Assembly (NCBI GenBank): GCA_046318675.1
Contig: JBKCUA010000002.1
Coordinates: forward strand, 14,191 to 78,190
Direction: 5' to 3'
DNA from: Holosporales bacterium
GTDB taxonomy: Bacteria > Pseudomonadota > Alphaproteobacteria > JAJTHO01
Length of the DNA: 64,000 nt
Part shown: piece by piece, positions 1 to 64,000 of the stretch
How the letters are laid out: the number at the start of each line of letters is the position of its first letter
Position numbering within the stretch: the first letter of the stretch is position 1
Notes under the pieces: generated by a model
What the model saw: the letters and a program-made list of their open reading frames with translations, nothing else
What the model was told of the DNA's origin: nothing
Database searches by the model: none
Position numbers and translations under genes: made by a program

Positions 1-516
1 TTGGTGGAAAAACTCGTTGCTGTCAACCGCGTGACTAAGGTGGTCAAGGGCGGGCGACGCATGGGCTTTGCGGCGATTGTTATCGTTGGCGATGGACGGG
101 GTAAGGTTGGTTGTGGGTCGGGTAAGGCGCGGGAAGTCCCTGAAGCCGTTCGTAAAGCCACGGATCAGGCTAAACGTCATATGCTCAAAGTACCATTGCG
201 TGAGGGACGAACCTTGCACCATAATATTGCCGGGCGTTTTGGTGCTGGAAAAGTTATTCTCCGTCCTGCACCAGTGGGAACAGGTATCATTGCCGGTGGT
301 CCGATGCGGGCGGTGTTTGAGGCCTTGGGAATTCAAGATGTTGTTGCTAAATCAGTGGGTAGTTCCAACCCTCACAATATGATTAAGGCAACATTGGATG
401 CGTTGGCGGCGATTCGTTCTCCACGTTTTGTGGCCGCTAAGCGTTCCCGCAAGGTGAGTGATTTGGGCTTAAAACGCGATGGAGATCATAAGGAGGCTGG
501 CGATGGCGAAGAGTAA
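1..516 (+). CDS. rpsE: 30S ribosomal protein S5 (5'-truncated by window edge)
   Basis: Translation shows the S5 family hallmarks ([31 protein letters not shown], dsRBD plus S5 C-domain). It precedes L30-L15-SecY-Adk, the canonical spc order. Confidence 0.9.
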
Positions 517-712
517 AAAAACACATGGTCACATTAGTGTTCGTCAGACTGCCAGTGTCATTGGTACTGATCCTAGGGTTCGTGCTACTTTGCATGGCCT
601 TGGACTTGGCCGAATTGGCAAGCAAAAAACTTTGATTGATTCACCGCAAGTGCGGGGCATGATTGCTAAGGTGCATCATCTAGTTGCTGTACTTGACGAC
701 GCAGCAGCGTAA
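504..712 (+). CDS. rpmD: 50S ribosomal protein L30
   Basis: [21 protein letters not shown]... is typical of L30. AGGAGG sits at 491-496 ahead of the ATG at 504. The start overlaps the end of rpsE. Confidence 0.85.
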
Positions 713-743
713 TTGTAGAATCGACTAGTGTAGGGGGCATACA

Positions 744-1229
744 ATGCAACTGAATGAAATTATAGACAATCATGGTGCTCGGCCTAGATTTAAGCGCGTG
801 GGACGTGGTATTGGTTCTGGTAAAGGTAAAACCTGTGGTCGTGGCGGTAAAGGGCAAACCGCGCGTTCTGGGGTGGCACTAAAAGGCTTTGAGGGTGGAC
901 AGATGCCGCTTTACCGCCGCTTGCCTAAGCGTGGGTTCAACAATTTTTTTGCTGTTGAGTTTTCGGTGGTGAATTTGGATCGGCTGCAACAGGCTATTGA
1001 TGCAGGAACTTTGGATGCTAAAAAGCCTATTGATGAAGATGTTCTGGTAGCCAGTGGGGTATTGGGAAAGCGTCGTGATGGGGTTAAGCTGCTAGGTAAT
1101 GGTACGCTGAAAGCTAAAATAAAGCTGACCGTGACGGCGGCTTCTAAGAGTGCTATTGCGGCAGTGGAAAAAGCAGGTGGAAGCGTTGCCCTACTCGCCC
1201 CGGTTGAGACACAGGAAGACGCCGCTTAA
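744..1229 (+). CDS. rplO: 50S ribosomal protein L15
   Basis: [19 protein letters not shown] glycine-rich L15 N-terminus and [18 protein letters not shown] motif. Confidence 0.9.
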
Positions 1230-1253
1230 TAAAAACAAGAGAAAGTCTAGGTC

Positions 1254-2594
1254 ATGGCCACACCATCCGCTGCTGAACAATTGGCACAGAACTTTAGTTT
1301 TGGGGCTTTTTCAAAGGCAGGGGAGCTTAAAGCCCGCTTGTGGTTTACGTTGGGTGCGTTGATATTGTATCGCTTGGGAACCTACATCCCTGTTCCTGGT
1401 GTTGATGCTGCAATGTTGGCGCGGATTTTTGCCCAGCATGGCGGGGGTGTCCTTGGAGTCTTTGATACTTTTGCCGGTGGTGCGTTGTCGCGGATGTCCG
1501 TTTTTGCCTTGAACATTATGCCGTATATTTCGGCATCAATTATTATTCAATTGATGACTGCTATCTCACCACAGTTGGAAGCCTTAAAAAAAGAAGGCGA
1601 GTCTGGCCGAAAGCAGCTCAATCAATACACCCGTTATTTGACGGTAGTGTTGGCGGCAGTACAGGCTTATGGTCTGGCGGTGGGGTTGGAAGGAATGCGC
1701 GGTAGTGCCGCTGATTTTCTGTTCCGGGCATCTGTTGTGGTGACCCTAGTTGGTGGTACGGTGTTTTTGATGTGGTTGGGAGAGCAGATTACTGAGCGTG
1801 GGATTGGTAATGGAACTTCCTTGATTATTTTTGCGGGGATTGTTGCGCATTTGCCGATTGCTTTGGGTCAATTATTTGAGCTTAGCCGAACTGGGAGCTT
1901 GCCGGTCTGGGGTGCATTACTGATTTGCCTTGTTGCCGTGATTGTTATTGTTGCAGTCGTTTATATGGAACGAGCGCAGCGCAAGGTTATTATACAACAT
2001 CCTAAGCGGCAGATGGGTAATCGTACCTATGCCGCTGACAGTAGTCATTTGCCTCTTAAGCTTAATACTGCTGGGGTTATCCCGCCGATTTTTGCCAGTT
2101 CGTTGTTGTTGTTACCGGCCACGTTGTTGGGTTTTAGCCAAGCAGGGGCAGGGGATAGGCCCGAGTGGTTGTTGACTATAAGCGCTTGGCTTCAGCATGG
2201 TCAGCCGCTGTATATGTTTTTATATGCTGCGTTAATTTTCTTTTTTGCATTTTTTTATACCGCGATTGTGTTCAATCCTGCCGAAACGGCTGAGAATTTG
2301 CGTAAAAGTGGAGGGTTTGTTCCGGGCTTTCGCCCTGGGAAGGCGACGGCTCAGCATTTGGATGCTATTTTGACGCGGCTGACGGCTATTGGCGCGGTGT
2401 ATTTGGCAGCAGTATGTTTATTGCCGGAATTTCTCATCGCGGAATATGGTATCCCGTTTTATTTGGGTGGGACTAGTCTGCTTATCGTTGTTTCCGTGAC
2501 CATGGATACAGTAGGCCATGTTCATGCCCACATTATGGCGAAGCAATATGAAGGGCTTATTCGCAAAGCAAAATTAAAGGGAACCTTGCGGTGA
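1254..2594 (+). CDS. secY: preprotein translocase subunit SecY
   Basis: 446 aa, 10-TM profile, SecY signatures (GLNIMPYISASIIIQL; GTSLIIFAGIV). Position after rplO. Confidence 0.92.
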   Translation: MATPSAAEQLAQNFSFGAFSKAGELKARLWFTLGALILYRLGTYIPVPGVDAAMLARIFAQHGGGVLGVFDTFAGGALSRMSVFALNIMPYISASIIIQLMTAISPQLEALKKEGESGRKQLNQYTRYLTVVLAAVQAYGLAVGLEGMRGSAADFLFRASVVVTLVGGTVFLMWLGEQITERGIGNGTSLIIFAGIVAHLPIALGQLFELSRTGSLPVWGALLICLVAVIVIVAVVYMERAQRKVIIQHPKRQMGNRTYAADSSHLPLKLNTAGVIPPIFASSLLLLPATLLGFSQAGAGDRPEWLLTISAWLQHGQPLYMFLYAALIFFFAFFYTAIVFNPAETAENLRKSGGFVPGFRPGKATAQHLDAILTRLTAIGAVYLAAVCLLPEFLIAEYGIPFYLGGTSLLIVVSVTMDTVGHVHAHIMAKQYEGLIRKAKLKGTLR

Positions 2595-3238
2595 AATTAA
2601 TACTTTTTGGTCCGCCGGGTGCCGGAAAAGGTACCCAGTCTCGGTTGCTGGAGCAAAGGTATAAGATTCCTCAGCTATCCACGGGGGATATGTTGCGAGC
2701 GTTGGTATCTTCTGGATCACCATTAGGAGAACAGGCGGCGTCGGTGATGACTAGTGGTGGTCTTATGCCAGATAGCCTAATGGTTGATATGATTGCCGAA
2801 TGGATTGATCGTCCGGAATGTGCTAATGGGTTTATTCTTGACGGCTTTCCACGTACAGAAGCGCAAGCAAAAGCATTAGATGTCATGTTGAAATCGCGTA
2901 ACACTAGGTTGGACAAAGTCATAGAATTACAGGTAGATGACGCGGAGATTATTGATCGTATTGCAGGACGTTTTTCTTGCCGGGGTTGTGGTGCCGGTTA
3001 TCATGATCGCACGCATCGTCCTAAAGTGCCTGGTGTTTGTGATCACTGTGGCACTACTCATTTTTTTCGTCGCCCTGATGATACACCCACATCAGTGGCG
3101 GCGCGGTTACAAATTTACCGTGATCAAACAATGCCGGTTCTTCCTTACTATGACACCCAAGGTCTTTTGGTCAAGATTGCCGGGGTGGGTGAGATGTCCG
3201 AGGTGGCGGCACGGGTTGAAAAGGCCATTGCTAGCTAA
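2591..3238 (+). CDS. adk: adenylate kinase (long form with Cys4 zinc lid)
   Basis: P-loop GPPGAGKGTQ, lid CRGCGAGYHDRTHRPKVPGVCDHCG. GTG start overlaps the secY stop by 4 nt. Confidence 0.9.
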   Translation: MKLILFGPPGAGKGTQSRLLEQRYKIPQLSTGDMLRALVSSGSPLGEQAASVMTSGGLMPDSLMVDMIAEWIDRPECANGFILDGFPRTEAQAKALDVMLKSRNTRLDKVIELQVDDAEIIDRIAGRFSCRGCGAGYHDRTHRPKVPGVCDHCGTTHFFRRPDDTPTSVAARLQIYRDQTMPVLPYYDTQGLLVKIAGVGEMSEVAARVEKAIAS

Positions 3239-3282
3239 TCCTTTAGGTCAATACGCGTTAATAAAACAGGGGTAGATTTTTT

Positions 3283-6200
3283 ATGGCTGCGCTCCCTGAG
3301 ATATCTATTCGTCGCCCGATTTTTGCTACGGTGTTAAATTTATTATTGGTCTTGGTTGGGCTGGTAGCAGGCACGCGCCTCGCAGTGAGGGAGTATCCTA
3401 ATATTGATTCGCCGGTGGTCACGGTGGACACTCGTTATGTTGGGGCTTCGGCGGAAGTAATGGAATCCCAGGTAACGAAGCCTCTTGAGGATGCTCTTTC
3501 TGGTATCGAAGGCATTGACTTTATTCGTGCTATTAATAGAGCTGAATCAAGCCAAATTACGGTACAATTTCGCCTCAGCCGCGATCCAGACGGCGCGGCC
3601 AACGATGTTCGTGATCGGGTTGCTCGTACCCGTGCTAGATTGCCTGATGATATTGATGATCCGGTGATTGCAAGGGTAGAGGCCGATGCCACCCCCATTA
3701 TGTGGGTCAATGTTAACAGTGATGTACATAGTGCCTTGGAAGTTTCTGAATATGCTGATTTAGTTGTGCAGGATCGCCTGCAGACCTTGGATGGAGTGGC
3801 TCAGGTACGGTTGTTTGCTGAGCGTCGTTATTCTATGCGAATTTGGCTCGATCGTGATCGGTTGGCGGCGTATCAGGTAACCCCAGGTGACGTGCAAAAT
3901 GCTCTTAATGAGCAAAATATTGAAATTCCAGCAGGACGAATTGAAGGTAAAAGCAGGGAGTTTACAGTTTTAGCTCAAACAGATTTGAACACCCCCGAAG
4001 ATTTTCAAAATATCATTTTGCGAAGCAGTGTTGATGGATCCATTGTGCGCCTAAAAGATGTCGCACAAGTTGTTTATGGTCCTGCTGATGAACGGCAGAT
4101 AGCCCGGTATAATAACCGTAATTCTATAGCACTGGGGATTGTTAAGCAATCAGTAGCCAACCCTCTGGATATTTCAGCACAGGTTCGTAAGGTATTGCCT
4201 GAAATTGAAAAATTACTTCCTCAAGGGATGCGGATCAATATCGCCTATGATTCGTCGGTGTTCATTCGCCAGTCAATCGCCAATGTATTTCATACGATTG
4301 TTGAGGCCACAGTGTTGGTAGTGTTGGTGACGTTTTTGTTTTTGCGTACGGTGCGGGCAACATTGGTGCCGCTGGTGGCTATCCCTGTTTCTTTGATTGG
4401 GGCGTTGATCCTGATGTATGTAGCGGGGTTTACAATTAATACCCTTACAATGTTATCCATGGTCATTGCCATTGGGTTGGTGGTGGATGATGCTATTGTT
4501 GTTTTAGAGAATAGTTACAGGCATCTAGAGCGTGGTCTTGATCCCTTACACGCGGCCATCAAAAGCATGAGGGAGATTTCTTTTGCGGTAATTGCCATGA
4601 CCTTGACGCTGGCGGCGGTGTTTGCGCCGATGGCGTTTTCCACGGGTAAGACCGGGCGGCTTTTTATTGAGTTTGCTTTAACATTGTCGGCAGCGGTGCT
4701 GATTTCTGGCTTTGTGGCTTTGACATTGACGCCCACTATGTGCGCTCGAATGCTCAGAGCCAAGGATTTACATAGCACTCATGGTTTTAGTAAACGGGTA
4801 GAGCTGTTTTTAAGGCATATAGAAGCCCACTATAAAAGCCGTCTTGGTTGGATTATGTCTAAAAAACCCTTGACGCTTATTGTTGCGGGTATATGTGCTG
4901 GCTTAGCAGTATTGCTATTTATTAGTTTGCCCCGGCAATTGACCCCGATTGAAGATCGCGGGGTGATTTTTTCGGTTACTATGGCACCGGAAGGCTCCAC
5001 TGTTTGGTATAGTGATACTTATTTACAGCAAGTAGAGCAAACACTTCAACATCAGCCTGAAGCCGCTTGGAATTTTACCGTAGTGGGTTTTCCAACAATT
5101 GTACAAGGCTATAGTGTTTTAGGTTTGAAAGATTGGGGCGAGAGATCCCGACATTCCACAGCTATTGTTGAAGCGATACGGCCTCGCTTGGCACAAGTAC
5201 CTGGGGTGCTGGCTTTTCCCATTAATCCTCCCTCACTTGGTCAAGGGGCGCGTTCTCTTCCTATTGAATTCGTAATACAAAGTAGCGGAAGTTATGAAGA
5301 TCTGGAAAAAGTTGCTAATACCTTGCTGGGCAAGATGCGGGAAAGTCCATTATTCCGCACGCCAGATAGTGACTTAAAACGTAATAAGCCCGAACTTAAA
5401 GTGAGCGTTGATCGGGAAAAAACAGCTGCTCTAGGGGTGACGGTGGCTGATATTGGCGCGACTCTTGGTACTGCGCTCAGTGGTACGCCCATCACTCGTT
5501 TTAAGCGCAACGGTGAGCAATACGATGTGATCGTCCAATTGGCGGATGATCGCCGCCGTACCCCGGATGATTTGACGGCTTTGTATGTTCGGGGTAGGGG
5601 TGATGCGATGATTCCTTTGCAAAACTTGGTACAAGTGCGTGAAGGTGTAACACCTAGGGAACTTAATCGTTTTAATAAGTTACGTGCCGTAACAATTACT
5701 GCTAGCCTAGCCCAGGGGGTAGGGATTGGTCAGGGATTGGACTTTCTGCGGCAGGCATTGGAAAAAATTGATTCTACGGTTATGTCCGATGTGGCGGGGC
5801 AAAGCCGGGAGTTTAAGGAGGCCAGTAGCAGCCTAGGCATAGTATTCACTTTAGCATTATTGTTTATTTATTTAGTGTTAGCAGCGCAGTTTGAAAGTTG
5901 GCGCGATCCGTTGATTATTCTGCTGGCTGTGCCGTTGGCATTGTTTGGGGCATTGCTGACAGTATGGATAACGGGTGGAAGTATTAATGTATACACGCAG
6001 ATAGGTCTAATTGCTTTAGTCGGCTTGATTGCCAAGAACGGCATTATGATTGTTGAATTTGCTAATCAGCTTCGCGATCGAGGACGCGATGCGGGGGCGG
6101 CAGTGGTTGAGGCGGCGGCCATTCGCTTGCGACCTATTTTGATGACCACGGCGGCCACGGTACTGGGGGCATTGCCGTTAGCACTGGCCAGCGGTGCCGG

Positions 6201-6369
6201 AGCCGAAAGCCGCGCCGCTATTGGTTGGATTATTGTTGGGGGAATGAGTATCGGTACATTGTTCACCTTATTTATCGTGCCAGTATTTTATCAGAAGCTT
6301 AGCCGTAGGAAGAATGCCGTGGTGATAGAAGAAGAGCGATTACAAGGTTATAACACCCTGCATCATTAA
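3283..6369 (+). CDS. RND multidrug/hydrophobe-amphiphile efflux permease (AcrB/MdtB-like, HAE1)
   Basis: 1028 aa, typical N-terminus RPIFATVLNLLLVLVGL, 12-TM profile with two large periplasmic loops. No adjacent periplasmic adaptor or outer-membrane factor gene. Confidence 0.85.
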   Translation: MAALPEISIRRPIFATVLNLLLVLVGLVAGTRLAVREYPNIDSPVVTVDTRYVGASAEVMESQVTKPLEDALSGIEGIDFIRAINRAESSQITVQFRLSRDPDGAANDVRDRVARTRARLPDDIDDPVIARVEADATPIMWVNVNSDVHSALEVSEYADLVVQDRLQTLDGVAQVRLFAERRYSMRIWLDRDRLAAYQVTPGDVQNALNEQNIEIPAGRIEGKSREFTVLAQTDLNTPEDFQNIILRSSVDGSIVRLKDVAQVVYGPADERQIARYNNRNSIALGIVKQSVANPLDISAQVRKVLPEIEKLLPQGMRINIAYDSSVFIRQSIANVFHTIVEATVLVVLVTFLFLRTVRATLVPLVAIPVSLIGALILMYVAGFTINTLTMLSMVIAIGLVVDDAIVVLENSYRHLERGLDPLHAAIKSMREISFAVIAMTLTLAAVFAPMAFSTGKTGRLFIEFALTLSAAVLISGFVALTLTPTMCARMLRAKDLHSTHGFSKRVELFLRHIEAHYKSRLGWIMSKKPLTLIVAGICAGLAVLLFISLPRQLTPIEDRGVIFSVTMAPEGSTVWYSDTYLQQVEQTLQHQPEAAWNFTVVGFPTIVQGYSVLGLKDWGERSRHSTAIVEAIRPRLAQVPGVLAFPINPPSLGQGARSLPIEFVIQSSGSYEDLEKVANTLLGKMRESPLFRTPDSDLKRNKPELKVSVDREKTAALGVTVADIGATLGTALSGTPITRFKRNGEQYDVIVQLADDRRRTPDDLTALYVRGRGDAMIPLQNLVQVREGVTPRELNRFNKLRAVTITASLAQGVGIGQGLDFLRQALEKIDSTVMSDVAGQSREFKEASSSLGIVFTLALLFIYLVLAAQFESWRDPLIILLAVPLALFGALLTVWITGGSINVYTQIGLIALVGLIAKNGIMIVEFANQLRDRGRDAGAAVVEAAAIRLRPILMTTAATVLGALPLALASGAGAESRAAIGWIIVGGMSIGTLFTLFIVPVFYQKLSRRKNAVVIEEERLQGYNTLHH

Positions 6370-6640
6370 GACCATATTTTATAGCTGGTTGCACAATTAA
6401 AAGTATATTTGCAACCAGCGCACGGCACAAAGTGCCGCGGCCGAATGGCCGAACAAAAATAACTTATAGCGCGCTGAAGACTTTATCAATATCTACCGCT
6501 AATTACGCAACGCGCTATATAAATTTTTCAAACTGCGTTAATTCTAGAAACCCCAGATGTCTTGATAATTTTTAGAAGGACATTGCCAGACGCATATCAA
6601 CCGAGTATGGTTCGACCTTGTTAAAATAAAGGGAATATAC

Positions 6641-7543
6641 ATGGCCGTTCTTGTTGATAAAAACACTACCGTTATTTGTCAAGGCTTTACTGGTGCTCAG
6701 GGAACTTTTCACTCAGAGCAGGCTATTGCCTATGGTACTAAAATGGTAGGCGGTGTGACGCCGGGTAAGGGAGGGACTACACATTTGAATTTGCCTGTTT
6801 TTGATACAGTGCATGAGGCGCGGGCTAAGACGGGTTGCACGGCGTCGGTCATTTATGTGCCGCCACCCTTTGCGGCGGATGCAATTCTGGAAGCTGCCGA
6901 TGCTGGTGTGCCCTTGGTTGTTTGTATTACCGAAGGTATTCCTGTGGTGGATATGGTGCGTGTGAAGCGTGCTTTGACGGGAAGTAAGACCCGCCTTATC
7001 GGCCCAAACTGTCCCGGTATTATTACTCCTGGTGAGTGCAAAATTGGCATTATGCCTGGTCATATTCATAAGCGTGGTAGTATCGGTATTGTTTCCCGTT
7101 CGGGTACCCTGACCTATGAAGCAGTGGCACAAACAACGGCGGCGGGCTTGGGTCAGACCACCTGTATTGGTATTGGCGGTGATCCTGTCAATGGTACCAA
7201 TTTTATTGATAGCTTAGAATTATTTCTGGCTGATCCCGAAACCAAGGGCATCATTATGATTGGGGAAATTGGTGGCAGTGCCGAGGAAGAAGCGGCGGAA
7301 TTTTTAATGCACAGTAAGATTAAAAAGCCTGTGGCTGGGTTTATCGCTGGGGTAACAGCCCCTCCTGGTAAGCGGATGGGTCATGCTGGTGCTATTATTG
7401 CTGGTGGCAAAGGTGATGCGGCTTCAAAAATGGAGGCGATGCGCCGGGCTGGTATCGTTGTTTCGCCGTCTCCGGCTAACCTGGGCTTAACTATTAAGGC
7501 GGTGATGGAAGGCAAACCCGTTCCGGATGCAAAGGCGGCGTAG
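6641..7543 (+). CDS. sucD: succinyl-CoA ligase (ADP-forming) alpha subunit
   Basis: N-terminus [35 protein letters not shown] and the phospho-His loop GHAGAII. No sucC immediately upstream. Confidence 0.9.
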
Positions 7544-7684
7544 TACTTAGAAATACATTTGTATTCATGTTTTTACCGCACTGCAAAAAAATGCTTGACG
7601 TCTGATTAGTGATAGGGCATACAACGCGTACTGGCTGGCTTTTTCTTGTCTGCCTTATTTAATAAAACAGGTAAGGATCACTTT

Positions 7685-8239
7685 ATGACCAATGCACGTG
7701 CCAAATCGGCCAATCCACAACAATCCGCCGCTTCTAACCCGTTGTCAGCTGTTGCTGCTCGCGTTGTTGAACCGGTGGTGAGTGCTGCTGAGACTTTTTT
7801 TCAACAGCAATCTAAATCTGCTGGTCAGAGCTATGCTCAATTCGCCAGTACCGCAAAGAAAAACCTTCAGGAGGCTACCCAGACCGTGACCAATTCATTC
7901 GAAGAAATCAGCCAAATCCAACGCTCTGCCTTGGAGTCTGTTCTCCAAGCTACCAACACTTTAGCCAAAAGTGCTGAGGAAATTGGTAAAATCGCTGTGG
8001 CTTTGAGCCAGAGCCTGTTTGAGTCCAATGTTGCTGCGGCCAAACAATTGCTGTCCGTCCGCAACGCTCAGGAAGCGTTCGACATCCACACCAGCTTGGC
8101 CAAAGACAACTTTGACCAGATCGTCAGCAAAGGCACCCAAGTGTCTCAGCTGAGTTTGGAAGCCACCAACAAGGCTCTTCAGCCCCTGCAAAACCAGTTC
8201 AACCAAGCCGTTGAGTCGGTTGTTAAAAAAGCCGCCTGA
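7685..8239 (+). CDS. phasin-family (PHA granule-associated) protein
   Basis: Ala/Gln-rich 184-aa helical protein with phasin-like profile. Its own RBS (AAGGA) and a strong terminator follow. Confidence 0.55.
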   Translation: MTNARAKSANPQQSAASNPLSAVAARVVEPVVSAAETFFQQQSKSAGQSYAQFASTAKKNLQEATQTVTNSFEEISQIQRSALESVLQATNTLAKSAEEIGKIAVALSQSLFESNVAAAKQLLSVRNAQEAFDIHTSLAKDNFDQIVSKGTQVSQLSLEATNKALQPLQNQFNQAVESVVKKAA

Positions 8240-8264
8240 ATTTTCAGCCCGGCCTGATACTAGA

Positions 8265-8297
8265 GAAACCCGCCGCAAGGCGGGTTTCTTTTTTCGT
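8265..8297 (+). terminator. rho-independent terminator of the phasin gene
   Basis: AAACCCGCC-GCAA-GGCGGGTTT stem-loop followed by CTTTTTTCG. Confidence 0.8.
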
Positions 8298-8362
8298 ATT
8301 GTGGCATTTGCTTGCATCGCATCGCTACTCCGCCTACACAGACTTCAACAGAGGAACTTCTC

Positions 8363-9682
8363 ATGACTGTCGCCACCAAAAAAGCCAACGTCCATACCGT
8401 TGATTATAAAGTTGCTGATATGAGCTTGGCCGATTGGGGACGGCGGGAAATTTCCTTGGCGGAAAGCGAGATGCCGGGTCTGATGCAGATTCGGGCGGAG
8501 TATGCGGCGCGGCAACCCCTGAAAGGCGCGCGGATTGCCGGATGCCTGCACATGACAGTCCAGACAGCTGTTTTGATTGAAACGCTGACGGCGTTGGGTG
8601 CTGAGGTGCGCTGGAGTAGCTGCAACATTTTCTCTACGCAAGATCAGGCGGCGGCGGCTATTGCAGCCTCCGGCGTGGCGGTTTTTGCTTGGAAAGGCCA
8701 GACGCTGGAAGAGGCAGACTGGTGTATTGAGCAAACGATTCTTGGCTCGAACGGTTGGCGTCCCAACATGATTTTGGATGATGGCGGTGACTTAACATTG
8801 ATGATGCATCAAAAATTCCCAGAATTGCTTCAAGATGTTAGGGGTATATCCGAGGAAACCACTACGGGCGTACATCGTTTGTATGAGATGCACCGCAAGG
8901 GTGAGCTGAAAGTCCCTGCCATCAACGTTAACGATTCCGTGACAAAATCCAAGTTTGACAACCTGTATGGCTGCCGGGAAAGCTTGGTTGATGGCATCAA
9001 GCGCGCCACGGGCACAATGATTGCCGGCAAAACTGCGGTGGTGGCCGGGTACGGCGATGTAGGCAAAGGTTCGGCGGCGGCCCTGCGCAACCACGGTGCA
9101 CGGGTTCTGATTACGGAAATCGATCCAATTTGCGCTCTTCAAGCGTGTATGGAAGGTTATCAGGTTGTTACAATGGACGAAGCCGTCGGCAACGGCGATA
9201 TTTTTGTCACCGCCACGGGCAATGTTGACGTGATAACCCTCGATCATATGCGGCAAATGAAAGATCGCGCTATTATTTGTAATATCGGCCATTTTGACAG
9301 CGAAATTCAAATCGATGCCCTGCGCAACTACACTTGGACGGAAATTAAACCCCAAGTGCATGAGGTCGCTTTTCCAGATGGGAAGCGTCTGTTGGTGCTG
9401 GCCGAAGGTCGTTTGGTGAACCTTGGCTGCGCCGCTGGGCACCCTAGTTTTGTCATGAGTGCCAGTTTTAGCAATCAAGTCCTAGCGCAAATCGAACTCT
9501 GGCAACATAGTAAGAAATACAGTGTTGGCGTGTATATCCTGCCTAAACGCCTTGATGAGAAGGTTGCCGCGTTGCATTTGCCAAAATTGGGGGCAAAATT
9601 AACGCGGTTAACGAAAAAGCAAGCAGAGTACCTCAATATCGATCCCGAAGGTGATTATAAACCAGGACACTACCGCTATTGA
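8363..9682 (+). CDS. ahcY: adenosylhomocysteinase
   Basis: [18 protein letters not shown]-terminus, NAD-binding [11 protein letters not shown]-terminal ...KPGHYRY. Confidence 0.92.
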
Positions 9683-11780
9683 TTTTTTCTTGGGGAGTCT
9701 AAAAAGACTGTTGCCCCTTGGTCTTGGTGTGTGGGTTCTTATTTCGCCGGCTCCGGGCAGGACTCAACCATTGTTGTTGATACCCGACGTTCAACAAACA
9801 ATAGAGCTTGGGAGCAAAAACCTCTTATTGTGGATTGCTTTTGCAGGATTTTTGCTTTTTATTTTGGTGTTTCTTGGAGTGCTTTTCAAGAATAAAAAAC
9901 GTAAAAAAGATAAGCCCTTGGTGTGCCCGCCATTTATTATGGATATTCCGTCAGAATCTCTTTTTGAGGTGGAGCCATTCGCCATGCGAGAGTCTCCGGT
10001 AGCCCCCGTTGCCCCGCCGTCGATTGATCGCCTGCCCGCGCAATTACGGGCTTTGATAGATCAAATGCCCACGCCTGCGTGGACACGAACCGCAGATGGT
10101 CATTTAATTTTTGTTAATGAAGCCTATACACGAGCAGTAGGAAAATCTTTTTTGGAGGTACTGGAACAACAAATCGAAATTGTTACCTTGGCAGTTGCAG
10201 TACAAAATCAAGCAACGCCTAGTATGGCTCAGCGATATACTCTTATTATGGAGGGGCAACCGAAGCTTTTCGAAATTTCGGAAATGCCACTTGAAGGTAA
10301 TGCTGGTATGGTGGGTTTTGCTCGTGATGTGTCGGTGGTGTCTGCGTTAGAACATGATATTGAATATCAAAATACCCTGTATCAAAGTATACTGGATCGC
10401 ATGGACACAGCGGTAGCTCTTTTTGACACTAAGAGAAGACTTGTTTTTTATAATAATGCTTTAGCGACTATGTGGGGCTTATCCCCAGATGTTTTAGAAG
10501 ACGAAGCATTAACTGTAGAAAAAATATTCGAACACAAACAAAAACAACAACCTTTTCTAGAGGCGAATAACTATGATCGTTTCCTTCTATCTCAAAAACA
10601 ATTATTCCGCAGTCTTGTGGAAGAAAAAAAGACCATTCTGGAATTTTTAGATGGTAGGGTGTTTGAGGTAACTATTGTACCCCAGAAGGCTGGAGGGTTA
10701 TTGTATTGTTATCATGACATATCAGAACAGAATAGAAATAAAAAAGCTGTTGAAGTCGCCTATACTGCAGCCCAGTATGCTGGCAATATCTTGGGTATAG
10801 GGTTGTTGTGGTTGAACGCAGCCCATCAGTCCGTACGATGGAATGATAAAGTATTTGATATTTTTAATTTTTCTCAAGATAGTGCAGGAGAGGCACTCTG
10901 GCAAAAAATAATCAATTCATTAAAAGAGGATGAGGCCAAAAAACTTAAACAAACTCTCTCCTTGGACAATAAAGACACTATATTAGTCAACCTTGATAAT
11001 AATGGCACTATAAAAACAAAAGCGTATTTTCTTGAGAACAAAGAAATTCTACTAGTTTTTGAAGATACTAGTCATCAAGATGCTCTTGAACTGAAATGCC
11101 GTCAGAACATTGCCCAGTATAGTGCCTTTTTGCAAAAGTATTGCCGAGAATTGCTGGATATGGGGGATGCGATTGCTGCTTTTTCGGCGTTGACCCAACG
11201 TTCTAATGTGCCCCAAAATAAGCGTCATGATTATATAACTTTTATGCACAATGCCAGTGTACAGTTACAAAAAACCTTGCAAACCACATTAAAATTGATA
11301 ACAGCACAAACCCGTAAAACATTGTTAAATCTTAGCGATACCCAGTTATTACCAAGTTTACGTAATGTAGTGGCAGTGCTTGATAAAGATGCAAAAGCCC
11401 GTGGTATAAAGCTGGAGCTATCCTCTTCTTTCGATCTTGGCAGTCTTGTACTTGATGAGGAAAAATTTCGCCAAGCAATAGAACAATTATTACTGTTTTT
11501 GATGCGGCATACTGCTGAAGGGGGTGTGATTACTGTACGCGGTCAACGAGATGCTCAAGGTGTTTTCTTGGTATTTGAGGCTACTCATGCTCTTGTTCCC
11601 TTGGCATTGTCCGCGCTTTTTGCACAGGAGGGTAACTTTCTGGATTATGGGGAATACTTGCATCATTTTGGGGTATTGCTGGCGGTAGAAGACTTGCGTA
11701 GTCACGGTGCAACGGTGCATTTTACCGATAATCCGCCGTTTGAGACGCGCATAGAGTGTCGGTTTGATGTGTTGTCGTAA
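9651..11780 (+). CDS. membrane-anchored PAS-domain sensor histidine-kinase-like protein (ATPase motifs appear degenerate)
   Basis: Two N-terminal hydrophobic segments, a PAS-like stretch ([23 protein letters not shown]), a possible H-box ([10 protein letters not shown]) and a C-terminal HATPase-like region. In that region N-box Asn is replaced ([11 protein letters not shown]) and G-boxes are not recognisable. Start uncertain (GTG at 9651 overlaps ahcY). Confidence 0.45.
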
Positions 11781-11785
11781 GTGTT

Positions 11786-13186
11786 TTATGCCCGTTTTTC
11801 CCGTCGTCGTTGGGCTGAATTGGCAATCCCTAACCCTTCCCGGTATTTAGCGACAGTGCGCCGGGCTACATCTATCCCTTCTTTTCCAAGGATTTCCACA
11901 AGAGTTTCATCAGAAAGCGGTTTTGTTGGATTTTCATTTTCTATGATGGTGCTGATGCGGTGTTGCACCGTTCTGGCGGAGATAGCTCCTTCTTGACCAA
12001 CCACGTTCTTGAGACCAGCGGCGAAAAAATATTTTAGTTCCATGGTACCGCGAGGACTGGCGAGGTATTTTTTAGTGGTGATACGGCTGACGGTACTTTC
12101 ATGGATACCAAGGTCTTCGGCGATTTCCCGTAGTACCATGGGGCGAAGATAGCGAATCCCTTTATCGAAAAAGTCTTGTTGTCTCGCCACCAGTGCTGTT
12201 GTTACCCGCATGATGGTTTCCGCCCGCTGGGCGAGTGCTTTAAGCAAAAAACTACCGTTCTGATGGCAGGTGCTCAGGAATTTTTTCTGTTCTTTATCAG
12301 ACATCATTCCGGAGGCTTTTTGGTAGAAAGTGCTGTTGAGAACAATATGAGGCTGAGCCTGGGGGTTTAGTTCTGCTGTCCATTCACCATTGGCATTTTT
12401 ACACACAAAGACATCGGGGATCATGGCCTCGACGGGGACGTGAAGGAATCTTGCCCCTGGTTTTGGATCAAGGCTTTTTAATTCTGCAAGCATTTCCGCT
12501 AATGTATCGCTATCGCAGCCGATAATTTTTTGTAATTTGGTGTGTTCCCGCGTTGCTACTAAGGGTAAATTTTCTAGAAGGGTTGCCATCCACGGATCAA
12601 GATGCCCGCGGTCGCGTAGCTGTAAGGCCAAGCATTCTTTTAAAGACCGGGCAAATACCCCTGCTGGTTCACAGTGTTGCAGGCGCAGTAGCATCGCTTC
12701 TACGACGATAACGTCTTCACTAAGACGTTCGGCCACACGTGTTATATCTTCGGTAAAGTACCCTGATCCATCTAATATATCAATAAGTTGTGCGGCTATT
12801 AGGCGTTCGTGCCCTTCGGAAAACATTAGGCCTGCTTGACGGCTGAGATGATCTGTTAAGGTAATGGTATCCGTTAGGCTGACCAGGCGATCGCCCTCCG
12901 CATGACCGCTGGCATCCCAGGCAGCCCCATCGCCCTCGGCGGTGCGCCAGTCGCCTTCGCCACTATCGAGATCGGGGAGATCGTCGGGGATATCAACGCC
13001 TGTTCCCTCGCTGTCTGGGGCGGTTTCTTGCACTTCTAATAAGGGGTTGATGAGGAGTTCGCCTTCAATCAAGCTGGCCAGTTCTTGCTGGGAGGTTTGC
13101 AGCAAGGCAATGGCCTGCCGCAATTGCGGCGTCATCATCAAGCCTTGTGCCTGGCGTATATCTAATCCTTGGCGATTTTCAGCCAT
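11786..13186 (-). CDS. rpoN: RNA polymerase sigma-54 factor
   Basis: N-terminal Gln/Leu-rich activator-interacting region, acidic linker, and C-terminal RpoN box ARRTVAKYRE. Confidence 0.92.
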   Translation of the reverse strand: MAENRQGLDIRQAQGLMMTPQLRQAIALLQTSQQELASLIEGELLINPLLEVQETAPDSEGTGVDIPDDLPDLDSGEGDWRTAEGDGAAWDASGHAEGDRLVSLTDTITLTDHLSRQAGLMFSEGHERLIAAQLIDILDGSGYFTEDITRVAERLSEDVIVVEAMLLRLQHCEPAGVFARSLKECLALQLRDRGHLDPWMATLLENLPLVATREHTKLQKIIGCDSDTLAEMLAELKSLDPKPGARFLHVPVEAMIPDVFVCKNANGEWTAELNPQAQPHIVLNSTFYQKASGMMSDKEQKKFLSTCHQNGSFLLKALAQRAETIMRVTTALVARQQDFFDKGIRYLRPMVLREIAEDLGIHESTVSRITTKKYLASPRGTMELKYFFAAGLKNVVGQEGAISARTVQHRISTIIENENPTKPLSDETLVEILGKEGIDVARRTVAKYREGLGIANSAQRRREKRA

Positions 13187-13348
13187 TCATGCGTCCTTTG
13201 TGGTGTTTTGTGCAAGAATCATACCGTAAAAAGATTAGGGTATGGTTAAAGGCCTCGTATGTTGAGAATGAATGCATCGGAAGATTTCGGATGCGTTCAG
13301 TATAACAAGAAAGGAGACTTAACAGCTTGTATTCTGTTATAGTGTGCT

Positions 13349-14311
13349 ATGTCTTCTGATATAGTTGCTTTAATAGCTCATCTTCAGGGTGGAGGTCTGA
13401 TCTTAATGCCCACGGAAACGGTGTGGGGGTTGGCTGCCGATGCCCGCAGCCCGGAAGCAGTGGGTAAAATTTATGCCCTGAAAGGCCGCCCAGCGTATAA
13501 TCCGTTGATTGTCCATGTTGCCGATGCGGCGGCAGCGCGTGGCATTGCAGTGTTTGATGATCGGGCGGAACATCTGGCGGCGGCGTTGTGGCCGGGGCCA
13601 TTAACCTTAGTCCTGCCCATGCGCTATGAGGCGGGATTGGCCGCCTTGGTGACGGCGGGGCTACCTACTGTAGCGGTACGGGTGCCGTCTCACTCTGGTG
13701 CGGCGGCGTTGTGTCGGGCTGCGGGATTTCCCTTGGCAGCACCATCGGCCAACCTATCGGGACAACTTAGCCCTACTCGGGCATCGGATATTGATCCTGT
13801 TTTTAAAAAAGAAGCCTTATTGCTGGACGATGGAACTCCGGCTGCGGTTGGGGTGGAGTCAACCATTGTGGCTTTGGATGGTGATGGTTGGCGGGTGTTG
13901 CGTGTTGGGGGAATTCCTATGGAAAAGCTTGAGGCGATTCTTGGGAGTGCCCCCAAACGTGTGGAAGAGGGTATCAGGGCACCGGGGATGATGGTTCGAC
14001 ATTATGCGCCAACAACCCCGTTGCGGCTTAATGCAACAGAGGCGTTAATAAATGAAGCATTGCTATGTTTTGGTCAACCGGAACCAAATGGCGGTGCTGT
14101 GCGTAAAAACCTCAGTCTTTCAGGAAATCTTGAAGAAGCCGCCCGTAATCTTTATGCGTTCCTGCACGACCTTGATCACAGAGGTTATCAGGGTATTGCT
14201 GTTGTTCCAATTCCATATCAAGGCATTGGCGTTGCTATCAACGATCGCTTGCAACGTGCCGCAACGCCCGCCATGATGCCGTCATGCGTTACTGGTTCTT
14301 TATTCCCCTGA
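13349..14311 (+). CDS. tsaC: L-threonylcarbamoyladenylate synthase (Sua5/YrdC type with C-terminal Sua5 domain)
   Basis: YrdC fold motifs (LILMPTETVWGLAADA, KGRPAYNPLIVHVAD, APSANLSGQ) plus roughly 110-aa C-terminal extension. Confidence 0.85.
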   Translation: MSSDIVALIAHLQGGGLILMPTETVWGLAADARSPEAVGKIYALKGRPAYNPLIVHVADAAAARGIAVFDDRAEHLAAALWPGPLTLVLPMRYEAGLAALVTAGLPTVAVRVPSHSGAAALCRAAGFPLAAPSANLSGQLSPTRASDIDPVFKKEALLLDDGTPAAVGVESTIVALDGDGWRVLRVGGIPMEKLEAILGSAPKRVEEGIRAPGMMVRHYAPTTPLRLNATEALINEALLCFGQPEPNGGAVRKNLSLSGNLEEAARNLYAFLHDLDHRGYQGIAVVPIPYQGIGVAINDRLQRAATPAMMPSCVTGSLFP

Positions 14312-15042
14312 TCGTGTTATTGTCCGCTTGTGCCGGTAATGAAAAAGATAAACTTTTTGAAGACGATAAGCCAGTTGAAATTCTTTATAATGAAGCCGCA
14401 GATGCCGAGGTAGAAGGTAGTTTTAAGAAAGCGGCTAAGCTTTTTGAAGAAGTCGAACGCCAGCACCCTTATTCCACTTGGGCTAAGCAAGCCCAGATTA
14501 TGTACCCTTACGTTTTGTATCAGGATAGTCAGTATGATGAGGCGGTAGTGGCGATTGATCGATACCTTGACTTGCATCCTGCAAGTGCTGAGGCACCCTA
14601 TGCGTTATACCTTCGTGCACTGTGCTCATATGAACAAATTACTGATATTGCTCGTGATCAGGAAATGACTCAAAAAGCCCTAGCGGATCTGAATCAGGTG
14701 GTGCGTCGTTATCCCAACACTCCGTATGCTAGGGATGCTGCTTTGAAAATTGATCTTACTAAAGATCACTTGGCGGGTAAAGAAATGGAAATTGGTCGGT
14801 TTTATTCACGTCAGCGTAACTATATTGCTGCCATCAATCGCTTTCGTAATGTTATTCGCGATTACCAAACTACCAGTCATGTGCCTGAGGCGTTATACCG
14901 TCTGACCGAAGTTTATCTTGCCCTTGGGTTGACCTCCGAGGCTAAGCGTAATGCTGCTGTGTTAGGGTATAACTACCCCGGTTCTGAATGGTATCAGAGC
15001 AGTTGGGACGTGTTGCATAAATCCGGGTTGACACCAGAATGA
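14284..15042 (+). CDS. bamD: outer membrane protein assembly factor BamD (TPR lipoprotein)
   Basis: Lipobox LLSAC, TPR-like repeats, characteristic BamD/YfiO length and composition. Confidence 0.75.
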   Translation: MRYWFFIPLIVLLSACAGNEKDKLFEDDKPVEILYNEAADAEVEGSFKKAAKLFEEVERQHPYSTWAKQAQIMYPYVLYQDSQYDEAVVAIDRYLDLHPASAEAPYALYLRALCSYEQITDIARDQEMTQKALADLNQVVRRYPNTPYARDAALKIDLTKDHLAGKEMEIGRFYSRQRNYIAAINRFRNVIRDYQTTSHVPEALYRLTEVYLALGLTSEAKRNAAVLGYNYPGSEWYQSSWDVLHKSGLTPE

Positions 15043-15102
15043 GGCATTGCCTTTCTCCGCGCAGAAGCGTAGCGTTTATCATCATCTAACGAAGAGGTTT
15101 TT

Positions 15103-15675
15103 ATGCGTTGTTTGCTGTCTAAGTTTTCTGTTGTTGATGAAGATATTTTTTTTTATTTGAATAGATTGGCGATGGTGTTGATGGTCGCAGCCCTGCTGAT
15201 AGGGTGCAGTAGTGTTAAGGAAAATTCCGAGCAATCCTATCCTGCCGAGGAACAAAAAGAATATCGTTTCGGCAAGGTAACAGGGGATGAAGGTCTCGTG
15301 CTTTTTGGCGGTAAGAAAAACCGCAATGGTGGCGAGGGCGGCGGTGGAACGGGCATTGGTGTCAATGCTTTTTTATGGAAAGCATCCTTGGATACCGTGA
15401 GTTTTATGCCTTTGGCTTCGGCGGATCCTTTTGGTGGGGTGATTTTAACGGAGTGGTACACGCCGCCCCAGACATCCGATGAACGGATGAAAATTTCTGT
15501 CTTTATTCAAGATAAGCAATTGCGTGCGGATGGTCTAAAAGTGGTAATTTTCCGGCAACGTAAAGAAGGCAGTGACTGGCGGGATCAGGCGTCTGATACA
15601 GCAACGTCACGCAAAATTGAAGATGCTATTTTAACGCGGGCGCGACAGTTGCGAATTGAATCGGTTGGTGGATAG
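15103..15675 (+). CDS. lipoprotein of unknown function (Gly-rich linker; possibly DUF3576-like)
   Basis: Lipobox LLIGCSS after an internal Met, glycine-rich spacer GGEGGGGTGIG, conserved C-terminal domain. Family assignment is from memory only. Confidence 0.4.
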   Translation: MRCLLSKFSVVDEDIFFYLNRLAMVLMVAALLIGCSSVKENSEQSYPAEEQKEYRFGKVTGDEGLVLFGGKKNRNGGEGGGGTGIGVNAFLWKASLDTVSFMPLASADPFGGVILTEWYTPPQTSDERMKISVFIQDKQLRADGLKVVIFRQRKEGSDWRDQASDTATSRKIEDAILTRARQLRIESVGG

Positions 15676-15737
15676 TTGCTCTTTACCAGAGCAACACGGT
15701 AGCATACTGTGCAACATAATAACTAGGCCGTGATTCA

Positions 15738-16211
15738 ATGCCTCGAACTATATTATTACTGATAATACTTTTTTTTACTATTGCCGCAGGAGCAGCGGTT
15801 CGCGGTTATTTAAGTAGTTATTTTGTGCCTTCATTGGGATTATTGTTTTATTGTGCACTTGGAATACAGTCTCGTACTTTGGGCTCGGTAATTGTGCCGC
15901 TGTTGGTGGGGCTTGGCGAAGATGCTTTGCAATCTACCCCGTTTGGTGCCAATGCAGTGCTTTTTTTACTAAGCTTTTACTGGATTAAGGCAAAAAGAGA
16001 TATTATTCTTGCGCTTCCTCATGGTGGCCGCTGGTTATTGGGGACAATATGGCTTTTATTTTTGCAGGCTATTTTGGTTTTGTGGCTTGTGCTTTTCCAA
16101 GAAGGGGTTCCACCCTTATTGCCTCAGTTGCAGGTATTTTTTGCCAATATGATATTGTGGTTTGTAATAACGGGGTTTATGAAGCGCAGGCGACCTGTCC
16201 ATGACGCTTAG
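15738..16211 (+). CDS. small polytopic membrane protein, MreD-like (rod shape-determining protein MreD?)
   Basis: 157 aa, about 5 TM segments, immediately upstream of and overlapping mrdA as mreD usually is. No mreB/mreC upstream. Confidence 0.4.
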   Translation: MPRTILLLIILFFTIAAGAAVRGYLSSYFVPSLGLLFYCALGIQSRTLGSVIVPLLVGLGEDALQSTPFGANAVLFLLSFYWIKAKRDIILALPHGGRWLLGTIWLLFLQAILVLWLVLFQEGVPPLLPQLQVFFANMILWFVITGFMKRRRPVHDA

Positions 16212-18018
16212 CCACGATCGTTATCGCTTGTTCTCTAGGCGTGCCTTTTTGTTGGGCGGCATTCAGGCGGGCAGTTTTTTGATGTTGGCGGGACGGTTAA
16301 CGCAAATTCAGCTTTTAGATGCCGAGACATATGGTGCCAAAGCTGAACAAAATCGGGTGAGCGAGCGGCTGTTGGCTCCCGTGCGTGGTCGCTTGCTTGA
16401 TCGCAATGGAAGGACAATGGCCTTTAATCAAGATAGTTACCAAGTTGTATTGATCCCTGAAATGACAAATAATCCGGAAGAAGTGTTGGCTTTCTTGGAA
16501 AAAACCCTTTCTATTCATAGTAGTGCAATGAGTGCGGTGCGGAGAAGGTTGTCCACACAGTCGGCGTTTCTTCCTCTTGTTGTGCGGGATAATCTTACCT
16601 GGGCGGAATTGGCAACGCTGGAAATGCACGCAACGAATATCAGTGGTGTGCAGGTGGATAAGGTTCGCACCCGTAGTTATCCTTACGGTGCATCGGCAGC
16701 TCATGTGACGGGTTATGTTGGTGCTGTTTCAGAAAAAGATATTGCCAAAGATAAAACAGGCGATCCGGTACTACGTATTCCTGAGGCTCGCATCGGTAAA
16801 GCGGGGTTAGAGCGTACCCATGAGGATATCTTGCGGGGGCGTCCTGGTGTGCGCAAGCTTGAGGTCGATGCTCATGGCCGGGTGTTACGAACCTTGTACG
16901 AAAACGATGGCCAGTTTGGTAAGGATTTTGAAAGTAGTATTGATAGTGAATTACAGGCTTTTGCATTTCGCCGTTTGGGAGAAGAGAGTGGATCTGTGGT
17001 GGTGATGAATTGCATGACTGGGGAGGTACTCGCGCTTACTACCGCACCATGTTATGATCCATCGTCTTTTTATTTTGGGATGCCGCCTGGATTGTGGAAG
17101 GAGCTGAACAGTAATCCAAAGGCACCTTTACTAAACAAACCCATTGCAGGACAATACGCGCCTGGTTCTACTTTTAAAATGATCACAGCCTTAGCAGCGT
17201 TGCGAAGTGGTATTAATCCGGAAATGACAGTTTATTGTGATGGTTCTTATCCCCTTGGCAATCATGTGTTTCATTGCTGGAAGAAAGAAGGTCATGGCAC
17301 GATGAATTTGCATTCTGGGTTGGCTCATTCGTGCGATGTATATTTTTATGATATAGCTCGCCGTGTGGGTATTGATGCCATTGCTGAGGCGGCTTTTATA
17401 CTTGGGCTTGGACAAAAAACAGGTATTGAAATTGAAGGGGAAAAATCAGGCCTTATTCCTACGGAACGATGGAAACGTCGCCGTCATCGTGCCCCTTGGA
17501 CAACGGGCGAATCTTTAAATGCCGGAATTGGACAAGGGTATATTTTGGCTACGCCGTTGCAGCTTGCGGTTATGTCTGCACGCTTAGCCAGTGGTGTTAG
17601 TGTTTTGCCGAGACTATCCCGTGTTTCTGAGAAAAATCCTGTAGATAAATTTGTACCGCTGCCTTTGGATACCCAGCACTTAAGTCTTATTCGCAGTGCA
17701 ATGTATACCGTTGTAAATAGTGCCGGAGGCACAGCATATGGGGCGCGTCTTAAAGAGGGAAGTTTTTCGATGGCTGGAAAAACTGGAACAGCTCAAGTGC
17801 GACGAATCACAATGGAGGAACGCTCCGGAGGAGTGCGCAAAAATGAAGAACTACCGTGGCAGTTGCGCGATCATGCGCTTTTTGTTGCGTATGCTCCTGC
17901 AGAAGCTCCTAAGTATGCAGTTAGTGTCATTGTGGAACATGGGGGCAGTGGCTCTAAAGTAGCCGCGCCCATAGCCCGGGATGTTCTCGGTTATTTATAC
18001 GAGAATCAAAATGTTTAG
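16201..18018 (+). CDS. mrdA: penicillin-binding protein 2 (elongasome transpeptidase)
   Basis: Active-site motifs STFK (GSTFKMITA), SCD, and KTGTA. N-terminal membrane anchor. Followed by rodA. Confidence 0.88.
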   Translation: MTLSHDRYRLFSRRAFLLGGIQAGSFLMLAGRLTQIQLLDAETYGAKAEQNRVSERLLAPVRGRLLDRNGRTMAFNQDSYQVVLIPEMTNNPEEVLAFLEKTLSIHSSAMSAVRRRLSTQSAFLPLVVRDNLTWAELATLEMHATNISGVQVDKVRTRSYPYGASAAHVTGYVGAVSEKDIAKDKTGDPVLRIPEARIGKAGLERTHEDILRGRPGVRKLEVDAHGRVLRTLYENDGQFGKDFESSIDSELQAFAFRRLGEESGSVVVMNCMTGEVLALTTAPCYDPSSFYFGMPPGLWKELNSNPKAPLLNKPIAGQYAPGSTFKMITALAALRSGINPEMTVYCDGSYPLGNHVFHCWKKEGHGTMNLHSGLAHSCDVYFYDIARRVGIDAIAEAAFILGLGQKTGIEIEGEKSGLIPTERWKRRRHRAPWTTGESLNAGIGQGYILATPLQLAVMSARLASGVSVLPRLSRVSEKNPVDKFVPLPLDTQHLSLIRSAMYTVVNSAGGTAYGARLKEGSFSMAGKTGTAQVRRITMEERSGGVRKNEELPWQLRDHALFVAYAPAEAPKYAVSVIVEHGGSGSKVAAPIARDVLGYLYENQNV

Positions 18019-19108
18019 GCCGATGCACGGATGGCCGGTTGGATTTATTCTGGCGATCTGTCTGCTGTCTGGTGTGGGTATAGGTTTGCTTTATTCTGCT
18101 GGTGGTGGTACTTGGGATGTCTGGGCAAGCACGCAGGCTTTTCGTTTTGGGGTTTGTTTAATAGGGTTATTGATTATTGCTCAAATTCCGCCGAAGTTTT
18201 TTTTATCATTGGCTTATCCTGTATATTGTCTTTGTGTTATTTTGCTTATTTTTGTTGAGGTTGGAGGTATTGTTGGTAAGGGTGCGCAACGATGGATGGA
18301 CGTTGGTGGGTTGAAGTTGCAGCCATCAGAGTTGATGAAAATTGCTTTGGTGTTAGCTCTGGCACGGTATTTTCATGAGGTAACCACGAAAGAAGCGCGA
18401 AGCCCGTTATTTTTGCTCCCGGCTATTATCCTAATTGCGATTCCCGTAGGCTTGGTATTGTTGCAACCGAACTTAGGAACTGCCTTGTTATTAAGTCTTG
18501 GTGGTGGGGCAATGCTGTTTTTTGCCGGGGTGCCGATTAGTTGGTTTGTGGTGCTGGGCCTGTTGGCTGCAGCGGCGGTTCCTTTTGCTTGGGAGATATT
18601 GCTTCATGATTATCAGAAAGAGCGAGTTTTGACATTTCTTGATCCTAGCCGCGATCCTTTAGGCGCAGGGTATCATATTACCCAGTCAAAAATTGCCTTT
18701 GGGGCGGGGGGATTTTTGGGTAAAGGTTTTTTAAACGGTTCCCAGAATCAGTTGGATTTTCTTCCTGAAAAACATACAGATTTTATTTTTACTGTCTTGG
18801 CGGAGGAATTTGGTCTGGTGGGATCATTGTGCGTGTTGGGTTTAACTTGGTATATTATTTCTCAGTGCTATCGCTTTGCTGGTCAGTCACCATACAGTTT
18901 TAGTCGCTTGGTGTGTGGCGGTATAGCTATGACTTTTTTTAGTTATATTTTGGTTAATGTGGGGATGATTACTGGTATTTTTCCGGTGGTCGGTGTTCCT
19001 TATCCTTTGTTATCGTATGGTGGAACCTCGATGTTGACGATGATGATAGGTTTTGGGTTAGTCACTGGTATTGCAAGAGAAAATCAACGTCAACGAGGTC
19101 GGTGGTAG
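17981..19108 (+). CDS. mrdB: peptidoglycan glycosyltransferase RodA (SEDS family)
   Basis: 10-TM FtsW/RodA/SpoVE profile. Position after mrdA. Confidence 0.85.
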   Translation: MFSVIYTRIKMFRPMHGWPVGFILAICLLSGVGIGLLYSAGGGTWDVWASTQAFRFGVCLIGLLIIAQIPPKFFLSLAYPVYCLCVILLIFVEVGGIVGKGAQRWMDVGGLKLQPSELMKIALVLALARYFHEVTTKEARSPLFLLPAIILIAIPVGLVLLQPNLGTALLLSLGGGAMLFFAGVPISWFVVLGLLAAAAVPFAWEILLHDYQKERVLTFLDPSRDPLGAGYHITQSKIAFGAGGFLGKGFLNGSQNQLDFLPEKHTDFIFTVLAEEFGLVGSLCVLGLTWYIISQCYRFAGQSPYSFSRLVCGGIAMTFFSYILVNVGMITGIFPVVGVPYPLLSYGGTSMLTMMIGFGLVTGIARENQRQRGRW

Positions 19109-19111
19109 CAG

Positions 19112-20287
19112 GTGGTGCATGACGTACTTATTGCCGGTGGTGGTCCGGTTGGGGCGAGCCTAGCGTTGGATTTGGTTCAGCGCGGAATACAAGTTCAAAT
19201 ATTAGAAGCACGTTCTCCATTGGGGCAACCGAAGGTTGGTCTTGATCCGCGGACTCTGGCACTCAATGCGGGGAGTATAGCATATTTACAAAAGCTTGGT
19301 ATTTGGTCTTTTTTAGCAGATAAAGCCAGTGCTATTCAGCGGATTATTGTAGCGGAAAAAGGCAGCCAAGCAGCTACCCATTTTCAAGCAAAGACGGCGA
19401 ATGATCCCATGGGGGTCATTGTCACCAGTGATGCCTTGCAGCGGGCTTTGGATGCAGCGTTGGCGGCACGGGACGTTAAAATTCACTACAACACGCCGCT
19501 GAATAATATTGAATGGACATCGGGGTGTGCTGTGGCGGAGGGGATTACTACACCATTGCTTATTGCTGCTGATGGTCGAGGTTCTAAGGCCGCCGCTGCG
19601 GCGGGTTTATACCCTGAGGTGTATGATTATGGACAAAAAGCTTTGGTGACAGTGCTCAGTCATCCTAACCCGCATCACAATACTGCTGTTGAACTGTTTA
19701 CGCCTCAAGGGCCGGTAGCTTTACTTCCCATGGTTGGCAATTTTTCCGCTCTGGTGTGGACGGATACTCCCCTGCGGGCACAGTCGTTTGCGGCCTTGGA
19801 AAAAACTTGGTTTGAGGAGGCGTTGCACCGTGCCGTTGGTGAGTCGTTTCTTGGGCGTCTGGTGCTGGAAACCGAGCGATTACTCTATCCCCTGCAACGT
19901 CGAGTGTTGCCCCGGTTGACAACAACGCGCTTTGCTGCCGTGGGCGATGCCGGACACCGACTGCATCCGTTGGCGGGACAAGGCCTTAATTTAGGGCTGC
20001 GGGATGCGGCGGCGTTGGCGTCTATTGTGGCGGAAGCTATGCACTTAGGTATGGACCCCGGCAGTGAAGAGGTGCTGCGCCGTTATGAGCATCGCCGCGT
20101 CGCCGATATTTCCCTGATGTCTACGGCTACCCACGGCATTAACGCTGTTTTTTCTTCACATTATGCGGTTGTTCGTGCCGGACGCCGTGTGGCTCTTCGG
20201 GTGGTGAACGCTCTCCCGCCTTTAGGACGTTTGTTAACCAGCCATGCCATGGGGGATAGTATTGTGGCAAGGCGGTCGGTTCAGTAG
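19112..20287 (+). CDS. FAD-dependent ubiquinone-biosynthesis monooxygenase (UbiH/UbiF/Coq6 family)
   Basis: N-terminal dinucleotide fold DVLIAGGGPVGASLALDL, DG motif, and GD.AH..HP..GQG motif (GDAGHRLHPLAGQGLNLG). Confidence 0.8.
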   Translation: MVHDVLIAGGGPVGASLALDLVQRGIQVQILEARSPLGQPKVGLDPRTLALNAGSIAYLQKLGIWSFLADKASAIQRIIVAEKGSQAATHFQAKTANDPMGVIVTSDALQRALDAALAARDVKIHYNTPLNNIEWTSGCAVAEGITTPLLIAADGRGSKAAAAAGLYPEVYDYGQKALVTVLSHPNPHHNTAVELFTPQGPVALLPMVGNFSALVWTDTPLRAQSFAALEKTWFEEALHRAVGESFLGRLVLETERLLYPLQRRVLPRLTTTRFAAVGDAGHRLHPLAGQGLNLGLRDAAALASIVAEAMHLGMDPGSEEVLRRYEHRRVADISLMSTATHGINAVFSSHYAVVRAGRRVALRVVNALPPLGRLLTSHAMGDSIVARRSVQ

Positions 20288-20364
20288 AAGCGGTTCAGTA
20301 GAAGCTTGCAAACCTTCCCAATTTCTGGCCTTATGGCTGTCGACTTTATACCATTGAAGATAAA

Positions 20365-22281
20365 ATGATGACCATTGTCCTGACTTTTCCCGACGGCGCG
20401 ACCAAAACGGTGGCGCGTGATACCACGCCCGGCGCGGTGGCGGCGGCTTTGAGCAAATCCTTGGCAAAAAGTGCCGTTGCAGCCCGTGTGAACGGCGCAC
20501 TGTGGGATTTGGGTCGCCCCATCAAAAGCGATGCGACGCTGGAGATTCTCACTAAAGATGCCCCGGATGCGTTAGAGGTTTTGCGCCATGATGCCGCCCA
20601 CGTCATGGCCGAGGCGGTGCAGGAGCTGTTCCCCGGCACCCAAGTCACCATCGGCCCGGCTATTGAAAACGGTTTTTATTACGATTTTTACCGAGAAGAG
20701 CCGTTTACTCTTGATGACCTGCCAAAAATCGAACAGCGGATGCGGGAGATTGTCAGTCGCAATGAAGACATCGTCCGCGAGGTGTGGAGCCGTGATGAGG
20801 CCATTGCCCTGTTCCGCAGCATGGGCGAGGCATTTAAGGTGGAGATTGTCCAAGACCTTCCCGAAGATGCAGATATAACTTTGTATCGTCAGGGGAATTT
20901 TATTGATTTGTGCCGAGGTCCACATCTGCCAAATACAGCTAAGCTAGGCACGGCATTTAAATTAACCCGCTTAGCCGGAGCCTATTGGCGCGGTGATGCA
21001 ACAAAGCCGCAGTTGCAGCGTATTTACGGCACTGCTTGGGCGACAGAGGAGCAGCTCAAGAATTATCTTAAAATGCTGGAAGAAGCTGAAAAACGGGACC
21101 ATCGCCGTCTCGGGCGTGAGATGGGTCTTTTTCATTTTCAAGAAGAAGCCCCAGGTAGTATCTTCTGGCATCCTAAGGGTTGGAAACTGTACCAGACATT
21201 GCAACACTATCTTCGCCGGAAAATGAGTAAGGCCGGGTATGAGGAGGTTTCTACGCCCTTGCTTCTCGATCGGACTTTTTGGGAAAAATCTGGGCACTGG
21301 GACAAGTTCGGCGCGAAAAATATGTTTTGCTGTGAAAGCGAAGCCCGTACTTTTGCGGTCAAGCCCATGAATTGCCCCGGTCATGTGCAGATTTTTAAGC
21401 AAGGGATTAAAAGTTACCGGGATTTACCGTTGCGGTTGGCGGAGTTCAACACGTTGCACCGCAATGAGCCTTCGGGATCACTGCACGGGATGTTGCGGGT
21501 GCGGGCGTTTCATCAAGATGATGCCCATATTTTTTGCCGGGAAGAACAAATCAACAGCGAAGCATTGGCGTTTTGTGAATTACTCAAGACCGTCTATAAA
21601 GATTTGGGCTTTACCGATATTCATGTGAAGTTCAGCGATCGCCCGGCCACTAGGGCTGGGGATGATGCTGATTGGGATAAGGCCGAGGCTGCCCTTAAAG
21701 AGGCCGCGCTGGCGGCGGGATTGAACTTTACTCTGAATCCAGGGGAGGGGGCTTTCTACGGGCCGAAGTTGGAGTTTGCGCTTCGCGATGCCCTTGGGCG
21801 GGACTGGCAGTGCGGTACTATCCAGTGTGATTTTGTCCTACCTAAGCGTCTGGGCGCGACCTACGTTGCCGAAGACGGTAGTAAACAGCACCCGGTGATG
21901 TTGCATCGCGCTATTGTTGGTTCATTGGAGCGGTTTTTGGGGATTCTTATAGAGCATACCGCCGGGCATTTGCCGCTATGGTTATCCCCCGTGCCGGTGG
22001 TGGTTGCTACTATTACAGATGAGGCGAAAGCATACGCTGAAGAATTGGCCGCAGTCTTACGCGACCACGATATTGGCGTAGTGGTGGATAGCCGTAATGA
22101 GAAAATAAATTATAAAGTGCGGGAACACTCTTTGACTAAAACCCCGTTTATTTGGGCGGTGGGTAAGAATGAGGTGGCACAGCAAACCGTGGCTGTGCGC
22201 AGGTTGGGAGCCGAAGGTCAACAGGTGTTGACTAGAGCCGAGGCGATAGCCCAGTTGCAAACAGTGACGGCTATCCCATGA
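20365..22281 (+). CDS. thrS: threonine--tRNA ligase
   Basis: 638 aa with TGS N-domain, class II motifs, zinc ligands (CPGH), C-terminal anticodon-binding domain. Confidence 0.92.
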
Positions 22282-23573
22282 CAACAACGGATATTATTAT
22301 CTTGGCGGCAGGTAAAGGAACCCGGATGCGCTCTGCCTTGCCGAAAGTCTTACATACGCTGGCAGGGCGAACATTGCTTGATCATGTATTGTATGCGGCT
22401 GCTCAGTTAAAACCAGCCAGTATTAGCGTGGTGGTGGCTGAGGATTTCACCTATTCTTTACCGGACGGGGTGCGGCCAGTGGTGCAAAAAGAGCGTCTGG
22501 GTACCGGTCACGCAGTACGGATGGCATTCGAAAACGCGCCGGGTAGTGGCGGTAATGTTTTGGTGCTGTATGGTGATACGCCGTTGCTAACCATGGGGAC
22601 GATGCGCCAGTTATTGCAGGCATTGGATCACGGCGGGGTTGCCGCGTTGGGCTTTGAGCCTGCCGATCCGGCTCAATATGGACGCCTGCAAACCGACGGG
22701 GCGCGGCTGCTGGGGATTGTGGAGTACGCTGATGCAACAGCAGAACAACGGGCAATTCGTTTTTGTAATGCCGGGATTATGGCGTTTCGCCGGGAGGTAT
22801 TGAGCACCTTGTTGCCAAAACTGTCCAACAAGAATGCTAAGGGTGAGTATTACCTGACGGATAGTGTTGGGTTGGCTGTTCAGGCTGGGTACGGGGCAAC
22901 GGCGGTGCGGGCTTGCGATCCGGAGGAAGTGCTGGGGGTGAACAGCCGTCCTGAGCTGGCCATAGCCGAGGCTATTTTTCAACGGCGGATGCGGGGGCAA
23001 CTGCTTGAAGCTGGGGTGACAATGCCCGCGCCAGAAACGGTATGGCTGTCCGCCGATTTGGTATGTTCTGCTGATGTTACGATTGAGCCATTTGTGGTAT
23101 TAGGTAATGGCGTCGTGTTGGAGGCCGGGGCGCGAGTTCGGGCGTTTTCTCATCTGGAACAGGCCACTGTTGGTCAAAATGCCGTGGTTGGACCTTATGC
23201 ACGCCTGCGGCCTGGGGCTGTCCTTGCGGCGGATGCCCATGTTGGCAATTTTGTTGAAATAAAAAACGCTACCTTAGGGGTTGGGGCAAAGGCGAATCAT
23301 TTGAGCTACCTAGGCGATGCCAGCATTGGTGCCGGGGCAAATATTGGTGCGGGAACAATTACCTGCAATTACGATGGCGAGAAAAAGCATCTCACGATGA
23401 TTGGGGCAAAGGCTTTTATTGGTTCGAACACCGCTTTAGTCGCTCCGGTGTCTGTTGGGGATAGTGCCACTATTGGTGCGGGCAGTATTATTACTAAGGA
23501 CGTGCCCAATGCCGCACTAGGCATTGCCCGGGCGGTGCAAAAAATTATTCCGGGATGGAAAAAGAAAGCATGA
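22278..23573 (+). CDS. glmU: bifunctional UDP-N-acetylglucosamine pyrophosphorylase / glucosamine-1-phosphate N-acetyltransferase
   Basis: N-terminal LAAGKGTRM nucleotidyltransferase motif and C-terminal left-handed beta-helix hexapeptide repeats. ATGA-type overlap with thrS. Confidence 0.9.
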
Positions 23574-23848
23574 CCCCCTTGAGGCATCATGTTTTTTTCT
23601 GTCTTAATCGTCGCCCGGACGATGCCCCGCAGGGCTGCTGCGCTAGCAAAGGGGCAGAGGACTTGTTTGATTACTGTAAAGTTCAAGTGAAAGCGAAAGG
23701 CATTAAAGGTGTTCGTATCAACCGGGCAGGGTGCCTTGATCGCTGCGCTATGGGCGTCACGGTGGTGGATTACCCGGCGGGGGAGTGGTGTACAGTAAAG
23801 ACGCGGGAGGATGTGGATAGTTTGGTGGCGGGTTTGAGCAGTCTTTAG
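23555..23848 (+). CDS. thioredoxin-like [2Fe-2S] ferredoxin-domain protein
   Basis: About 95 aa with Cys cluster (FFCLNRR..., CCASKG, CLDRCAMG) typical of thioredoxin-fold 2Fe-2S ferredoxins. Start may be at 23570. Confidence 0.5.
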   Translation: MEKESMTPLRHHVFFCLNRRPDDAPQGCCASKGAEDLFDYCKVQVKAKGIKGVRINRAGCLDRCAMGVTVVDYPAGEWCTVKTREDVDSLVAGLSSL

Positions 23849-23865
23849 CGTATTATAAACCCTTA

Positions 23866-23997
23866 TGGCTCATGCAAAACTAACCCTCCCGCAAAAGGTT
23901 TGTCTGGTATGCCAGCGTCCCTTCACTTGGCGTAAAAAGTGGGCAAAGGTATGGGACGATGTAAAATATTGCTCAGAACGCTGTAGAAAAAAATAGG
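23866..23997 (+). CDS. small zinc-ribbon protein, DUF2256-like (43 aa; not in the supplied ORF track)
   Basis: ATG 23866 to TAG 23995-23997 encodes [43 protein letters not shown]. It has a CxxC...CxxxC pattern and a basic tail, and sits between the ferredoxin and photolyase genes. Confidence 0.5.
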
Positions 23998-24049
23998 GAA
24001 GTCACGCCTTGATGGAAATTATTTTGTTTAATTTAGATGAGGCGGGATT

Positions 24050-25573
24050 ATGACAACGCTGCGCCTGGTGTTGGGTGATCAGCTTACTCTGTCTTTGGCT
24101 AGCCTGAGCAACGCTGATAAAGTGCGGGATATTATTTTATTGTGCGAGGTGTGGGATGAGGCCACCTATGTCAAGCATCACCCCAAGAAAATTGCCCTCT
24201 TGTTCTCCGCCATGCGCCATTTTGCGGCTGAGTTGATCGAAGCTGGCTATACCGTGGACTATGTGCGCCTTGACGATACAGGCAACAGTGGAAATTTTAC
24301 CGGAGAGGTACAGCGGGCGATAGCCCGGCATAAAATTACCCGGATTGTCTGCACCTTTCCGGGGGAGTACCGGGTATTGCAAATGATGCAGGCGTGGGGA
24401 GAGGCCCTTGGCCTTCCCGTGCAGATTTTGTCCGATGATCGTTTTATCGCCACACCAGAGGAGTTTGCCGCTTGGGCGCAGGGTAAAAAGCAACTGCGGA
24501 TGGAATTTTTTTACCGCGAAATGCGTCGTAAAACGGGCTTACTGATGAACGGCACATTGCCTGAAGGCGGCCAGTGGAACTATGATTCAGAAAATCGTAA
24601 ATCGCCCGGCGGCGGGCTGCTGATCCCCTCACCTTTAGCTTTTGTACCTGATGCCATCACGCAGGAAGTCTTGAGTCTTGTTGGCAAGAAGTTCGGTGAT
24701 CATTTTGGTGTGTTGGAGCCGTTTACTTTTGCGGTGACTCGCGCTGATGCCTTGTGTGTACTGGCGCATTTTATTGAGGAGCGCCTACCATTTTTTGGTG
24801 ACTATCAAGATGCCATGCTAACGGGACAGCCGTGGATGTACCATGCGCATATTGGCTTTTATCTTAATTGCGGCTTGCTGTTGCCGTTGGAATGCGCGGC
24901 GGCGGCTCAGGATGCCTATCGACATGGTCATGTCCCTCTTAATGCGGCGGAGGGTTTTATCCGCCAGATCATTGGCTGGCGGGAGTATATTCGCGGTATC
25001 TACTGGCTTAAAATGCCGATGTACAAAAACGAGAATTTTTTAGAGGCCACCCGCCCACTGCCAAAATTTTACTGGAGTGGTGAAACCGCCATGAACTGCC
25101 TCAAACAGTGTATAAAAGATACTAGGGATAACGCCTATACCCATCATATCCAACGCCTGATGGTCTTGGGAAACTTCGCGCTGCTTGCGGGTGTGCATCC
25201 CGATGCGGTGAATGAATGGTACCTCATTGTTTATGCTGATGCTTATGAATGGGTTGAATTACCTAATGTATCGGGGATGGTACTGTTTGCTGATGGGGGT
25301 TTGTTGGCGAGTAAACCTTATGCCGCCAGTGGTGCTTATATCAACAAAATGTCTGATTACTGTCAGGGATGCCAGTATAAAGTTCAGGAGAAAACGGGCG
25401 ATACCGCCTGTCCTTTCAATTACCTGTATTGGGATTTTCTGATTCGTAACGCCGACAAGCTAAGCCGTAACCCGCGCTTAGCGATGGTGTACAAAACCCT
25501 CTCTAACATGACACCGCATCACCGCGCGGCTCTTCAGGCCAGTGCTGCAATATTTATAGATAGGTACTTATAG
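24050..25573 (+). CDS. cryptochrome/photolyase-family protein of the FeS-BCP type (CryB / (6-4) photolyase PhrB-like)
   Basis: 507 aa with MTTLRLVLGDQL N-terminus. C-terminal cysteines occur in the spacing expected for the [4Fe-4S] cluster of FeS-BCPs (NCLKQC ... DYCQGCQYK ... ACPFNYLYWDF). Confidence 0.65.
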   Translation: MTTLRLVLGDQLTLSLASLSNADKVRDIILLCEVWDEATYVKHHPKKIALLFSAMRHFAAELIEAGYTVDYVRLDDTGNSGNFTGEVQRAIARHKITRIVCTFPGEYRVLQMMQAWGEALGLPVQILSDDRFIATPEEFAAWAQGKKQLRMEFFYREMRRKTGLLMNGTLPEGGQWNYDSENRKSPGGGLLIPSPLAFVPDAITQEVLSLVGKKFGDHFGVLEPFTFAVTRADALCVLAHFIEERLPFFGDYQDAMLTGQPWMYHAHIGFYLNCGLLLPLECAAAAQDAYRHGHVPLNAAEGFIRQIIGWREYIRGIYWLKMPMYKNENFLEATRPLPKFYWSGETAMNCLKQCIKDTRDNAYTHHIQRLMVLGNFALLAGVHPDAVNEWYLIVYADAYEWVELPNVSGMVLFADGGLLASKPYAASGAYINKMSDYCQGCQYKVQEKTGDTACPFNYLYWDFLIRNADKLSRNPRLAMVYKTLSNMTPHHRAALQASAAIFIDRYL

Positions 25574-25604
25574 AGAGCGGTATAGTTCCCATCCACCACA
25601 GCTA

Positions 25605-26054
25605 TCACCGCACCAACGCCAAAATCGCCAACCTATACCCTGCCGCGCCCAGACCGCTGATCACCCCATCAGCACGCAGGGACACATAGGAATGGCGACG
25701 GAATTCTTCCCGTTGGTAGATATTGGAGAGGTGCACTTCGATGACTTGATGGGGGTAGGCGCGTAAGGCATCAAGAATGGCCACAGAGGTGTGGGTGTAG
25801 GCGGCGGGGTTGATGACGAGGCCACTGGTGCTGGTTGCCATCTCTTGAATGGCAGTTACGAGATCGCCTTCGCTATTGGACTGTCTGAAATCAATAGTGT
25901 AGCCGCTGTCTTTGGCGGTGTCGCTGCAAAGTTTCTTAAGGCCGTCTAATGTTAATGAGCCGTAGATGCTTGTCTCACGGGTACCGAGCAAATTAAGGTT
26001 TGGCCCGTTCAGAACCCCGATAACCCGATTGGCGGACGTGAGGGGTTTTGTCAT
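25605..26054 (-). CDS. aroQ: 3-dehydroquinate dehydratase, type II
   Basis: VIGVLNGPNLNLLGTRETSIYG ... HLSNIYQRE motifs. Confidence 0.88.
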   Translation of the reverse strand: MTKPLTSANRVIGVLNGPNLNLLGTRETSIYGSLTLDGLKKLCSDTAKDSGYTIDFRQSNSEGDLVTAIQEMATSTSGLVINPAAYTHTSVAILDALRAYPHQVIEVHLSNIYQREEFRRHSYVSLRADGVISGLGAAGYRLAILALVR

Positions 26055-26076
26055 TCCGGCTCCTAGGGAGTGGGTG

Positions 26077-26490
26077 TTAGGCTTCCGCTGCTGCGTTCGC
26101 AATTACTGGTCTGCCGTTTGCCATGCCAACGCCTGTGGTACGTTCTTTAATACGGGCTTTTTTACCACGCAGGGCGCGCATATAGTAAAGTTTTGCCCGG
26201 CGTACTTGACCGCGGCGGACAAGTTCGACGCTATCCACGCGGGGGCTATACAAGGGGAATACCCGTTCAACGCCCTCGCCATAGGAAATTTTTCGTACGG
26301 TAAAAGTGGACTGCAATCCGGCATTTTTACGGGCGATGCAGACGCCTTCATAGGCCTGAATCCGCTCACGCTCGCCTTCGACAATTTTTACATTGACCCG
26401 CACCGTATCGCCGGGAGCAAAATCGGGGTGTTGCCTTTTGGCGGAAAGAGCGTCGAGGTGTTCTTTTTCAAGGCGTTGTAGCAAATTCAT
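26077..26490 (-). CDS. rplS: 50S ribosomal protein L19
   Basis: [12 protein letters not shown]...[33 protein letters not shown] is canonical L19. Start placed at the internal ATG (26488-26490). Confidence 0.9.
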
Positions 26491-26512
26491 GACCGTTATC
26501 CTAAAAAACGCG

Positions 26513-27223
26513 TTACTTGTTTTCTTGCCAGCATCGCCACAGATCGGGACGCCGAGCAAGGGTTATATCTTCGGCCTGCCGACGTCGCCAAGCAGTGATT
26601 GCCGCATGGTTTCCGCCCCGCAAAACCGCAGGAACCTCTGCCCCCCGCCAAACAGGCGGTTTGGTGTAGTGAGGGTATTCAAGCAATCCAGAGGAAAAGG
26701 ATTCCTCCGTATGGGTTGCCGGATCGCCCACCGCGCCAGGGAGAAGTCGAATCACAGCTTCACAAACGACTTGAGCGGCCACTTCGCCGCCTGCCAGAAT
26801 GTAATCGCCAAGACTAACTTCCGTCATTTCATAAGCCTCTAAAACTCGTTGGTCAACCCCTTCATAGCGTCCACATAGTAAAATAATGCCCGGCTGCGTT
26901 GAAAAAGTGTTCAACATCACTTGATTGAGGGGTGCGCCCCTGGGGCTTAAATAAACCTTCGGCCATTGTTGCCGTTCGGGGTGTCGTGCTAAAACGGCAT
27001 CCAGGGTGTCGGCTACTACATCGGGTTTGAGTACCATTCCTGCGCCGCCTCCGTAGGGGGTATCGTCCACGGTATGGTGTTTGTCGGTGGCGAAATCCCT
27101 AATATTATAAAGCTCTAAATCCCACAGTCCTTTTTCCCGCGCCTTTTCGGCCAAGGATGCGCCGAGGACACCGGGAAACATTTCCGGGAACAAGGTCAAA
27201 ATGGCGGCAGTCCACGATGGCAT
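26513..27223 (-). CDS. trmD: tRNA (guanine37-N1)-methyltransferase
   Basis: [10 protein letters not shown]-terminus and SPOUT knot motifs ([13 protein letters not shown]). Lies upstream of rplS. Confidence 0.9.
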
Positions 27224-27283
27224 CGGGACGATTTAAGGTAGGTAGTAGATTTTTACAACCATCTCTGCTATACGCCGCTTCCC

Positions 27284-28408
27284 ATGAGTACCGATTTTTA
27301 TAAAACCTTAGGCGTCAATAAAAACGCCAGCGGCGATGACATTAAGAAAGCCTACCGTAAGTTGGCGATGCAATACCACCCGGATAAAAATCCCGGGGAC
27401 AAAGCGGCTGAACATCAGTTTAAAGAAATAAGCCAAGCCTATGACGTGTTGAAGGATGAGCAAAAACGTGCCGCATATGATCGCTATGGTCATGCCGCCT
27501 TTACTCAAGGCGGCGGGGGACAGGCTCGAGGGCATCAGGGCTTTTCCGATATTTTTGAAGAAATTTTTGGCGACTTTATGGGTGGTATGGGTGGTGGGCA
27601 ACCCCAGGCTGGTGCTGGTCGCGGTGCGGACATTCGTTATGATGTTCAGGTTTCTCTAGAAGATGCTTTTGCTGGTAAAACCACTACCATCCATTTTGGT
27701 GCCCCCATGCCTTGCGGTGATTGCCATGGCACTGGCAGTAAAGCGGGGAGCGGTGCTGTGCGGTGCTCTACCTGTAAGGGTCATGGTAGGGTGCGTGTAC
27801 AACAGGGTTTTTTTACGCTGGAGCGTACCTGTACGGTGTGCAGTGGTACTGGTTCGATGATCGAGCACCCATGCCCTACCTGTCATGGCGAAGGGCGAGT
27901 CTATAAGGAACGTACCTTAGAAGTTAATATTCCTCCCGGGGTGGAGGATGGAACCCGTATTCGTCTTGCCAAGGAAGGGGAGGCTGGGCTTCGGGGTGCA
28001 TCGGCGGGAGACTTGTATCTTTTTGTTCATGTTAATGAACATCCATTATTTCATCGGGATGGTAGTACATTGTTGTGCATGGTGCCGCTTCCGGTATGGA
28101 CAGCGGCTTTGGGCGGTACCGTGGAAGTGGCCGGGATTGATGGTGCCCGTCTATCAGTGCAGGTTCCCCAAGGCACCCAATCGGGGCACCGGGTACGCTT
28201 GCGCGGTAAGGGCATGAGCATTCTTCGCCAGCAAAGCCGTGGTGATCTTTATATAGATTTCCAAGTAGAAACCCCGGTAAATCTCAATACCAGACAACGG
28301 GAAATACTTGAAGAATTTAAAGTTCTCGCCAATGGACGCAACGTCAGTCCAAAATCTGAAGGATTTTTTGATAAACTCAAAGGGGTCTGGAAAGATTTAA
28401 CGGAATAG
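27284..28408 (+). CDS. dnaJ: molecular chaperone DnaJ
   Basis: J-domain with HPD (YHPDKNPGD), G/F region, four CxxCxGxG zinc-finger repeats. Confidence 0.92.
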   Translation: MSTDFYKTLGVNKNASGDDIKKAYRKLAMQYHPDKNPGDKAAEHQFKEISQAYDVLKDEQKRAAYDRYGHAAFTQGGGGQARGHQGFSDIFEEIFGDFMGGMGGGQPQAGAGRGADIRYDVQVSLEDAFAGKTTTIHFGAPMPCGDCHGTGSKAGSGAVRCSTCKGHGRVRVQQGFFTLERTCTVCSGTGSMIEHPCPTCHGEGRVYKERTLEVNIPPGVEDGTRIRLAKEGEAGLRGASAGDLYLFVHVNEHPLFHRDGSTLLCMVPLPVWTAALGGTVEVAGIDGARLSVQVPQGTQSGHRVRLRGKGMSILRQQSRGDLYIDFQVETPVNLNTRQREILEEFKVLANGRNVSPKSEGFFDKLKGVWKDLTE

Positions 28409-28413
28409 TCAAA

Positions 28414-31400
28414 TTGTTTGCACCAGCAATTTCTTGGATAAAAAATTATTTTGCAGTTGACAGTTGCCGTTCTTCCCCTGATTTCTGCAAAAGTATGACC
28501 AACATAGCAAAGAATGTACGCTCTATGATCCTTCCACTAGCTTCTTGGGAAAGCCTCCAGCAGAAGATAACCTCTGGTTTAGAAGGAAAATTTCTAGAAC
28601 TTTTTTTGAATGATGTTGGCGAGGAAGAACGCCAGTATTTGTTGCCATCAGCCTTTGCGGACGATGTTGAGGCGTTGTGGCAACTGTTGGATGTTAGGCA
28701 TGATCGAGAGCCATTTCTTTCGCTGCGCAATAGCGTGCAGCCGGGTCGGGCAGCACTATTGCTTCTCAATCAAGATCGCCCCTTTTTGGTTAGTTCGGTA
28801 ACAGCCGCTATTGCTAAGCAAGGGTTCAATATTGATTTTATTGCCCATCCGGTAGTTCTTGTTGTTCGGGATAATAAAAATAATATCGTTAAATTACAGA
28901 GATTTGCCGGGGTCTATCCTATTGAAAGCGGTGCTGAGATAGTCTCGGCGATGTTGATTTATCTCAAGGTGCCCCAAGACGAAGCGGGCAGGGAAACATT
29001 GATAGTGGGGGTACGGCGTGTATTAGCTGCGGTGACGGCGGCTAACACAGATTGGCCTGCTATGCAGGCTATGGTGCATCAACATATTGATGTTCTCCGT
29101 CGTCATGAACCACCTGTGCCGTCCGAAGAACGCACTGAAACAATAGCTTTCCTAGAATGGCTTCTGGCGGATCATTTTACGCTTTTGGGGGTTCAGGCTC
29201 GGCATTACCATGACCCTTACGGGGCAGGTTTGCGGATTATTCCCAATGGGGATGGTTTGGGCATCCTTCGTGAGCAAGAAGCGGTATTCTTTACCGATAT
29301 TCAAGAAGAATCATCCGAGACTCTCCCTATTGATATTCAGATGTTTCTTGCCAAATCGCAATTGCTCCATGTGGCAAAAGCCAAGGCTATTTCTCCTGTT
29401 CACCGTGCGGTGCCATTGGATGTAATTACTCTGAAGGTTTTTGATGATAGATCCCGATTGTCGGGAGAGTTGCGAATAGTTGGCTTGTTTACGTCCAGTG
29501 CGTATCAAGAAAGCCCTGAAGAAATTCCCTTTTTGCGTCATAAAGCGCATTATGTGCTGGAGAAGTCTGGCCTCGATCCTAATGGCCATGATGGTAAGGT
29601 ATTACTACAAATTCTTAAAACCCTGCCAAGGGATGACATTTATCAACTTGACAATGATGAGCTTTTTCGTTTGAGTATCAATGTCCTGCGTCTGCAAGAA
29701 CGCCCACGGGTTGCCTTGTTTTTGCATACCGCTCCGTGGGAGCATACGGTTAGTGCTCTGGTGTATTTGCCACGGGAAAAATTTAGTCAGGATGTCTTGC
29801 GGCGTATCGAAGCATTGCTGGCTCATGCTGTTGCTGGTGTGGTGCGGGTTAGTAATGGCCAAGTAGAAGAATCAGTGCTGGCAAGACTCAATTTTGTTTT
29901 TGCGGTTAATCCTAAAACCAAGCCTGTTATTGATTATACTGCTTTAGAACGGCGTGTGAATGAAATTGTCAATGGTTGGACAGAAAGCTTGCGTCAGGCA
30001 CTTGATGCTATTTGTCCAAATAATGTTGGTATGGCGTTGCATACTAGGTTTGGCCACGGCTTTCCGTTATCGTATCAAGAAGCCTCAACGCCTTCTGTTG
30101 CCGCCGCTGATACCCAAATGTTGGCGATGTTGTATGCTGATGAACGTATTCATGTGCGTCTTGTATCTGTACCAGAGCGGGGGCATGGCCAATATAGTAT
30201 TCGTATTTTTTCCCTCGATAATGCTTTGCCTCTTTACCGTGTGTTGCCAATATTGGAGAATATAGGCTTTCGCACTATGGGTGAGGATGCTTATGAGATT
30301 AAGGCTGCTGGTCACTTCACTAAAGCGTGGATTCATGATTTTACCGTATTTGCTTCAGTCGCGGGGTTTGTTTTAGATGATGCCATCGCAGCAGCGGTGG
30401 AAGCCACGTTTGTTGCTGTGTGGAGCGGTGATGCCGAAGACGATGCCCTCAATGGCTTGACGATGACTGCTGGTCTGCACTGGAGACAGGTGGCAACTCT
30501 TCGGGCGTTGGCTTGTTATGCTCGCCAAGCTGGGTTTGCTCATAGTGTGGCAGTTATTAGTGCGATGTTATTAGCCTATCCTGCTATTGCAGCAGACATA
30601 GCGGCGTTGTTTGATGCTCGGTTTTCTCCTGAAGCAACAATCAATCCAAATGTGGTGCGTGCTCGGCTACAAGGGCAGATGGCGACAGTACGAAGTCTAG
30701 TGGAAGATAGCGTTGTGCGTTATCTGATTGCTCTTGTTGAGGCTATCTGGCGTACTAATATGTTTCAGCATGATGCCAATGGCCAGTTGAAAAAATATTT
30801 TTCATTTAAAATAAATAGCTCTCTTGTGCCCGACTTGCCACAGCCTTGTCCTTATGCGGAAATATTTGTTTATGCTGCATATATGGAGGGTATTCATCTG
30901 CGCGGCGGTAAGGTGGCTCGGGGTGGTATTCGGTGGTCGGATCGCCGGGAAGATTTCCGCCGGGAGGTGCTTGGTCTTATTAAAGCGCAAATGGTTAAGA
31001 ACGCCGTTATTGTCCCAGTAGGGAGCAAAGGCGGGTTTATTGTTAAAAAATCGTTGGTGGGATTGCCTAGGGAAGAACAGCAGGCGGAGGTCATCCGGTG
31101 TTATCAAACCCTGATTCGTGGGCTGTTGGATATCACCGATAATTTAAAAGATGAAAAAGTTGTGCCGCCGGCACAAGTAGTACGGCATGATGGGAATGAC
31201 CCGTATTTAGTGGTTGCTGCTGATAAAGGCACGGCAACATTTTCGGATATTGCCAATGCTTTGGCTGCTGAATACGGCTTTTGGCTTGGTGATGCTTTTG
31301 CCAGTGGCGGTTCTGTCGGCTATGATCACAAGAAAATGGGTATTACCGCCCGTGGGGCTTGGGAAGCTGTTAAACGTCACTTCCGAGAACGCGGAAAAGA

Positions 31401-33300
31401 CATTCAACAAATGCCATTTACCGTCGCCGGGGTGGGCGATATGTCGGGGGATGTATTTGGTAATGGAATGTTGTTGTCCCCACAGATTCGCCTGCTGGCA
31501 GCTTTTAATCATCGGCATATTTTTCTTGATCCAAACCCTGATATAGTCTCAAGTTTTTCTGAGCGTAAACGCCTGTTTAATCTTCCGTCTTCGCAGTGGA
31601 CTGATTATAATTCTCAGCTAATTTCCGAAGGTGGGGGTGTTTTTGATCGCAATAGTAAAACGATTTCTCTTAGCCCTGCAGCAAAGGCCATCTTGGGTAC
31701 AGAGGAAAATACCTTATCCCCCGATGCGGTGATTCGTCTCATCTTGGGTATGGACATCGAACTATTGTGGTTTGGCGGTATTGGGACTTATGTGCGTGCC
31801 AATCATGAAACCGATGTGGAGGTTGGTGATAAAACCAATGATTCTTTGCGTATCAGTGCTGCGGCATTGAGAGCCAAAGTTATTGGCGAAGGCGCGAACC
31901 TAGGCATGACCCAAAAAGCAAGAATTGAGGCAGCACAGCATGGCGTACGCCTGAACACGGACGCTATTGATAATTCTGCTGGGGTCGATTGTTCGGATCA
32001 TGAGGTCAATATTAAAATTCTCATGCAGGAAGTAACTCGGCGGCGACACCTTAAGATTGAGGAACGCAACCGGCTGCTTGAAGCCATGACTGATGAGGTT
32101 GCAGGTCTCGTTACCTACGACAATTATCTACAGACGGCAGCATTATCCCTAGCAGAAGCCAAGGGCATTCAGTTGCATGGTGCCTATGCCGGGTTGATGC
32201 GGCGGTTAGAGGCTAAAGGGAAGCTGAATCGTGCGCTGGAATGCTTGCCTGATGATGTTATTCTAGCATCCCGAACCCGTCAGAATAAACCCCTGACAAG
32301 ACCGGAATTGGCGGTGTTGTTGGCCTATGCTAAAATGGATATTTTCGACGAACTTATTACCTCGAAAATTCCCGATGAGCCGCGTATGGCTAATGATTTA
32401 AAAAGGTACTTTCCCTTAAAGTTGCAGGAAAATTTTGAAGTAGAGATTTTAGCGCATCCTCTGCGCCGGGAGATTATTGCAACCCACGCGGCCAACAGTA
32501 TCGTCAACCGTTGTGGTATTCATTTTGCCCACGCGTTGGAGGAGACAAGTGGTGCACCTTTGTGTGATATTGTTCGTGCCTATGCTACGGCGCGGGAGGT
32601 CTTTGGTCTCAGAGCACTGTGGGGGGCAATCGAAGAATTAGACAACAAGGTAGCTGTTTCAGTGCAGCTGGAATTGCATCAGGCAGTGAATACTCTTGTT
32701 GAACATCAAGCGTTGTGGTTTTTGGGTCAAGAAAAACAACCGTTGGATGTGACTGCTTTGGTGGCTCATTATGCCCCGTCTGTTACGGCATTGAAAAAAG
32801 CATTTCGAGAGACGCCCAGTATGCAAAGTACCGTAGCACAACAACAAGCAGAAGCATGGATAGCTGCTCATGTACCAGAAGAGTTAGCGCATCAGGTAGC
32901 ACAGTTGAAACCGTTGCGTTATGCTACCGATATTATCCGTGTGGCTGAGGCCACGAAGGCTTCATTGTCGGAGGCTGCTGCTGGGTATGTCGGTTTGGCG
33001 GAAATGCTTGCATTGCCGCAACTTGAAATGGCGGCTGCGGCTATTCCATTGAATGCTCCTTGGCAGGCGCAGGCGCGTACGGCGGTTTTGGCTGATTTAT
33101 ATGAAATTATCCGTAATCTTAGTACTGGTTTGTTAAAGACTATTAAAAAAGATACTGTGGCCAAGGCTCTTGAGGGTTTTGAAGCCCATAATTCTGTCCG
33201 CTTGATTAAGTATCGAGAGACTTTGGCCTATGCGTTAGGTAGTGGTATTGATGTTGGATTTTTGACACTGGTGAACAGGGGATTGAGGGGGTTAGGATAG
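28414..33300 (+). CDS. gdhB: NAD-specific glutamate dehydrogenase, large (~180 kDa) type
   Basis: 1628 aa. The central catalytic region carries GDH motifs (KGGIRWS, GSKGGF), and the overall length matches the bacterial NAD-GDH 180-kDa class. True start may be the Met at 28495. Confidence 0.85.
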   Translation: MFAPAISWIKNYFAVDSCRSSPDFCKSMTNIAKNVRSMILPLASWESLQQKITSGLEGKFLELFLNDVGEEERQYLLPSAFADDVEALWQLLDVRHDREPFLSLRNSVQPGRAALLLLNQDRPFLVSSVTAAIAKQGFNIDFIAHPVVLVVRDNKNNIVKLQRFAGVYPIESGAEIVSAMLIYLKVPQDEAGRETLIVGVRRVLAAVTAANTDWPAMQAMVHQHIDVLRRHEPPVPSEERTETIAFLEWLLADHFTLLGVQARHYHDPYGAGLRIIPNGDGLGILREQEAVFFTDIQEESSETLPIDIQMFLAKSQLLHVAKAKAISPVHRAVPLDVITLKVFDDRSRLSGELRIVGLFTSSAYQESPEEIPFLRHKAHYVLEKSGLDPNGHDGKVLLQILKTLPRDDIYQLDNDELFRLSINVLRLQERPRVALFLHTAPWEHTVSALVYLPREKFSQDVLRRIEALLAHAVAGVVRVSNGQVEESVLARLNFVFAVNPKTKPVIDYTALERRVNEIVNGWTESLRQALDAICPNNVGMALHTRFGHGFPLSYQEASTPSVAAADTQMLAMLYADERIHVRLVSVPERGHGQYSIRIFSLDNALPLYRVLPILENIGFRTMGEDAYEIKAAGHFTKAWIHDFTVFASVAGFVLDDAIAAAVEATFVAVWSGDAEDDALNGLTMTAGLHWRQVATLRALACYARQAGFAHSVAVISAMLLAYPAIAADIAALFDARFSPEATINPNVVRARLQGQMATVRSLVEDSVVRYLIALVEAIWRTNMFQHDANGQLKKYFSFKINSSLVPDLPQPCPYAEIFVYAAYMEGIHLRGGKVARGGIRWSDRREDFRREVLGLIKAQMVKNAVIVPVGSKGGFIVKKSLVGLPREEQQAEVIRCYQTLIRGLLDITDNLKDEKVVPPAQVVRHDGNDPYLVVAADKGTATFSDIANALAAEYGFWLGDAFASGGSVGYDHKKMGITARGAWEAVKRHFRERGKDIQQMPFTVAGVGDMSGDVFGNGMLLSPQIRLLAAFNHRHIFLDPNPDIVSSFSERKRLFNLPSSQWTDYNSQLISEGGGVFDRNSKTISLSPAAKAILGTEENTLSPDAVIRLILGMDIELLWFGGIGTYVRANHETDVEVGDKTNDSLRISAAALRAKVIGEGANLGMTQKARIEAAQHGVRLNTDAIDNSAGVDCSDHEVNIKILMQEVTRRRHLKIEERNRLLEAMTDEVAGLVTYDNYLQTAALSLAEAKGIQLHGAYAGLMRRLEAKGKLNRALECLPDDVILASRTRQNKPLTRPELAVLLAYAKMDIFDELITSKIPDEPRMANDLKRYFPLKLQENFEVEILAHPLRREIIATHAANSIVNRCGIHFAHALEETSGAPLCDIVRAYATAREVFGLRALWGAIEELDNKVAVSVQLELHQAVNTLVEHQALWFLGQEKQPLDVTALVAHYAPSVTALKKAFRETPSMQSTVAQQQAEAWIAAHVPEELAHQVAQLKPLRYATDIIRVAEATKASLSEAAAGYVGLAEMLALPQLEMAAAAIPLNAPWQAQARTAVLADLYEIIRNLSTGLLKTIKKDTVAKALEGFEAHNSVRLIKYRETLAYALGSGIDVGFLTLVNRGLRGLG

Positions 33301-33323
33301 CCCGATTAAAGGAATATCCCCTC

Positions 33324-36260
33324 ATGCGCCCTTTTTTGGACTTTTGTCGTTGCATCTCTAATGCCACTATTGTTCTTTTTTTTGGATTGCTAGGTAAAAT
33401 TTTAAATGCAGCGTTAGTGGTAACGCTGGCCTGTATTTTTTTTGTTGCTGGAACTCCTTTAACGGGCACGACAGTGGATCGTTTTGTTAGTTTGGCGATG
33501 GAGTTAGTGACGGGGGAGCAAGTAAGCATACAAGATGTGCGTCTTGTTTGGGATTTGCGAGAGCAAATTATTGAAGTGCAATCGGCAAATACAGTAATAG
33601 GTACCAAAAACAATTCTGGCGGACTGTCATGGCAGTCAATGCGCGGTATTTTGCATTATGGCCTGAATCATGATCATGGTTATGAAATTACCGATTTAAC
33701 GCTGGAACAACCAATGGTGCGTGTGGTGTTGCATTCTGAGAATAAGCGGTCTTTGTGGAGTAGAACCCATCAAGTTGAGCCATTGTTTGTTTTAGATCCA
33801 AGTAGTTGGATTTCTAGTATTCTTGAAAAGTTACCCGTTCGAATGCTCGCGGTAAATAATGGTCAAGTATGGCTTTTTGATGACATGAGTCCAGTTCCGT
33901 TGGCGAGCCTTAAAGATATAACAGGGACGATTCAGGCCTCGGCGGTGGGTGTTAATGGTGCTGTTGTCGGTTCATTAAAAATTGGATTGATTACTGTACC
34001 ATTGCAAATGACATTAAGTGGTACCAATGTTGGTGGTATTTTTCCTCAGTTAATGCTGACCGTAACATCATCGGAACCGACGGCTGGTGTTGCTGCAGTT
34101 GTGGGGTCTGGCACCTTAACAATACTTATAGATTTTATAAAGCGTTCGGTACAAATTGATAATGCACAGCTTCGCCTTGCGGGTGGAACCCTGCGGGCAT
34201 CGGTGGCTGCGGTTTGGGATAGTGCCATGCACCAGGCGGCTATTACGGGTCATATTGCGCTTGATCTGCTTGATTTTGCAAGTTTACGCCAACTTTGGCC
34301 GGAGGGTCTGGCACCAAACCCTAGGGCTTGGATTTTTGCTAATCTGGATGCGGGCAATATTCGTACACTGCATCTTCAACTAGGCCTTGGTGTCCATCAA
34401 ACGGCAAACGGAATAGGACTGACCCTGCATGAGTTGAAGGGAGGGATGCGGCTTGATAATTTTATTGTCCATTACCTTGGTGATTTGCCATCGGTACAGC
34501 AAACTAGTGGCAATGCGACATTTGATGCCAATAGTTTTCATATTGTTCTAGATAGTGGTGTGTGTCAGGGAGTGCGTATTGTAGGGGGTACGGTGAGTTT
34601 TCTTGGTCTTGATGATGATGACCAAGAAGTTGTGATTGATTTGAAATTATTTGGGAGCCTTTCCGATCATCTTACTATTATTAATGCAGCCCCGCTGCAC
34701 TATGCTGATGTTTTTGGCCTCTTGCCTGGTCAAACAAGTGGAAGCAGTGAGACCCATTTTTTTGCCCGCTTTCCTCCTCTGAACGATCTCCCCGTGAGTC
34801 AGCTACATATTGATGTCAATGGGAAGTTAAAGGATGTTGGTTTTTCTGTTCCGAAAACAGCGTTGCGATTACAACAACTCAACGGCGTTCTTTTTATAAC
34901 ACCGCAAGGCGCAAAAATTAATGGTCATGGGTTACTGAATGGGATTGCCAATGATCTGCTTTGGGAACGAGATTTCACGGGAAAGGCAGCAATTACAGAG
35001 ACTGCTATTATAAATGCCACTAACGTGATGCCAGAGCAATTATTGTCCCTAGGAGTAGACCTTGGTCAACGTCTACGCGGTGTGGTGGGGGCGACCGTTA
35101 CGTGGCAGCGTAAGACTTCTGGAAAGTCATCCGTAGTATTGCGCGCGGATATGATGCGGGCGATGGTGGAGATGCCATGGATATTTTGGGATAAGCCCAT
35201 CAATGTGCCAGCCAGTCTTGAAGCAAACATCTCGATTAATGAACGGAGTACACAAATAGAATCAGTAGTGTTGGTAAGTGGTAAAGATGTGTTGCGAGGT
35301 AATGGTAAAATGCAAAATGGCAGTGTTAATTTTTTTGAGACTACAGTCTTGAAGTTGGGTGATACACACGGCAGCGTGAATTATAGCGTCTCAAAAGCAG
35401 GCGGTTATTCGATTGTTGGAAATTTTAAAAGTCTGCGATTGCGTCCGTTGGAAATACCTGATGATAAAGGGGGATCAGACAAGAAAAAGCCACCGCTTGA
35501 TATTAATATAGCCATAGATTCGCTAAAATCAAATACGGGAGCAAACGCCAAGAAAGTTACTTTGCGGTATCAACAGCGTAATGGCCAGACAATGCAGGCG
35601 AATGTGCAGGGTTTTATAATAAAAAATGACGGTGCGGTGCCATTTAGTGCCCGATTGGCAGAAAAAAAGCTCACTGTAGAAGCCAAAGACGCGGGAAGCG
35701 TTTTAGCAGCTTTTGGAATATATTCGAATATGCGTAGCGGCGATTTGACGGGCACAATTTATTTAGGTGATCCATCTGTTTATGAGTTAACAGTGAAGGA
35801 CTTTGGGTTGTGGCGTGCGCCGTTACTGGGCAAAATTCTATCGGTGGCATCAATTACAGCACCTGTTGATTTATTGATGGGCAACGGTTTGCCATTTTCC
35901 ATACTGACGGCTAAGGGACGGCTGAGTGATTCCATCTTATTTCTTGATGATATGAAAATGACGGGTTCGTCGTTGGGCATTTTGGCATCGGGGACTATTA
36001 ATCTGCACGATGAACAGTTGGATATCAAAGGGGCGGTTATGCCCGCTTACATTGTAACTCAAATTATCGGTGGAATCCCCTTGATAGGTGATTTTTTGAC
36101 GCAAAACAAACAGGAAGGTATAATTGCTGTACGCTATACAGCGGAGGGCGCATTGAACAATCCATCGATAAGGGTCAACCCGCTCACGGCTTTCACCCCG
36201 GGGGTGTTTCGAGGTGTTTTTGATTTGTTTGAGACTCCAAAAGCACGAGATATACCGTAA
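33324..36260 (+). CDS. YhdP/AsmA-like giant envelope protein (DUF3971/AsmA_2-type C-terminus)
   Basis: 978 aa, N-terminal membrane anchor, long beta-rich body, conserved C-terminal region (GIIAVRYTAEGALNNPSIRVNPLTAFTPGVFRGVFDLF). Confidence 0.5.
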   Translation: MRPFLDFCRCISNATIVLFFGLLGKILNAALVVTLACIFFVAGTPLTGTTVDRFVSLAMELVTGEQVSIQDVRLVWDLREQIIEVQSANTVIGTKNNSGGLSWQSMRGILHYGLNHDHGYEITDLTLEQPMVRVVLHSENKRSLWSRTHQVEPLFVLDPSSWISSILEKLPVRMLAVNNGQVWLFDDMSPVPLASLKDITGTIQASAVGVNGAVVGSLKIGLITVPLQMTLSGTNVGGIFPQLMLTVTSSEPTAGVAAVVGSGTLTILIDFIKRSVQIDNAQLRLAGGTLRASVAAVWDSAMHQAAITGHIALDLLDFASLRQLWPEGLAPNPRAWIFANLDAGNIRTLHLQLGLGVHQTANGIGLTLHELKGGMRLDNFIVHYLGDLPSVQQTSGNATFDANSFHIVLDSGVCQGVRIVGGTVSFLGLDDDDQEVVIDLKLFGSLSDHLTIINAAPLHYADVFGLLPGQTSGSSETHFFARFPPLNDLPVSQLHIDVNGKLKDVGFSVPKTALRLQQLNGVLFITPQGAKINGHGLLNGIANDLLWERDFTGKAAITETAIINATNVMPEQLLSLGVDLGQRLRGVVGATVTWQRKTSGKSSVVLRADMMRAMVEMPWIFWDKPINVPASLEANISINERSTQIESVVLVSGKDVLRGNGKMQNGSVNFFETTVLKLGDTHGSVNYSVSKAGGYSIVGNFKSLRLRPLEIPDDKGGSDKKKPPLDINIAIDSLKSNTGANAKKVTLRYQQRNGQTMQANVQGFIIKNDGAVPFSARLAEKKLTVEAKDAGSVLAAFGIYSNMRSGDLTGTIYLGDPSVYELTVKDFGLWRAPLLGKILSVASITAPVDLLMGNGLPFSILTAKGRLSDSILFLDDMKMTGSSLGILASGTINLHDEQLDIKGAVMPAYIVTQIIGGIPLIGDFLTQNKQEGIIAVRYTAEGALNNPSIRVNPLTAFTPGVFRGVFDLFETPKARDIP

Positions 36261-36489
36261 TTTCTTGGCTCTTTCCCAAAACTGGTGGGTGGAACATGCA
36301 CCCCCTTCAGGCAATATTTTGCAGCTCTGGAAACTTTCAGGAGGAAACTCCGTCAATGGCGAGGCGCGGAGCACCGTGGCCATCCAGGAAAAATGTATGC
36401 TTGATCGCCACGCGCCTCCGGCGCTCGCGACCGGGGGTGTGGCATTGGCAGGTTTTCTACCCACCCATTTTGCAGGAGAGCCAATTTTT

Positions 36490-37152
36490 TTAAGATGCCT
36501 GTGTGGCTATCAATCGCCATGTTGGAGCGGTGCTACCAAGAGTCCGGCGGAACGACCATATATCCCTAACCTCATTGATTTTATCAGGATCGCCTTCAAT
36601 GACTGTGCCTGAGGCATCGCGGAGAATCTGCTGTTGTTCGCTGACAATTTCTACTTTTAGGGTGGCAATATCACCGTCGAGTTTGGCTTCTAGTAAGTCT
36701 ATTGTACGGATATCTTCCAGCGTAAATTGAACTACTTCGCCCCGTTGCTGGCGTTCTTGAATTATTCGTTCAAACGCCGCAAACACCGAGTCATCTAGAA
36801 AGCGGCGTAATGTTTCAGTTTTACCTTCGGCAAAAGCGGTGACGATAATACCAAAAGCTTGCCGTGCGCCAGCAAGAAAATTCTTTTCCGAAAAATCTGT
36901 TTCTTTTTTGGCAATGGCGGCTAATGCCCCGGCCAAGGATTCTGGTGCAGGGGCTGGGGGTGTGGGACGTACTTCTCGAAACTGGCCGCGATCAAGAACG
37001 ACTACACCATCATCACTACTCTGGGGAGATTGGCTCTGTCTGGGCGGTGGGCGGGTAACATCGTCATCACTGCGCTGGCCTAATACTGACCTATAACGCC
37101 AGAAAATAAACGCTGCCACTACGGCAAAAACGATGATATCGAGAGCCAACAC
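36490..37152 (-). CDS. Tim44-like domain-containing membrane protein
   Basis: N-terminal TM helix, Pro/Ser-rich linker, C-terminal Tim44-like domain (ends IEGDPDKINEVRDIWSFRRTLGSTAPTWRLIATQ). Confidence 0.6.
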   Translation of the reverse strand: MLALDIIVFAVVAAFIFWRYRSVLGQRSDDDVTRPPPRQSQSPQSSDDGVVVLDRGQFREVRPTPPAPAPESLAGALAAIAKKETDFSEKNFLAGARQAFGIIVTAFAEGKTETLRRFLDDSVFAAFERIIQERQQRGEVVQFTLEDIRTIDLLEAKLDGDIATLKVEIVSEQQQILRDASGTVIEGDPDKINEVRDIWSFRRTLGSTAPTWRLIATQAS

Positions 37153-37211
37153 AAAAAACTCCTAACTTTTGCAGTCTAATTTCCCTGCTGGTTGATGACA
37201 AGGGTAATAAA

Positions 37212-37231
37212 CAAGGAGAACAAATTCTCCT
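37212..37231 (-). terminator. putative terminator hairpin downstream of the rhodanese gene
   Basis: AAGGAGAA-CAAA-TTCTCCTT perfect 8-bp stem. On the minus strand it is followed by GTTTATT, a weak U-tract. Confidence 0.35.
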
Positions 37232-37244
37232 TAATAGGAAAAAA

Positions 37245-37787
37245 TTACTTTTCCGGTAGAGCGCACACCATTTTTACCTTGGTATTCCAAGGCATCCTTG
37301 CCAGTAACATTGCCATACCGCACCACCCAGTAACCCCGGCGTTCAATAAGCCTAGACCCATGACGCCAGCAAGGGCATGAAACAAAGGGTGTACTAAAAA
37401 CCCTAGCCCGGTAAACACAGCTACCAAAGCACCCACCGTTATCTGTACCTGACGCATGAGGGGTAGCACTTTACCTTTAATGGTGGGGAGCCCGGCTGCG
37501 CTCCAAGCTGTCAGTCCGCCATTAAGATTGTATAAATCCAACCCCGGGTTTTCAAGCAATAGGGCATCACACGCCCGCCCTCCTCTTGTGCCGGCTTTAC
37601 AATGCAGGATAATTTTTTTTCCGGATGCTTGTGGTAATCGGGCTAGGGTACATTTTTTTAATGGTATATTAATACTTTGTGCTATGTGTTCTTCTTTGTA
37701 TTCTGCTGTTTCTCGAACATCAATGAGGATGGCTTGCCCCGTGTCGAGCCATGTTTTTGCGGTGGTGGCATCAATGATACGAGCCAT
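37245..37787 (-). CDS. YgaP-like membrane-anchored rhodanese (thiosulfate sulfurtransferase domain + DUF2892-type TM tail)
   Basis: Rhodanese active-site loop HCKAGTRGGRA with catalytic Cys. C-terminal two hydrophobic segments. Confidence 0.65.
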   Translation of the reverse strand: MARIIDATTAKTWLDTGQAILIDVRETAEYKEEHIAQSINIPLKKCTLARLPQASGKKIILHCKAGTRGGRACDALLLENPGLDLYNLNGGLTAWSAAGLPTIKGKVLPLMRQVQITVGALVAVFTGLGFLVHPLFHALAGVMGLGLLNAGVTGWCGMAMLLARMPWNTKVKMVCALPEK

Positions 37788-38005
37788 AACAACCTCCTTG
37801 CTTATTCCTGATGATACGAATGAAATGACAGGCTACAAAGAACAAAGTGGGATTTTACCATGACTAAAAATTATTCTGAAATTACCAGCGATATTTCCTC
37901 CAATCTCAGGGCTTTTTGTCACAATCAGGTAGGGGTGATACTGGTTTTTCCCGGCGATGTAATTGCTTCTTTTGATGATCTTATATACTTGAAAAGTTTA
38001 TCCTA

Positions 38006-38812
38006 ATGAGGTTGCCACGCTTAATGTTGTCGTCGGTGGTGGTGAATGCTCCTGCTGTTTTGCAGGGGAGCATCCCTGCGGAGGTGTTGGCTGCCCGGTG
38101 GACTGCGGACACAGGCGTTGTGGCGGACTCCCTTGTTTATGGGGGCATCGTGCCTCTGTACCGATGTGAAGCCACGGGGGTGGAATTTTTTCCTGAACAG
38201 GCTGCTGTGGGTCAGGAAAAAATTCTTGTTCATCGCGCCGATGTGCCTTTGGGTGTGTGGGAACAAGAACAGGCCGCAGGGGTTATACCCTCGGCTGCGG
38301 TAGTAGCTCTGATTGCCGATAATAATGCGCCGGAGTTTCGGTCTGCGTGTGATCTGAAGAAATGCACGGTGGCCGATACGGATCAGGTGGCGGATGCGGT
38401 GGTGTTGCTGGGGTTGTTGGCGCAAACACCAGAGCCAGGCAGGCTTTTAGAAGAAGCGGTGAACCGCCTTCGTCCCGGAGGATTATTGATTGTTAGCGTA
38501 CCCAACCACGGTGGCTGGTGGGCGGGGGATAATGGCGTGACATCGTTGCCGCCATTACAGGTGAGCCGGTGGACAGCGGTTAGCCTGAAAAAGTTGGCAC
38601 AATTTTTTCCTCTGGATGTTGTTAGCGTTCGGCACGATTGCCTTGAAAAAGACGATGTATGGACGTTTTTGGCAGCATTGGGGCGACGGCGTGGGATGGG
38701 GTGGATATTGCGTAAGCCTTGGCGGTGGCTGGTAGTACGATTATTGCGCCACGGTGGTAGGCGCGGTATTATGGGGCGAGGGTTGTTAGCCGTCTATCGA
38801 CGCAAGCCCTAG
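38006..38812 (+). CDS. hypothetical protein with class-I-methyltransferase-like core but degenerate SAM motif I
   Basis: Motif II/III-like stretch (ADAVVLLGLLAQTPEPGRLLEEAVNRLRPGGLLIVSVPN) without a GxGxG loop. Arg/Trp-rich C-terminus. Confidence 0.3.
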   Translation: MRLPRLMLSSVVVNAPAVLQGSIPAEVLAARWTADTGVVADSLVYGGIVPLYRCEATGVEFFPEQAAVGQEKILVHRADVPLGVWEQEQAAGVIPSAAVVALIADNNAPEFRSACDLKKCTVADTDQVADAVVLLGLLAQTPEPGRLLEEAVNRLRPGGLLIVSVPNHGGWWAGDNGVTSLPPLQVSRWTAVSLKKLAQFFPLDVVSVRHDCLEKDDVWTFLAALGRRRGMGWILRKPWRWLVVRLLRHGGRRGIMGRGLLAVYRRKP

Positions 38813-39277
38813 ACACTCAGCCACCGCAGCCAGCCGTATCGCCGTACGATCGCCGGGAAAAATCTTCTGCATTACTTTGGTATCCTGCCCTGCACGGGCA
38901 CAGGCCATAAATACCAGCCCAAGGGGCTTTTCGGCGCTGCCGCCGCCGGGTCCAGCAATCCCAGTGGTGGCAAGGCCAATGGTGGCACCAGTAACTATGC
39001 GTATTGTTTCCGCTAGGGCTTTCGCCACGGGGGCACTGACGGCACCATGTTGTTTTACAAGATACTCTGGTACACCCAGACGTATTTTTTCACTGTTCGC
39101 ATAGCATACTGCTCCGCCTTGATAGACGGCCGATGCTCTGGGAATTTCGGTGATTAATGCGGCCAACAGACCCCCCGTGCACGATTCTGCCGTAGCCAAA
39201 GTCATGTGTTGTTGGCGTAGCTGAGCTAACAGCAGGGTGGCCTGATACACAAGAGATTCGGAAAAGAGTTGCGTCAT
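38786..39277 (-). CDS. CinA C-terminal domain protein (nicotinamide-nucleotide amidohydrolase PncC-like)
   Basis: LATAESCTGGLLAALITEIPRAS ... GIAGPGGGSAEKPLGLVFMA are CinA_C signatures. Start placed at the internal ATG 39275-39277. Confidence 0.75.
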   Translation of the reverse strand: MTQLFSESLVYQATLLLAQLRQQHMTLATAESCTGGLLAALITEIPRASAVYQGGAVCYANSEKIRLGVPEYLVKQHGAVSAPVAKALAETIRIVTGATIGLATTGIAGPGGGSAEKPLGLVFMACARAGQDTKVMQKIFPGDRTAIRLAAVAECLGLASIDG

Positions 39278-39330
39278 GGTGGCTCCTGCAGCATTTTTGC
39301 CGTGTGTCTTTAAAAAAGCCAGTTCCAAAT

Positions 39331-40224
39331 ATGGCCGCCCCGGTACTCAAATGGGCTGGGGGGAAACGGCAGCTGTTGCCGTTGCTGGTGCAGCGATACC
39401 CAACGGTTTTGTTGCAAGGGGAGATAGATACCTATATTGAGCCGTTTGTTGGCGGTGGAGCGGTGTTTTTTGATTTGGCGCAACGGCGGATGTTTCGCCA
39501 AGCATATCTTTTTGATGTCAATCCGGCGGTGGTGGGGGTGTACACGGCCATCAGGGATCAGGTAGAGGATGTGATTGCTTTATTAACAACCATGGGTGAG
39601 ATGTTTTTAAACTGCAATAGTCTGGACAGATCGGCGTTTTTTTACAAGATGCGGGAAACATATAATACCCAGCCCGGCGATACTCTAACCAAGGCGGCTC
39701 AAACTCTTTTTCTTAATAAAACGTGCTTTAACGGTCTGTACCGGGTGAACAGCAAAGGGCAGTTCAATGTCCCTTACGGTCGGTATAAACAGCCTGGCAT
39801 TGTTCAGCCAGAACGCCTTCGGGCAGTTTCAATGGCTCTGCAAGGTACTGTTATCCAACAAGGGGATTTTTCCCATAGTGTTGATTGTATAAAGGGAAAA
39901 ACTTTCATTTATTACGATCCGCCGTACCGCCCTTTAAACAAAACATCCTTTTTCAACCAATATGATAAAACATCTTTTGATGATAAAGAACAATCCCGCT
40001 TGGCGGCAATGTTTAAGGAACTAGACAAAAAGGGTGTTTTGCAGATGCTCAGCAACGCCGATCCCACCAATACGAGGGATGATCCGTTTTTTGATCAACT
40101 GTACGCTGGCTATTTTATTGAACGTATCACCGCCACCCGCCGGATTAATGCCGATGCTGGCAAGAGGGGCGGGCTGCGGGAGATTTTGGTGCGTAATTAC
40201 ACCAGCCCCTCCGCCACCAGATAA
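39331..40224 (+). CDS. DNA adenine (N6) methyltransferase, Dam/D12 class (alpha-type motif order)
   Basis: Dam N-terminus LKWAGGKRQLLPLL ... EPFVGGGAVFFDL (motif I/FxGxG) and C-terminal catalytic DPPY (IYYDPPYRP). No cognate restriction gene nearby. An upstream GTG at 39304 is also possible. Confidence 0.8.
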   Translation: MAAPVLKWAGGKRQLLPLLVQRYPTVLLQGEIDTYIEPFVGGGAVFFDLAQRRMFRQAYLFDVNPAVVGVYTAIRDQVEDVIALLTTMGEMFLNCNSLDRSAFFYKMRETYNTQPGDTLTKAAQTLFLNKTCFNGLYRVNSKGQFNVPYGRYKQPGIVQPERLRAVSMALQGTVIQQGDFSHSVDCIKGKTFIYYDPPYRPLNKTSFFNQYDKTSFDDKEQSRLAAMFKELDKKGVLQMLSNADPTNTRDDPFFDQLYAGYFIERITATRRINADAGKRGGLREILVRNYTSPSATR

Positions 40225-40853
40225 ATCTCCGCGGATTCTTTGCGGCTGGCGGGGGGCTTGAAGTGATGCACCTTGCGAAAGAGTTTCTTGCCTAAGGCTA
40301 ATAAATCACCACTGGCACCGCCTTGGAAAACCTTGACGACAAAGCTGCCGCCGGGGCGCAACACGGCGGCGGCAAAGGCAAATGCTTCTTCTGCCAGCGC
40401 GACCACGCGGAGGTGATCCGTGGCGGCGTGGCCTGTGGTGGGGGCGGCCATATCGCTGAGCACTACGTCCACCGGCTTCGTTAATTGGGCGCGAAGGGTT
40501 GCCACCGTGGCGGCATCGGTAAAATCACCGCACAGGACGCTTACCCCCGGCAGGGTGTCCATCTCAAGAATGTCGAGAGCAACGACGGTGCCATGTTCAC
40601 CCACAAGGGTTGCGGCGACTTGGCTCCATCCGCCGGGGGCGGCGCCTAAGTCAACAATGGTCATGCCGGGGCGGAGCAGATGGTATTTTTCCTGAATCTG
40701 GAGCAGTTTGAAGGCTGCACGGCTACGGTATCCGGCATCTTGGGCGGCCGCGACATACGGATCGTTGAGTTGACGGTCAAGCCATCGTTTGGAGGATGGC
40801 GTCCGCCCGGCCTTAACCCGAACTGTTTGCTTGGGACGGCGGGTGCGGCTCAT
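40197..40853 (-). CDS. rlmE: 23S rRNA (uridine2552-2'-O)-methyltransferase RlmE/FtsJ
   Basis: KLLQIQEKYHLLRPGMTIVDLGAAPGGWSQVAA SAM-binding motif, K-D-K-E catalytic residues in context. Confidence 0.88.
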   Translation of the reverse strand: MSRTRRPKQTVRVKAGRTPSSKRWLDRQLNDPYVAAAQDAGYRSRAAFKLLQIQEKYHLLRPGMTIVDLGAAPGGWSQVAATLVGEHGTVVALDILEMDTLPGVSVLCGDFTDAATVATLRAQLTKPVDVVLSDMAAPTTGHAATDHLRVVALAEEAFAFAAAVLRPGGSFVVKVFQGGASGDLLALGKKLFRKVHHFKPPASRKESAEIYLVAEGLV

Positions 40854-43249
40854 TGAAATAGCTTGTGAAAAAATTTTTGTATTTTCTCAGATGTTTCTGG
40901 ATTTCCTATCATGGGGTTTGGGTTTGTTTCTGCGTTTTTACGTCCAAAGGGCACCTTGCCCCGTTCCGCCACCGCCAAGCCGCCATCGGCAGCTTTAGTG
41001 ATGAGTTGCGGGCACAGATTGTCCGGCAGATTAGCCGTAGATTTTTTGGTTGATTTTTTGCCGCTAAGTAAGGCATTGGCGGTATCTAATAAGTTTTTGA
41101 CTGCTGTCCCACTGACTTTTACGGTGCCGTCTTTGGCGACGGACACGCCGGGAACGGAGGGTTCCGCTTTTATGTCGTTCCAATTGCCACGCAACCGCAA
41201 GCCCGTCACCAGAGCGGTAATATCCGCCGTGCGGCCATATGGGGTGACGACAATGTCTATATCTTTTGCCCCCACGTTAACATTGCCGTCGGCGGTGAGG
41301 ACAATATCCTTGGCGTCGAGAATGCTGACGACATTTGTAAAAACACTGCGCTGTCCCTGCCAACGCAAAGCTAGGCAACGCGGTGCATCAACGCTGATCC
41401 CTTTTAGAAGAAAACCTGCCGCCGTACCCCATCCACCGACGGTTTTTTCAAGCCAGGCGCGATCAATGGAGGCGTTGTCGGCAATAACTTGAATATCACC
41501 GCTGAGGGACTTTTGTAATTGGCTAACTGTGCCTGCTGTACCTTTAAGGTCAACCCGGATTGTGGCCGTGCCATTTTCTAGTACGGTTTGCCCGGTGAGT
41601 AGGCGCGCTACTTCCCCAGCCGGGGCGTAGGTAACGGCTCGTACGGCTAACTGTGGTGGTACCCGTCCAATGGTGGCATCCAAGTGGGCATTGCCCTTTA
41701 TAGCTCCATTGCCAGGCAAGCCAGCGGTTAGTGTAGCTGCTAAAGATTCATATTTATTCTCTATTAACAAATTCAATTTATCCAGCGAAAGAGTGCCATT
41801 GTTGTGAGGCCATAGCACGGTATCAGCGGTCACGGTGATGGTATTAGGTAAATCTTGGCGCGTGGCTAAAAAGCGTTGCAAGGCATCGGGCTGCTTGGGT
41901 TCGGCGGGAGCAGAGGTAGCAGAACTTTGTTCTGTCTCGGGTTTACTTTCGATTTTTTCTACGGGTTGATAGCTGCGTGCATCTAAGGTGGCGGCGTTGA
42001 GAACAACGGAAAATGGTCTATCTTTTCCTTTTTTTAAATCAAAAGAAAAAGTATTATTGCCAAGGGAGGCATCACGAATAGAGATATCGAGGGCTTCCGG
42101 TGCTGTTTGGTGGCTGAGGGTAAAAGGCACACGCACCCGACCATCGCCTGCAAGGGGTATATCCAGTAATCTTGCTAGGTAAGACAAGCTTTTTGCTTCA
42201 AGCTGTCCCTCTGCTTTGACCGTATTTATTTTTCCTTGTGTCCAAGCACCTGTTGCTTCGCCAGTGGCCGTTAAGGTGGCATTATCGGCGAAGCTAAGCT
42301 GTGCTTCAGAAAGAATTAGGCTTTCTTTTTCACCTTTAACTTTGAGTGTTAATTTTCCTTCAAGACCATCGGGAAATTGATGACCAAGAAGAGCACTGAG
42401 GTTTTGCAAATGGCTTACCTTGGCGGCGGCATCAAGATTAAGGGTGTTTACATGATGCCCCTGCAACCCGACATCGCCCGTAGCAGCCCATTCACCAGCA
42501 CCAAATAAACTTTGCAGGGCAAAAGGATACGTCCCTTCTCCAGCGGCTAAGATTGCCAGTGAGCCGATAATACCTTTGAAAGAAAATGGTACATCATTGA
42601 TACTGCCAGATAAATTGATTGTTACTGGGGCATTAATATTAGCGGTGTCAAGGCGTAGACGATCGAGATAAACGGCATGAGGCCCTTCTTTATCCGGAGA
42701 GCGATAAAAGATTTTAGCGTTGTTTAAATGAAGTTTTTCAAAGAATAATGATGGTTTTTTTGTGGCTTTTTTCGCGCTGGTCGTTTCCTGGGGGTTGGAG
42801 ACGGTATCCACAGGGCGTAAGTCCCAGTTCGCTTGGCCATTTTTTGTTTTTTCTAAATAAATTTCCGGTGCATCGAGGGTCAGTTGCTCAAAAATGATTT
42901 TTCCCGTAAGAAGCCGCAGCCCATCCACCGAAATGGTAATCTTTTCGGCTTTGATAAAAAAAGGGTCTTGCATACCTTCGGCATTGGAGAGTTCAATCGT
43001 GCTTATTTCAACAACAGGATGCCAGCGAAAATAAATCTTGATGTCGCCCGCCAGTTTCAATTCCCGCCCAGTGGCGTTGCGGACTTGCTCTATCAAGAGG
43101 GGGCGCAACCGTTCTGGTTGTACTAAAACATACGCCGCACCCCAGATGATACCGATGATGATACCAATAATACCTAATACTACCAGAATCCTACCGCCCC
43201 AGTGGCGCAATAGCACAGGCAGATAGGCACGGGAAGCATTGGTCATCAT
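40850..43249 (-). CDS. AsmA-family outer-membrane-biogenesis protein
   Basis: 799 aa, N-terminal signal-anchor ILVVLGIIGIIIGIIWGAAYVLV, AsmA-like N-domain. Start overlaps the rlmE end. Confidence 0.6.
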   Translation of the reverse strand: MMTNASRAYLPVLLRHWGGRILVVLGIIGIIIGIIWGAAYVLVQPERLRPLLIEQVRNATGRELKLAGDIKIYFRWHPVVEISTIELSNAEGMQDPFFIKAEKITISVDGLRLLTGKIIFEQLTLDAPEIYLEKTKNGQANWDLRPVDTVSNPQETTSAKKATKKPSLFFEKLHLNNAKIFYRSPDKEGPHAVYLDRLRLDTANINAPVTINLSGSINDVPFSFKGIIGSLAILAAGEGTYPFALQSLFGAGEWAATGDVGLQGHHVNTLNLDAAAKVSHLQNLSALLGHQFPDGLEGKLTLKVKGEKESLILSEAQLSFADNATLTATGEATGAWTQGKINTVKAEGQLEAKSLSYLARLLDIPLAGDGRVRVPFTLSHQTAPEALDISIRDASLGNNTFSFDLKKGKDRPFSVVLNAATLDARSYQPVEKIESKPETEQSSATSAPAEPKQPDALQRFLATRQDLPNTITVTADTVLWPHNNGTLSLDKLNLLIENKYESLAATLTAGLPGNGAIKGNAHLDATIGRVPPQLAVRAVTYAPAGEVARLLTGQTVLENGTATIRVDLKGTAGTVSQLQKSLSGDIQVIADNASIDRAWLEKTVGGWGTAAGFLLKGISVDAPRCLALRWQGQRSVFTNVVSILDAKDIVLTADGNVNVGAKDIDIVVTPYGRTADITALVTGLRLRGNWNDIKAEPSVPGVSVAKDGTVKVSGTAVKNLLDTANALLSGKKSTKKSTANLPDNLCPQLITKAADGGLAVAERGKVPFGRKNAETNPNPMIGNPETSEKIQKFFHKLFQ

Positions 43250-43275
43250 AGCTCTCTTATTTATAAAAAATGAAA

Positions 43276-44166
43276 CTATTCGGTAGCACCCTCATCCCAC
43301 CCGCACAAGCCCCACGTCGCGATCATATGCGGGGGTAGGGGAGCCTGCCATTCCTGCCAAACATGGGTGATGGGGTGACGCACCTTAAGGCGCCGAGCGT
43401 GCAGGTGTAGGCGGGTGTTTTTTTCGCCCAACCCATACACGGTATCGCCCAGAATGGGCGTTTTTAAATCGGCGCAATGCACCCGTACTTGATGCGTACG
43501 GCCTTGTAGGGGGTGGAGGGTAAGCCAAGTATATTGACCATGCCTTCCTAACGTGGCGTATTGGGTGATGGCATCCTGACCAGAGGGGTCAACTTCCATA
43601 CGTTCCCCAACTTTGAGAAGGGGGGCATCCACGCTTCCCCTTGGTTTGGCGGGCTTGCCGACAACAACAGCCCAGTAGGTTTTTTCCGCGTGCCGTTCGG
43701 CAAATTGTTCCGCCAGACCAGCGGCGGCGGCGCGGCTTTTGGCTAGCACCAACACGCCGCTGGTGTCTTTATCGAGGCGGTGGGTGAGCTTAGGAGCCTC
43801 ATTGCCATATACGGCGCGCACCAAGGCATCAACGCTGTTTTTCTGGCCCGTGCCGCCCTGGGTGGCCAGACCCGCGGGCTTATTGAGCACGAGGAGTTCC
43901 TCATCCTCAGCCAGAATCAACGGCGCAAGGACGGACAAATCCAGCCGCTGCCCCGGCGTGCTCACGCTTAACGCGGCAAAAGGCGGCAGGCGTACCGTAT
44001 CCCCAGCGTTCAGGCGAAATGATCCCTCTGCTCTTTTGCCATTGACCCGCACCTGCCCCGTGCGCAGCCACTTTTGCAGCTGGGCAAAGCCAATGCCCTG
44101 GGCCTTTAGCCAGCGATCGAGACGTTGCCCAGCATCGGAATTAGAAATGGTGCGTTCAAGGGACAT
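43276..44166 (-). CDS. rluC: RluA-family 23S rRNA pseudouridine synthase (RluC/RluD-like, with S4 domain)
   Basis: N-terminal S4 RNA-binding motif (RLDRWLKAQ...GQVRVNGKRAE) and catalytic HRLDKDTSGVLVLAKS. Confidence 0.85.
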   Translation of the reverse strand: MSLERTISNSDAGQRLDRWLKAQGIGFAQLQKWLRTGQVRVNGKRAEGSFRLNAGDTVRLPPFAALSVSTPGQRLDLSVLAPLILAEDEELLVLNKPAGLATQGGTGQKNSVDALVRAVYGNEAPKLTHRLDKDTSGVLVLAKSRAAAAGLAEQFAERHAEKTYWAVVVGKPAKPRGSVDAPLLKVGERMEVDPSGQDAITQYATLGRHGQYTWLTLHPLQGRTHQVRVHCADLKTPILGDTVYGLGEKNTRLHLHARRLKVRHPITHVWQEWQAPLPPHMIATWGLCGWDEGATE

Positions 44167-44172
44167 GGGGGG

Positions 44173-45063
44173 TCATCGCTTCTGAAACGCGCTTTCCATC
44201 ACGTTCAACACTCCCAAGATAACCTCCTTCACCCGCCGTTTGACGCTGGGCAGGGGGGTGAGGGCCTTGAGGGTAGGAAGCTCCAGGCACGGCAGGTGGG
44301 CGGCCTCGGGCAGGGCTTTGACAAACTGTTGGTGCAGCCAGCTCCCCTCCGGCGGGAGGATATTCTTCGGGATAGCCAAGCGGCGCAGGATTTCATTCCA
44401 TAAATGATAGGTATATGCACCTTGACAGAGCCTATCCATTTCTTCCGTTTTATCGGGATGCAACGCCAGCAGCGGTGCCAGATAACTGACAGGATAGAAC
44501 GCTTGCGGGGGTAGGGCAACACCCTGCATATTAAGGCGGGTGAGCACCCTTGTGAGCAGGCCGGGGCCAATATACGCCCATGGGAAATCGGTGCCGCTGG
44601 TGGCGAGTTCTTCTAAAAGGGTGTGCTGAAGGCTGGCATCGGGGATATGCAGCACCCCAACGCTGATAGTCTTTTTATCCTCACGACCACACACAATATT
44701 TTTGCCGCTAGCAAGGGCAGTAAAATCCCCTGCCGGGCGCAGGCAAATGACATCGGCATCAAGCCACCAGCCTGGCTCTTTGCTGAGCAGGGTAAATCGG
44801 AATGCATCGGAAAAAGCGGTTATATTGGCTTTCATGCCGCCTTGGGTGTACTTACCCAGATCGGATCGGGGGAGAATCTCCGCCGCGTCCCGGCGCACGA
44901 CCCCCGTGGGGACTTCCAGCGGATCAAAGCACCACAGATGCACAGTAAACCCTTTTTGAACAAAGGAGGCCATGCAGGCACGCTCATAAACAGACAGAGG
45001 GCGGCCATGCCAAAAGAAGTGGGCGGTTTCAGAATTGCTCATGATAGCAGGGTATTCCCTCAA
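44173..45063 (-). CDS. GT32-like (Gly_transf_sug / capsule-synthesis type) DXD glycosyltransferase
   Basis: N-terminal HFFWHG...LSVYERACMASFVQKGFTVHLW and central AFSDAFRFTLLSKEPGWWLDADV (DxD) match the glycosyltransferase sugar-binding DXD family. Host-like GC. Sits 7 bp upstream of rluC on the same strand. Start may be Met at 45040. Confidence 0.5.
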   Translation of the reverse strand: MREYPAIMSNSETAHFFWHGRPLSVYERACMASFVQKGFTVHLWCFDPLEVPTGVVRRDAAEILPRSDLGKYTQGGMKANITAFSDAFRFTLLSKEPGWWLDADVICLRPAGDFTALASGKNIVCGREDKKTISVGVLHIPDASLQHTLLEELATSGTDFPWAYIGPGLLTRVLTRLNMQGVALPPQAFYPVSYLAPLLALHPDKTEEMDRLCQGAYTYHLWNEILRRLAIPKNILPPEGSWLHQQFVKALPEAAHLPCLELPTLKALTPLPSVKRRVKEVILGVLNVMESAFQKR

Positions 45064-45174
45064 GGATGCTTTACCCTGTTTAAGTCAGAAGGGTGATGCT
45101 GGCAATGGGTAACGGTTCAGGCTGAACAAGGTAGTCTCAATGGCTTCACCCCCCTTTTTACTGGATACCAGCCG

Positions 45175-45235
45175 TGGCGGTCTGGCTGCTGGGGCGGGAG
45201 GGGTGCTGTACCAGTTTCATCAATACCCCCATGGC
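45175..45235. repeat. 61-bp perfect direct repeat, copy A (displaced 3'-end remnant of the FTR1 permease gene)
   Basis: Identical to 46661-46721. On the minus strand it encodes AMGVLMKLVQHPSRPSSQTA followed by a diverged tail TAGIQ* and G-run. Confidence 0.9.
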
Positions 45236-45269
45236 AGCATAATATTTTGCATTAATAAAAATAAAATAC

Positions 45270-45300
45270 TTGACGAATATATATATATATTAATCTAATA
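45270..45300 (+). promoter_or_regulatory. candidate sigma70-type promoter with a (TA)7 tract in the spacer
   Basis: TTGACG (45270-45275), (AT)7 at 45277-45290, then -10-like TAATCT/CTAATAAT about 70-85 bp upstream of the 421-aa ORF. Confidence 0.4.
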
Positions 45301-45368
45301 ATGGCGGTGGCTTGGACACGGATAATAATCGGCCTTGAACCACCTAACCACTGGCAACGAAGGTAACC

Positions 45369-46634
45369 ATGATAGGAGTAGGTATGACGGAAGAGATGCA
45401 GGTAACAGCAGCAGATAGGGCGCGGGCTAGTCAAGTACTGGCAGCATATGAAGCCTTCAAAAAACAGAAAGACGATTTGCCGGGACTTCTAGTAGATCGT
45501 ATAGAGCGGTGGGCTAAAAAAGTTGAAGGTGTTCTTGAAAGTGAAGGTGTTCTTGAAAAAAATGTGCACCCACAGCAGGTTAAAACGCTCGCCGCATTAC
45601 AAGAGGAAATTGTAGAAATAAATCTAGCAATGCAAGAAGGATGGCCTGACTTCAAAGGGTATGTAGGCTGTTCTTTATCAGCGAACGAAGGCAAAGAAGT
45701 TAAGAGTTTGTTCGAGATCGTAATGAATGGTGAAGCATTACCTGATAACCTCTTATTTAAGAGTATTGAAAAGGTTTTGGGTGCTGAACTTTTGGAAAAA
45801 CTAAATAAGTGCCAAAATGCAGATGATAAAGATAAAGCTTTGGATATTGTTATTTCTACACGTGTAAGGAAAGATTCTAAGAATATCCACCAGAATATCG
45901 ACCCAAGCAGCGATAGTCGTAAATACATAGATTATGTCACTCTTAGCCAAGCGTACGAAAAGGGAATAGAGGAAGTTTTGGAAAATCGCAGGCTTGTTAA
46001 AAATTTTTTCGAGGCTGGTGGTAGTGTCGATGCCGAACTTGTAAAACAGCTCAATACAACTATTATGCAACACAAATTGCGGGATATTTTTAACAAAGAC
46101 CCCCTTGTTCTTGATGAACAATCTTTCATAAGAGCGATTTTGCAGGAAAATCCTCAAGATTTCAAAGAACCGACAACCCAAGTATTCGATGGAATTGTTC
46201 GTGCTATCTGCAAGGCTAATGAGGCGGCGGTGCATGAATTGCGATGGCAATCTGAAGATAGAGCACGCTTTCCCGACCTATATCTGCCGCCGTACCCTAT
46301 CAAGATTGCAAGTATATTACGTGAGACGGATAAGGTCAAACAATGGGTAGACACTGGAGAGTTGATGCAGGAGCTTGGAACAAAACGTCGAATGATAGAT
46401 TTGCAAGCGGGTACCGTGAAGAGCTTTTCCGACCTATCGGATGTGCTTCAGGATGAAATCAACAGGATTATTGCACTCGACGATCCAGACTCGCGTGGGG
46501 CACAATCGTGTTATTTTCTACACCGGCTAACTTCTGGATATAGCAATGAATACGCAAAAGAGTTAGCGTCAAAGCGGCAACAATCCGCAACCTTAGCCGT
46601 ACAGGTCACCCAGCAACTTGGGAGAGAACGCTAA
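45369..46634 (+). CDS. hypothetical protein, low-GC orphan (no recognisable domain), cargo of the repeat-flanked insertion
   Basis: 421-aa ORF. The probable real start is ATG 45384, preceded by GGAG. AT-rich codon usage contrasts with neighbours. No signal peptide or TM segment. Acidic/helical composition. Confidence 0.55.
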   Translation: MIGVGMTEEMQVTAADRARASQVLAAYEAFKKQKDDLPGLLVDRIERWAKKVEGVLESEGVLEKNVHPQQVKTLAALQEEIVEINLAMQEGWPDFKGYVGCSLSANEGKEVKSLFEIVMNGEALPDNLLFKSIEKVLGAELLEKLNKCQNADDKDKALDIVISTRVRKDSKNIHQNIDPSSDSRKYIDYVTLSQAYEKGIEEVLENRRLVKNFFEAGGSVDAELVKQLNTTIMQHKLRDIFNKDPLVLDEQSFIRAILQENPQDFKEPTTQVFDGIVRAICKANEAAVHELRWQSEDRARFPDLYLPPYPIKIASILRETDKVKQWVDTGELMQELGTKRRMIDLQAGTVKSFSDLSDVLQDEINRIIALDDPDSRGAQSCYFLHRLTSGYSNEYAKELASKRQQSATLAVQVTQQLGRER

Positions 46635-46643
46635 TACCCCCCC

Positions 46644-47486
46644 TCACGAAACCCCCGCCTTGGCGGTCTGGCTGCTGGGGCGGGAGGGGTGCTGTACCAG
46701 TTTCATCAATACCCCCATGGCGATCAGGGTTGCGGCATAGACGGCGACCTGCATTCCCGTGGGCTGATCGGTATAGCCCATGAGGGCGTGCAGGGCTTTG
46801 CCGCCGTAGCTATCCTGCGCCACAATGCCGGAGCTGTCCCAAAGAATATCCGCCCATAATTCAATAACCCCTGCTTGGTGCAGGTACGCTACCGCCTGTC
46901 CGGCCATGCCGGCAGCCAACAGGGCGATAAGGACGCTGGTCACGGCAAACATCTGGCGGGTGGGAATGCGAATCAGGCCAAAGTACATGGTTGCGCTGAT
47001 AACAACCCCGCCCAGCAGGCCAATGCCCCCACCTAGCAGCATGGAAGCTATAGTATTGCCGCCCGATACCGCAATCCCGTATAAAAAGAGCACAATTTCG
47101 GAGCCTTCCCGCAACACCGCTACTGCCACCACAATCGCCAGTGCCGCCAAGGAGCGTCGCCCGTGGGCGACAGCCTCTCCCAGCACCCGCAGCTGTTGCG
47201 CCATATGCCGACCATGCTTGGCCATCCAGACATTATGCCACGTCAGCATCAGCACGGCGAGGATCAGAACACTGGCGTTGAACACTTCCTGTCCCACCCC
47301 GGCCATCAGGCCAGCCAGAGAGCTGGCAAACATCGCTACTACGCAGGCACCGGCAACACCGCCCGCAATCCCGTAACTGACCCAATGCCCTCGGTAAGGA
47401 ACACCGCGGGTGGCGGCCAGCACAATGCCAACAATGAGGCCGGCTTCGATGACTTCACGAAAAACAATGATGAGGGTGGCGAGCAT
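46644..47486 (-). CDS. high-affinity Fe2+ permease, FTR1 family (FtrC/EfeU-like)
   Basis: 7-TM profile with two RExxE iron-binding motifs (REVIEAG in TM1 and REGSEIV in TM4). Confidence 0.8.
   Translation of the reverse strand: MLATLIIVFREVIEAGLIVGIVLAATRGVPYRGHWVSYGIAGGVAGACVVAMFASSLAGLMAGVGQEVFNASVLILAVLMLTWHNVWMAKHGRHMAQQLRVLGEAVAHGRRSLAALAIVVAVAVLREGSEIVLFLYGIAVSGGNTIASMLLGGGIGLLGGVVISATMYFGLIRIPTRQMFAVTSVLIALLAAGMAGQAVAYLHQAGVIELWADILWDSSGIVAQDSYGGKALHALMGYTDQPTGMQVAVYAATLIAMGVLMKLVQHPSRPSSQTAKAGVS
46661..46721. repeat. 61-bp perfect direct repeat, copy B (functional 3' end of the FTR1 gene)
   Basis: Identical to 45175-45235. Encodes the last residues ...AMGVLMKLVQHPSRPSSQTA KAGVS* of the permease. 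Confidence 0.9.
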
Positions 47487-47521
47487 GGGGAAAGACTCCT
47501 GAGGGTGTCGGCGGTTGGTGA

Positions 47522-47854
47522 TTACTCGGCGATAATCACGCCTTGGGCGGTTTTTTCGTTGAACTCCCCCTTAAACGGGTAGGTGCCGGGTTTTAAAGCA
47601 CGAACGTGGAGGATGGCCTCGCCCTTGCCAGTGATGACTTTTTCAAGCTTGAGGGGATAGCTTTCAAATTCTTCGGGGGTGGGATCAAGGTTTTTGACCT
47701 TGAGAGTAAAAGCCTTGCCGGCGGGAACCTTGATTTCCGAGGGGGTGAAGCGGTGGTCGCTGATGCTCAGCTCATAAACTTTTTTATCTTCGGCAATTGC
47801 TGGTGCCGAAAACGCGGCCAAGGCCACAACGGCCAGAAAAAACAAGCGACGCAT
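47522..47854 (-). CDS. periplasmic cupredoxin-like domain protein (FtrB-like)
   Basis: Signal peptide MRRLFFLAVVALAAFSAPAIA, about 90-aa beta-sandwich cupredoxin-like profile (FTPSEIKVPAGKAFTLKVKNLD...GTYPF). Immediately upstream of FTR1. No obvious Cu ligands. Confidence 0.5.
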   Translation of the reverse strand: MRRLFFLAVVALAAFSAPAIAEDKKVYELSISDHRFTPSEIKVPAGKAFTLKVKNLDPTPEEFESYPLKLEKVITGKGEAILHVRALKPGTYPFKGEFNEKTAQGVIIAE

Positions 47855-47873
47855 GGGAAAAGCAACCTTTCAA

Positions 47874-47895
47874 ATAATAGTGATTATCATTCACA
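47874..47895 (-). promoter_or_regulatory. Fur-box-like motif upstream of the cupredoxin-FTR1 pair
   Basis: Minus-strand GTGAATGATAATCACTATTATT contains AATGATAATCA, an exact 11-mer of the GATAATGATAATCATTATC consensus. It lies in the 42-bp gap between the cysG stop and the cupredoxin start. Confidence 0.45.
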
Positions 47896-47896
47896 T

Positions 47897-56279: not shown

Positions 56280-57717
56280 TGATGCAATGCTTGAGGCCGC
56301 TGGTATTCATGGAGCCGTGGAACAGTCATTCACTGGTCTCGTTGCTGATTCCCGCCAGGTGCAACCTGGCATGGTGTTTTTTGCCATTCCTGGAGCTAAA
56401 GGCGATGGCAGTACCTATATTGCCGATGCCATCAGTCAAGGCGCGGGAGCTATTGTGGTTCCAGAAGGTACCGTTGTTAAAAACGTTAATATCCCCGTGC
56501 TCACCAGCACTCAAATTCGTCGTAGCCTCGCCTTGCTGGCTCGACAGCTTTATCCTCGGCAACCGGCAACCCTAGTAGCGGTAACAGGCACGAATGGCAA
56601 GAGCAGCGTGGTGCATTTCTGCCAGCAACTGTGGCAGCATTGCGGTGCTGAATCAGCTAGTATCGGTACCGTTGGAATTATTACTAAAAATCGCTTTATT
56701 CCCGGAGAGTTGACCACTCCTGGGGCATTGGAATTAATGCAAACTCTGAATCGGTTAGCTGACGAGGGGGTTACTCATGCTGCTTTAGAAGCTTCCAGCC
56801 ACGGCTTGGATCAGGAACGGCTGACGGGTATTGTTTTGAAAGCAGCTGCTTTTTTAAATTTAACCCGGGATCATTTAGATTATCATGGTACGATGGATGC
56901 GTATGCGGCGGCGAAATTGCGGATTTTTGGGGAATTGTTGCCTGAGGGCGGTGCGGCGGTCTTGAATATTGATGCGGCATACGCTGATGCGGCCAAGACG
57001 ATTATTGCCAAACGTCGCCAGAAACTAATTACAGTATCATCTAGAAAATCAGCAGATATTCAAATAATTAATATTATTCCGCGTTTAGCAGGGACGAGCG
57101 TTGAAGTGCGATGCTGGGGTGAAAATGTAATATTCGAGACACCTATTGTTGGCGGTTTTCAAATGGAAAACATGGTAGCAGCGTTGGGGCTAGTTGTAGG
57201 GAGTGGGACGGTTTTGGGTGCTGTTGATGTGGCCAGATTGTTGCCTTTGTTAGGAGCCGTACGGGGACGGTTGGAGCGTGTTAGCCCTGATGACAGTGAT
57301 ATTGCAGTATATGTTGATTATGCTCATACCCCCGATGGCTTGGAAACGGCGTTGAAGGCACTTCGTCTTCATACACAGGGTAAGCTTTTTGTTGTTTTTG
57401 GCTGTGGTGGTAATCGCGATACTGGCAAACGGCCATTAATGGGAGCGATTGCCAGGCGTTGCGCCGATGTGGTGCTGGTCACAGATGATAACCCTCGGTT
57501 TGAAAATGCGGCGTTGATTCGTGCTGCCATTATTGCTGGGGCTCCGGGAGCGCAAAATATAGGTGATCGTGGGTTGGCGATTGCCGCAGCAGTTAATCAG
57601 GCGCGGCCAGGTGATGTGATTTTATTAGCGGGCAAGGGTCACGAAACGGGGCAGATCATCGGTGATATAGCGGTACCGTTTTCGGATCAGGAAGCAGTGA
57701 AGAGATTGTTTATATAG
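56266..57717 (+). CDS. murE: UDP-N-acetylmuramoyl-L-alanyl-D-glutamate--2,6-diaminopimelate ligase
   Basis: Mur ligase P-loop VTGTNGKSS, and DNPR motif in the C-terminal domain (TDDNPRFE). Confidence 0.9.
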   Translation: MPIVNDAMLEAAGIHGAVEQSFTGLVADSRQVQPGMVFFAIPGAKGDGSTYIADAISQGAGAIVVPEGTVVKNVNIPVLTSTQIRRSLALLARQLYPRQPATLVAVTGTNGKSSVVHFCQQLWQHCGAESASIGTVGIITKNRFIPGELTTPGALELMQTLNRLADEGVTHAALEASSHGLDQERLTGIVLKAAAFLNLTRDHLDYHGTMDAYAAAKLRIFGELLPEGGAAVLNIDAAYADAAKTIIAKRRQKLITVSSRKSADIQIINIIPRLAGTSVEVRCWGENVIFETPIVGGFQMENMVAALGLVVGSGTVLGAVDVARLLPLLGAVRGRLERVSPDDSDIAVYVDYAHTPDGLETALKALRLHTQGKLFVVFGCGGNRDTGKRPLMGAIARRCADVVLVTDDNPRFENAALIRAAIIAGAPGAQNIGDRGLAIAAAVNQARPGDVILLAGKGHETGQIIGDIAVPFSDQEAVKRLFI

Positions 57718-57720
57718 TTG

Positions 57721-57868
57721 AGGGCACCTCTATTAACCTCATTTCTAGGGCGATTGGCGTCGTCAGGTCTATGCTCGCAATCCGCACGTACGTTTGAGTA
57801 CGCTTACGTTTGCTCGCCTAGCCCTTTCTATCCACTCATCCCGATAAATGGGTTAATAGAGGTGCCCT
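57721..57868. repeat. about 150-bp palindromic element bounded by 18-bp perfect inverted repeats (MITE-like / structured intergenic element)
   Basis: AGGGCACCTCTATTAACC (57721-57738) and its exact reverse complement GGTTAATAGAGGTGCCCT (57851-57868). Nested imperfect complementarity (CTAGGGCG ... CGCCTAG; CGTACG-type palindromes) lies inside. Confidence 0.6.
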
Positions 57869-57948
57869 TGAGTCATAGCCGATTTCATAATTAATAACGC
57901 TTTGAATAGATAACACCTAACATCTTGAACGCAAAGCAGTCCAATTTT

Positions 57949-58803
57949 TTAGCGTTGCACCACAACACAATCAATCGCCTTTATCTGTAATTCTTGACAG
58001 ACTCGGACAGCATCGGCTCGATTTGCCCAAGAGCCAGCTTGTAAGCGATAAAAAGTTCCTTTGGCTGTGGTGACGGGTTCAATGAATTTCTTAACTTTGT
58101 TGAGAGTGGCAACGCGATTGCGTAGTGTGTCCCATGTTTTGTTGGCTTGCGCTTCGGAATTAGATGCTACTAATTGAACGCGATAGGCACCGTTGGTGAT
58201 GGGTCGGACAGCGGCAGGTGGTATAAGTTTTTTCGTTATGATAGCAGTGGAAGGATCTTTAATGACTTGTTCTGCTTTTTTTTCTATTTTTTTCTCTATT
58301 TTTGGTGCTACCTCAATAATATTGGTTTTCTTTTCTGGAGTTTCGGTTTCTTCTTTGGTTGCAGATAGCGGTTTTAATACAGTATAGGTATGCGAAGATA
58401 GATTATCTTGGGGGTTATTATTCTGGGCAGTATTGTTCAAGGGCTGTTCGGGTGTGGGTAAAACAGTATCTGTTTCTGGTTGCATGGCGATTTCTGGATT
58501 AACTGAACGATAGACGAGTTTGTCTTGATCGGGAATGGCCATGCCTTCAGGATTGGCAGGTCGTATACGGGTATAGCTTGTCTCTGGTGTTAGTACCGCT
58601 AAAGACGTTTCATCGGTTTTGTTTTGTGAGCGTGAAAAGCTATATCCAACAAAAACTGCAGCAACGGCTAACATTATTAAGCCTGCTAAAAGCTTGGGCA
58701 GGGAAACCACGCGTGTTTCCGCGGTCAAGCGTGGGGAGGAATTTTCCGCCAGTGGCGGGGTATATGAATCAGAAGGTTTTTGTTTATAAAGTAAGTTTAA
58801 CAT
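57949..58803 (-). CDS. SPOR-domain (peptidoglycan-binding) membrane protein
   Basis: N-terminal TM anchor, low-complexity linker, C-terminal SPOR domain (YRVQLVASNSEAQANKTWDTL...FYRLQAGSWANRADAVRVCQEL). Confidence 0.7.
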   Translation of the reverse strand: MLNLLYKQKPSDSYTPPLAENSSPRLTAETRVVSLPKLLAGLIMLAVAAVFVGYSFSRSQNKTDETSLAVLTPETSYTRIRPANPEGMAIPDQDKLVYRSVNPEIAMQPETDTVLPTPEQPLNNTAQNNNPQDNLSSHTYTVLKPLSATKEETETPEKKTNIIEVAPKIEKKIEKKAEQVIKDPSTAIITKKLIPPAAVRPITNGAYRVQLVASNSEAQANKTWDTLRNRVATLNKVKKFIEPVTTAKGTFYRLQAGSWANRADAVRVCQELQIKAIDCVVVQR

Positions 58804-58808
58804 TTTTT

Positions 58809-60542
58809 TTACATCTCTTCTGCAGGCGTGATATTAAGGAGATTAAAACCAGCGGCAAGAATTATTTTTACCGCACTGACTAATACAAGTCGCGGTGCGC
58901 TCATAACAAAGTCTTCCGGAAAAAGAAAGCGCAATTGAGTGTTTTCACGACCCTTATTCCATAGCGCGTGAAAAACTGTTGCTATTTCTATCATATATAG
59001 TGCGATGCGGTGTGGCTCTGCGTGGCGACCGGCCAGCTCCAGTTGTCTTCCCCACCCGGCCAGAAGCCGTGTTAGGGCTATTTCCAGAGGATCATCAATG
59101 TTTTTTAAGGATATTTCATTAAGATCATTGACTCTATTGCCAAATAAGCTATGCGCGTGGCGCAACACTGAAGCGCACCGGGCGTGGGCATATTGAACAT
59201 AAAAAACGGGATTGTCCTTGGTTTGTTGGCGCACTAAGTCCAAATCAAAATCAAATATTTGATCATTTTTTCGGGTGAGCAGCATAAATCGAACCACGTC
59301 TTGGCCAACCTCGTCCACTAAATCCCGCGCCGTTATAAATGTTCCGGCTCGCTTAGACATTTTATAGGGTTGTCCATCTTTATAAAGATTGACTAATTGA
59401 CATACCAGCACATCCAAGGGGACACTTCCGCCGGATAATGCTGATACTACAGCTTTTAATCGTTTAACATAACCAATGTGATCTGCCCCGAGAATGGTCA
59501 CTAACCGGGTAAACCCGCGGTGTAGTTTATCGGCATGGTACGCAACATCGCCAGCGAAATAGGTGTTACTTCCATCTGCTTTCTTAAGCGGACGATCGAG
59601 ATCATCGCCAAATTGGGCACTACGAAACAGCAGCTGCGGCCTATCTTCCCAGTCTTCGGAAAACTGGCCTTTTGGGGGAGGGATCGTTCCCTCATAAACT
59701 AATTCAAGATTTTTTAATAGTTCAATCGATCGTTCAATGTCCCCATTTTGTTGGAGAGCTTCCTCAGATGTGAATACATCAAATTCTACCCCTAGCACCG
59801 CCAGGTCGGCGCGTACTCGATCTAGCATGGCGTTGACAGCGGTTCGACGAAACACCGGAAGCCAAACGGCCTCATTGGTTTTGAGCCATTTATCTCCATC
59901 ACGGGTGGCGATATCTTCAGCAACGGGGAGTAGATATTCCCCCGGATACCATCCGGCGGGTAGTTCTCCCGGGTTTTCCCCCAGCACGATTTGATAGCGA
60001 TAGTACACGGAGCGAGCTAAGGTTTGCACTTGGCTTCCGGCATCATTTACGTAGTATTCACTCTTCACCAAGGCCCCTAGATGAGTGAATAATCGCCCTA
60101 GAATATCGCCAAACACTGCCCCTCGTGTATGACCAATGTGTAAGGGGCCGGTAGGGTTAGCAGAGCAATATTCAATATTGACGGACATCCCTTGAAAGAG
60201 ATCGCTCCGACCATAGGCTATACCGTGTTTTAGAATGGCGTTCAGTTCATTGTGCCAGAAGCTGGCTTCAAAACGCATATTAACAAACCCAGACATAGGA
60301 ACAGCACTAATAAGCTTTGGAACTGTTTTATTAAGAATTTTTGCTAATCTTTCAGATATATCCGTTGGATTGTTACCCAACGGTTTTGCTAAAATTAAGG
60401 CTGCGTTTGTGGCCACCTCCCCATGGGCAGAATCTCGGCATGGTTCTATAGTGATTTTATCTGGTGAGAATGCAGCCGATTCTGCTATTTCGTTTACTGC
60501 GTTTAAAATACAATCATGTAACTTCTTGTAACAATGGGTCAT
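58809..60542 (-). CDS. argS: arginine--tRNA ligase
   Basis: 577 aa, class I HIGH-type motif (PTGPLHIGHTRGA), and C-terminal DALR anticodon-binding domain. Confidence 0.9.
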   Translation of the reverse strand: MTHCYKKLHDCILNAVNEIAESAAFSPDKITIEPCRDSAHGEVATNAALILAKPLGNNPTDISERLAKILNKTVPKLISAVPMSGFVNMRFEASFWHNELNAILKHGIAYGRSDLFQGMSVNIEYCSANPTGPLHIGHTRGAVFGDILGRLFTHLGALVKSEYYVNDAGSQVQTLARSVYYRYQIVLGENPGELPAGWYPGEYLLPVAEDIATRDGDKWLKTNEAVWLPVFRRTAVNAMLDRVRADLAVLGVEFDVFTSEEALQQNGDIERSIELLKNLELVYEGTIPPPKGQFSEDWEDRPQLLFRSAQFGDDLDRPLKKADGSNTYFAGDVAYHADKLHRGFTRLVTILGADHIGYVKRLKAVVSALSGGSVPLDVLVCQLVNLYKDGQPYKMSKRAGTFITARDLVDEVGQDVVRFMLLTRKNDQIFDFDLDLVRQQTKDNPVFYVQYAHARCASVLRHAHSLFGNRVNDLNEISLKNIDDPLEIALTRLLAGWGRQLELAGRHAEPHRIALYMIEIATVFHALWNKGRENTQLRFLFPEDFVMSAPRLVLVSAVKIILAAGFNLLNITPAEEM

Positions 60543-60553
60543 AGGACGCTACC

Positions 60554-61432
60554 TTACGCAGGCTTTTCTAGAAAAACAAGTCTATCCCGCCCAGACATAT
60601 CTTTGATGACTTCACGGCAGTGTAATGGAGCGTGCACCAGCGCAGGAACCCCTTGTCCTTGATCAAAACCTATTTCAAACAGTGCTATGCCACCATGTCT
60701 CAGCAATTTGTTTGCTGCAGGAATGAGTTGGCGGTAGGCATTGAGGCCATCCTCGCCACCGTCTAGGGCTACGATGGGATCGTAGTCTAATACTGTTTTT
60801 TCTAGATTTGCTAATACTTTGCTTTTTATATAGGGAGGATTGCTAATCATCAGATCAAACTGTCCTGTCAAGGCGGTATCCCAATCACTTGCCACCCATT
60901 GTACTCTTGTGTGAACCCCAAGGTCATAGGCGTTGGCGGCCGCTACGTGCAAGGCTGGAATGCTTTTGTCAACGCCAACCCCAATAGAATCCTTTATCTC
61001 TTTTATTGTTGAGATGAGTAAACATCCACTTCCTGTGCCAAAATCTATTATACGGGGACGAGCTGGAAGATGCGTGATGAGTCGTTGCACCATAATCAAG
61101 AGACTTTCGCTATCAGTTCTAGGCTCAAGAACATCGGGTGTTATTTTAAAATGCTCTCCCCAGAAAATTCCTTTACCAATAATACGAGCTAAGGGTTCCC
61201 CAGCTTTTCGGCGTTGCGCTGTGGCTAAAGCCTGTGCGTATTGGGTCGGGGTAAGAGTGGCTTTGTTGTTTAATAAATCTTTGAAAGAAAGTGAAAATAG
61301 TTCTTGTAGAAGCCATCGAGTTTCACGCTGTGGGTCATCAATTCCGACTAAAATGCGTACAATATCTTGCCGCACTTTTAATAAGGGTACTGGTCGTTCT
61401 GTCATCATAATTACATAGGGGTATGCCGTCAT
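60554..61432 (-). CDS. prmC: release factor glutamine N5-methyltransferase PrmC (HemK)
   Basis: SAM motif IDFGTGSGCL and catalytic NPPY (LMISNPPYI). The start may be an internal Met about 9 codons in. Confidence 0.85.
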   Translation of the reverse strand: MTAYPYVIMMTERPVPLLKVRQDIVRILVGIDDPQRETRWLLQELFSLSFKDLLNNKATLTPTQYAQALATAQRRKAGEPLARIIGKGIFWGEHFKITPDVLEPRTDSESLLIMVQRLITHLPARPRIIDFGTGSGCLLISTIKEIKDSIGVGVDKSIPALHVAAANAYDLGVHTRVQWVASDWDTALTGQFDLMISNPPYIKSKVLANLEKTVLDYDPIVALDGGEDGLNAYRQLIPAANKLLRHGGIALFEIGFDQGQGVPALVHAPLHCREVIKDMSGRDRLVFLEKPA

Positions 61433-61775
61433 TTTTTGGGTTATTCAACAGTATAAAAGTTAGCATGGTTTTTTTAGCAGTGTTGTTGAAAAAATAGCCT
61501 TGACAGATGCTGTTTTTGTTCACTATAAAGTGTTGTTTGTAATGAATGTTTTTAGAGGCTTTTCTTTCATTTTGTGATCTTTTGTTCATTGATTTATCGC
61601 AATAAAATTTTCTTTAAAGTATTAAAAATTTATCCATCCGACTGTGTGGGTTGAGTTCAATGTGTTCTAATTTGGCAATATAGAAAAAATAATTATAAAA
61701 CAAAAATTTACTATTATATTAAAAATAGCATAAAAATCATTTCGATGCCGATTTAAGAAAGTGCTTTTGTAGAAC

Positions 61776-61802
61776 AGGAATGATTTTTCAAAAATCATTC
61801 CT
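61776..61802. promoter_or_regulatory. perfect 27-bp palindrome in the AT-rich prmC/ribE divergent intergenic region (candidate operator)
   Basis: AGGAATGATTTTT-C-AAAAATCATTCCT has 13-bp arms and is perfectly symmetric. It lies about 138 bp upstream of the ribE ATG. Confidence 0.4.
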
Positions 61803-61939
61803 GCTTGCTAATGATGGTTTTGAAATATTTTGCCGAATAAATACTTATGTGATTGTTTAATATGATTTTTTAATTGAGCGGTAATGGCGATCATTAAAAG
61901 ACTGGTTCTTTGCTGTGCTTTTTCGTATAGGAGAGCAGT

Positions 61940-62545
61940 ATGTTTACAGGTATCGTTCGTTATTGCGGCATCATAAGTGCTTTATCGGGTCGCGCCTCCG
62001 ATGTTGCTAAGGGTCTAATAATAACTGTTAGTGTCTCTGAGGGTTTTTCACCGTTGTTGGTGGGAGGTTCTATTGCGTGCAATGGTATCTGTTTAACAGT
62101 TACTTCATTTGAAAGTAATTTGTTTTATGTGGATATCTCTCCAGAGACCCTTTCATGCACTTCTGCCAATCAATGGCAGGTCGGAACACCGTTGAATCTA
62201 GAGCCGGCATTGCGTCTAGGGGATGCAATGGATGGGCATTTAGTTAGTGGTCACGTTGATGCCGTGGTGCAGATATTTAACATTCACTCATTTTTAAAAT
62301 TTACAGAAGTTTCATTTCTGATGAATGAAAAAATAAAAAAGTATATTGCTCCCAAGGGGTCTGTGACTATTGATGGTGTTTCTCTTACAGTTAATAGCGT
62401 TTCTGATAACATTTTTACTGTGATGATTGTGCCCCACACTTGGGAAAATACTATTTTTTCTTATTATAGGCCGGGTACTTGGGTTAATATTGAGGTTGAC
62501 CTTATTGCGCGGTATCTGGCTCGTTTTCTTGAGGTTAAACCATAA
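61940..62545 (+). CDS. ribE: riboflavin synthase (alpha subunit)
   Basis: MFTGIV N-terminus, two lumazine-binding repeats (GICLTV / GVSLTV). Confidence 0.9.
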   Translation: MFTGIVRYCGIISALSGRASDVAKGLIITVSVSEGFSPLLVGGSIACNGICLTVTSFESNLFYVDISPETLSCTSANQWQVGTPLNLEPALRLGDAMDGHLVSGHVDAVVQIFNIHSFLKFTEVSFLMNEKIKKYIAPKGSVTIDGVSLTVNSVSDNIFTVMIVPHTWENTIFSYYRPGTWVNIEVDLIARYLARFLEVKP

Positions 62546-62547
62546 CC

Positions 62548-63609
62548 ATGCTAGCTTCAGTTGAAGAAATTATCAAAGAAATCAAATGTGGAAATCAGGT
62601 TATCTTGGTAGACGATGAAGATCGGGAGAATGAAGGTGATTTAATTATTGCGGCTTCAGCGTGCACTCCTGAAGTTATTAATTTTATGGCAAAATTTGGC
62701 AGGGGATTGATTTGTCTTGCTTTAACAGAAGAGAGAGCAAGGTTTTTGCGGCTCAGTCTTCAGCCTCAATCCCATGGCCGTCGTTTTGAAACCGCCTTTA
62801 CTGTATCTATTGAGGCGCGCCATGGTGTAACCACTGGTATTTCTGCCGCTGATAGGTCGCGAACTATTGCCGTTGCAATTGATAAACAATCAACTGTAGA
62901 TGATTTGGTTACGCCTGGCCATATTTTTCCTCTTATTGCCAAAGACGGTGGTGTTTTAGTTCGAGCGGGACATACCGAGGCAAGTGTTGATTTAGCTCGC
63001 CTTGCAGGGTTGTTTCCGGCGGCGGTTATTTGCGAAATTATGAACGACGATGGCACAATGGCTAGGATGCCTGATTTGCGAAATTTTGCGACTGTTCATA
63101 ATTTGAAAATTGGTTCCATCGCTGAACTAATCGCCTTCCGTCGTCAAAACGAGTCTATGCTTATTATTAAAAGTGAACACTCAATAAAACCTTTTGGTTG
63201 CGCTGGTTTTCGCGGGGTGATTTTTGAAAATACTTTGACTAAAACGGAGCATTTGGCGCTTGTGCATGGTCAATGGCAAGAAAACGATATTGTGCCTACA
63301 CGGATGCACCGTCTCGATGTTTTTAGCGATGTTCTCCACGCGAAAGAAGGAACATTAAATCGTTCACTCAATTATATATCAAGTAAACCATTTGGCGTGG
63401 CTATATTGCTTCGTGAGCCTGTACCGGATGCTTTGAGCCGTTCTCTCGCCGCACCGCCAGTTCACCCTGTTTTGCGAGAATATGGGGTGGGGGCACAAAT
63501 TCTTCGCGCTCTTGGCATACGGCGGATAGAGCTACTTACTACTTCTGAAAAGAATCTAGCTGGGTTGGAGGGCTTTGGTCTCGACATTGCTAGCGTGCGG
63601 GCGGTATAA
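62548..63609 (+). CDS. ribB: 3,4-dihydroxy-2-butanone-4-phosphate synthase fused to a GTP-cyclohydrolase-II-like domain lacking the zinc cysteines (RibBX type)
   Basis: N-terminal DHBPS motifs ([16 protein letters not shown]; RAGHTEAS). In the C-terminal GCHII-like domain the Cys-x2-Cys...Cys Zn site is replaced ([20 protein letters not shown]). Confidence 0.8.
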
Positions 63610-63617
63610 TCTTCGCT

Positions 63618-64000
63618 ATGCTTCGCGCTTTGATTGTGTCCACTTCTTACTATCCTGTCATTTCCAGATTTTTGGAAGAAGGTGCCCGTCGCGCATTGCT
63701 TCTTCATGTTGCTCCTGCACTTATTATTGTTCCAGGCGCACTGGAAATTCCCTCGGCTATTGCGGCTTATGCTAATCAATATGATATATTCGTTGCCCTT
63801 GGTTGTGTTATTCGTGGAGAAACAAGTCATTATGATGTTGTTGTCCAGCAGAGTGCCACTGGGCTAACTGAATTAGCCATACACCAGAATTTAGTAATTG
63901 GTAACGGAATCTTAACCGTTGAAAATACTTTCCAAGCACTGCATCGAGCCAATCCGGCTTATGGTAACAAAGGAGGTGAAGCGGCTAGAGCCGCTTTGGC
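63618..64000 (+). CDS. ribH: 6,7-dimethyl-8-ribityllumazine synthase (3'-truncated by window edge)
   Basis: MLRALIVSTS...PGALEIPSAIAAYANQYDIFVALGCVIRGETSHYDVV...GNKGGEAARAAL matches the lumazine synthase family. Follows ribE-ribB. Confidence 0.85.
   Translation, partial: MLRALIVSTSYYPVISRFLEEGARRALLLHVAPALIIVPGALEIPSAIAAYANQYDIFVALGCVIRGETSHYDVVVQQSATGLTELAIHQNLVIGNGILTVENTFQALHRANPAYGNKGGEAARAAL

What the first reader, a model, noticed from the sequence alone, without database searches (positions are those of the whole stretch)
45175..46721. Perfect 61-bp direct repeats bracket a 1.5-kb low-GC insertion at the 3' end of the FTR1 iron-permease gene
Positions 45175-45235 and 46661-46721 are identical (TGGCGGTCTGGCTGCTGGGGCGGGAGGGGTGCTGTACCAGTTTCATCAATACCCCCATGGC). 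Copy B is the real 3' end of the minus-strand FTR1 gene (...MKLVQHPSRPSSQTA-KAGVS*). Copy A, 1486 bp away, encodes the same 20 residues on the minus strand. It then continues into a diverged tail and stop (TAGIQ*) and a similar G-run, so similarity extends beyond the perfect core. This is the classic footprint of an element that integrated into the 3' end of a protein-coding gene while carrying a replacement gene end. The displaced original end is left at the far junction, as att-flanked islands do at tRNA or protein gene ends. The bracketed DNA carries a (TA)n promoter region and a single AT-rich 421-aa orphan ORF. No integrase is present, so it is either a decayed island, a satellite mobilised in trans, or a recombination scar.
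Basis: seen in the sequence. Interest (0 to 1): 0.8.

Follow-up and report, generated by a model that had tools for sequence, protein, structure and literature searches.

The report
Single-gene insert patching FTR1 gene end
One strain of an uncultured Holosporales bacterium carries a 1.5-kb insert with a single gene of unknown function in the last codons of its iron-permease gene; the insert supplies a replacement gene end, other strains show the untouched site, and this is a tidy but fairly ordinary example of a known kind of gene gain.

Summary
Positions 45175-45235 and 46661-46721 are a perfect 61-bp direct repeat, the only long repeat in the window.

The window comes from a Holosporales MAG. 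Seven loci from the same species (flanks 97.6-99.8% identical) and a sister species all lack the 1,486-bp segment. Two Logan contigs (L055, L056) show exactly the predicted empty site: FTR1 body, one copy of the 61-mer, the copy-A tail (TAGIQ*), then the glycosyltransferase gene.

So copy A plus its tail is the displaced native gene end. Copy B's tail (KAGVS*) arrived with the insert and keeps FTR1 intact.

The cargo is one 416/421-aa all-helical ORF. It has no homolog among about 15 billion proteins and no Pfam, PHROG, PADLOC, NCBIfam or PDB match.

No integrase or transposase is present in the insert or anywhere in the 64-kb window. The repeats form no hairpin, and no terminal inverted repeats were seen by eye.

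The most likely mechanism is one reciprocal crossover between a small circular DNA carrying an FTR1-3'-end mimic and the chromosome. The enzyme would be a recombinase supplied in trans or host recombination, but this step is inferred, not shown.

It is a new member of a known kind, resembling e14/icd, CIMEs and the recombinase-less H47 island. Interest is moderate to low.

The parts
45158..45235 (-). Displaced native 3' end of FTR1. It consists of repeat copy A (45175-45235) plus the native tail T-A-G-I-Q-stop (45158-45174). It is the distal junction, equivalent to attR when read in the direction of the gene.
   Evidence: Translation. Identical to the single-copy gene end of the empty-site contigs L055 and L056.
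45141..45174 (.). Native sequence downstream of the core. It is weakly homologous to 46627-46660 (15/29 to 15/34 matches).
   Evidence: P about 0.003 for the 29-bp register.
45236..45368 (+). AT-rich leader of the insert, with a (TA)7 tract. A possible promoter is TTGACG (45270-45275), an 18-bp spacer, then TCTAAT. AGGAG at 45374-45378 lies upstream of the alternative start at 45384.
   Evidence: Read from the sequence. The strict consensus scan did not list this promoter. The leader has no significant structure. The promoter is inferred only.
45369..46634 (+). ORF421, the only cargo gene (416 aa if it starts at 45384). It is an ORFan, predicted all-helical, with no transmembrane segment evident and unknown function.
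   Evidence: ORF. GC1/2/3 of 0.57/0.33/0.37 is a coding-like pattern. No family hit in Pfam, PHROGs, PADLOC or NCBIfam. Only self hits in the 5.8-billion and 1.84-billion protein libraries. No PDB, plasmid or phage match. AlphaFold2 pLDDT 42.
46644..46660 (-). Replacement FTR1 tail K-A-G-V-S-stop brought in by the insert. It lies 9 bp from the ORF421 stop, and the two genes converge.
   Evidence: This tail is absent from all empty-site alleles.
46661..46721 (.). Repeat copy B. It is the junction next to the gene (attL-equivalent) and now forms part of the functional FTR1 ORF.
46644..47486 (-). FTR1-family iron permease, the target gene. It is kept full-length (280 aa) by the replacement end.
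   Evidence: Pfam PF03239, E=6e-34. The occupied and empty alleles are both 280 aa long.
45236..46721 (.). The 1,486-bp unit that conspecific strains lack. It comprises 1,425 bp of unique DNA plus one copy of the repeat.
   Evidence: In every relative the BLAST breakpoints fall at window 45235 and 46654, with a 68-bp overlap in the query. Logan unitigs L048 and L049 equal window 45206-46690 and 45206-46689.

Best explanation
This is a recent, strain-specific, integrase-less mini-island. A 1,486-bp unit sits in the last 20-25 codons of the FTR1 iron-permease gene of a Holosporales bacterium.

Proposed mechanism: a small circular DNA carried ORF421, its AT-rich leader and a roughly 95-bp mimic of the FTR1 3' end. 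The mimic has 61 bp identical to the host and about 34 bp diverged, including its own 5-codon tail and stop. One reciprocal crossover inside the 61-bp identity inserted the circle Campbell-style.

That single event explains three things. It duplicates the 61-mer as attL/attR-like direct repeats. It joins the FTR1 body to the element's tail (KAGVS*), so the permease stays full-length. It strands the native tail (TAGIQ*) at the far junction.

Recombination between the two repeats would excise the unit and restore exactly the empty allele seen in other strains.

The unit encodes no recombinase. The crossover must therefore be catalysed in trans, either by an integrase of an unsampled helper element or by host recombination (RecA-dependent or RecA-independent).

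ORF421 is accessory cargo, not mobility machinery. My best guess is a strain-specific host-interaction or effector-like protein, as expected for an AT-rich ORFan in a lineage of protist endosymbionts.

Shown: the repeat, the insertion polymorphism, the polarity of native and imported ends, the preservation of FTR1, and the absence of a recombinase in the window.

Inferred: the circular intermediate, the enzyme, and the function of ORF421.
For: The repeat is perfect and unique. The source is a Holosporales MAG.

Empty site: L055 and L056 equal the window's FTR1 body, one 61-mer, the copy-A tail and the GT gene. Near the junction they differ from the window only at 46660 and 46656 (the imported tail) and at 45135. 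Five more conspecific loci are empty, with flanks 97.6-99.1% identical and breakpoints at 45235 and 46654. The sister species, with FTR1 80% identical, has cysG-cupredoxin-FTR1-GT-RluA with no insert.

The occupied state is seen in the MAG contig, in the JGI contig L001 and in two Logan runs. The Logan unitigs end exactly k-1=30 bases inside each repeat copy. This is what a 61-bp repeat produces in a k=31 assembly graph.

The event looks recent. The two copies are identical, although population alleles differ at 3 of the 61 sites. The displaced end also matches the empty allele.

The flanks show almost no co-transferred divergence: FTR1 has no window-specific SNP and the left flank has one, at 45135. 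This fits a clean insertion better than replacement by a large donor fragment.

The tail homology (15/29, same stop position, P about 0.003) and the Lys codon shared with the other host haplotype suggest that the imported end is a true FTR1-end homolog.

FTR1 C-terminal tails vary widely across 120 relatives, so the tail swap should be tolerated.

No integrase or transposase was found in the window.

Precedents: e14 in icd, which leaves the icdC fragment (PMC13626634); CIMEs (PMC5704250); and the recombinase-less H47 island, which excises and integrates through its direct repeats (PMC5426353).
Against: No circular form, attP junction or excision event was observed. Public k=31 unitigs cannot distinguish the integrated form from a free circle plus an empty chromosome.

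No helper integrase was identified. Only 64 kb of the genome could be inspected.

No related element uses the FTR1 3' end in 33 more distant FTR1 loci. No copy of the 61-mer was found in viral contigs, and the insert has no match in the plasmid or phage collections. There is thus no sign of a family of elements that target this site.

Identity drops sharply from 61/61 to about 50% in the tail. A donor copy diverging evenly would not look like this. The pattern needs either homogenisation of the core by repeated recombination or conversion, or an unrelated tail.

No FTR1 with a KAGVS tail, which would mark a possible donor lineage, appears among the 120 best relatives.
Confidence: 0.65

Rival explanations
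1. Decayed remnant (a CIME in the strict sense). A larger ICE, IME or prophage with its own integrase integrated site-specifically at the FTR1 3' end. Internal deletion then removed everything except ORF421 and the two att sites.
For: The att-like repeats and the replacement gene end are typical of integrase-driven elements (PMC5704250, PMC13626634). There is no recombinase between the repeats. Genome reduction is common in host-associated lineages (general knowledge).
Against: The insertion is recent: the repeats are identical, the displaced end is undecayed, and the flanks are 99.2-99.8% identical to empty strains. This leaves little time for both integration and near-total decay. No larger relative is found at this site in any of the 8 close or 33 distant loci. 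The interior holds no pseudogene debris; it is one tight ORF plus a 133-bp leader.
Confidence: 0.15
2. In-situ illegitimate insertion. A linear piece of foreign DNA of 1,425 bp was captured at a staggered break or during replication repair in the FTR1 3' end, with a 61-bp target duplication. On this reading the new FTR1 tail is a fortuitous read-through into foreign DNA.
For: The jump from 100% identity to about 50% at the core/tail boundary. No recombinase. No other copy of the element anywhere.
Against: A stop at exactly the same codon position has a chance of about 4% (my estimate, (61/64)^5 x 3/64). The tail shows 15/29 matches followed by a G-run (P about 0.003). The A-G residues are conserved, I/V is a conservative change, and Lys is shared with the second host haplotype. 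To my knowledge, target duplications of 61 bp are not a known product of bacterial transposition or end-joining. No terminal inverted repeats were seen when the two ends were read by eye.
Confidence: 0.1
3. Assembly artefact or mixed state. The unit is really a free 1,486-bp circle, such as a tiny plasmid or an excised form, that shares 61 bp with an empty chromosome. The assembler threaded it into the FTR1 locus.
For: For k of 61 or less, the integrated form and the combination of circle plus empty site have identical k-mer content. The only Logan evidence is an isolated 1,485-bp unitig. L001 is 100% identical to the window, so the JGI and NCBI contigs may not be independent.
Against: Two deposited assemblies, the 118.9-kb MAG contig and the 9.7-kb JGI contig, both show the integrated order. 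JGI assemblies normally use k up to 127, longer than 61 (my knowledge, not checked here). ORF421 matches no plasmid replication protein family.
Confidence: 0.05
4. Ancestral presence with repeated precise loss. The duplication and ORF421 are old, and the strains scored as empty lost the segment by recombination between the repeats.
For: Recombination between 61-bp direct repeats gives exactly the empty allele. L055 and L056 could therefore be revertants.
Against: The second haplotype group (3 SNPs in the core, KAGIQ tail) and the sister species are both empty and show no trace of the segment. The two copies show zero divergence, although the site is polymorphic in the population. ORF421 occurs in only 4 datasets, while at least 8 contigs are empty.
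Confidence: 0.05

Closest known systems
Prophage e14 (and phage 21) integrated in the icd gene of E. coli
   Same: The element integrates inside the 3' end of a protein-coding gene and supplies a slightly different replacement 3' end, so the gene stays functional. The original end is stranded at the far junction as a pseudogene fragment (icdC). Excision recombines the two ends (PMC13626634, citing Hill et al. 1989).
   Different: e14 is about 15 kb and, to my knowledge, encodes its own integrase and excision functions. The unit here is 1.49 kb, carries one ORFan and has no recombinase. Its replaced segment is about 78 coding bases.
CIMEs (cis-mobilizable elements) of streptococci
   Same: Both are flanked by attL and attR at the 3' end of a target gene and lack integration and transfer genes (definition in PMC5704250).
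   Different: CIMEs are recognised as decay products of ICEs or IMEs whose relatives occupy the same site, and an incoming ICE mobilises them by accretion. No relative and no cognate integrase is known here. The insert also looks recent and compact rather than decayed.
Microcin H47 genomic island of E. coli
   Same: Both are small islands without any recombinase, flanked by direct repeats. The H47 island excises as a circle and re-integrates using host functions, independently of RecA (PMC5426353).
   Different: The H47 island is 13 kb with long imperfect repeats, and the paper does not describe it as patching a gene end. Its excision was shown by PCR, whereas nothing was shown experimentally here.
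Circular-intermediate resistance cassettes that integrate by homologous recombination, such as the pcp-mediated cfr(C) circle in Campylobacter coli
   Same: A small circle forms between direct repeats and re-inserts through homology with the recipient (PMC10770853).
   Different: Those circles arise between duplicated whole genes or IS copies and carry resistance genes. Here the homology is a 61-bp piece of a chromosomal gene end.

Membership tests
Site-specific integrative element at a gene 3' end (prophage / ICE / IME type, e.g. e14-icd) | Direct repeats (attL/attR) flank the element | tested here: met
   A 61-bp perfect repeat, 68 bp with 2 mismatches.
Site-specific integrative element at a gene 3' end (prophage / ICE / IME type, e.g. 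e14-icd) | A single-copy empty site (attB) exists in related genomes | tested here: met
   L050-L056 and L057 are empty. L055 and L056 are the exact predicted attB.
Site-specific integrative element at a gene 3' end (prophage / ICE / IME type, e.g. e14-icd) | The element supplies a replacement 3' end that keeps the target ORF intact | tested here: met
   FTR1 is 280 aa in both the occupied and the empty alleles. The tails are KAGVS* and TAGIQ* respectively.
Site-specific integrative element at a gene 3' end (prophage / ICE / IME type, e.g. e14-icd) | The element encodes its own tyrosine or serine recombinase | tested here: not met
   ORF421 has no Pfam, PHROG or NCBIfam hit. No other ORF of meaningful length lies between the repeats.
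Site-specific integrative element at a gene 3' end (prophage / ICE / IME type, e.g. e14-icd) | An excised circular form with attP exists | not testable with these tools
   This needs reads spanning more than 61 bp or PCR. k=31 unitigs carry no information on it.
CIME (cis-mobilizable element) | attL and attR are retained while integration and transfer genes are lost | tested here: met
   Repeats are present and no recombinase or transfer gene is found.
CIME (cis-mobilizable element) | Derived from an ICE or IME whose relatives, with a cognate integrase, use the same target site | tested here: not met
   No element lies at the FTR1 3' end in 8 close loci or in 33 distant loci. No viral-contig match to the 61-mer and no plasmid or phage match to the insert. 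Sampling is limited, so the negative result is weak.
CIME (cis-mobilizable element) | Mobilised in cis by accretion with an incoming ICE | not testable with these tools
   Requires experiments.
Recombinase-less island moved by host recombination between its direct repeats (H47 GI type) | No recombinase in the island, and flanking direct repeats | tested here: met
Recombinase-less island moved by host recombination between its direct repeats (H47 GI type) | Demonstrated excision and integration through the repeats | not testable with these tools
   Only the two end states, occupied and empty, are seen in different samples.
Integron gene cassette | An attC site (imperfect palindrome forming a hairpin) at the cassette end, with IntI/attI context | tested here: not met
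   The repeats and junctions fold no better than shuffles (z +1.1 to +1.3). No integrase in the window.
IS / transposon | Transposase, terminal inverted repeats and a short target-site duplication | tested here: not met
   No transposase domain. No inverted repeat pairs the two ends of the insert. A 61-bp duplication with imperfect extension on one side is not typical of a target-site duplication.

The most novel reading that the evidence does not exclude
The 1.49-kb unit may be a self-sufficient or helper-dependent minimal mobile cassette of a kind not yet described. It would be a tiny circle whose only non-cargo feature is a built-in patch of a host gene end, serving both as its attachment site and as a repair kit. 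Such a cassette would let ORFan genes shuttle between strains of an endosymbiont without an integrase of their own. In the most extreme version, ORF421 is itself a recombinase of an unknown fold.
Probability: 0.05. Interest if true: 0.8.

Novelty: new member of a known kind. Interest (0 to 1): 0.33.

Why it matters
This case documents, at base-pair resolution and with the empty site in hand, how a host-associated alphaproteobacterium from a poorly known order gained a single ORFan gene without damaging the housekeeping gene it landed in. If the unit turns out to be mobile without its own recombinase, it would add a very small example to the short list of recombinase-less islands. It would also suggest one route by which strain-specific orphan genes spread in endosymbiont populations. 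As it stands, it is a clean textbook-style case and not a new principle.

Tried and rejected
Function of ORF421:
- AlphaFold2 without an alignment gave pLDDT 42. No fold search was run, because matches to such a model would be meaningless.
- Nothing usable came from Pfam, PHROGs, PADLOC, NCBIfam or PDB.
- Both large protein libraries returned only self hits.
- tblastn against the plasmid and phage collections found nothing.
- ORF421 has no paralog in the window or in any fetched locus.

Search for a donor or sister elements:
- Two fragments of the 61-mer found nothing in viral contigs.
- The whole unit found nothing in plasmids.
- None of the 120 best FTR1 relatives ends in KAGVS.
- None of 33 more distant FTR1 loci has a second copy of its own gene end within 10 kb. 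An 18-bp match in L026 was inspected and judged to be chance in GC-rich DNA.

Structured att site or RNA:
- Rfam gave no hit.
- The repeats and the leader show no significant hairpin.
- No degenerate third copy of the repeat lies inside the insert. The extra TGGCGGT at 45302 is within chance expectation.

General mechanism in this species:
- The neighbouring epimerase indel between strains has no flanking repeat longer than 8 bp.
- No other repeat of 24 bp or more exists in the window.
- The repeat-flanked insertion is therefore a one-off here.

dif/Xer (IMEX) idea: rejected by eye. The repeat is GC-rich coding sequence, and the junction GCATAATATTTTGCATTAAT does not match the XerD arm of the dif consensus as I recall it.

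A Logan look-up of the downstream RluA gene (L058) did not reach the repeat and added nothing.
Full report
**1. The observation**

The 61-mer occurs exactly twice in the window, at 45175-45235 and 46661-46721, with no mismatch. None of 100 shuffles gave a match. With two mismatches the repeat extends to 68 bp (45168/46654), and the spacing is 1,486 bp. No other direct repeat of 24 bp or more exists in the 64 kb.

On the minus strand, copy B is the end of a 280-aa ORF (46644-47486) that is a clear FTR1-family permease (Pfam E=6e-34). Copy A translates to the same 20 residues and then T-A-G-I-Q-stop.

On the side facing the insert, identity stops dead at 45235/45236. On the tail side it decays instead. 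There are 15 of 29 ungapped matches, the stop sits in the same codon position and a G-run follows. Against window background this has P of about 0.003.

The bracketed DNA has lower GC than its neighbours (0.33-0.48 against 0.54-0.63).

**2. Source organism and context**

Exact protein look-ups identify the source as a metagenome-assembled Holosporales bacterium: NCBI MFN7901272-76 on a 118,859-bp contig. The same sequence is held as a 9,743-bp JGI contig.

The surrounding genes are housekeeping genes: ribosomal proteins, SecY, AcrB, sigma-54, PBP2/RodA, ThrRS, GlmU, DnaJ, NAD-GDH, YhdP, AsmA, RluA, CysG, MraZ/MraW and ArgRS. None of the ORFs of 150 aa or more that were scanned (nearly all of those in the window) is an integrase, transposase or phage protein. 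There are no tRNA genes in the window.

The genome is compositionally patchy. Core genes range from GC3 0.36 to 0.75, and ORF421's GC3 of 0.37 falls inside that range. The local GC step therefore proves little on its own.

**3. The decisive result: the empty site exists**

The 90% cluster of the FTR1 protein contains two other 280-aa alleles.
- P0003 is identical to the window protein except that it ends ...QTATAGIQ, which is the copy-A tail.
- P0004 ends ...HSSRPSSHTAKAGIQ.

P0003 is encoded on two Logan contigs, L055 from SRR33769872 and L056 from SRR33769832. P0004 is encoded on at least six contigs from JGI and Logan samples.

In all of them the gene order is cysG-cupredoxin-FTR1-glycosyltransferase, with nothing in between.

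At the nucleotide level the relatives match the window at 97.6-99.8% on both sides. The alignments break at window 46654 and 45235 and overlap by 68 bp in the query, so each relative has one copy of the repeat.

L055 and L056 read as the window's FTR1 body, one 61-mer, the copy-A tail and the downstream DNA. Close to the junction the only differences are at 46660 and 46656 (the imported tail) and at 45135.

The next species out (FTR1 80% identical, GCA_046304995.1) has the same gene order and no insert.

Three conclusions follow. The segment is an insertion polymorphism within a species. The native gene end is the one now at the far junction. The tail KAGVS* came in with the insert.

**4. Age and cleanliness of the event**

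The two repeat copies are identical, although the two host haplotype groups differ at 3 of the 61 positions. The displaced end has not decayed.

FTR1 carries no window-specific SNP, and the left flank has a single one, at 45135. The insert therefore did not arrive inside a larger diverged donor fragment.

Occupied sites are seen in four datasets: the MAG contig, JGI 3300057178, SRR31514794 and SRR31514666. Empty sites are seen on at least eight contigs from more samples.

The two Logan unitigs that carry ORF421 span window 45206-46690 and 45206-46689. They end 30 bases (29 at one end of L049) inside each repeat copy. A k=31 assembly graph does exactly this at a 61-bp repeat. The result confirms the repeat in independent runs, but it cannot tell an integrated unit from a free circle.

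**5. The cargo**

ORF421 (45369-46634; 416 aa from the ATG at 45384, which follows AGGAG) has a coding-like GC1>GC3>GC2 pattern. It contains an internal 18-bp tandem duplication.

It has no detectable relative:
- only itself among 5.8 billion clustered proteins and among 1.84 billion representatives scanned exhaustively;
- no Pfam, PHROG, PADLOC or NCBIfam family at a meaningful score;
- no PDB sequence match below E=0.3;
- no plasmid or phage match.

AlphaFold2 without an alignment predicts an all-helical protein at pLDDT 42, which is too poor for a fold search.

ORF421 converges on FTR1, with 9 bp between the two stop codons and no terminator-like site.

Its function is unknown. My working guess is a strain-specific host-interaction protein. 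This rests only on its being an AT-rich, hydrophilic ORFan in a lineage of protist endosymbionts, which is general knowledge about Holosporales and not a test made here.

**6. Mechanism**

A single reciprocal crossover between the chromosome and a circular DNA carrying an FTR1-end mimic explains every feature at once:
- the direct duplication;
- the chimeric junctions;
- the intact FTR1;
- the stranded native end;
- the fact that recombination between the repeats would regenerate the observed empty allele.

What catalysed the crossover is not shown.

Points for a site-specific integrase acting in trans:
- The architecture is that of e14 in icd, with its stranded icdC fragment (PMC13626634).
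- It is also that of ICE, IME and CIME elements at gene 3' ends (PMC5704250).

Points against a site-specific integrase:
- No helper was found, and no related element occupies this site in 8 close and 33 distant loci.
- The 61-mer shows no hairpin, and no dyad symmetry was seen by eye.

Points for host recombination:
- 61 bp of perfect identity is, by general knowledge, above the minimum needed for RecA-dependent exchange.
- A recombinase-less island that excises and integrates through its repeats independently of RecA is documented, the H47 island (PMC5426353).
- Small circles that re-insert by homology are also known (PMC10770853).

One observation remains a puzzle. Identity drops sharply from 61/61 to about 50% in the tail. 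That is unexpected if the mimic were simply the same gene end from a diverged lineage. It suggests either that recombination homogenised the core, or that the tail has a different history.

**7. Rivals**

- A strict CIME origin, meaning a large element that decayed. This is possible but sits badly with the youth and compactness of the insert.
- An in-situ illegitimate capture with a 61-bp target duplication. This would make the tail similarity and the matching stop position coincidences (about 4% and about 0.3% respectively), and I know of no precedent for it.
- An assembly artefact. It cannot be excluded from k-mer data alone, but two deposited assemblies show the integrated order.
- Ancient presence with repeated loss. 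The empty second haplotype, the empty sister species and the zero divergence between the copies all argue against it.

**8. Verdict**

The feature is a new member of a known kind: an att-flanked mini-island with a replacement gene end. It is unusual only in being very small, lacking an integrase and carrying a single ORFan.

Interest is moderate to low. It would rise sharply if the unit proved to be mobile without its own recombinase.

Noticed in passing
window 49162-52564 (ORF 49174-52662, minus strand), compared with L050 4571-8325: The AT-rich 1,162-aa ORFan between cysG and mraZ is replaced in a conspecific strain by a 1,272-aa ORF at the same position. The two proteins are only 28% identical (E=4e-121), while the flanking genes are 97.6-98.3% identical at the DNA level. 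This is a hypervariable or allele-replacement locus and may be more interesting than the finding itself. Neither protein family search (Pfam, PHROGs, PADLOC, NCBIfam) gave a hit for the window ORF.
   Followed up: partly
window 44170-44179 (junction of the GT and RluA genes), compared with L051 4066-5707: Some conspecific strains (L051 and the 224-kb JGI 3300059473 contig) carry an extra 1,643-bp segment here with a 328-aa NAD-dependent epimerase. The window strain and L053 lack it. No direct repeat longer than 8 bp flanks this indel, so it arose by a different route from the ORF421 insert.
   Followed up: partly
window 45524-45558: A perfect 17-bp unit is repeated at an 18-bp spacing inside ORF421 (TGAAGGTGTTCTTGAAA twice). 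It encodes EGVLES and EGVLEK and looks like a recent in-frame slippage duplication.
   Followed up: no
window 47798-47826 (5' part of the cupredoxin gene): A cluster of six SNPs (47798, 47810, 47814, 47821, 47822, 47826) separates the window strain from all seven conspecific relatives. The adjacent FTR1 gene is almost invariant. This may be a small recombination tract or a fast-evolving signal-peptide region.
   Followed up: no
whole window: Base composition is strongly mosaic, with GC from 0.36 to 0.66 per kb. Core genes range in GC3 from 0.36 (PAS sensor) to 0.75 (cysG). GC-based detection of foreign DNA is therefore unreliable in this genome.
   Followed up: partly
window 46635-46643: After the insertion, ORF421 and FTR1 converge with only 9 bp between their stop codons and no terminator-like site. 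Transcription of ORF421 would probably run antisense into the cupredoxin-FTR1 iron-uptake genes. This is an inference only.
   Followed up: no

Follow-up and report, generated by a model that had tools for sequence, protein, structure and literature searches.

Does a seven-unit AT dinucleotide repeat in front of a gene without relatives act as a promoter switch, or is it a passive feature of the AT-rich DNA in which that gene arrived? The question is raised by a locus in a 64-kb stretch of DNA (positions 1-64000, hereafter the window) from an uncultured Holosporales strain, in which the repeat follows a -35-like hexamer upstream of an ORFan. The initial annotation, made from this DNA alone, had proposed stochastic ON/OFF expression of an acquired orphan gene through slippage in the promoter spacer. 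Around the promoter candidate, the sequence reads directly as ...AAATAC TTGACG A ATATATATATATAT TAATCTAATAATGGCGG..., with a single A (45276) between TTGACG and the repeat, and the two features concerned are:

45277..45290, no strand: the (AT)7 dinucleotide tract, read directly, with the equivalent notation A(TA)6T
45236..45302, no strand: an AT-rich block of 67 nt with 13% GC, which forms the left end of the inserted element and holds both the tract and the promoter candidates

Re-reading of the sequence bore out the earlier coordinates and unit count (TTGACG at 45270-45275, (AT)7 at 45277-45290), while the earlier rendering AAT(AT)7 had slightly garbled the letters, which are an A and then (AT)7. 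A 12-nt alternating AT pattern is found at one site in the 64-kb window and at none in 100 dinucleotide-preserving shuffles, and a 14-nt alternating run arose in just 91 of 200,000 mononucleotide shuffles of the 67-nt block (45236-45302). At seven units the tract is also the longest dinucleotide run in the 64 kb, all others, among them those at 34558, 44688 and 62730, having at most 4 units; from the shuffle tests and the lack of any other run above 4 units it follows that it is real and non-random. It further exceeds the cut-off for dinucleotide instability in a study that takes repeats of at least 5 units as candidates and finds 5-unit tracts to be mostly invariant in length (PMC2651432).

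This excess over what composition predicts, together with the position above the 5-unit threshold, speaks against a purely static tract and for a contingency locus. Here, slipped-strand mispairing would shift the -35/-10 spacing by 2 bp, such that the level of the ORFan product differs between subpopulations, either as ON/OFF expression or as a multi-state 'volume control' of the kind seen at hifA/hifB of Haemophilus influenzae. Weighing all that follows, we consider such a locus rather unlikely. A first point against it is that it would stand alone: the 64-kb window holds no tetranucleotide run of more than 3 units and no homopolymer of more than 9 nt, leaving (AT)7 as the lone candidate contingency repeat rather than a member of a repertoire.

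The gene in question and the element that brought it are delimited by the following features:

45384..46634, plus strand: the ORFan, 416 aa according to the ORF list; a start at 45369 gives the 421 aa of NCBI MFN7901272.1
46644..47486, minus strand: an FTR1-family iron permease gene, the insertion target (Pfam PF03239, E = 6e-34)
44173..45042, minus strand: a glycosyltransferase gene, which lies 116 nt after FTR1 in empty-site strains and 18 nt after it in the sister species
45158..45235, minus strand: the displaced native FTR1 3' end, comprising the last 25 codons (...QTATAGIQ) and the stop
45168-45235, minus strand: the left copy of a direct repeat, inside the displaced native FTR1 3' end
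46654..46721, minus strand: the right copy of that repeat, located in the FTR1 3' end that is now functional
45236..46660, no strand: element-specific DNA, made up of the AT-rich promoter block, the ORFan, a 9-nt spacer and a surrogate FTR1 tail
46644-46660: the surrogate FTR1 tail (...KAGVS and stop)

The ORFan is preceded by an AGGAG Shine-Dalgarno sequence (45374-45378), 5 nt before the ATG at 45384. Profile searches against Pfam, PHROGs, NCBIfam and PADLOC gave no match, and neither did searches of viral contigs, plasmids and phages; protein searches among 5.8e9 clusters and 1.84e9 representative proteins returned only the ORFan itself. The label 'orphan' that the gene had first been given is thus apt, with no homologue among 1.84 billion representative proteins. 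An AlphaFold2 single-sequence model is all-helical and, with a pLDDT of 44, unreliable, for which reason a fold search was not justified. The coding sequence contains an 18-bp in-frame tandem duplication (45524-45558, EGVLES/EGVLEK) with identical 17-nt repeat cores, a further indication that the element has recently undergone slippage or duplication. Base composition is a poor guide to the gene's origin: its GC3 of 0.38 falls inside the range of the other genes of the window, and we set low GC aside as an unreliable proof of foreign descent. The composition of the window is itself very uneven (36-66% GC per kb; gene GC3 0.31-0.75) and hence low GC alone is no mark of foreign DNA in this genome.

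The comparison of occupied and empty sites is far more informative. Empty-site contigs were drawn from the 90%-identity cluster members of FTR1, which include two other FTR1 variants. One of these (P0004, in contigs L055 and L056) is the FTR1 protein of the window except for its ...TAGIQ end, that is, the FTR1 body joined to the tail of the left repeat copy, and the displaced FTR1 3' end of the window is identical to the FTR1 3' end of these two contigs. The other (P0005) occurs in contigs L050-L054 and in a 224-kb contig. In all contigs with either variant the glycosyltransferase gene follows FTR1 after 116 nt with no ORFan between them. Thus, seven conspecific contigs (L050-L056), with flanks 97.4-99.8% identical to the window, lack the insert, and their alignment to the window breaks exactly at the repeat. 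A sister species (L057), whose FTR1 protein is 80% identical, also lacks it, its gene string running CysG, cupredoxin, FTR1, glycosyltransferase and RluA with a gap of 18 nt between FTR1 and glycosyltransferase. Scans of GTDB genomes and JGI metagenomes with FTR1 retrieved only relatives of at most 63% identity and no synteny, and the 289-aa glycosyltransferase has no exact sequence match on record. The insert is identical in the three other contigs that carry it (L001-L003, described below) and absent from L050-L057. Given these empty sites, the ancestral state was empty; the left tail is native and the right tail arrived with the insert. By this comparison of contigs the ORFan is a recent, strain-specific and integrase-less acquisition, with which the repeat tract came. 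That the gene had been called 'acquired' is accordingly well founded, the insert being missing from all seven conspecific contigs and from the sister species.

Relative to the empty site the insert measures 1,486 bp, and it consists of 148 nt 5' of the ORFan, the ORFan itself and 9 nt between the stops of the ORFan and FTR1. The direct repeat that bounds it is 68 nt long and 97% identical between its copies, 61 nt of it forming a perfect core (45175-45235 = 46661-46721), and the copies lie at a spacing of 1,486 nt. Past the 61-nt identity the two copies diverge, yet each continues via a short homologous tail to a stop codon in frame (left ...QTATAGIQ, right ...QTAKAGVS), which a G-run follows. 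The repeats therefore flank the insert, duplicate the 3' end of the target and supply it with an in-frame stop on both sides, as attL and attR sites do. Judging from the perfect core, the surrogate 3' end and the abrupt loss of homology at 45235/45236, this is the attL/attR architecture of an integrative element. Besides site-specific integration, a small circle that recombined with the gene by Campbell-type homologous recombination across the 61 nt would leave an identical product. The sole ORF of the element matches no integrase, transposase or other family, and the element is thus non-autonomous at best. Searches of viral contigs, plasmids, phages and protein databases revealed no copies of it elsewhere, the attL junction has no match in viral contigs, and a donor FTR1 allele ending in KAGVS is absent among the best 120 homologues.

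Several other explanations of this structure were tried and rejected. An integron cassette or transposon is excluded, as the repeat is the target's own 3' end with a surrogate tail and there are no terminal inverted repeats; a target-site duplication would be far shorter than the 61-68 nt of this repeat; and against an assembly artefact, a JGI contig (L001) independently spans both junctions with 100% identity. The Rfam and tRNA scans of the window found nothing, which indicates that the insertion target is not an RNA gene. On the right side, the ORFan and FTR1 are convergent (46632-46646), with their stop codons 9 nt apart and a C7 run between them. A scan of 44900-46900 predicted no intrinsic terminator, so that transcripts of the ORFan would continue into the FTR1-cupredoxin genes in antisense orientation. 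On the left side, the insert splits FTR1 from the glycosyltransferase gene, probably its former co-transcription partner.

The proximity of the tract to the left junction suggests another role for it. The (AT)7 starts 41 nt inside the junction and occupies the positions 41-55 nt from the core/arm boundary at 45235/45236, such that the AT-rich block could be an attachment-site arm, flexible or unwindable DNA beside the 61-nt core that is used by a recombinase or architectural protein supplied in trans, or else the unwinding element of a former small replicon. The att-like repeats and the surrogate 3' end fit this proposal, as does the absence of a recombinase gene, which leaves the element dependent on sites in cis, and the nature of TA steps, which bend and melt more readily than any other dinucleotide step. 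Around the tract there are neither arm-type nor inverted repeats apart from the trivial TA palindrome, no recombinase was detected and no related element was found for comparison. Moreover, the ORFan would still need a promoter, for which the tract region is the lone good candidate. We accordingly regard an attachment arm as improbable, and return to the tract as a promoter spacer.

The neighboring genes (AsmA, RluA, glycosyltransferase, FTR1, cupredoxin and CysG) all lie on the minus strand; hence, the plus-strand ORFan needs its own promoter, within about 45064-45383. The candidate hexamers, with spacers given for n AT units, are:

45270..45275, plus strand: the -35-like hexamer TTGACG, a 5/6 match to TTGACA (CTTGAC at 45269-45274)
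45291..45296, plus strand: the -10 candidate TAATCT, with A2 and T6 present; spacer 15 nt at n=7 and 17 nt at n=8
45294..45299, plus strand: the -10 candidate TCTAAT, a 5/6 match with C at position 2; spacer 18 nt at n=7
45298..45303, plus strand: the -10 candidate AATAAT; spacer 22 nt at n=7 and 17 nt at n=5

A simple weight-matrix scan for sigma-70 promoters, run over both strands of 45000-45420, gave 9.2 for TTGACG-18-TCTAAT and 8.3 for TTGACG-15-TAATCT, all others scoring at most 6.8; scores of at least 9 occur at 108 of 127,920 positions of the window. A stricter sigma-70 scan, which demands a 16-18 nt spacer and both A2 and T6, called no promoter at the tract with n=7: TAATCT was rejected for its 15-nt spacer and TCTAAT for lacking A at position 2. 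Indeed, at n=7 no -10 hexamer with A2 and T6 lies at 16-18 nt, a geometry reached only at n=5 or n=8. Since the 148 nt that the element has 5' of the ORFan also offer no good -35-like hexamer other than TTGACG, we infer that a promoter based on it is the best upstream candidate, a reasonable if not a clean one. The initial annotation was therefore right that the tract follows TTGACG and that -10-like hexamers come after it, and it implied a firmer -10 assignment than these bear out, with TAATCT 15 nt away, TCTAAT devoid of A2 and AATAAT 22 nt away. As seen from a contingency locus, the location of the tract exactly between the -35 and -10 candidates is favorable, and the blank result of the stricter scan at n=7 would fit an OFF or low state. 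A divergent glycosyltransferase promoter, by analogy with hifA/hifB, was also sought and rejected, no minus-strand candidate near the tract scoring above 6.0. The presumed 5' UTR of the ORFan folds no better than shuffles (z = +1.2), which argues against a riboswitch or attenuator in it.

We then come to what a change in unit number would do. The promoter region was rebuilt in silico with n = 3-12 units and scored in a heuristic position-weight simulation, with the following modelled best scores:

n=4: 9.7
n=5: 12.2, from TTGACG-17-AATAAT
n=6: 9.7
n=7: 9.2
n=8: 10.8, from TTGACG-17-TAATCT
n=9: 8.3
n=10-11: 13.4, with TATATT supplied by the tract itself
n=12: 7.2

The modelled score thus ranges over 7.2-13.4 across n = 4-12, and on this model the geometry would allow promoter strength to depend on repeat number. 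The n=7 allele lies one slip short of the canonical spacing (n=8, TTGACG-17-TAATCT), a geometry to be expected of a switch one slip away from ON, and which to this extent speaks against a static tract. That modelled promoter quality rises and falls as units are added, as the scores above show, likewise favors a contingency locus. However, the overlapping -10-like hexamers would buffer a clean ON/OFF response: because such hexamers are present in several registers for nearly every n, the predicted output is graded rather than ON/OFF.

The initial annotation had called for a comparison of repeat number among isolates. This gave no sign of variation: n=7 is found in all four assemblies that carry the element, namely the window, the JGI metagenome contig L001 and two Logan contigs (L002 from SRR31514794 and L003 from SRR31514666), all being consensus sequences and possibly one clone. 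These represent at least three samples, and minority length variants could escape such consensus sequences. As the four are 100% identical over 1.5-5.6 kb and may be a single clone, they are weak evidence for the stability of the tract. Both Logan contigs reach from repeat boundary to repeat boundary (45206-46690) with no break at the tract, and such unbroken contigs speak weakly against a large population of mixed lengths. Both observations count against a contingency locus, as do the shortness of the tract next to proven TA switches (7 versus 9-11 units) and our literature search, which found no description of phase variation in Holosporales. Stochastic ON/OFF switching by slippage, as first proposed, thus gains no support from the data at hand, which are mildly negative and short of a refutation. 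In its favor, stochastic expression of an accessory protein is conceivable in an intracellular symbiont such as the Holosporales host.

The low GC of the block evokes one more function, namely that the tract is a nucleation site for a xenogeneic silencer of the MucR- or H-NS-like type, which would repress the acquired AT-rich gene. For alphaproteobacterial MucR, the preferred sites are AT-rich and contain T-A steps, whereas A-tracts are avoided (PMC5881533), and the tract is such a site, being AT-rich (13% GC over the block), with six or seven consecutive T-A steps and no A-tracts. MucR is also known to silence acquired AT-rich genes (PMC9410896). Against this, a review reports MucR and the other known silencers to be absent from Holosporales with genomes of AT >70% (PMC7710501); this absence may not apply here since the present genome has about 49% GC. 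The perfect periodicity of the run would also be left unexplained, and overall we see little probability in a silencer site, less than in any other reading of the tract considered here.

We hence favor, with moderate confidence, the reading in which (AT)7 is a mostly static AT-rich spacer of an element-borne promoter. A 1.49-kb single-gene, integrase-less element has recently entered the FTR1 gene of one uncultured Holosporales strain at its 3' end, with (AT)7 as part of the 13%-GC left end of the element. Under this reading, the tract would fill most of the spacer between the near-consensus TTGACG and the overlapping -10-like hexamers, which together with it would constitute the ORFan promoter carried by the element. 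The tract would act mainly as a static, easily melted spacer. While the tract, the insertion, the empty sites and the constant length among the assemblies are observed, we infer both this role and the promoter assignment. The tract itself would most likely be a slippage by-product of very AT-rich foreign DNA, which appears to have settled at seven units among the bacteria sampled, rather than a contingency switch that evolved for ON/OFF control.

The wider locus offers some observations of its own. A 328-aa NAD-dependent epimerase gene lies between the glycosyltransferase and RluA genes in L050 (4212-5198) and in the 224-kb JGI/NCBI contig, and it is missing from the window (44166-44173), from L053 and from the sister species L057; some 1 kb away from the insertion, there is thus a second place at which strains differ. 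On the far side, a large ORF (49174-52662) encodes 1,162 aa at 40% GC and a GC3 of 0.31, without a match in Pfam. None of the conspecific contigs is homologous at the DNA level beyond 49161, and the relatives encode proteins of 1,272-1,273 aa there, whereby this looks like a hypervariable large ORFan beside CysG. A gene for a D12-class (Dam-like) N6-adenine DNA methyltransferase (39304-40224; Pfam E = 1e-54) is situated 5 kb upstream.

A bolder synthesis would see in the element a mobile, integrase-less 1.49-kb cassette, in which the ORFan and its promoter are combined with 88 nt that mimic the FTR1 3' end, and which passes between strains of an obligate protist endosymbiont and carries a TA-repeat promoter rheostat. 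We deem this quite improbable. Were it true, an acquired and possibly host-directed protein would be made in only part of the population, and Holosporales would gain their first described SSR contingency locus. More generally, if the tract does vary, contingency switching by simple-sequence repeats would reach into an uncultured lineage whose members live as symbionts inside protists, and a switch on a freshly acquired gene would show how new DNA is 'test-driven' in a subpopulation. On present evidence, the tract is low-complexity sequence such as is ordinary in AT-rich foreign DNA, and a candidate of a known kind. The firmer and more noteworthy result is the cleanly bounded insertion of a single ORFan, for which both the before and after states are at hand: it is a dated, bounded example of the entry of an ORFan gene into a symbiont genome.

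Finally, three known systems help place the locus. The overlapping promoters of hifA/hifB in H. influenzae contain a (TA)9-11 tract (van Ham et al. 1993, summarised in PMC2651432), and the present seven units fall between the 5-unit cut-off and the 9-11 units of that tract. As at hifA/hifB, a TA tract lies between the -35 and -10 elements, a one-unit slip would change the spacer by 2 bp, and the gene concerned is accessory and strain-variable. In contrast to the overlapping divergent promoters with 9-11 units that serve a fimbrial product, the locus described here has 7 units, a single gene, an ORFan product and a promoter that is a candidate only, with no length polymorphism among the four assemblies. 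The hosts differ as well, this being an alphaproteobacterial protist symbiont, in whose order the literature search found no phase variation.

Members of the Holosporales are intracellular symbionts of protists. Spacer switches based on homopolymers operate at porA and opc of Neisseria meningitidis and at the fim genes of Bordetella, where 1-bp slips in poly-G or poly-C produce graded, multi-level expression in hosts with dozens of such loci. The model predicts a similarly graded output for the present promoter, whereas the window holds one candidate as opposed to the dozens of loci per organism of those hosts. For the insertion as a whole, the relevant comparison is with the CIMEs, integrase-less islets flanked by att sites that were described beside ICESt1/ICESt3 of Streptococcus thermophilus. 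The insert differs from these in its size of only 1.49 kb and its content of one ORFan, as well as in that no cognate integrative element or integrase was found for it. In common with the CIMEs, its direct repeats duplicate the 3' end of the target, a surrogate 3' end borne by the element keeps the target intact, no recombination genes lie inside, and conspecifics retain the empty site. By this analogy, an integrase-less, cis-mobilizable islet would be the closest known analogue of the architecture in which the ORFan and its AT tract reached the FTR1 gene.

Follow-up and report, generated by a model that had tools for sequence, protein, structure and literature searches.

In Escherichia coli, the e14 element and phage 21 integrate into the 3' end of icd and carry a slightly different replacement end for that gene. 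The gene is kept intact, while the end it had before persists as a pseudo-end across the element. These elements are 15-40 kb long, and a tyrosine integrase and an excisionase are among their own genes. In Streptococcus thermophilus, elements termed CIMEs (cis-mobilizable elements) are reportedly located at the fda 3' end. By definition, a CIME is bounded by attL and attR and is without integration or transfer genes (PMC5704250).

Holosporales are obligately host-associated (PMC11909080). A review of the group offers no account of mobile elements, the words "mobile genetic" being absent from its text (PMC11909080). The window analysed here, a stretch of 64,000 nt from a Holosporales bacterium (assembly GCA_046318675.1, contig JBKCUA010000002.1), carries an insertion at the 3' end of the gene for the iron permease FTR1. 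An earlier note on this DNA had described an ORF of 421 amino acids at 45369-46634 as an orphan acquired by the bacterium; the ORF is indeed present on the + strand. Its public record is MFN7901272.1 ("hypothetical protein ACK5O1_00335 [Holosporales bacterium]"), which adjoins FTR1 (MFN7901273.1) on a 118,859-nt MAG contig. Taken as a whole, the locus probably represents a one-gene element integrated at the FTR1 3' end; its cargo may, tentatively, be a moron-like accessory protein. The features of the locus are summarized in Table 1.

Table 1. Features of the insertion and its surroundings, in window coordinates.
Feature	Position	Strand	Remarks
Glycosyltransferase gene	44173..45063	-	Pfam Gb3_synth
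Displaced pseudo-3' end of FTR1 (attL side)	45158..45235	-	Encodes ...SSQTATAGIQ, then stop
Host arm with old stop codon TAA	45158-45174	-	Within the displaced FTR1 end
61-nt identical core, copy 1	45175..45235		Same as 46661-46721
Inserted DNA, 1,486 bp	45236..46721 (equivalently 45168-46653)		Absent from conspecific strains by blastn
AT-rich element arm and leader, 148 nt, 34.5% GC	45236..45383	+	TTGACG 45270-45275, (TA)7, GGAG 45375-45378
Orphan ORF	45384..46634	+	416 aa; the annotated ATG at 45369 gives 421 aa
Element arm beside core	46635..46660		9-nt spacer, plus final FTR1 codons and stop brought in by the element (46644-46660)
61-nt identical core, copy 2	46661..46721		Inside functional FTR1
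FTR1 iron permease gene, now chimeric	46644..47486	-	Pfam PF03239, E = 6e-34; end ...AKAGVS, then stop

Anatomy of the Insertion

The orphan ORF lies between two copies of a direct repeat (45168-45235 and 46654-46721; 68 nt, 2 mismatches, 97% identical), which is the sole repeat of such size in the 64 kb. No other frame between them is coding-like, and it fills 88% of the element, so that the description of a single gene as the cargo of a repeat-flanked segment, first made in the earlier note, stands. The right copy of the repeat is within the 3' end of FTR1, where the core matches codons about 255-275. Homology between the copies runs to the stop codon in both, the 26 terminal codons aligning at 70/78 nt, and the duplicated stretch amounts to 68-88 nt of gene end with a diverged arm. 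At the boundary of this arm, identity drops sharply from 61/61 to 9/17 nt; such an abrupt fall, from perfect to about 50%, indicates a recombination boundary and not gradual decay. When the FTR1 body is joined to the left copy, the product has 280 aa and the terminus ...SSQTATAGIQ; the present gene ends ...SSQTAKAGVS. No inverted repeats are found at the ends of the element, and no attC-like palindrome follows the ORF.

Empty and Occupied Sites

A search with FTR1 returned a 99%-identical protein (P0002) that ends exactly in ATAGIQ, which is the allele reconstructed from the left copy. It is encoded on two contigs, L019 (Logan SRR33769872) and L020 (SRR33769832), which share the gene order CysG, cupredoxin, FTR1, 116-nt gap, glycosyltransferase. 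By blastn, both contigs match the window at 49161-46654 and then from 45235 downward, with 68 nt common to the two pieces; they thus hold one repeat copy and lack the insert. A third FTR1 allele (P0122, ...HTAKAGIQ) is found on six further contigs from JGI and Logan samples. The insert is missing from all five of these with DNA (L022-L026), whose flanks share 97.5-99.1% identity with the window, and for the sixth, a 224-kb JGI contig (3300059473) represented by its gene table, the glycosyltransferase gene is placed directly after FTR1. The empty state therefore occurs in eight conspecific contigs, the seven with DNA holding a single repeat copy between flanks that are 97.5-99.8% identical. In the empty-site strains, as the gene tables of L020 and L022-L025 show, the glycosyltransferase gene follows FTR1 after 116 nt.

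An outgroup Holosporales MAG (GCA_046304995.1; L021), whose FTR1 is 80% identical, likewise has FTR1 followed by glycosyltransferase and RluC with no insert. A scan of GTDB genomes with FTR1 is uninformative for the empty site, its best match having 62% identity and no synteny. The comparison across strains that the earlier note had suggested thus finds the insertion absent from eight conspecific contigs and from the outgroup. Since both conspecifics and outgroup are empty, the ancestral state is the empty one, and the 1,486 bp in the window are an insertion.

Over about 1 kb, the FTR1 bodies of the window and L019 show 1 mismatch, and the displaced pseudo-end matches the functional empty-site allele exactly; the near-identity of the one and the unchanged state of the other indicate that the insertion occurred recently. 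The occupied arrangement is also found at 100% identity on an independent 9,743-nt JGI contig (L027, sample 3300057178), and in two Logan runs the element appears as 1,485-nt unitigs. The four available copies of the ORF and element are identical to one another, and the element is single-copy in the window and related loci. The insertion is real, recent and strain-specific.

Base Composition

The earlier note had based its view of a foreign gene on low GC content. Against the immediate neighbours this contrast holds: the orphan ORF has 42.6% GC (GC3 37.6%), compared with 55.8% for the glycosyltransferase, 59.3% for RluC, 60.1% for FTR1 and 64.9% for CysG. It does not hold across the window. 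The window has 48.6% GC, with a mean of 49.8% (sd 5.6) for its 45 genes, among which the ORF is the fifth lowest, at -1.3 sd for GC and -0.95 sd for GC3, and core genes of like composition are ribE (40.1%), ftsW (43.9%), ribBA (44.8%) and argS (45.8%). The divergence of its synonymous codons from those of the pooled window genes, 0.086, is ordinary and its codon usage host-like. By codon usage, which the earlier note had itself named as the check on its claim, the ORF is not compositionally atypical, so foreignness by composition fails. The GC outliers are the high-GC flanking genes and not the orphan ORF. A common shortcut is corrected here, in that a local contrast in GC reflects GC-rich neighbours and not a foreign low-GC gene. 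The case for acquisition rests on structure, that is, on the repeat and the empty site, and not on composition.

Intragenomic heterogeneity in GC is unusually strong in this genome and misleads the calling of islands by eye. Core genes of one 64-kb window span 40% (ribE) to 65% (cysG), and the gene-by-gene pattern is kept in the outgroup MAG.

The Orphan Gene and Its Product

The orphan ORF is a genuine protein-coding gene. Its open frame extends over 428 codons, whereas the longest frame obtained when the insert was shuffled 2000 times had 200. With a codon log-odds table drawn from 19 housekeeping genes of the window, it scores +0.185 bits/codon, compared with 0.185 for FTR1 and 0.197 for CysG, and the five remaining frames of the region all score negative. 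The GGAG sequence, reported earlier as its ribosome-binding site, does precede the second ATG (45384), at a distance of 5 nt, which gives a 416-aa product; the starts at 45369 and 45384 are each used by public gene callers. Within the ORF, at 45524-45558, there is a perfect tandem duplication of 17 nt (period 18 nt) that encodes the peptide repeat EGVLES-EGVLEK.

The protein is predicted to be soluble and all-alpha, with a mass of 47 kDa, a pI of 5.2, a net charge of -12 and a GRAVY of -0.50; its C-terminal 30 residues carry a net charge of only +2. It has no TM segment (maximum Kyte-Doolittle-19 score 0.61) and no hydrophobic stretch at the N-terminus. A simple motif scan detected no Walker A, HUH, HExxH, CxxC or MIX motif, and no nuclease, NTPase or HEPN-type motif is present beyond chance. 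The earlier statement that the protein is without TM segment, signal peptide, nucleotide-binding loop or assignable motif agrees with these values.

Its status as an orphan is likewise borne out, no homologue being found in any library searched. The protein matches itself only, both in a word-indexed search of 5.8 billion clusters and in an exhaustive phmmer search of 1.84 billion representatives. The matches that did appear were rejected. An NTF-like match in Pfam (13.4 bits against a cut-off of 27) is noise, and nothing else is found there at E <= 1; the best PHROGs match (E = 0.005) covers 24 residues of a family of unknown function; the best match among PDB sequences is sortase B at E = 0.36. 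No PADLOC family matches at E <= 1, and neither tblastn against phages and plasmids nor a scan of IMG/VR gives a match for the protein. AlphaFold2 models are all-helical and unusable, with pLDDT 43.8 for the whole protein and 39.1 for residues 204-416, and the best Foldseek match against PDB (E = 0.21, TM = 0.19) is meaningless. No paralogue is found by BLASTP against a neighbouring 1162-aa orphan or by tblastn against the window and all fetched loci.

On the + strand of the 148-nt leader, no sigma-70 consensus promoter is called. Folding of this 5' arm as RNA gives no significant structure (z = +0.36), and Rfam and tRNA scans give no match. The (TA)7 tract sits between TTGACG and TAATCT (45291-45296) at a spacing of 15 nt. 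Slippage by one TA unit would make a 17-nt spacer, and a phase-variable promoter could be possible; the region is the same in all four available copies. Downstream, the stop codon of the ORF (46632-46634, +) and that of FTR1 (46644-46646, -) are separated by 9 nt, and no terminator-like site is found in 44900-47000, as had been noted for this convergent gap before. The two genes converge so closely because the element's own replacement FTR1 end adjoins the stop codon of the ORF.

Mechanism and Class of Element

The element probably entered by recombination within the 61-nt stretch that is identical to the FTR1 3' end. The resulting attL consists of the host FTR1 tail, the core and the 148-nt AT-rich element arm. 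In attR, the core lies between the FTR1 body and the other element arm, which is made up of the stop codon of the ORF, 9 nt and a tail like that of FTR1. FTR1 thereby stays intact at 280 aa, with its tail changed from TAGIQ to KAGVS by the end that the element supplies. A RecA-mediated single crossover over the 61-nt core, instead of site-specific recombination, could also be envisaged.

The element arm mimics the FTR1 tail of its own species, with the pattern A-[T/K]-A-G-[I/V]-[Q/S]-stop and a run of G after the stop codon, and the FTR1 tails of other lineages are unrelated to it. Host-like codon usage together with this mimicry suggests a donor within the same lineage and not a distant low-GC donor. 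As far as these sequence features go, they point to an element that circulates within the Holosporales lineage of the window.

No integrase, transposase, relaxase or phage gene is found in the element or among the about 45 genes of the window. The window genes are all housekeeping genes, namely secY, adk, acrB, sucD, ahcY, rpoN, bamD, mrdA, rodA, thrS, glmU and trmD, and further dnaJ, NAD-GDH, yhdP, asmA, rluC, cysG, the mraZ-murE dcw cluster, argS, ribE and ribBA. An exact search for a parent element with either arm gave zero matches in JGI metagenome contigs and IMG/VR, a collection evidently without the source sample. The element may be what is left of a larger island or prophage after decay, or it may be non-autonomous and moved by an integrase encoded elsewhere; both would be CIME-like. 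The locus displays three features of a CIME, namely target-derived direct repeats, a single-copy empty site in relatives and no integration or transfer genes.

Other classes of element were considered and rejected. An autonomous tyrosine- or serine-recombinase element would carry its own integrase, and here there is none, no Pfam recombinase is matched at E <= 1 and the protein is acidic. An insertion sequence or transposon does not fit a locus with no transposase domain, no terminal inverted repeats and a duplication of 68-88 nt. For an integron cassette there is no attC-type palindrome and no IntI in the window; for integration of the Xer/dif type the core shows no resemblance, by eye, to a dif site. 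A one-gene element of the IS110 kind is discounted by the lack of DEDD and Tnp domains and by the fact that the element is not multicopy.

Possible Roles of the Orphan Protein and Alternative Readings

In a bacterium that is obligately host-associated, the orphan protein would be an accessory one, acidic, soluble and all-helical. A possible, though tentative, role is that of a moron-like accessory protein, i.e. a strain-variable factor in host interaction or competition that is perhaps exported by a T6SS. Apart from Holospora, nearly every sequenced genome of the group has a conserved T6SS, and the review reports no experimental data on T6SS secreted molecules in Holosporales (PMC11909080). 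The protein has no signal, MIX-type motif, marker or eukaryote-like domain of a secreted effector, and the 64-kb window holds no secretion-system genes (vgrG/hcp/PAAR, T4SS).

The ORF could instead be a functionless passenger of a decayed island or prophage and be on its way to being lost, which appears rather unlikely. The element has no mobility gene, is seen in few samples and shows no consensus promoter or terminator, and the ORF has no homologues, all as expected of a passenger; against this, the frame of 416 codons is intact, its coding statistics are like those of housekeeping genes and it has a GGAG site. Because the insertion is very recent, the intact frame is weak evidence either way.

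Cargo for defence or toxicity is common on integrated elements, and a lone, strain-variable accessory gene on such an element is compatible with an anti-phage, abortive-infection or toxin-type function. This reading is nevertheless improbable, since the protein matches no PADLOC family at E <= 1 and shows nuclease, NTPase or HEPN-type motifs no more than chance would give, and the 1.5 kb of the element hold no second gene that could form an immunity or antitoxin pair with it; the lack of a partner and of a PADLOC match argues weakly against such roles. In an obligately eukaryote-associated lineage (PMC11909080), lower phage pressure would also be expected.

The 1,486-bp unit might also be an active minimal element, its protein being a new recombination or mobility protein that targets and repairs the FTR1 end, and exact att-type boundaries around a single ORF over 88% of the element would make for a self-sufficient architecture. 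DNA recombinases and Rep proteins are typically basic. The acidic charge of the orphan protein (pI 5.2, net charge -12) argues against a recombinase or replication protein, no recombinase, transposase or Rep match is found at E <= 1 and no HUH motif is present, only one copy exists in the window and related loci, and relatives, which would be expected for a self-mobile element, are absent among 15 billion proteins; this reading is very improbable.

Equally far-fetched is an assembly artefact in which a free 1,486-bp circle sharing its core with FTR1 was threaded into the chromosome: the Logan data (k=31) do give a separate 1,485-nt unitig that ends inside the repeat, and a circle plus an empty site yields the same graph whenever k < 61, but with k reaching 127, JGI assemblies bridge the 61-nt core, two assemblies (the 118,859-nt MAG contig and the 9,743-nt JGI contig) agree on the integrated arrangement, and the occupied samples yielded no FTR1 allele of the empty-site type.

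Neighbouring Variable Loci

Three strain-variable loci lie within about 10 kb of core genome. Between mraZ and cysG, a 1162-aa ORF (49174-52662, - strand, 39.8% GC) is hypervariable within the species. In the same slot, contig L022 (4479-8297) carries a 1272-aa ORF with no nucleotide similarity and 28% amino acid identity over 1163 residues, in flanks that are 97.6-98.3% identical to the window, and the version in L019 (3-905) has 25% identity over 130 aa. Close to the C-terminus, the variants retain a hydrophobic motif, WGxxFGxFGW. The 1162-aa ORF has no Pfam, PHROG or PADLOC match, and a word-indexed search returns only itself. It may be of greater interest than the orphan ORF.

Between the glycosyltransferase and RluC genes, L023 carries a 1,642-bp insertion (4066-5707, corresponding to window 44171-44178) with a gene for a 328-aa NAD-dependent epimerase. 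Some conspecific strains have this insertion; the window, L025 and the outgroup lack it. No direct repeats were found on its flanks, which indicates a mechanism different from that of the insertion at FTR1.

The FTR1 permease (46644-47854 for the pair with cupredoxin) has Betaproteobacteria, including Gallionella, Rhodocyclaceae and Ca. Symbiobacter, for many of its named top matches outside Holosporales, at 64-67% identity. These matches and the high GC content suggest that the FTR1-cupredoxin pair was itself acquired anciently.

Comparison with Known Systems

If the reading of an integrated one-gene element at the FTR1 3' end is true, the element is among the smallest att-bounded integrated elements described, consisting of one gene and a gene-end mimic, and it documents gene flow by att-type recombination in an obligate protist-symbiont lineage. 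The clean natural presence/absence polymorphism within one species makes it a tractable candidate for studying the function of strain-variable genes in symbionts. The kind of element is a known one, integrase-less and att-flanked, and its cargo is an orphan gene.

Prophage morons and orphan effectors of intracellular bacteria resemble the orphan gene in several respects. They too are self-contained, strain-variable accessory genes that lie close to an att site and are preceded by AT-rich DNA, and have hydrophilic products without homologues in an obligately host-associated group; the present locus differs in having no prophage context, secretion signal or adjacent secretion-system gene. Integron cassettes also comprise about 1-1.5 kb with one ORF and a recombination site and rely on an external recombinase, whereas here the recombination site is a copy of the host gene end, with no attC, and no integron platform lies in the window.

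The e14 element and phage 21 in icd share the replacement-end anatomy, although the element at FTR1 encodes neither integrase nor excisionase. CIMEs differ in that the present element is only 1.5 kb long with one gene, belongs to Holosporales and not to Firmicutes, and has no related ICE/IME or integrase found with it, its mobilisation being putative. The likeness to CIMEs lies in the attL and attR repeats, the lack of mobility genes, the insertion into the 3' end of a protein-coding gene and the empty site in relatives.

Follow-up and report, generated by a model that had tools for sequence, protein, structure and literature searches.

A palindromic element directly behind murE in a Holosporales genome is very probably an IS5-family MITE

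The palindrome that stands at the end of the truncated dcw cluster in a genome of the Holosporales, which are obligate symbionts of protists, is very probably an IS5-family MITE that landed directly behind murE. We favour this assignment because of its terminal inverted repeats (TIRs), its 4-bp duplications, the copies of it that lie at unrelated loci and the identity of its ends with those of IS5-type insertion sequences (ISs). The stretch analysed, called the window here, comprises 64,000 nucleotides of contig JBKCUA010000002.1. A first-pass annotation of the same DNA had proposed a MITE or other small non-autonomous mobile element as one of several readings, and this is the reading that the copies at unrelated loci, the copy-specific 4-bp duplications and the IS5-family ends bear out. 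The family is undescribed so far and belongs to uncultured Holosporales, while the kind of element is already known and ordinary. An odd palindrome would thus be explained as ordinary mobile DNA, and the tempting inference that it caused the break in the dcw cluster is removed.

The repeat finder returned inverted arms at 57721-57738 and 57851-57868, each of 18 nt, 100% complementary and spaced by 112 nt. The arms are therefore as real as the first-pass annotation had stated when it described perfect 18-bp TIRs around an element of about 150 bp, but the limits need to be drawn slightly closer: a direct repeat of 4 bp, TTGA, flanks the element at 57718-57721 and 57868-57871 and accounts for the outermost A...T pair, so that the true TIR is 17 bp long and the element measures 146 bp (57722-57867; Table 1). 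The region reads ...TTTATATAG (murE stop), TTGA, GGGCACCTCTATTAACC, 112 nt, GGTTAATAGAGGTGCCC, TTGA, GTCATAGCC..., and the two TIRs match perfectly, at 17 of 17 positions (18 of 18 if one duplication base is counted). With up to three mismatches allowed, the 17-mer core occurs at only two places in the 64-kb window, namely the two arms, against an expectation of 0.11. Folding, which had been suggested as a check, gives a near full-length hairpin on both strands, at -67.6 kcal/mol (z = -7.3) and -74.4 kcal/mol (z = -8.9), and none of 200 shuffled sequences folded as well. From the arms, the 17-mer scan, the fold z-scores and the shuffles together, the palindrome is real and far beyond chance. 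Its interior is largely self-complementary, as had been described, and includes a CGTACG stem-loop; the pairing quoted for it, CTAGGGCG with CGCCTAG, is inexact by one extra G. At 146 bp, the element has no capacity to encode a transposase. The sole open reading frame reported inside it, of 58 aa and initiated at TTG (57718-57894), is taken to be spurious, and a promoter scan of the region found no sigma-70-like site.

Table 1. Features at the murE/SPOR junction, in window coordinates
Feature	Position	Strand	Basis
murE, last dcw gene of the cluster in this genome	56266..57717	+	Pfam Mur_ligase, Mur_ligase_M, Mur_ligase_C; homologues
Left target-site duplication copy, TTGA	57718..57721		First base directly 3' of murE stop TAG
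MITE (very probable), 146 bp, non-coding, imperfect palindrome with long-hairpin potential	57722..57867		Identity to copies, fold energies
Left TIR, GGGCACCTCTATTAACC, 17 bp	57722..57738	+	17-mer also terminates full-length IS5-family ISs and many short elements elsewhere
Central short stem-loop, CGTACG-TTTGAG-TACG, tip of the long hairpin	57787..57802		Folding; deleted in the 107-bp variant L118
Right TIR, + strand reading GGTTAATAGAGGTGCCC	57851..57867	-	Repeat finder, 17-mer scan
Right target-site duplication copy, TTGA	57868..57871		Sequence, flank comparison by script
77-nt spacer from the element to the SPOR-gene stop codon, outside the MITE	57872..57948		Alignment and blastn against L121
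SPOR-domain gene, convergent with murE, then argS and prmC	57949..58803	-	Pfam SPOR; ArgS, PrmC

A scan for the 17-mer, with one genome taken per species, returned more than 107 loci at the least. As judged from aligned copies, these data show that the window element belongs to a family with at least nine copies at unrelated loci in Holosporales sequences. Within one Holosporales MAG (JBKDWF01), the 146-bp element is found at L026, L080 (1377-1522), L090 and L113, and L080 holds a second copy, into which an IS630 element has nested itself with a TA duplication (4925-6198); a metagenome scan added further copies on contigs L116-L120, and the flanks of the copies are unrelated to one another. 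The window element is 87-95% identical to the full-length copies at L026, L080, L090, L113, L117a and L119 and 82% identical to the degenerate L117b, and the alignment of nine copies has a mean column identity of 91%. To see whether the element extends further, the flanks of the copies were compared, and no similarity was found beyond the 4-bp duplication. Shorter forms exist as well, in that a variant on L118 (1179-1285) is reduced to 107 bp by an internal deletion with its AAGA duplication intact, and the copy on L120 (1198-1266) is truncated on one side. A metagenome scan for a full-length parent, with a 22-mer made up of the TIR and subterminal sequence, yielded 5 contigs, all of them MITEs or fragments. 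The window itself holds one copy only. For the window's own species the evidence is indirect: five independent short-read assemblies (Logan contigs L002, L003 and L126-L128) end 26-28 nt or 67 nt inside the element and, since assemblers stop at multi-copy repeats, these ends indirectly point to more than one copy there. The family is a recurrent cause of contig breaks and fragments Holosporales MAGs at its insertion sites.

Several smaller observations were made on these sequences. The degenerate copy (L117 2233-2378, metagenome Ga0315899_10061929) has an A-to-G change at position 5 in both TIRs, symmetrically, and two more stem pairs have changed on both sides in copies other than this one. 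A solo 17-mer stands upstream of a gene in the Holosporales MAG (L037 7236-7252), and the sequence that adjoins the truncated L120 copy, from a reading of its translation, suggests an IS630-type transposase C-terminus.

The search for a target-site duplication, also suggested at the outset, was positive, with TTGA on either side of the window element. Most copies in the Holosporales family have their own 4-bp repeat (TTGA in the window, then TTCC, TTGT, CAAA, CACA, TGCG, AAGA and TAAT); an exact repeat was found for seven of the eight paired copies, and matching 4-bp flanks are absent from L026. Over all lineages, 47 of the 68 end pairs at the loci examined are flanked by an exact 4-bp repeat, as against 0 of 68 in the offset control, and repeats of 5-7 bp were found at 0 of 68. 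The duplicated bases show a preference for T at position 1 and A at position 4.

The link to the IS5 family comes from the ends. Full-length ISs with the exact 17-mer at one end were found in Nitrospira (L068, L085, L099 and L104; 1297-1298 bp) and in Lewinellaceae (L050; 1290 bp). In these elements the 17-mer is the end downstream of the transposase gene and the opposite end is GGGCACCTCTAAAAAC; four of the five, all except L050, are bordered by 4-bp duplications (TATA, TTAT, TATA and TCAA). The transposases that were scored, those of L104 (Nitrospira) and L050 (Lewinellaceae), reach 271-277 bits on the NCBIfam model transpos_IS5_4 (NF033581), for which the cutoff is 140. Arenicellales ISs of about 1370 bp likewise have the 17-mer at one end, with GGGCACGTCTATTTATT at the other. 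Compared with the Nitrospira transposase, that of Arenicellales is about 45% and that of Lewinellaceae 50% identical. On plasmids, the closest annotated relatives are an IS5-family element of Aliarcobacter, at 52% identity, which has the ends GGGTACCTCTAAAAAC and lies between two copies of ATAT, and IS1169/IS1168 of Bacteroides, at 49%. Duplications of 4 bp at YTAR-like sites define the IS5 subgroup (ISfinder; Mahillon & Chandler 1998). The window element shares its ends with elements that encode IS5-family DDE transposases, and its duplication is of 4 bp. The nearest known elements belong to the IS5 subgroup (IS5 of E. coli, IS1168/IS1169 of Bacteroides fragilis and the unnamed Nitrospira, Lewinellaceae, Arenicellales and Aliarcobacter elements). 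The ends of IS5 itself, GGAAGGTGCGAATAAG, differ from the 17-mer. Unlike the full-length IS5-type elements, the window element is without a transposase gene, measures 146 bp as against about 1.3 kb and has two ends of the TATTAACC type. Among the matches listed, full-length ISs with matching ends occur only in other phyla, and tblastn with an IS5 transposase as query found no match in the window or in any of the Holosporales loci examined.

We propose that an IS5-type DDE transposase, supplied in trans, would have bound both 17-bp ends, excised the element from its donor locus and inserted it at a staggered break of 4 bp immediately past the murE stop, the repair of the stagger presumably giving rise to the TTGA...TTGA arrangement. 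As to the origin of the element, it carries the TATTAACC type at each end, unlike the full-length ISs with their two different ends (TATTAACC and AAAAAC, or TTTATT), and the subterminal sequences of its two halves are alike in inverted orientation. The MITE thus resembles a single IS end that has been duplicated in inverted orientation, an origin that would account for its palindromic, hairpin-forming interior. The insertion would have arrived in the window lineage when the dcw cluster was already interrupted at murE, in a place between two convergent genes that may well be tolerant of it, and any effect of the hairpin on RNA 3' ends would be secondary.

Such an effect is at the centre of the alternative that survives best, namely that the element is a MITE by origin which the host has adopted, so that its hairpin now serves as a 3'-end structure shared by the convergent murE and SPOR-gene transcripts, by blocking transcription or by protecting against 3' exonucleases. 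This would be a secondary function, compatible with the explanation as an IS5-family MITE, and we consider it unlikely. Both strands give a very stable hairpin, which fills the gap between two convergent genes from right behind the murE stop; it is kept in nine copies, where 95.7% of cells are paired and both partners have changed in three pairs, and is found in all samples of the species examined; but a hairpin is predicted by palindromic origin alone, and the covariation is weak, coming as it does from nine related sequences in which one of the three 'compensatory' pairs is common to a subclade that includes two orthologous copies. Furthermore, an intrinsic terminator would have a G+C-rich stem-loop with a U-tract directly after it, and no such tract follows the long stem on either strand, the sequence there being TGAGTCAT on the + and CAACTATA on the - strand; the terminator scan gave one match only, to the central stem of 5 bp, whose T tail is weak. 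The remaining copies lie in varied contexts, and L121, a relative at 81% MurE identity, has a spacer of 2 nt and no hairpin at this junction. The first-pass annotation had held that an element unique in the genome and conserved in position among relatives would speak for a simple terminator; the element is neither restricted to a single locus in the lineage nor conserved in position.

The position of the element at the end of the cluster invites a second alternative, that it is the scar or the agent of the separation of murE from murF-mraY, for example through recombination between two repeat copies, and that it marks the breakpoint of the dcw cluster, as had been put forward from the sequence. 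The description of the site itself holds: Pfam places MurE on the + strand and the SPOR domain on the - strand, convergent with it, and the order is interrupted after murE, there being no homologue of murF or mraY anywhere in the 64-kb window. Pfam matches on the + strand are to MraZ, RsmH, FtsI and MurE, and the 107-aa open reading frame at the position of ftsL is without a Pfam match and is assigned by position alone. The murE stop codon, TAG, occupies 57715-57717, and the TTGA of the element starts right behind it, at the exact end of the truncated cluster; repeats of the family also occur elsewhere in related genomes, and recombination between them is possible in principle. However, L121 (81% MurE identity; 81% DNA identity over 5.1 kb) has mraZ-rsmH-ftsL-ftsI-murE followed by convergent SPOR-argS-prmC, which is the same junction with the same neighbours and without the element, and L122 (69% MurE identity) still has murE-murF-mraY. 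Because of this distribution, the dcw break is, on the comparison of these relatives, older than the insertion and would have arisen before the split of the window lineage and L121. The intact TTGA/TTGA, in turn, indicates a simple insertion, since recombination between copies would leave unlike flanks. The element did not cause the dcw break and does not mark a rearrangement, and we regard the alternative as highly improbable.

In L121 the murE and SPOR stop codons are 2 nt apart, and the 77 nt that adjoin the element in the window (57872-57948) are without counterpart there too, so that the two loci do not form a clean before-and-after pair. An exact empty site would read ...TATAGTTGA joined directly to GTCATAGCC, and a metagenome search with GTTTATATAGTTGAGTCATAGCC returned 0 matches to it. 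The same 231-nt murE/SPOR spacer, by gene coordinates, is present in a 98% relative (GCA_041442895.1), and the element is also present on JGI and Logan contigs assembled from several samples; the insertion looks fixed within the species.

Still less probable is that the element is not mobile DNA and represents instead a structured non-coding RNA gene or a locus-specific cis-regulatory palindrome. The fold z-scores are strong, as such a reading would require, but the copies lie scattered at unrelated loci, each bordered as a rule by a target duplication, the ends match IS ends exactly, the orthologous locus of L121 lacks the element, and a search of 56500-59000 on both strands with the Rfam 15 covariance models gave no match even at E <= 1. 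The suggestion of a long structured RNA or bidirectional terminator, which had been offered beside that of a MITE, thus finds no Rfam family, no U-tract and no counterpart in the close relative. Finally, derivation by deletion from the IS630-family element enclosed by identical ends in L080 (4925-6198) is rejected, for although that 1274-bp unit has the ends of the MITE and encodes an IS630-family transposase (NCBIfam 212.7 bits), the IS630 element has 27-bp inverted repeats of its own (TTAATCCGTCCATAGATATTCCGACAT) and a TA duplication at a GGTA|TATG site of the MITE, and is therefore nested in a MITE copy, while the duplications of the MITE family are of 4 bp, varied in sequence and mostly without TA, in contrast to what an IS630/Tc1-mariner MITE would have. 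The nested element, on contig JBKDWF010000051.1, measures about 1.13 kb and has a transposase of 354 aa, and a tblastn search of the window with an IS630 transposase gave no match.

Small palindromes of this sort have precedents. The Correia elements of Neisseria and the Rickettsia palindromic elements are palindromes of 100-150 bp with the potential for long hairpins, scattered in small or host-associated genomes and often at gene ends. The former have 26-bp TIRs and a TA duplication; the latter often lie in frame within genes and have no known IS partner. Neither kind is known to have the 17-mer or the 4-bp duplication, and we do not claim membership in either. Closer in kind are the IS5-family-derived MITEs BrickBuilt, MITE239 and MITE293 of Porphyromonas gingivalis and the ATR element of Neisseria, whose parent is ISNme1; these are small, non-coding and multi-copy, with TIRs identical or near-identical to those of IS5-family ISs, and their parentage has been assigned from the TIRs only (PMC4596501). 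The window element resembles them in being small, non-coding and multi-copy with IS5-family TIRs, but their TIR is unrelated (GAGACCTTTGCAAAA) and their hosts are others. BrickBuilt, moreover, has a minisatellite and irregular duplications, whereas the duplications of the window family are regular, of 4 bp, and no parent IS occurs in the Holosporales loci examined. A full-text search of the searchable literature for the TIR strings gave no relevant paper, only chance primer matches to an 11-mer, and one for MITEs together with Holosporales gave no paper linking the two, the matches being to the arthropod 'mite'.

Beyond the Holosporales, the exact 17-mer GGGCACCTCTATTAACC terminates at least 15 families of short elements with unrelated interiors (loci L009-L115), in Saprospiraceae, groundwater Nitrospirae, several Alphaproteobacteria, Opitutales, Nitrospinota and others; a scan of viral contigs for the 17-mer came back empty. 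The conservation of this IS end across phyla is unusually strict, the 17-mer being exact where the transposases are only 45-50% identical. It is possible, though we put it forward tentatively and think it doubtful as a whole, that GGGCACCTCTATTAACC is an unusually constrained, pan-phylum transposase-binding site from which at least 15 unrelated MITE families have arisen independently (in Bacteroidota, Nitrospirota, Alpha- and Gammaproteobacteria, Verrucomicrobiota and others), among which the Holosporales family would be an 'orphan' made of two inverted IS ends, with no resident transposase and with a hairpin kept by compensatory changes. If this were true, the hairpin itself, as DNA or as RNA, would be under selection in an obligate intracellular symbiont. 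The shared 17-bp IS5-type end is useful for the annotation of MAGs and could be of interest for studies of transposase-end recognition and of the birth of MITEs.

A last observation concerns the other end of the cluster, where an open reading frame of 1162 aa (49174-52662, - strand) is divergent from mraZ. Its orthologues in relatives, which measure 1273 aa in GCA_041442895.1 and exceed 1093 aa in L121, have no recorded Pfam hit, and the product may be an effector or another symbiont protein particular to this lineage.
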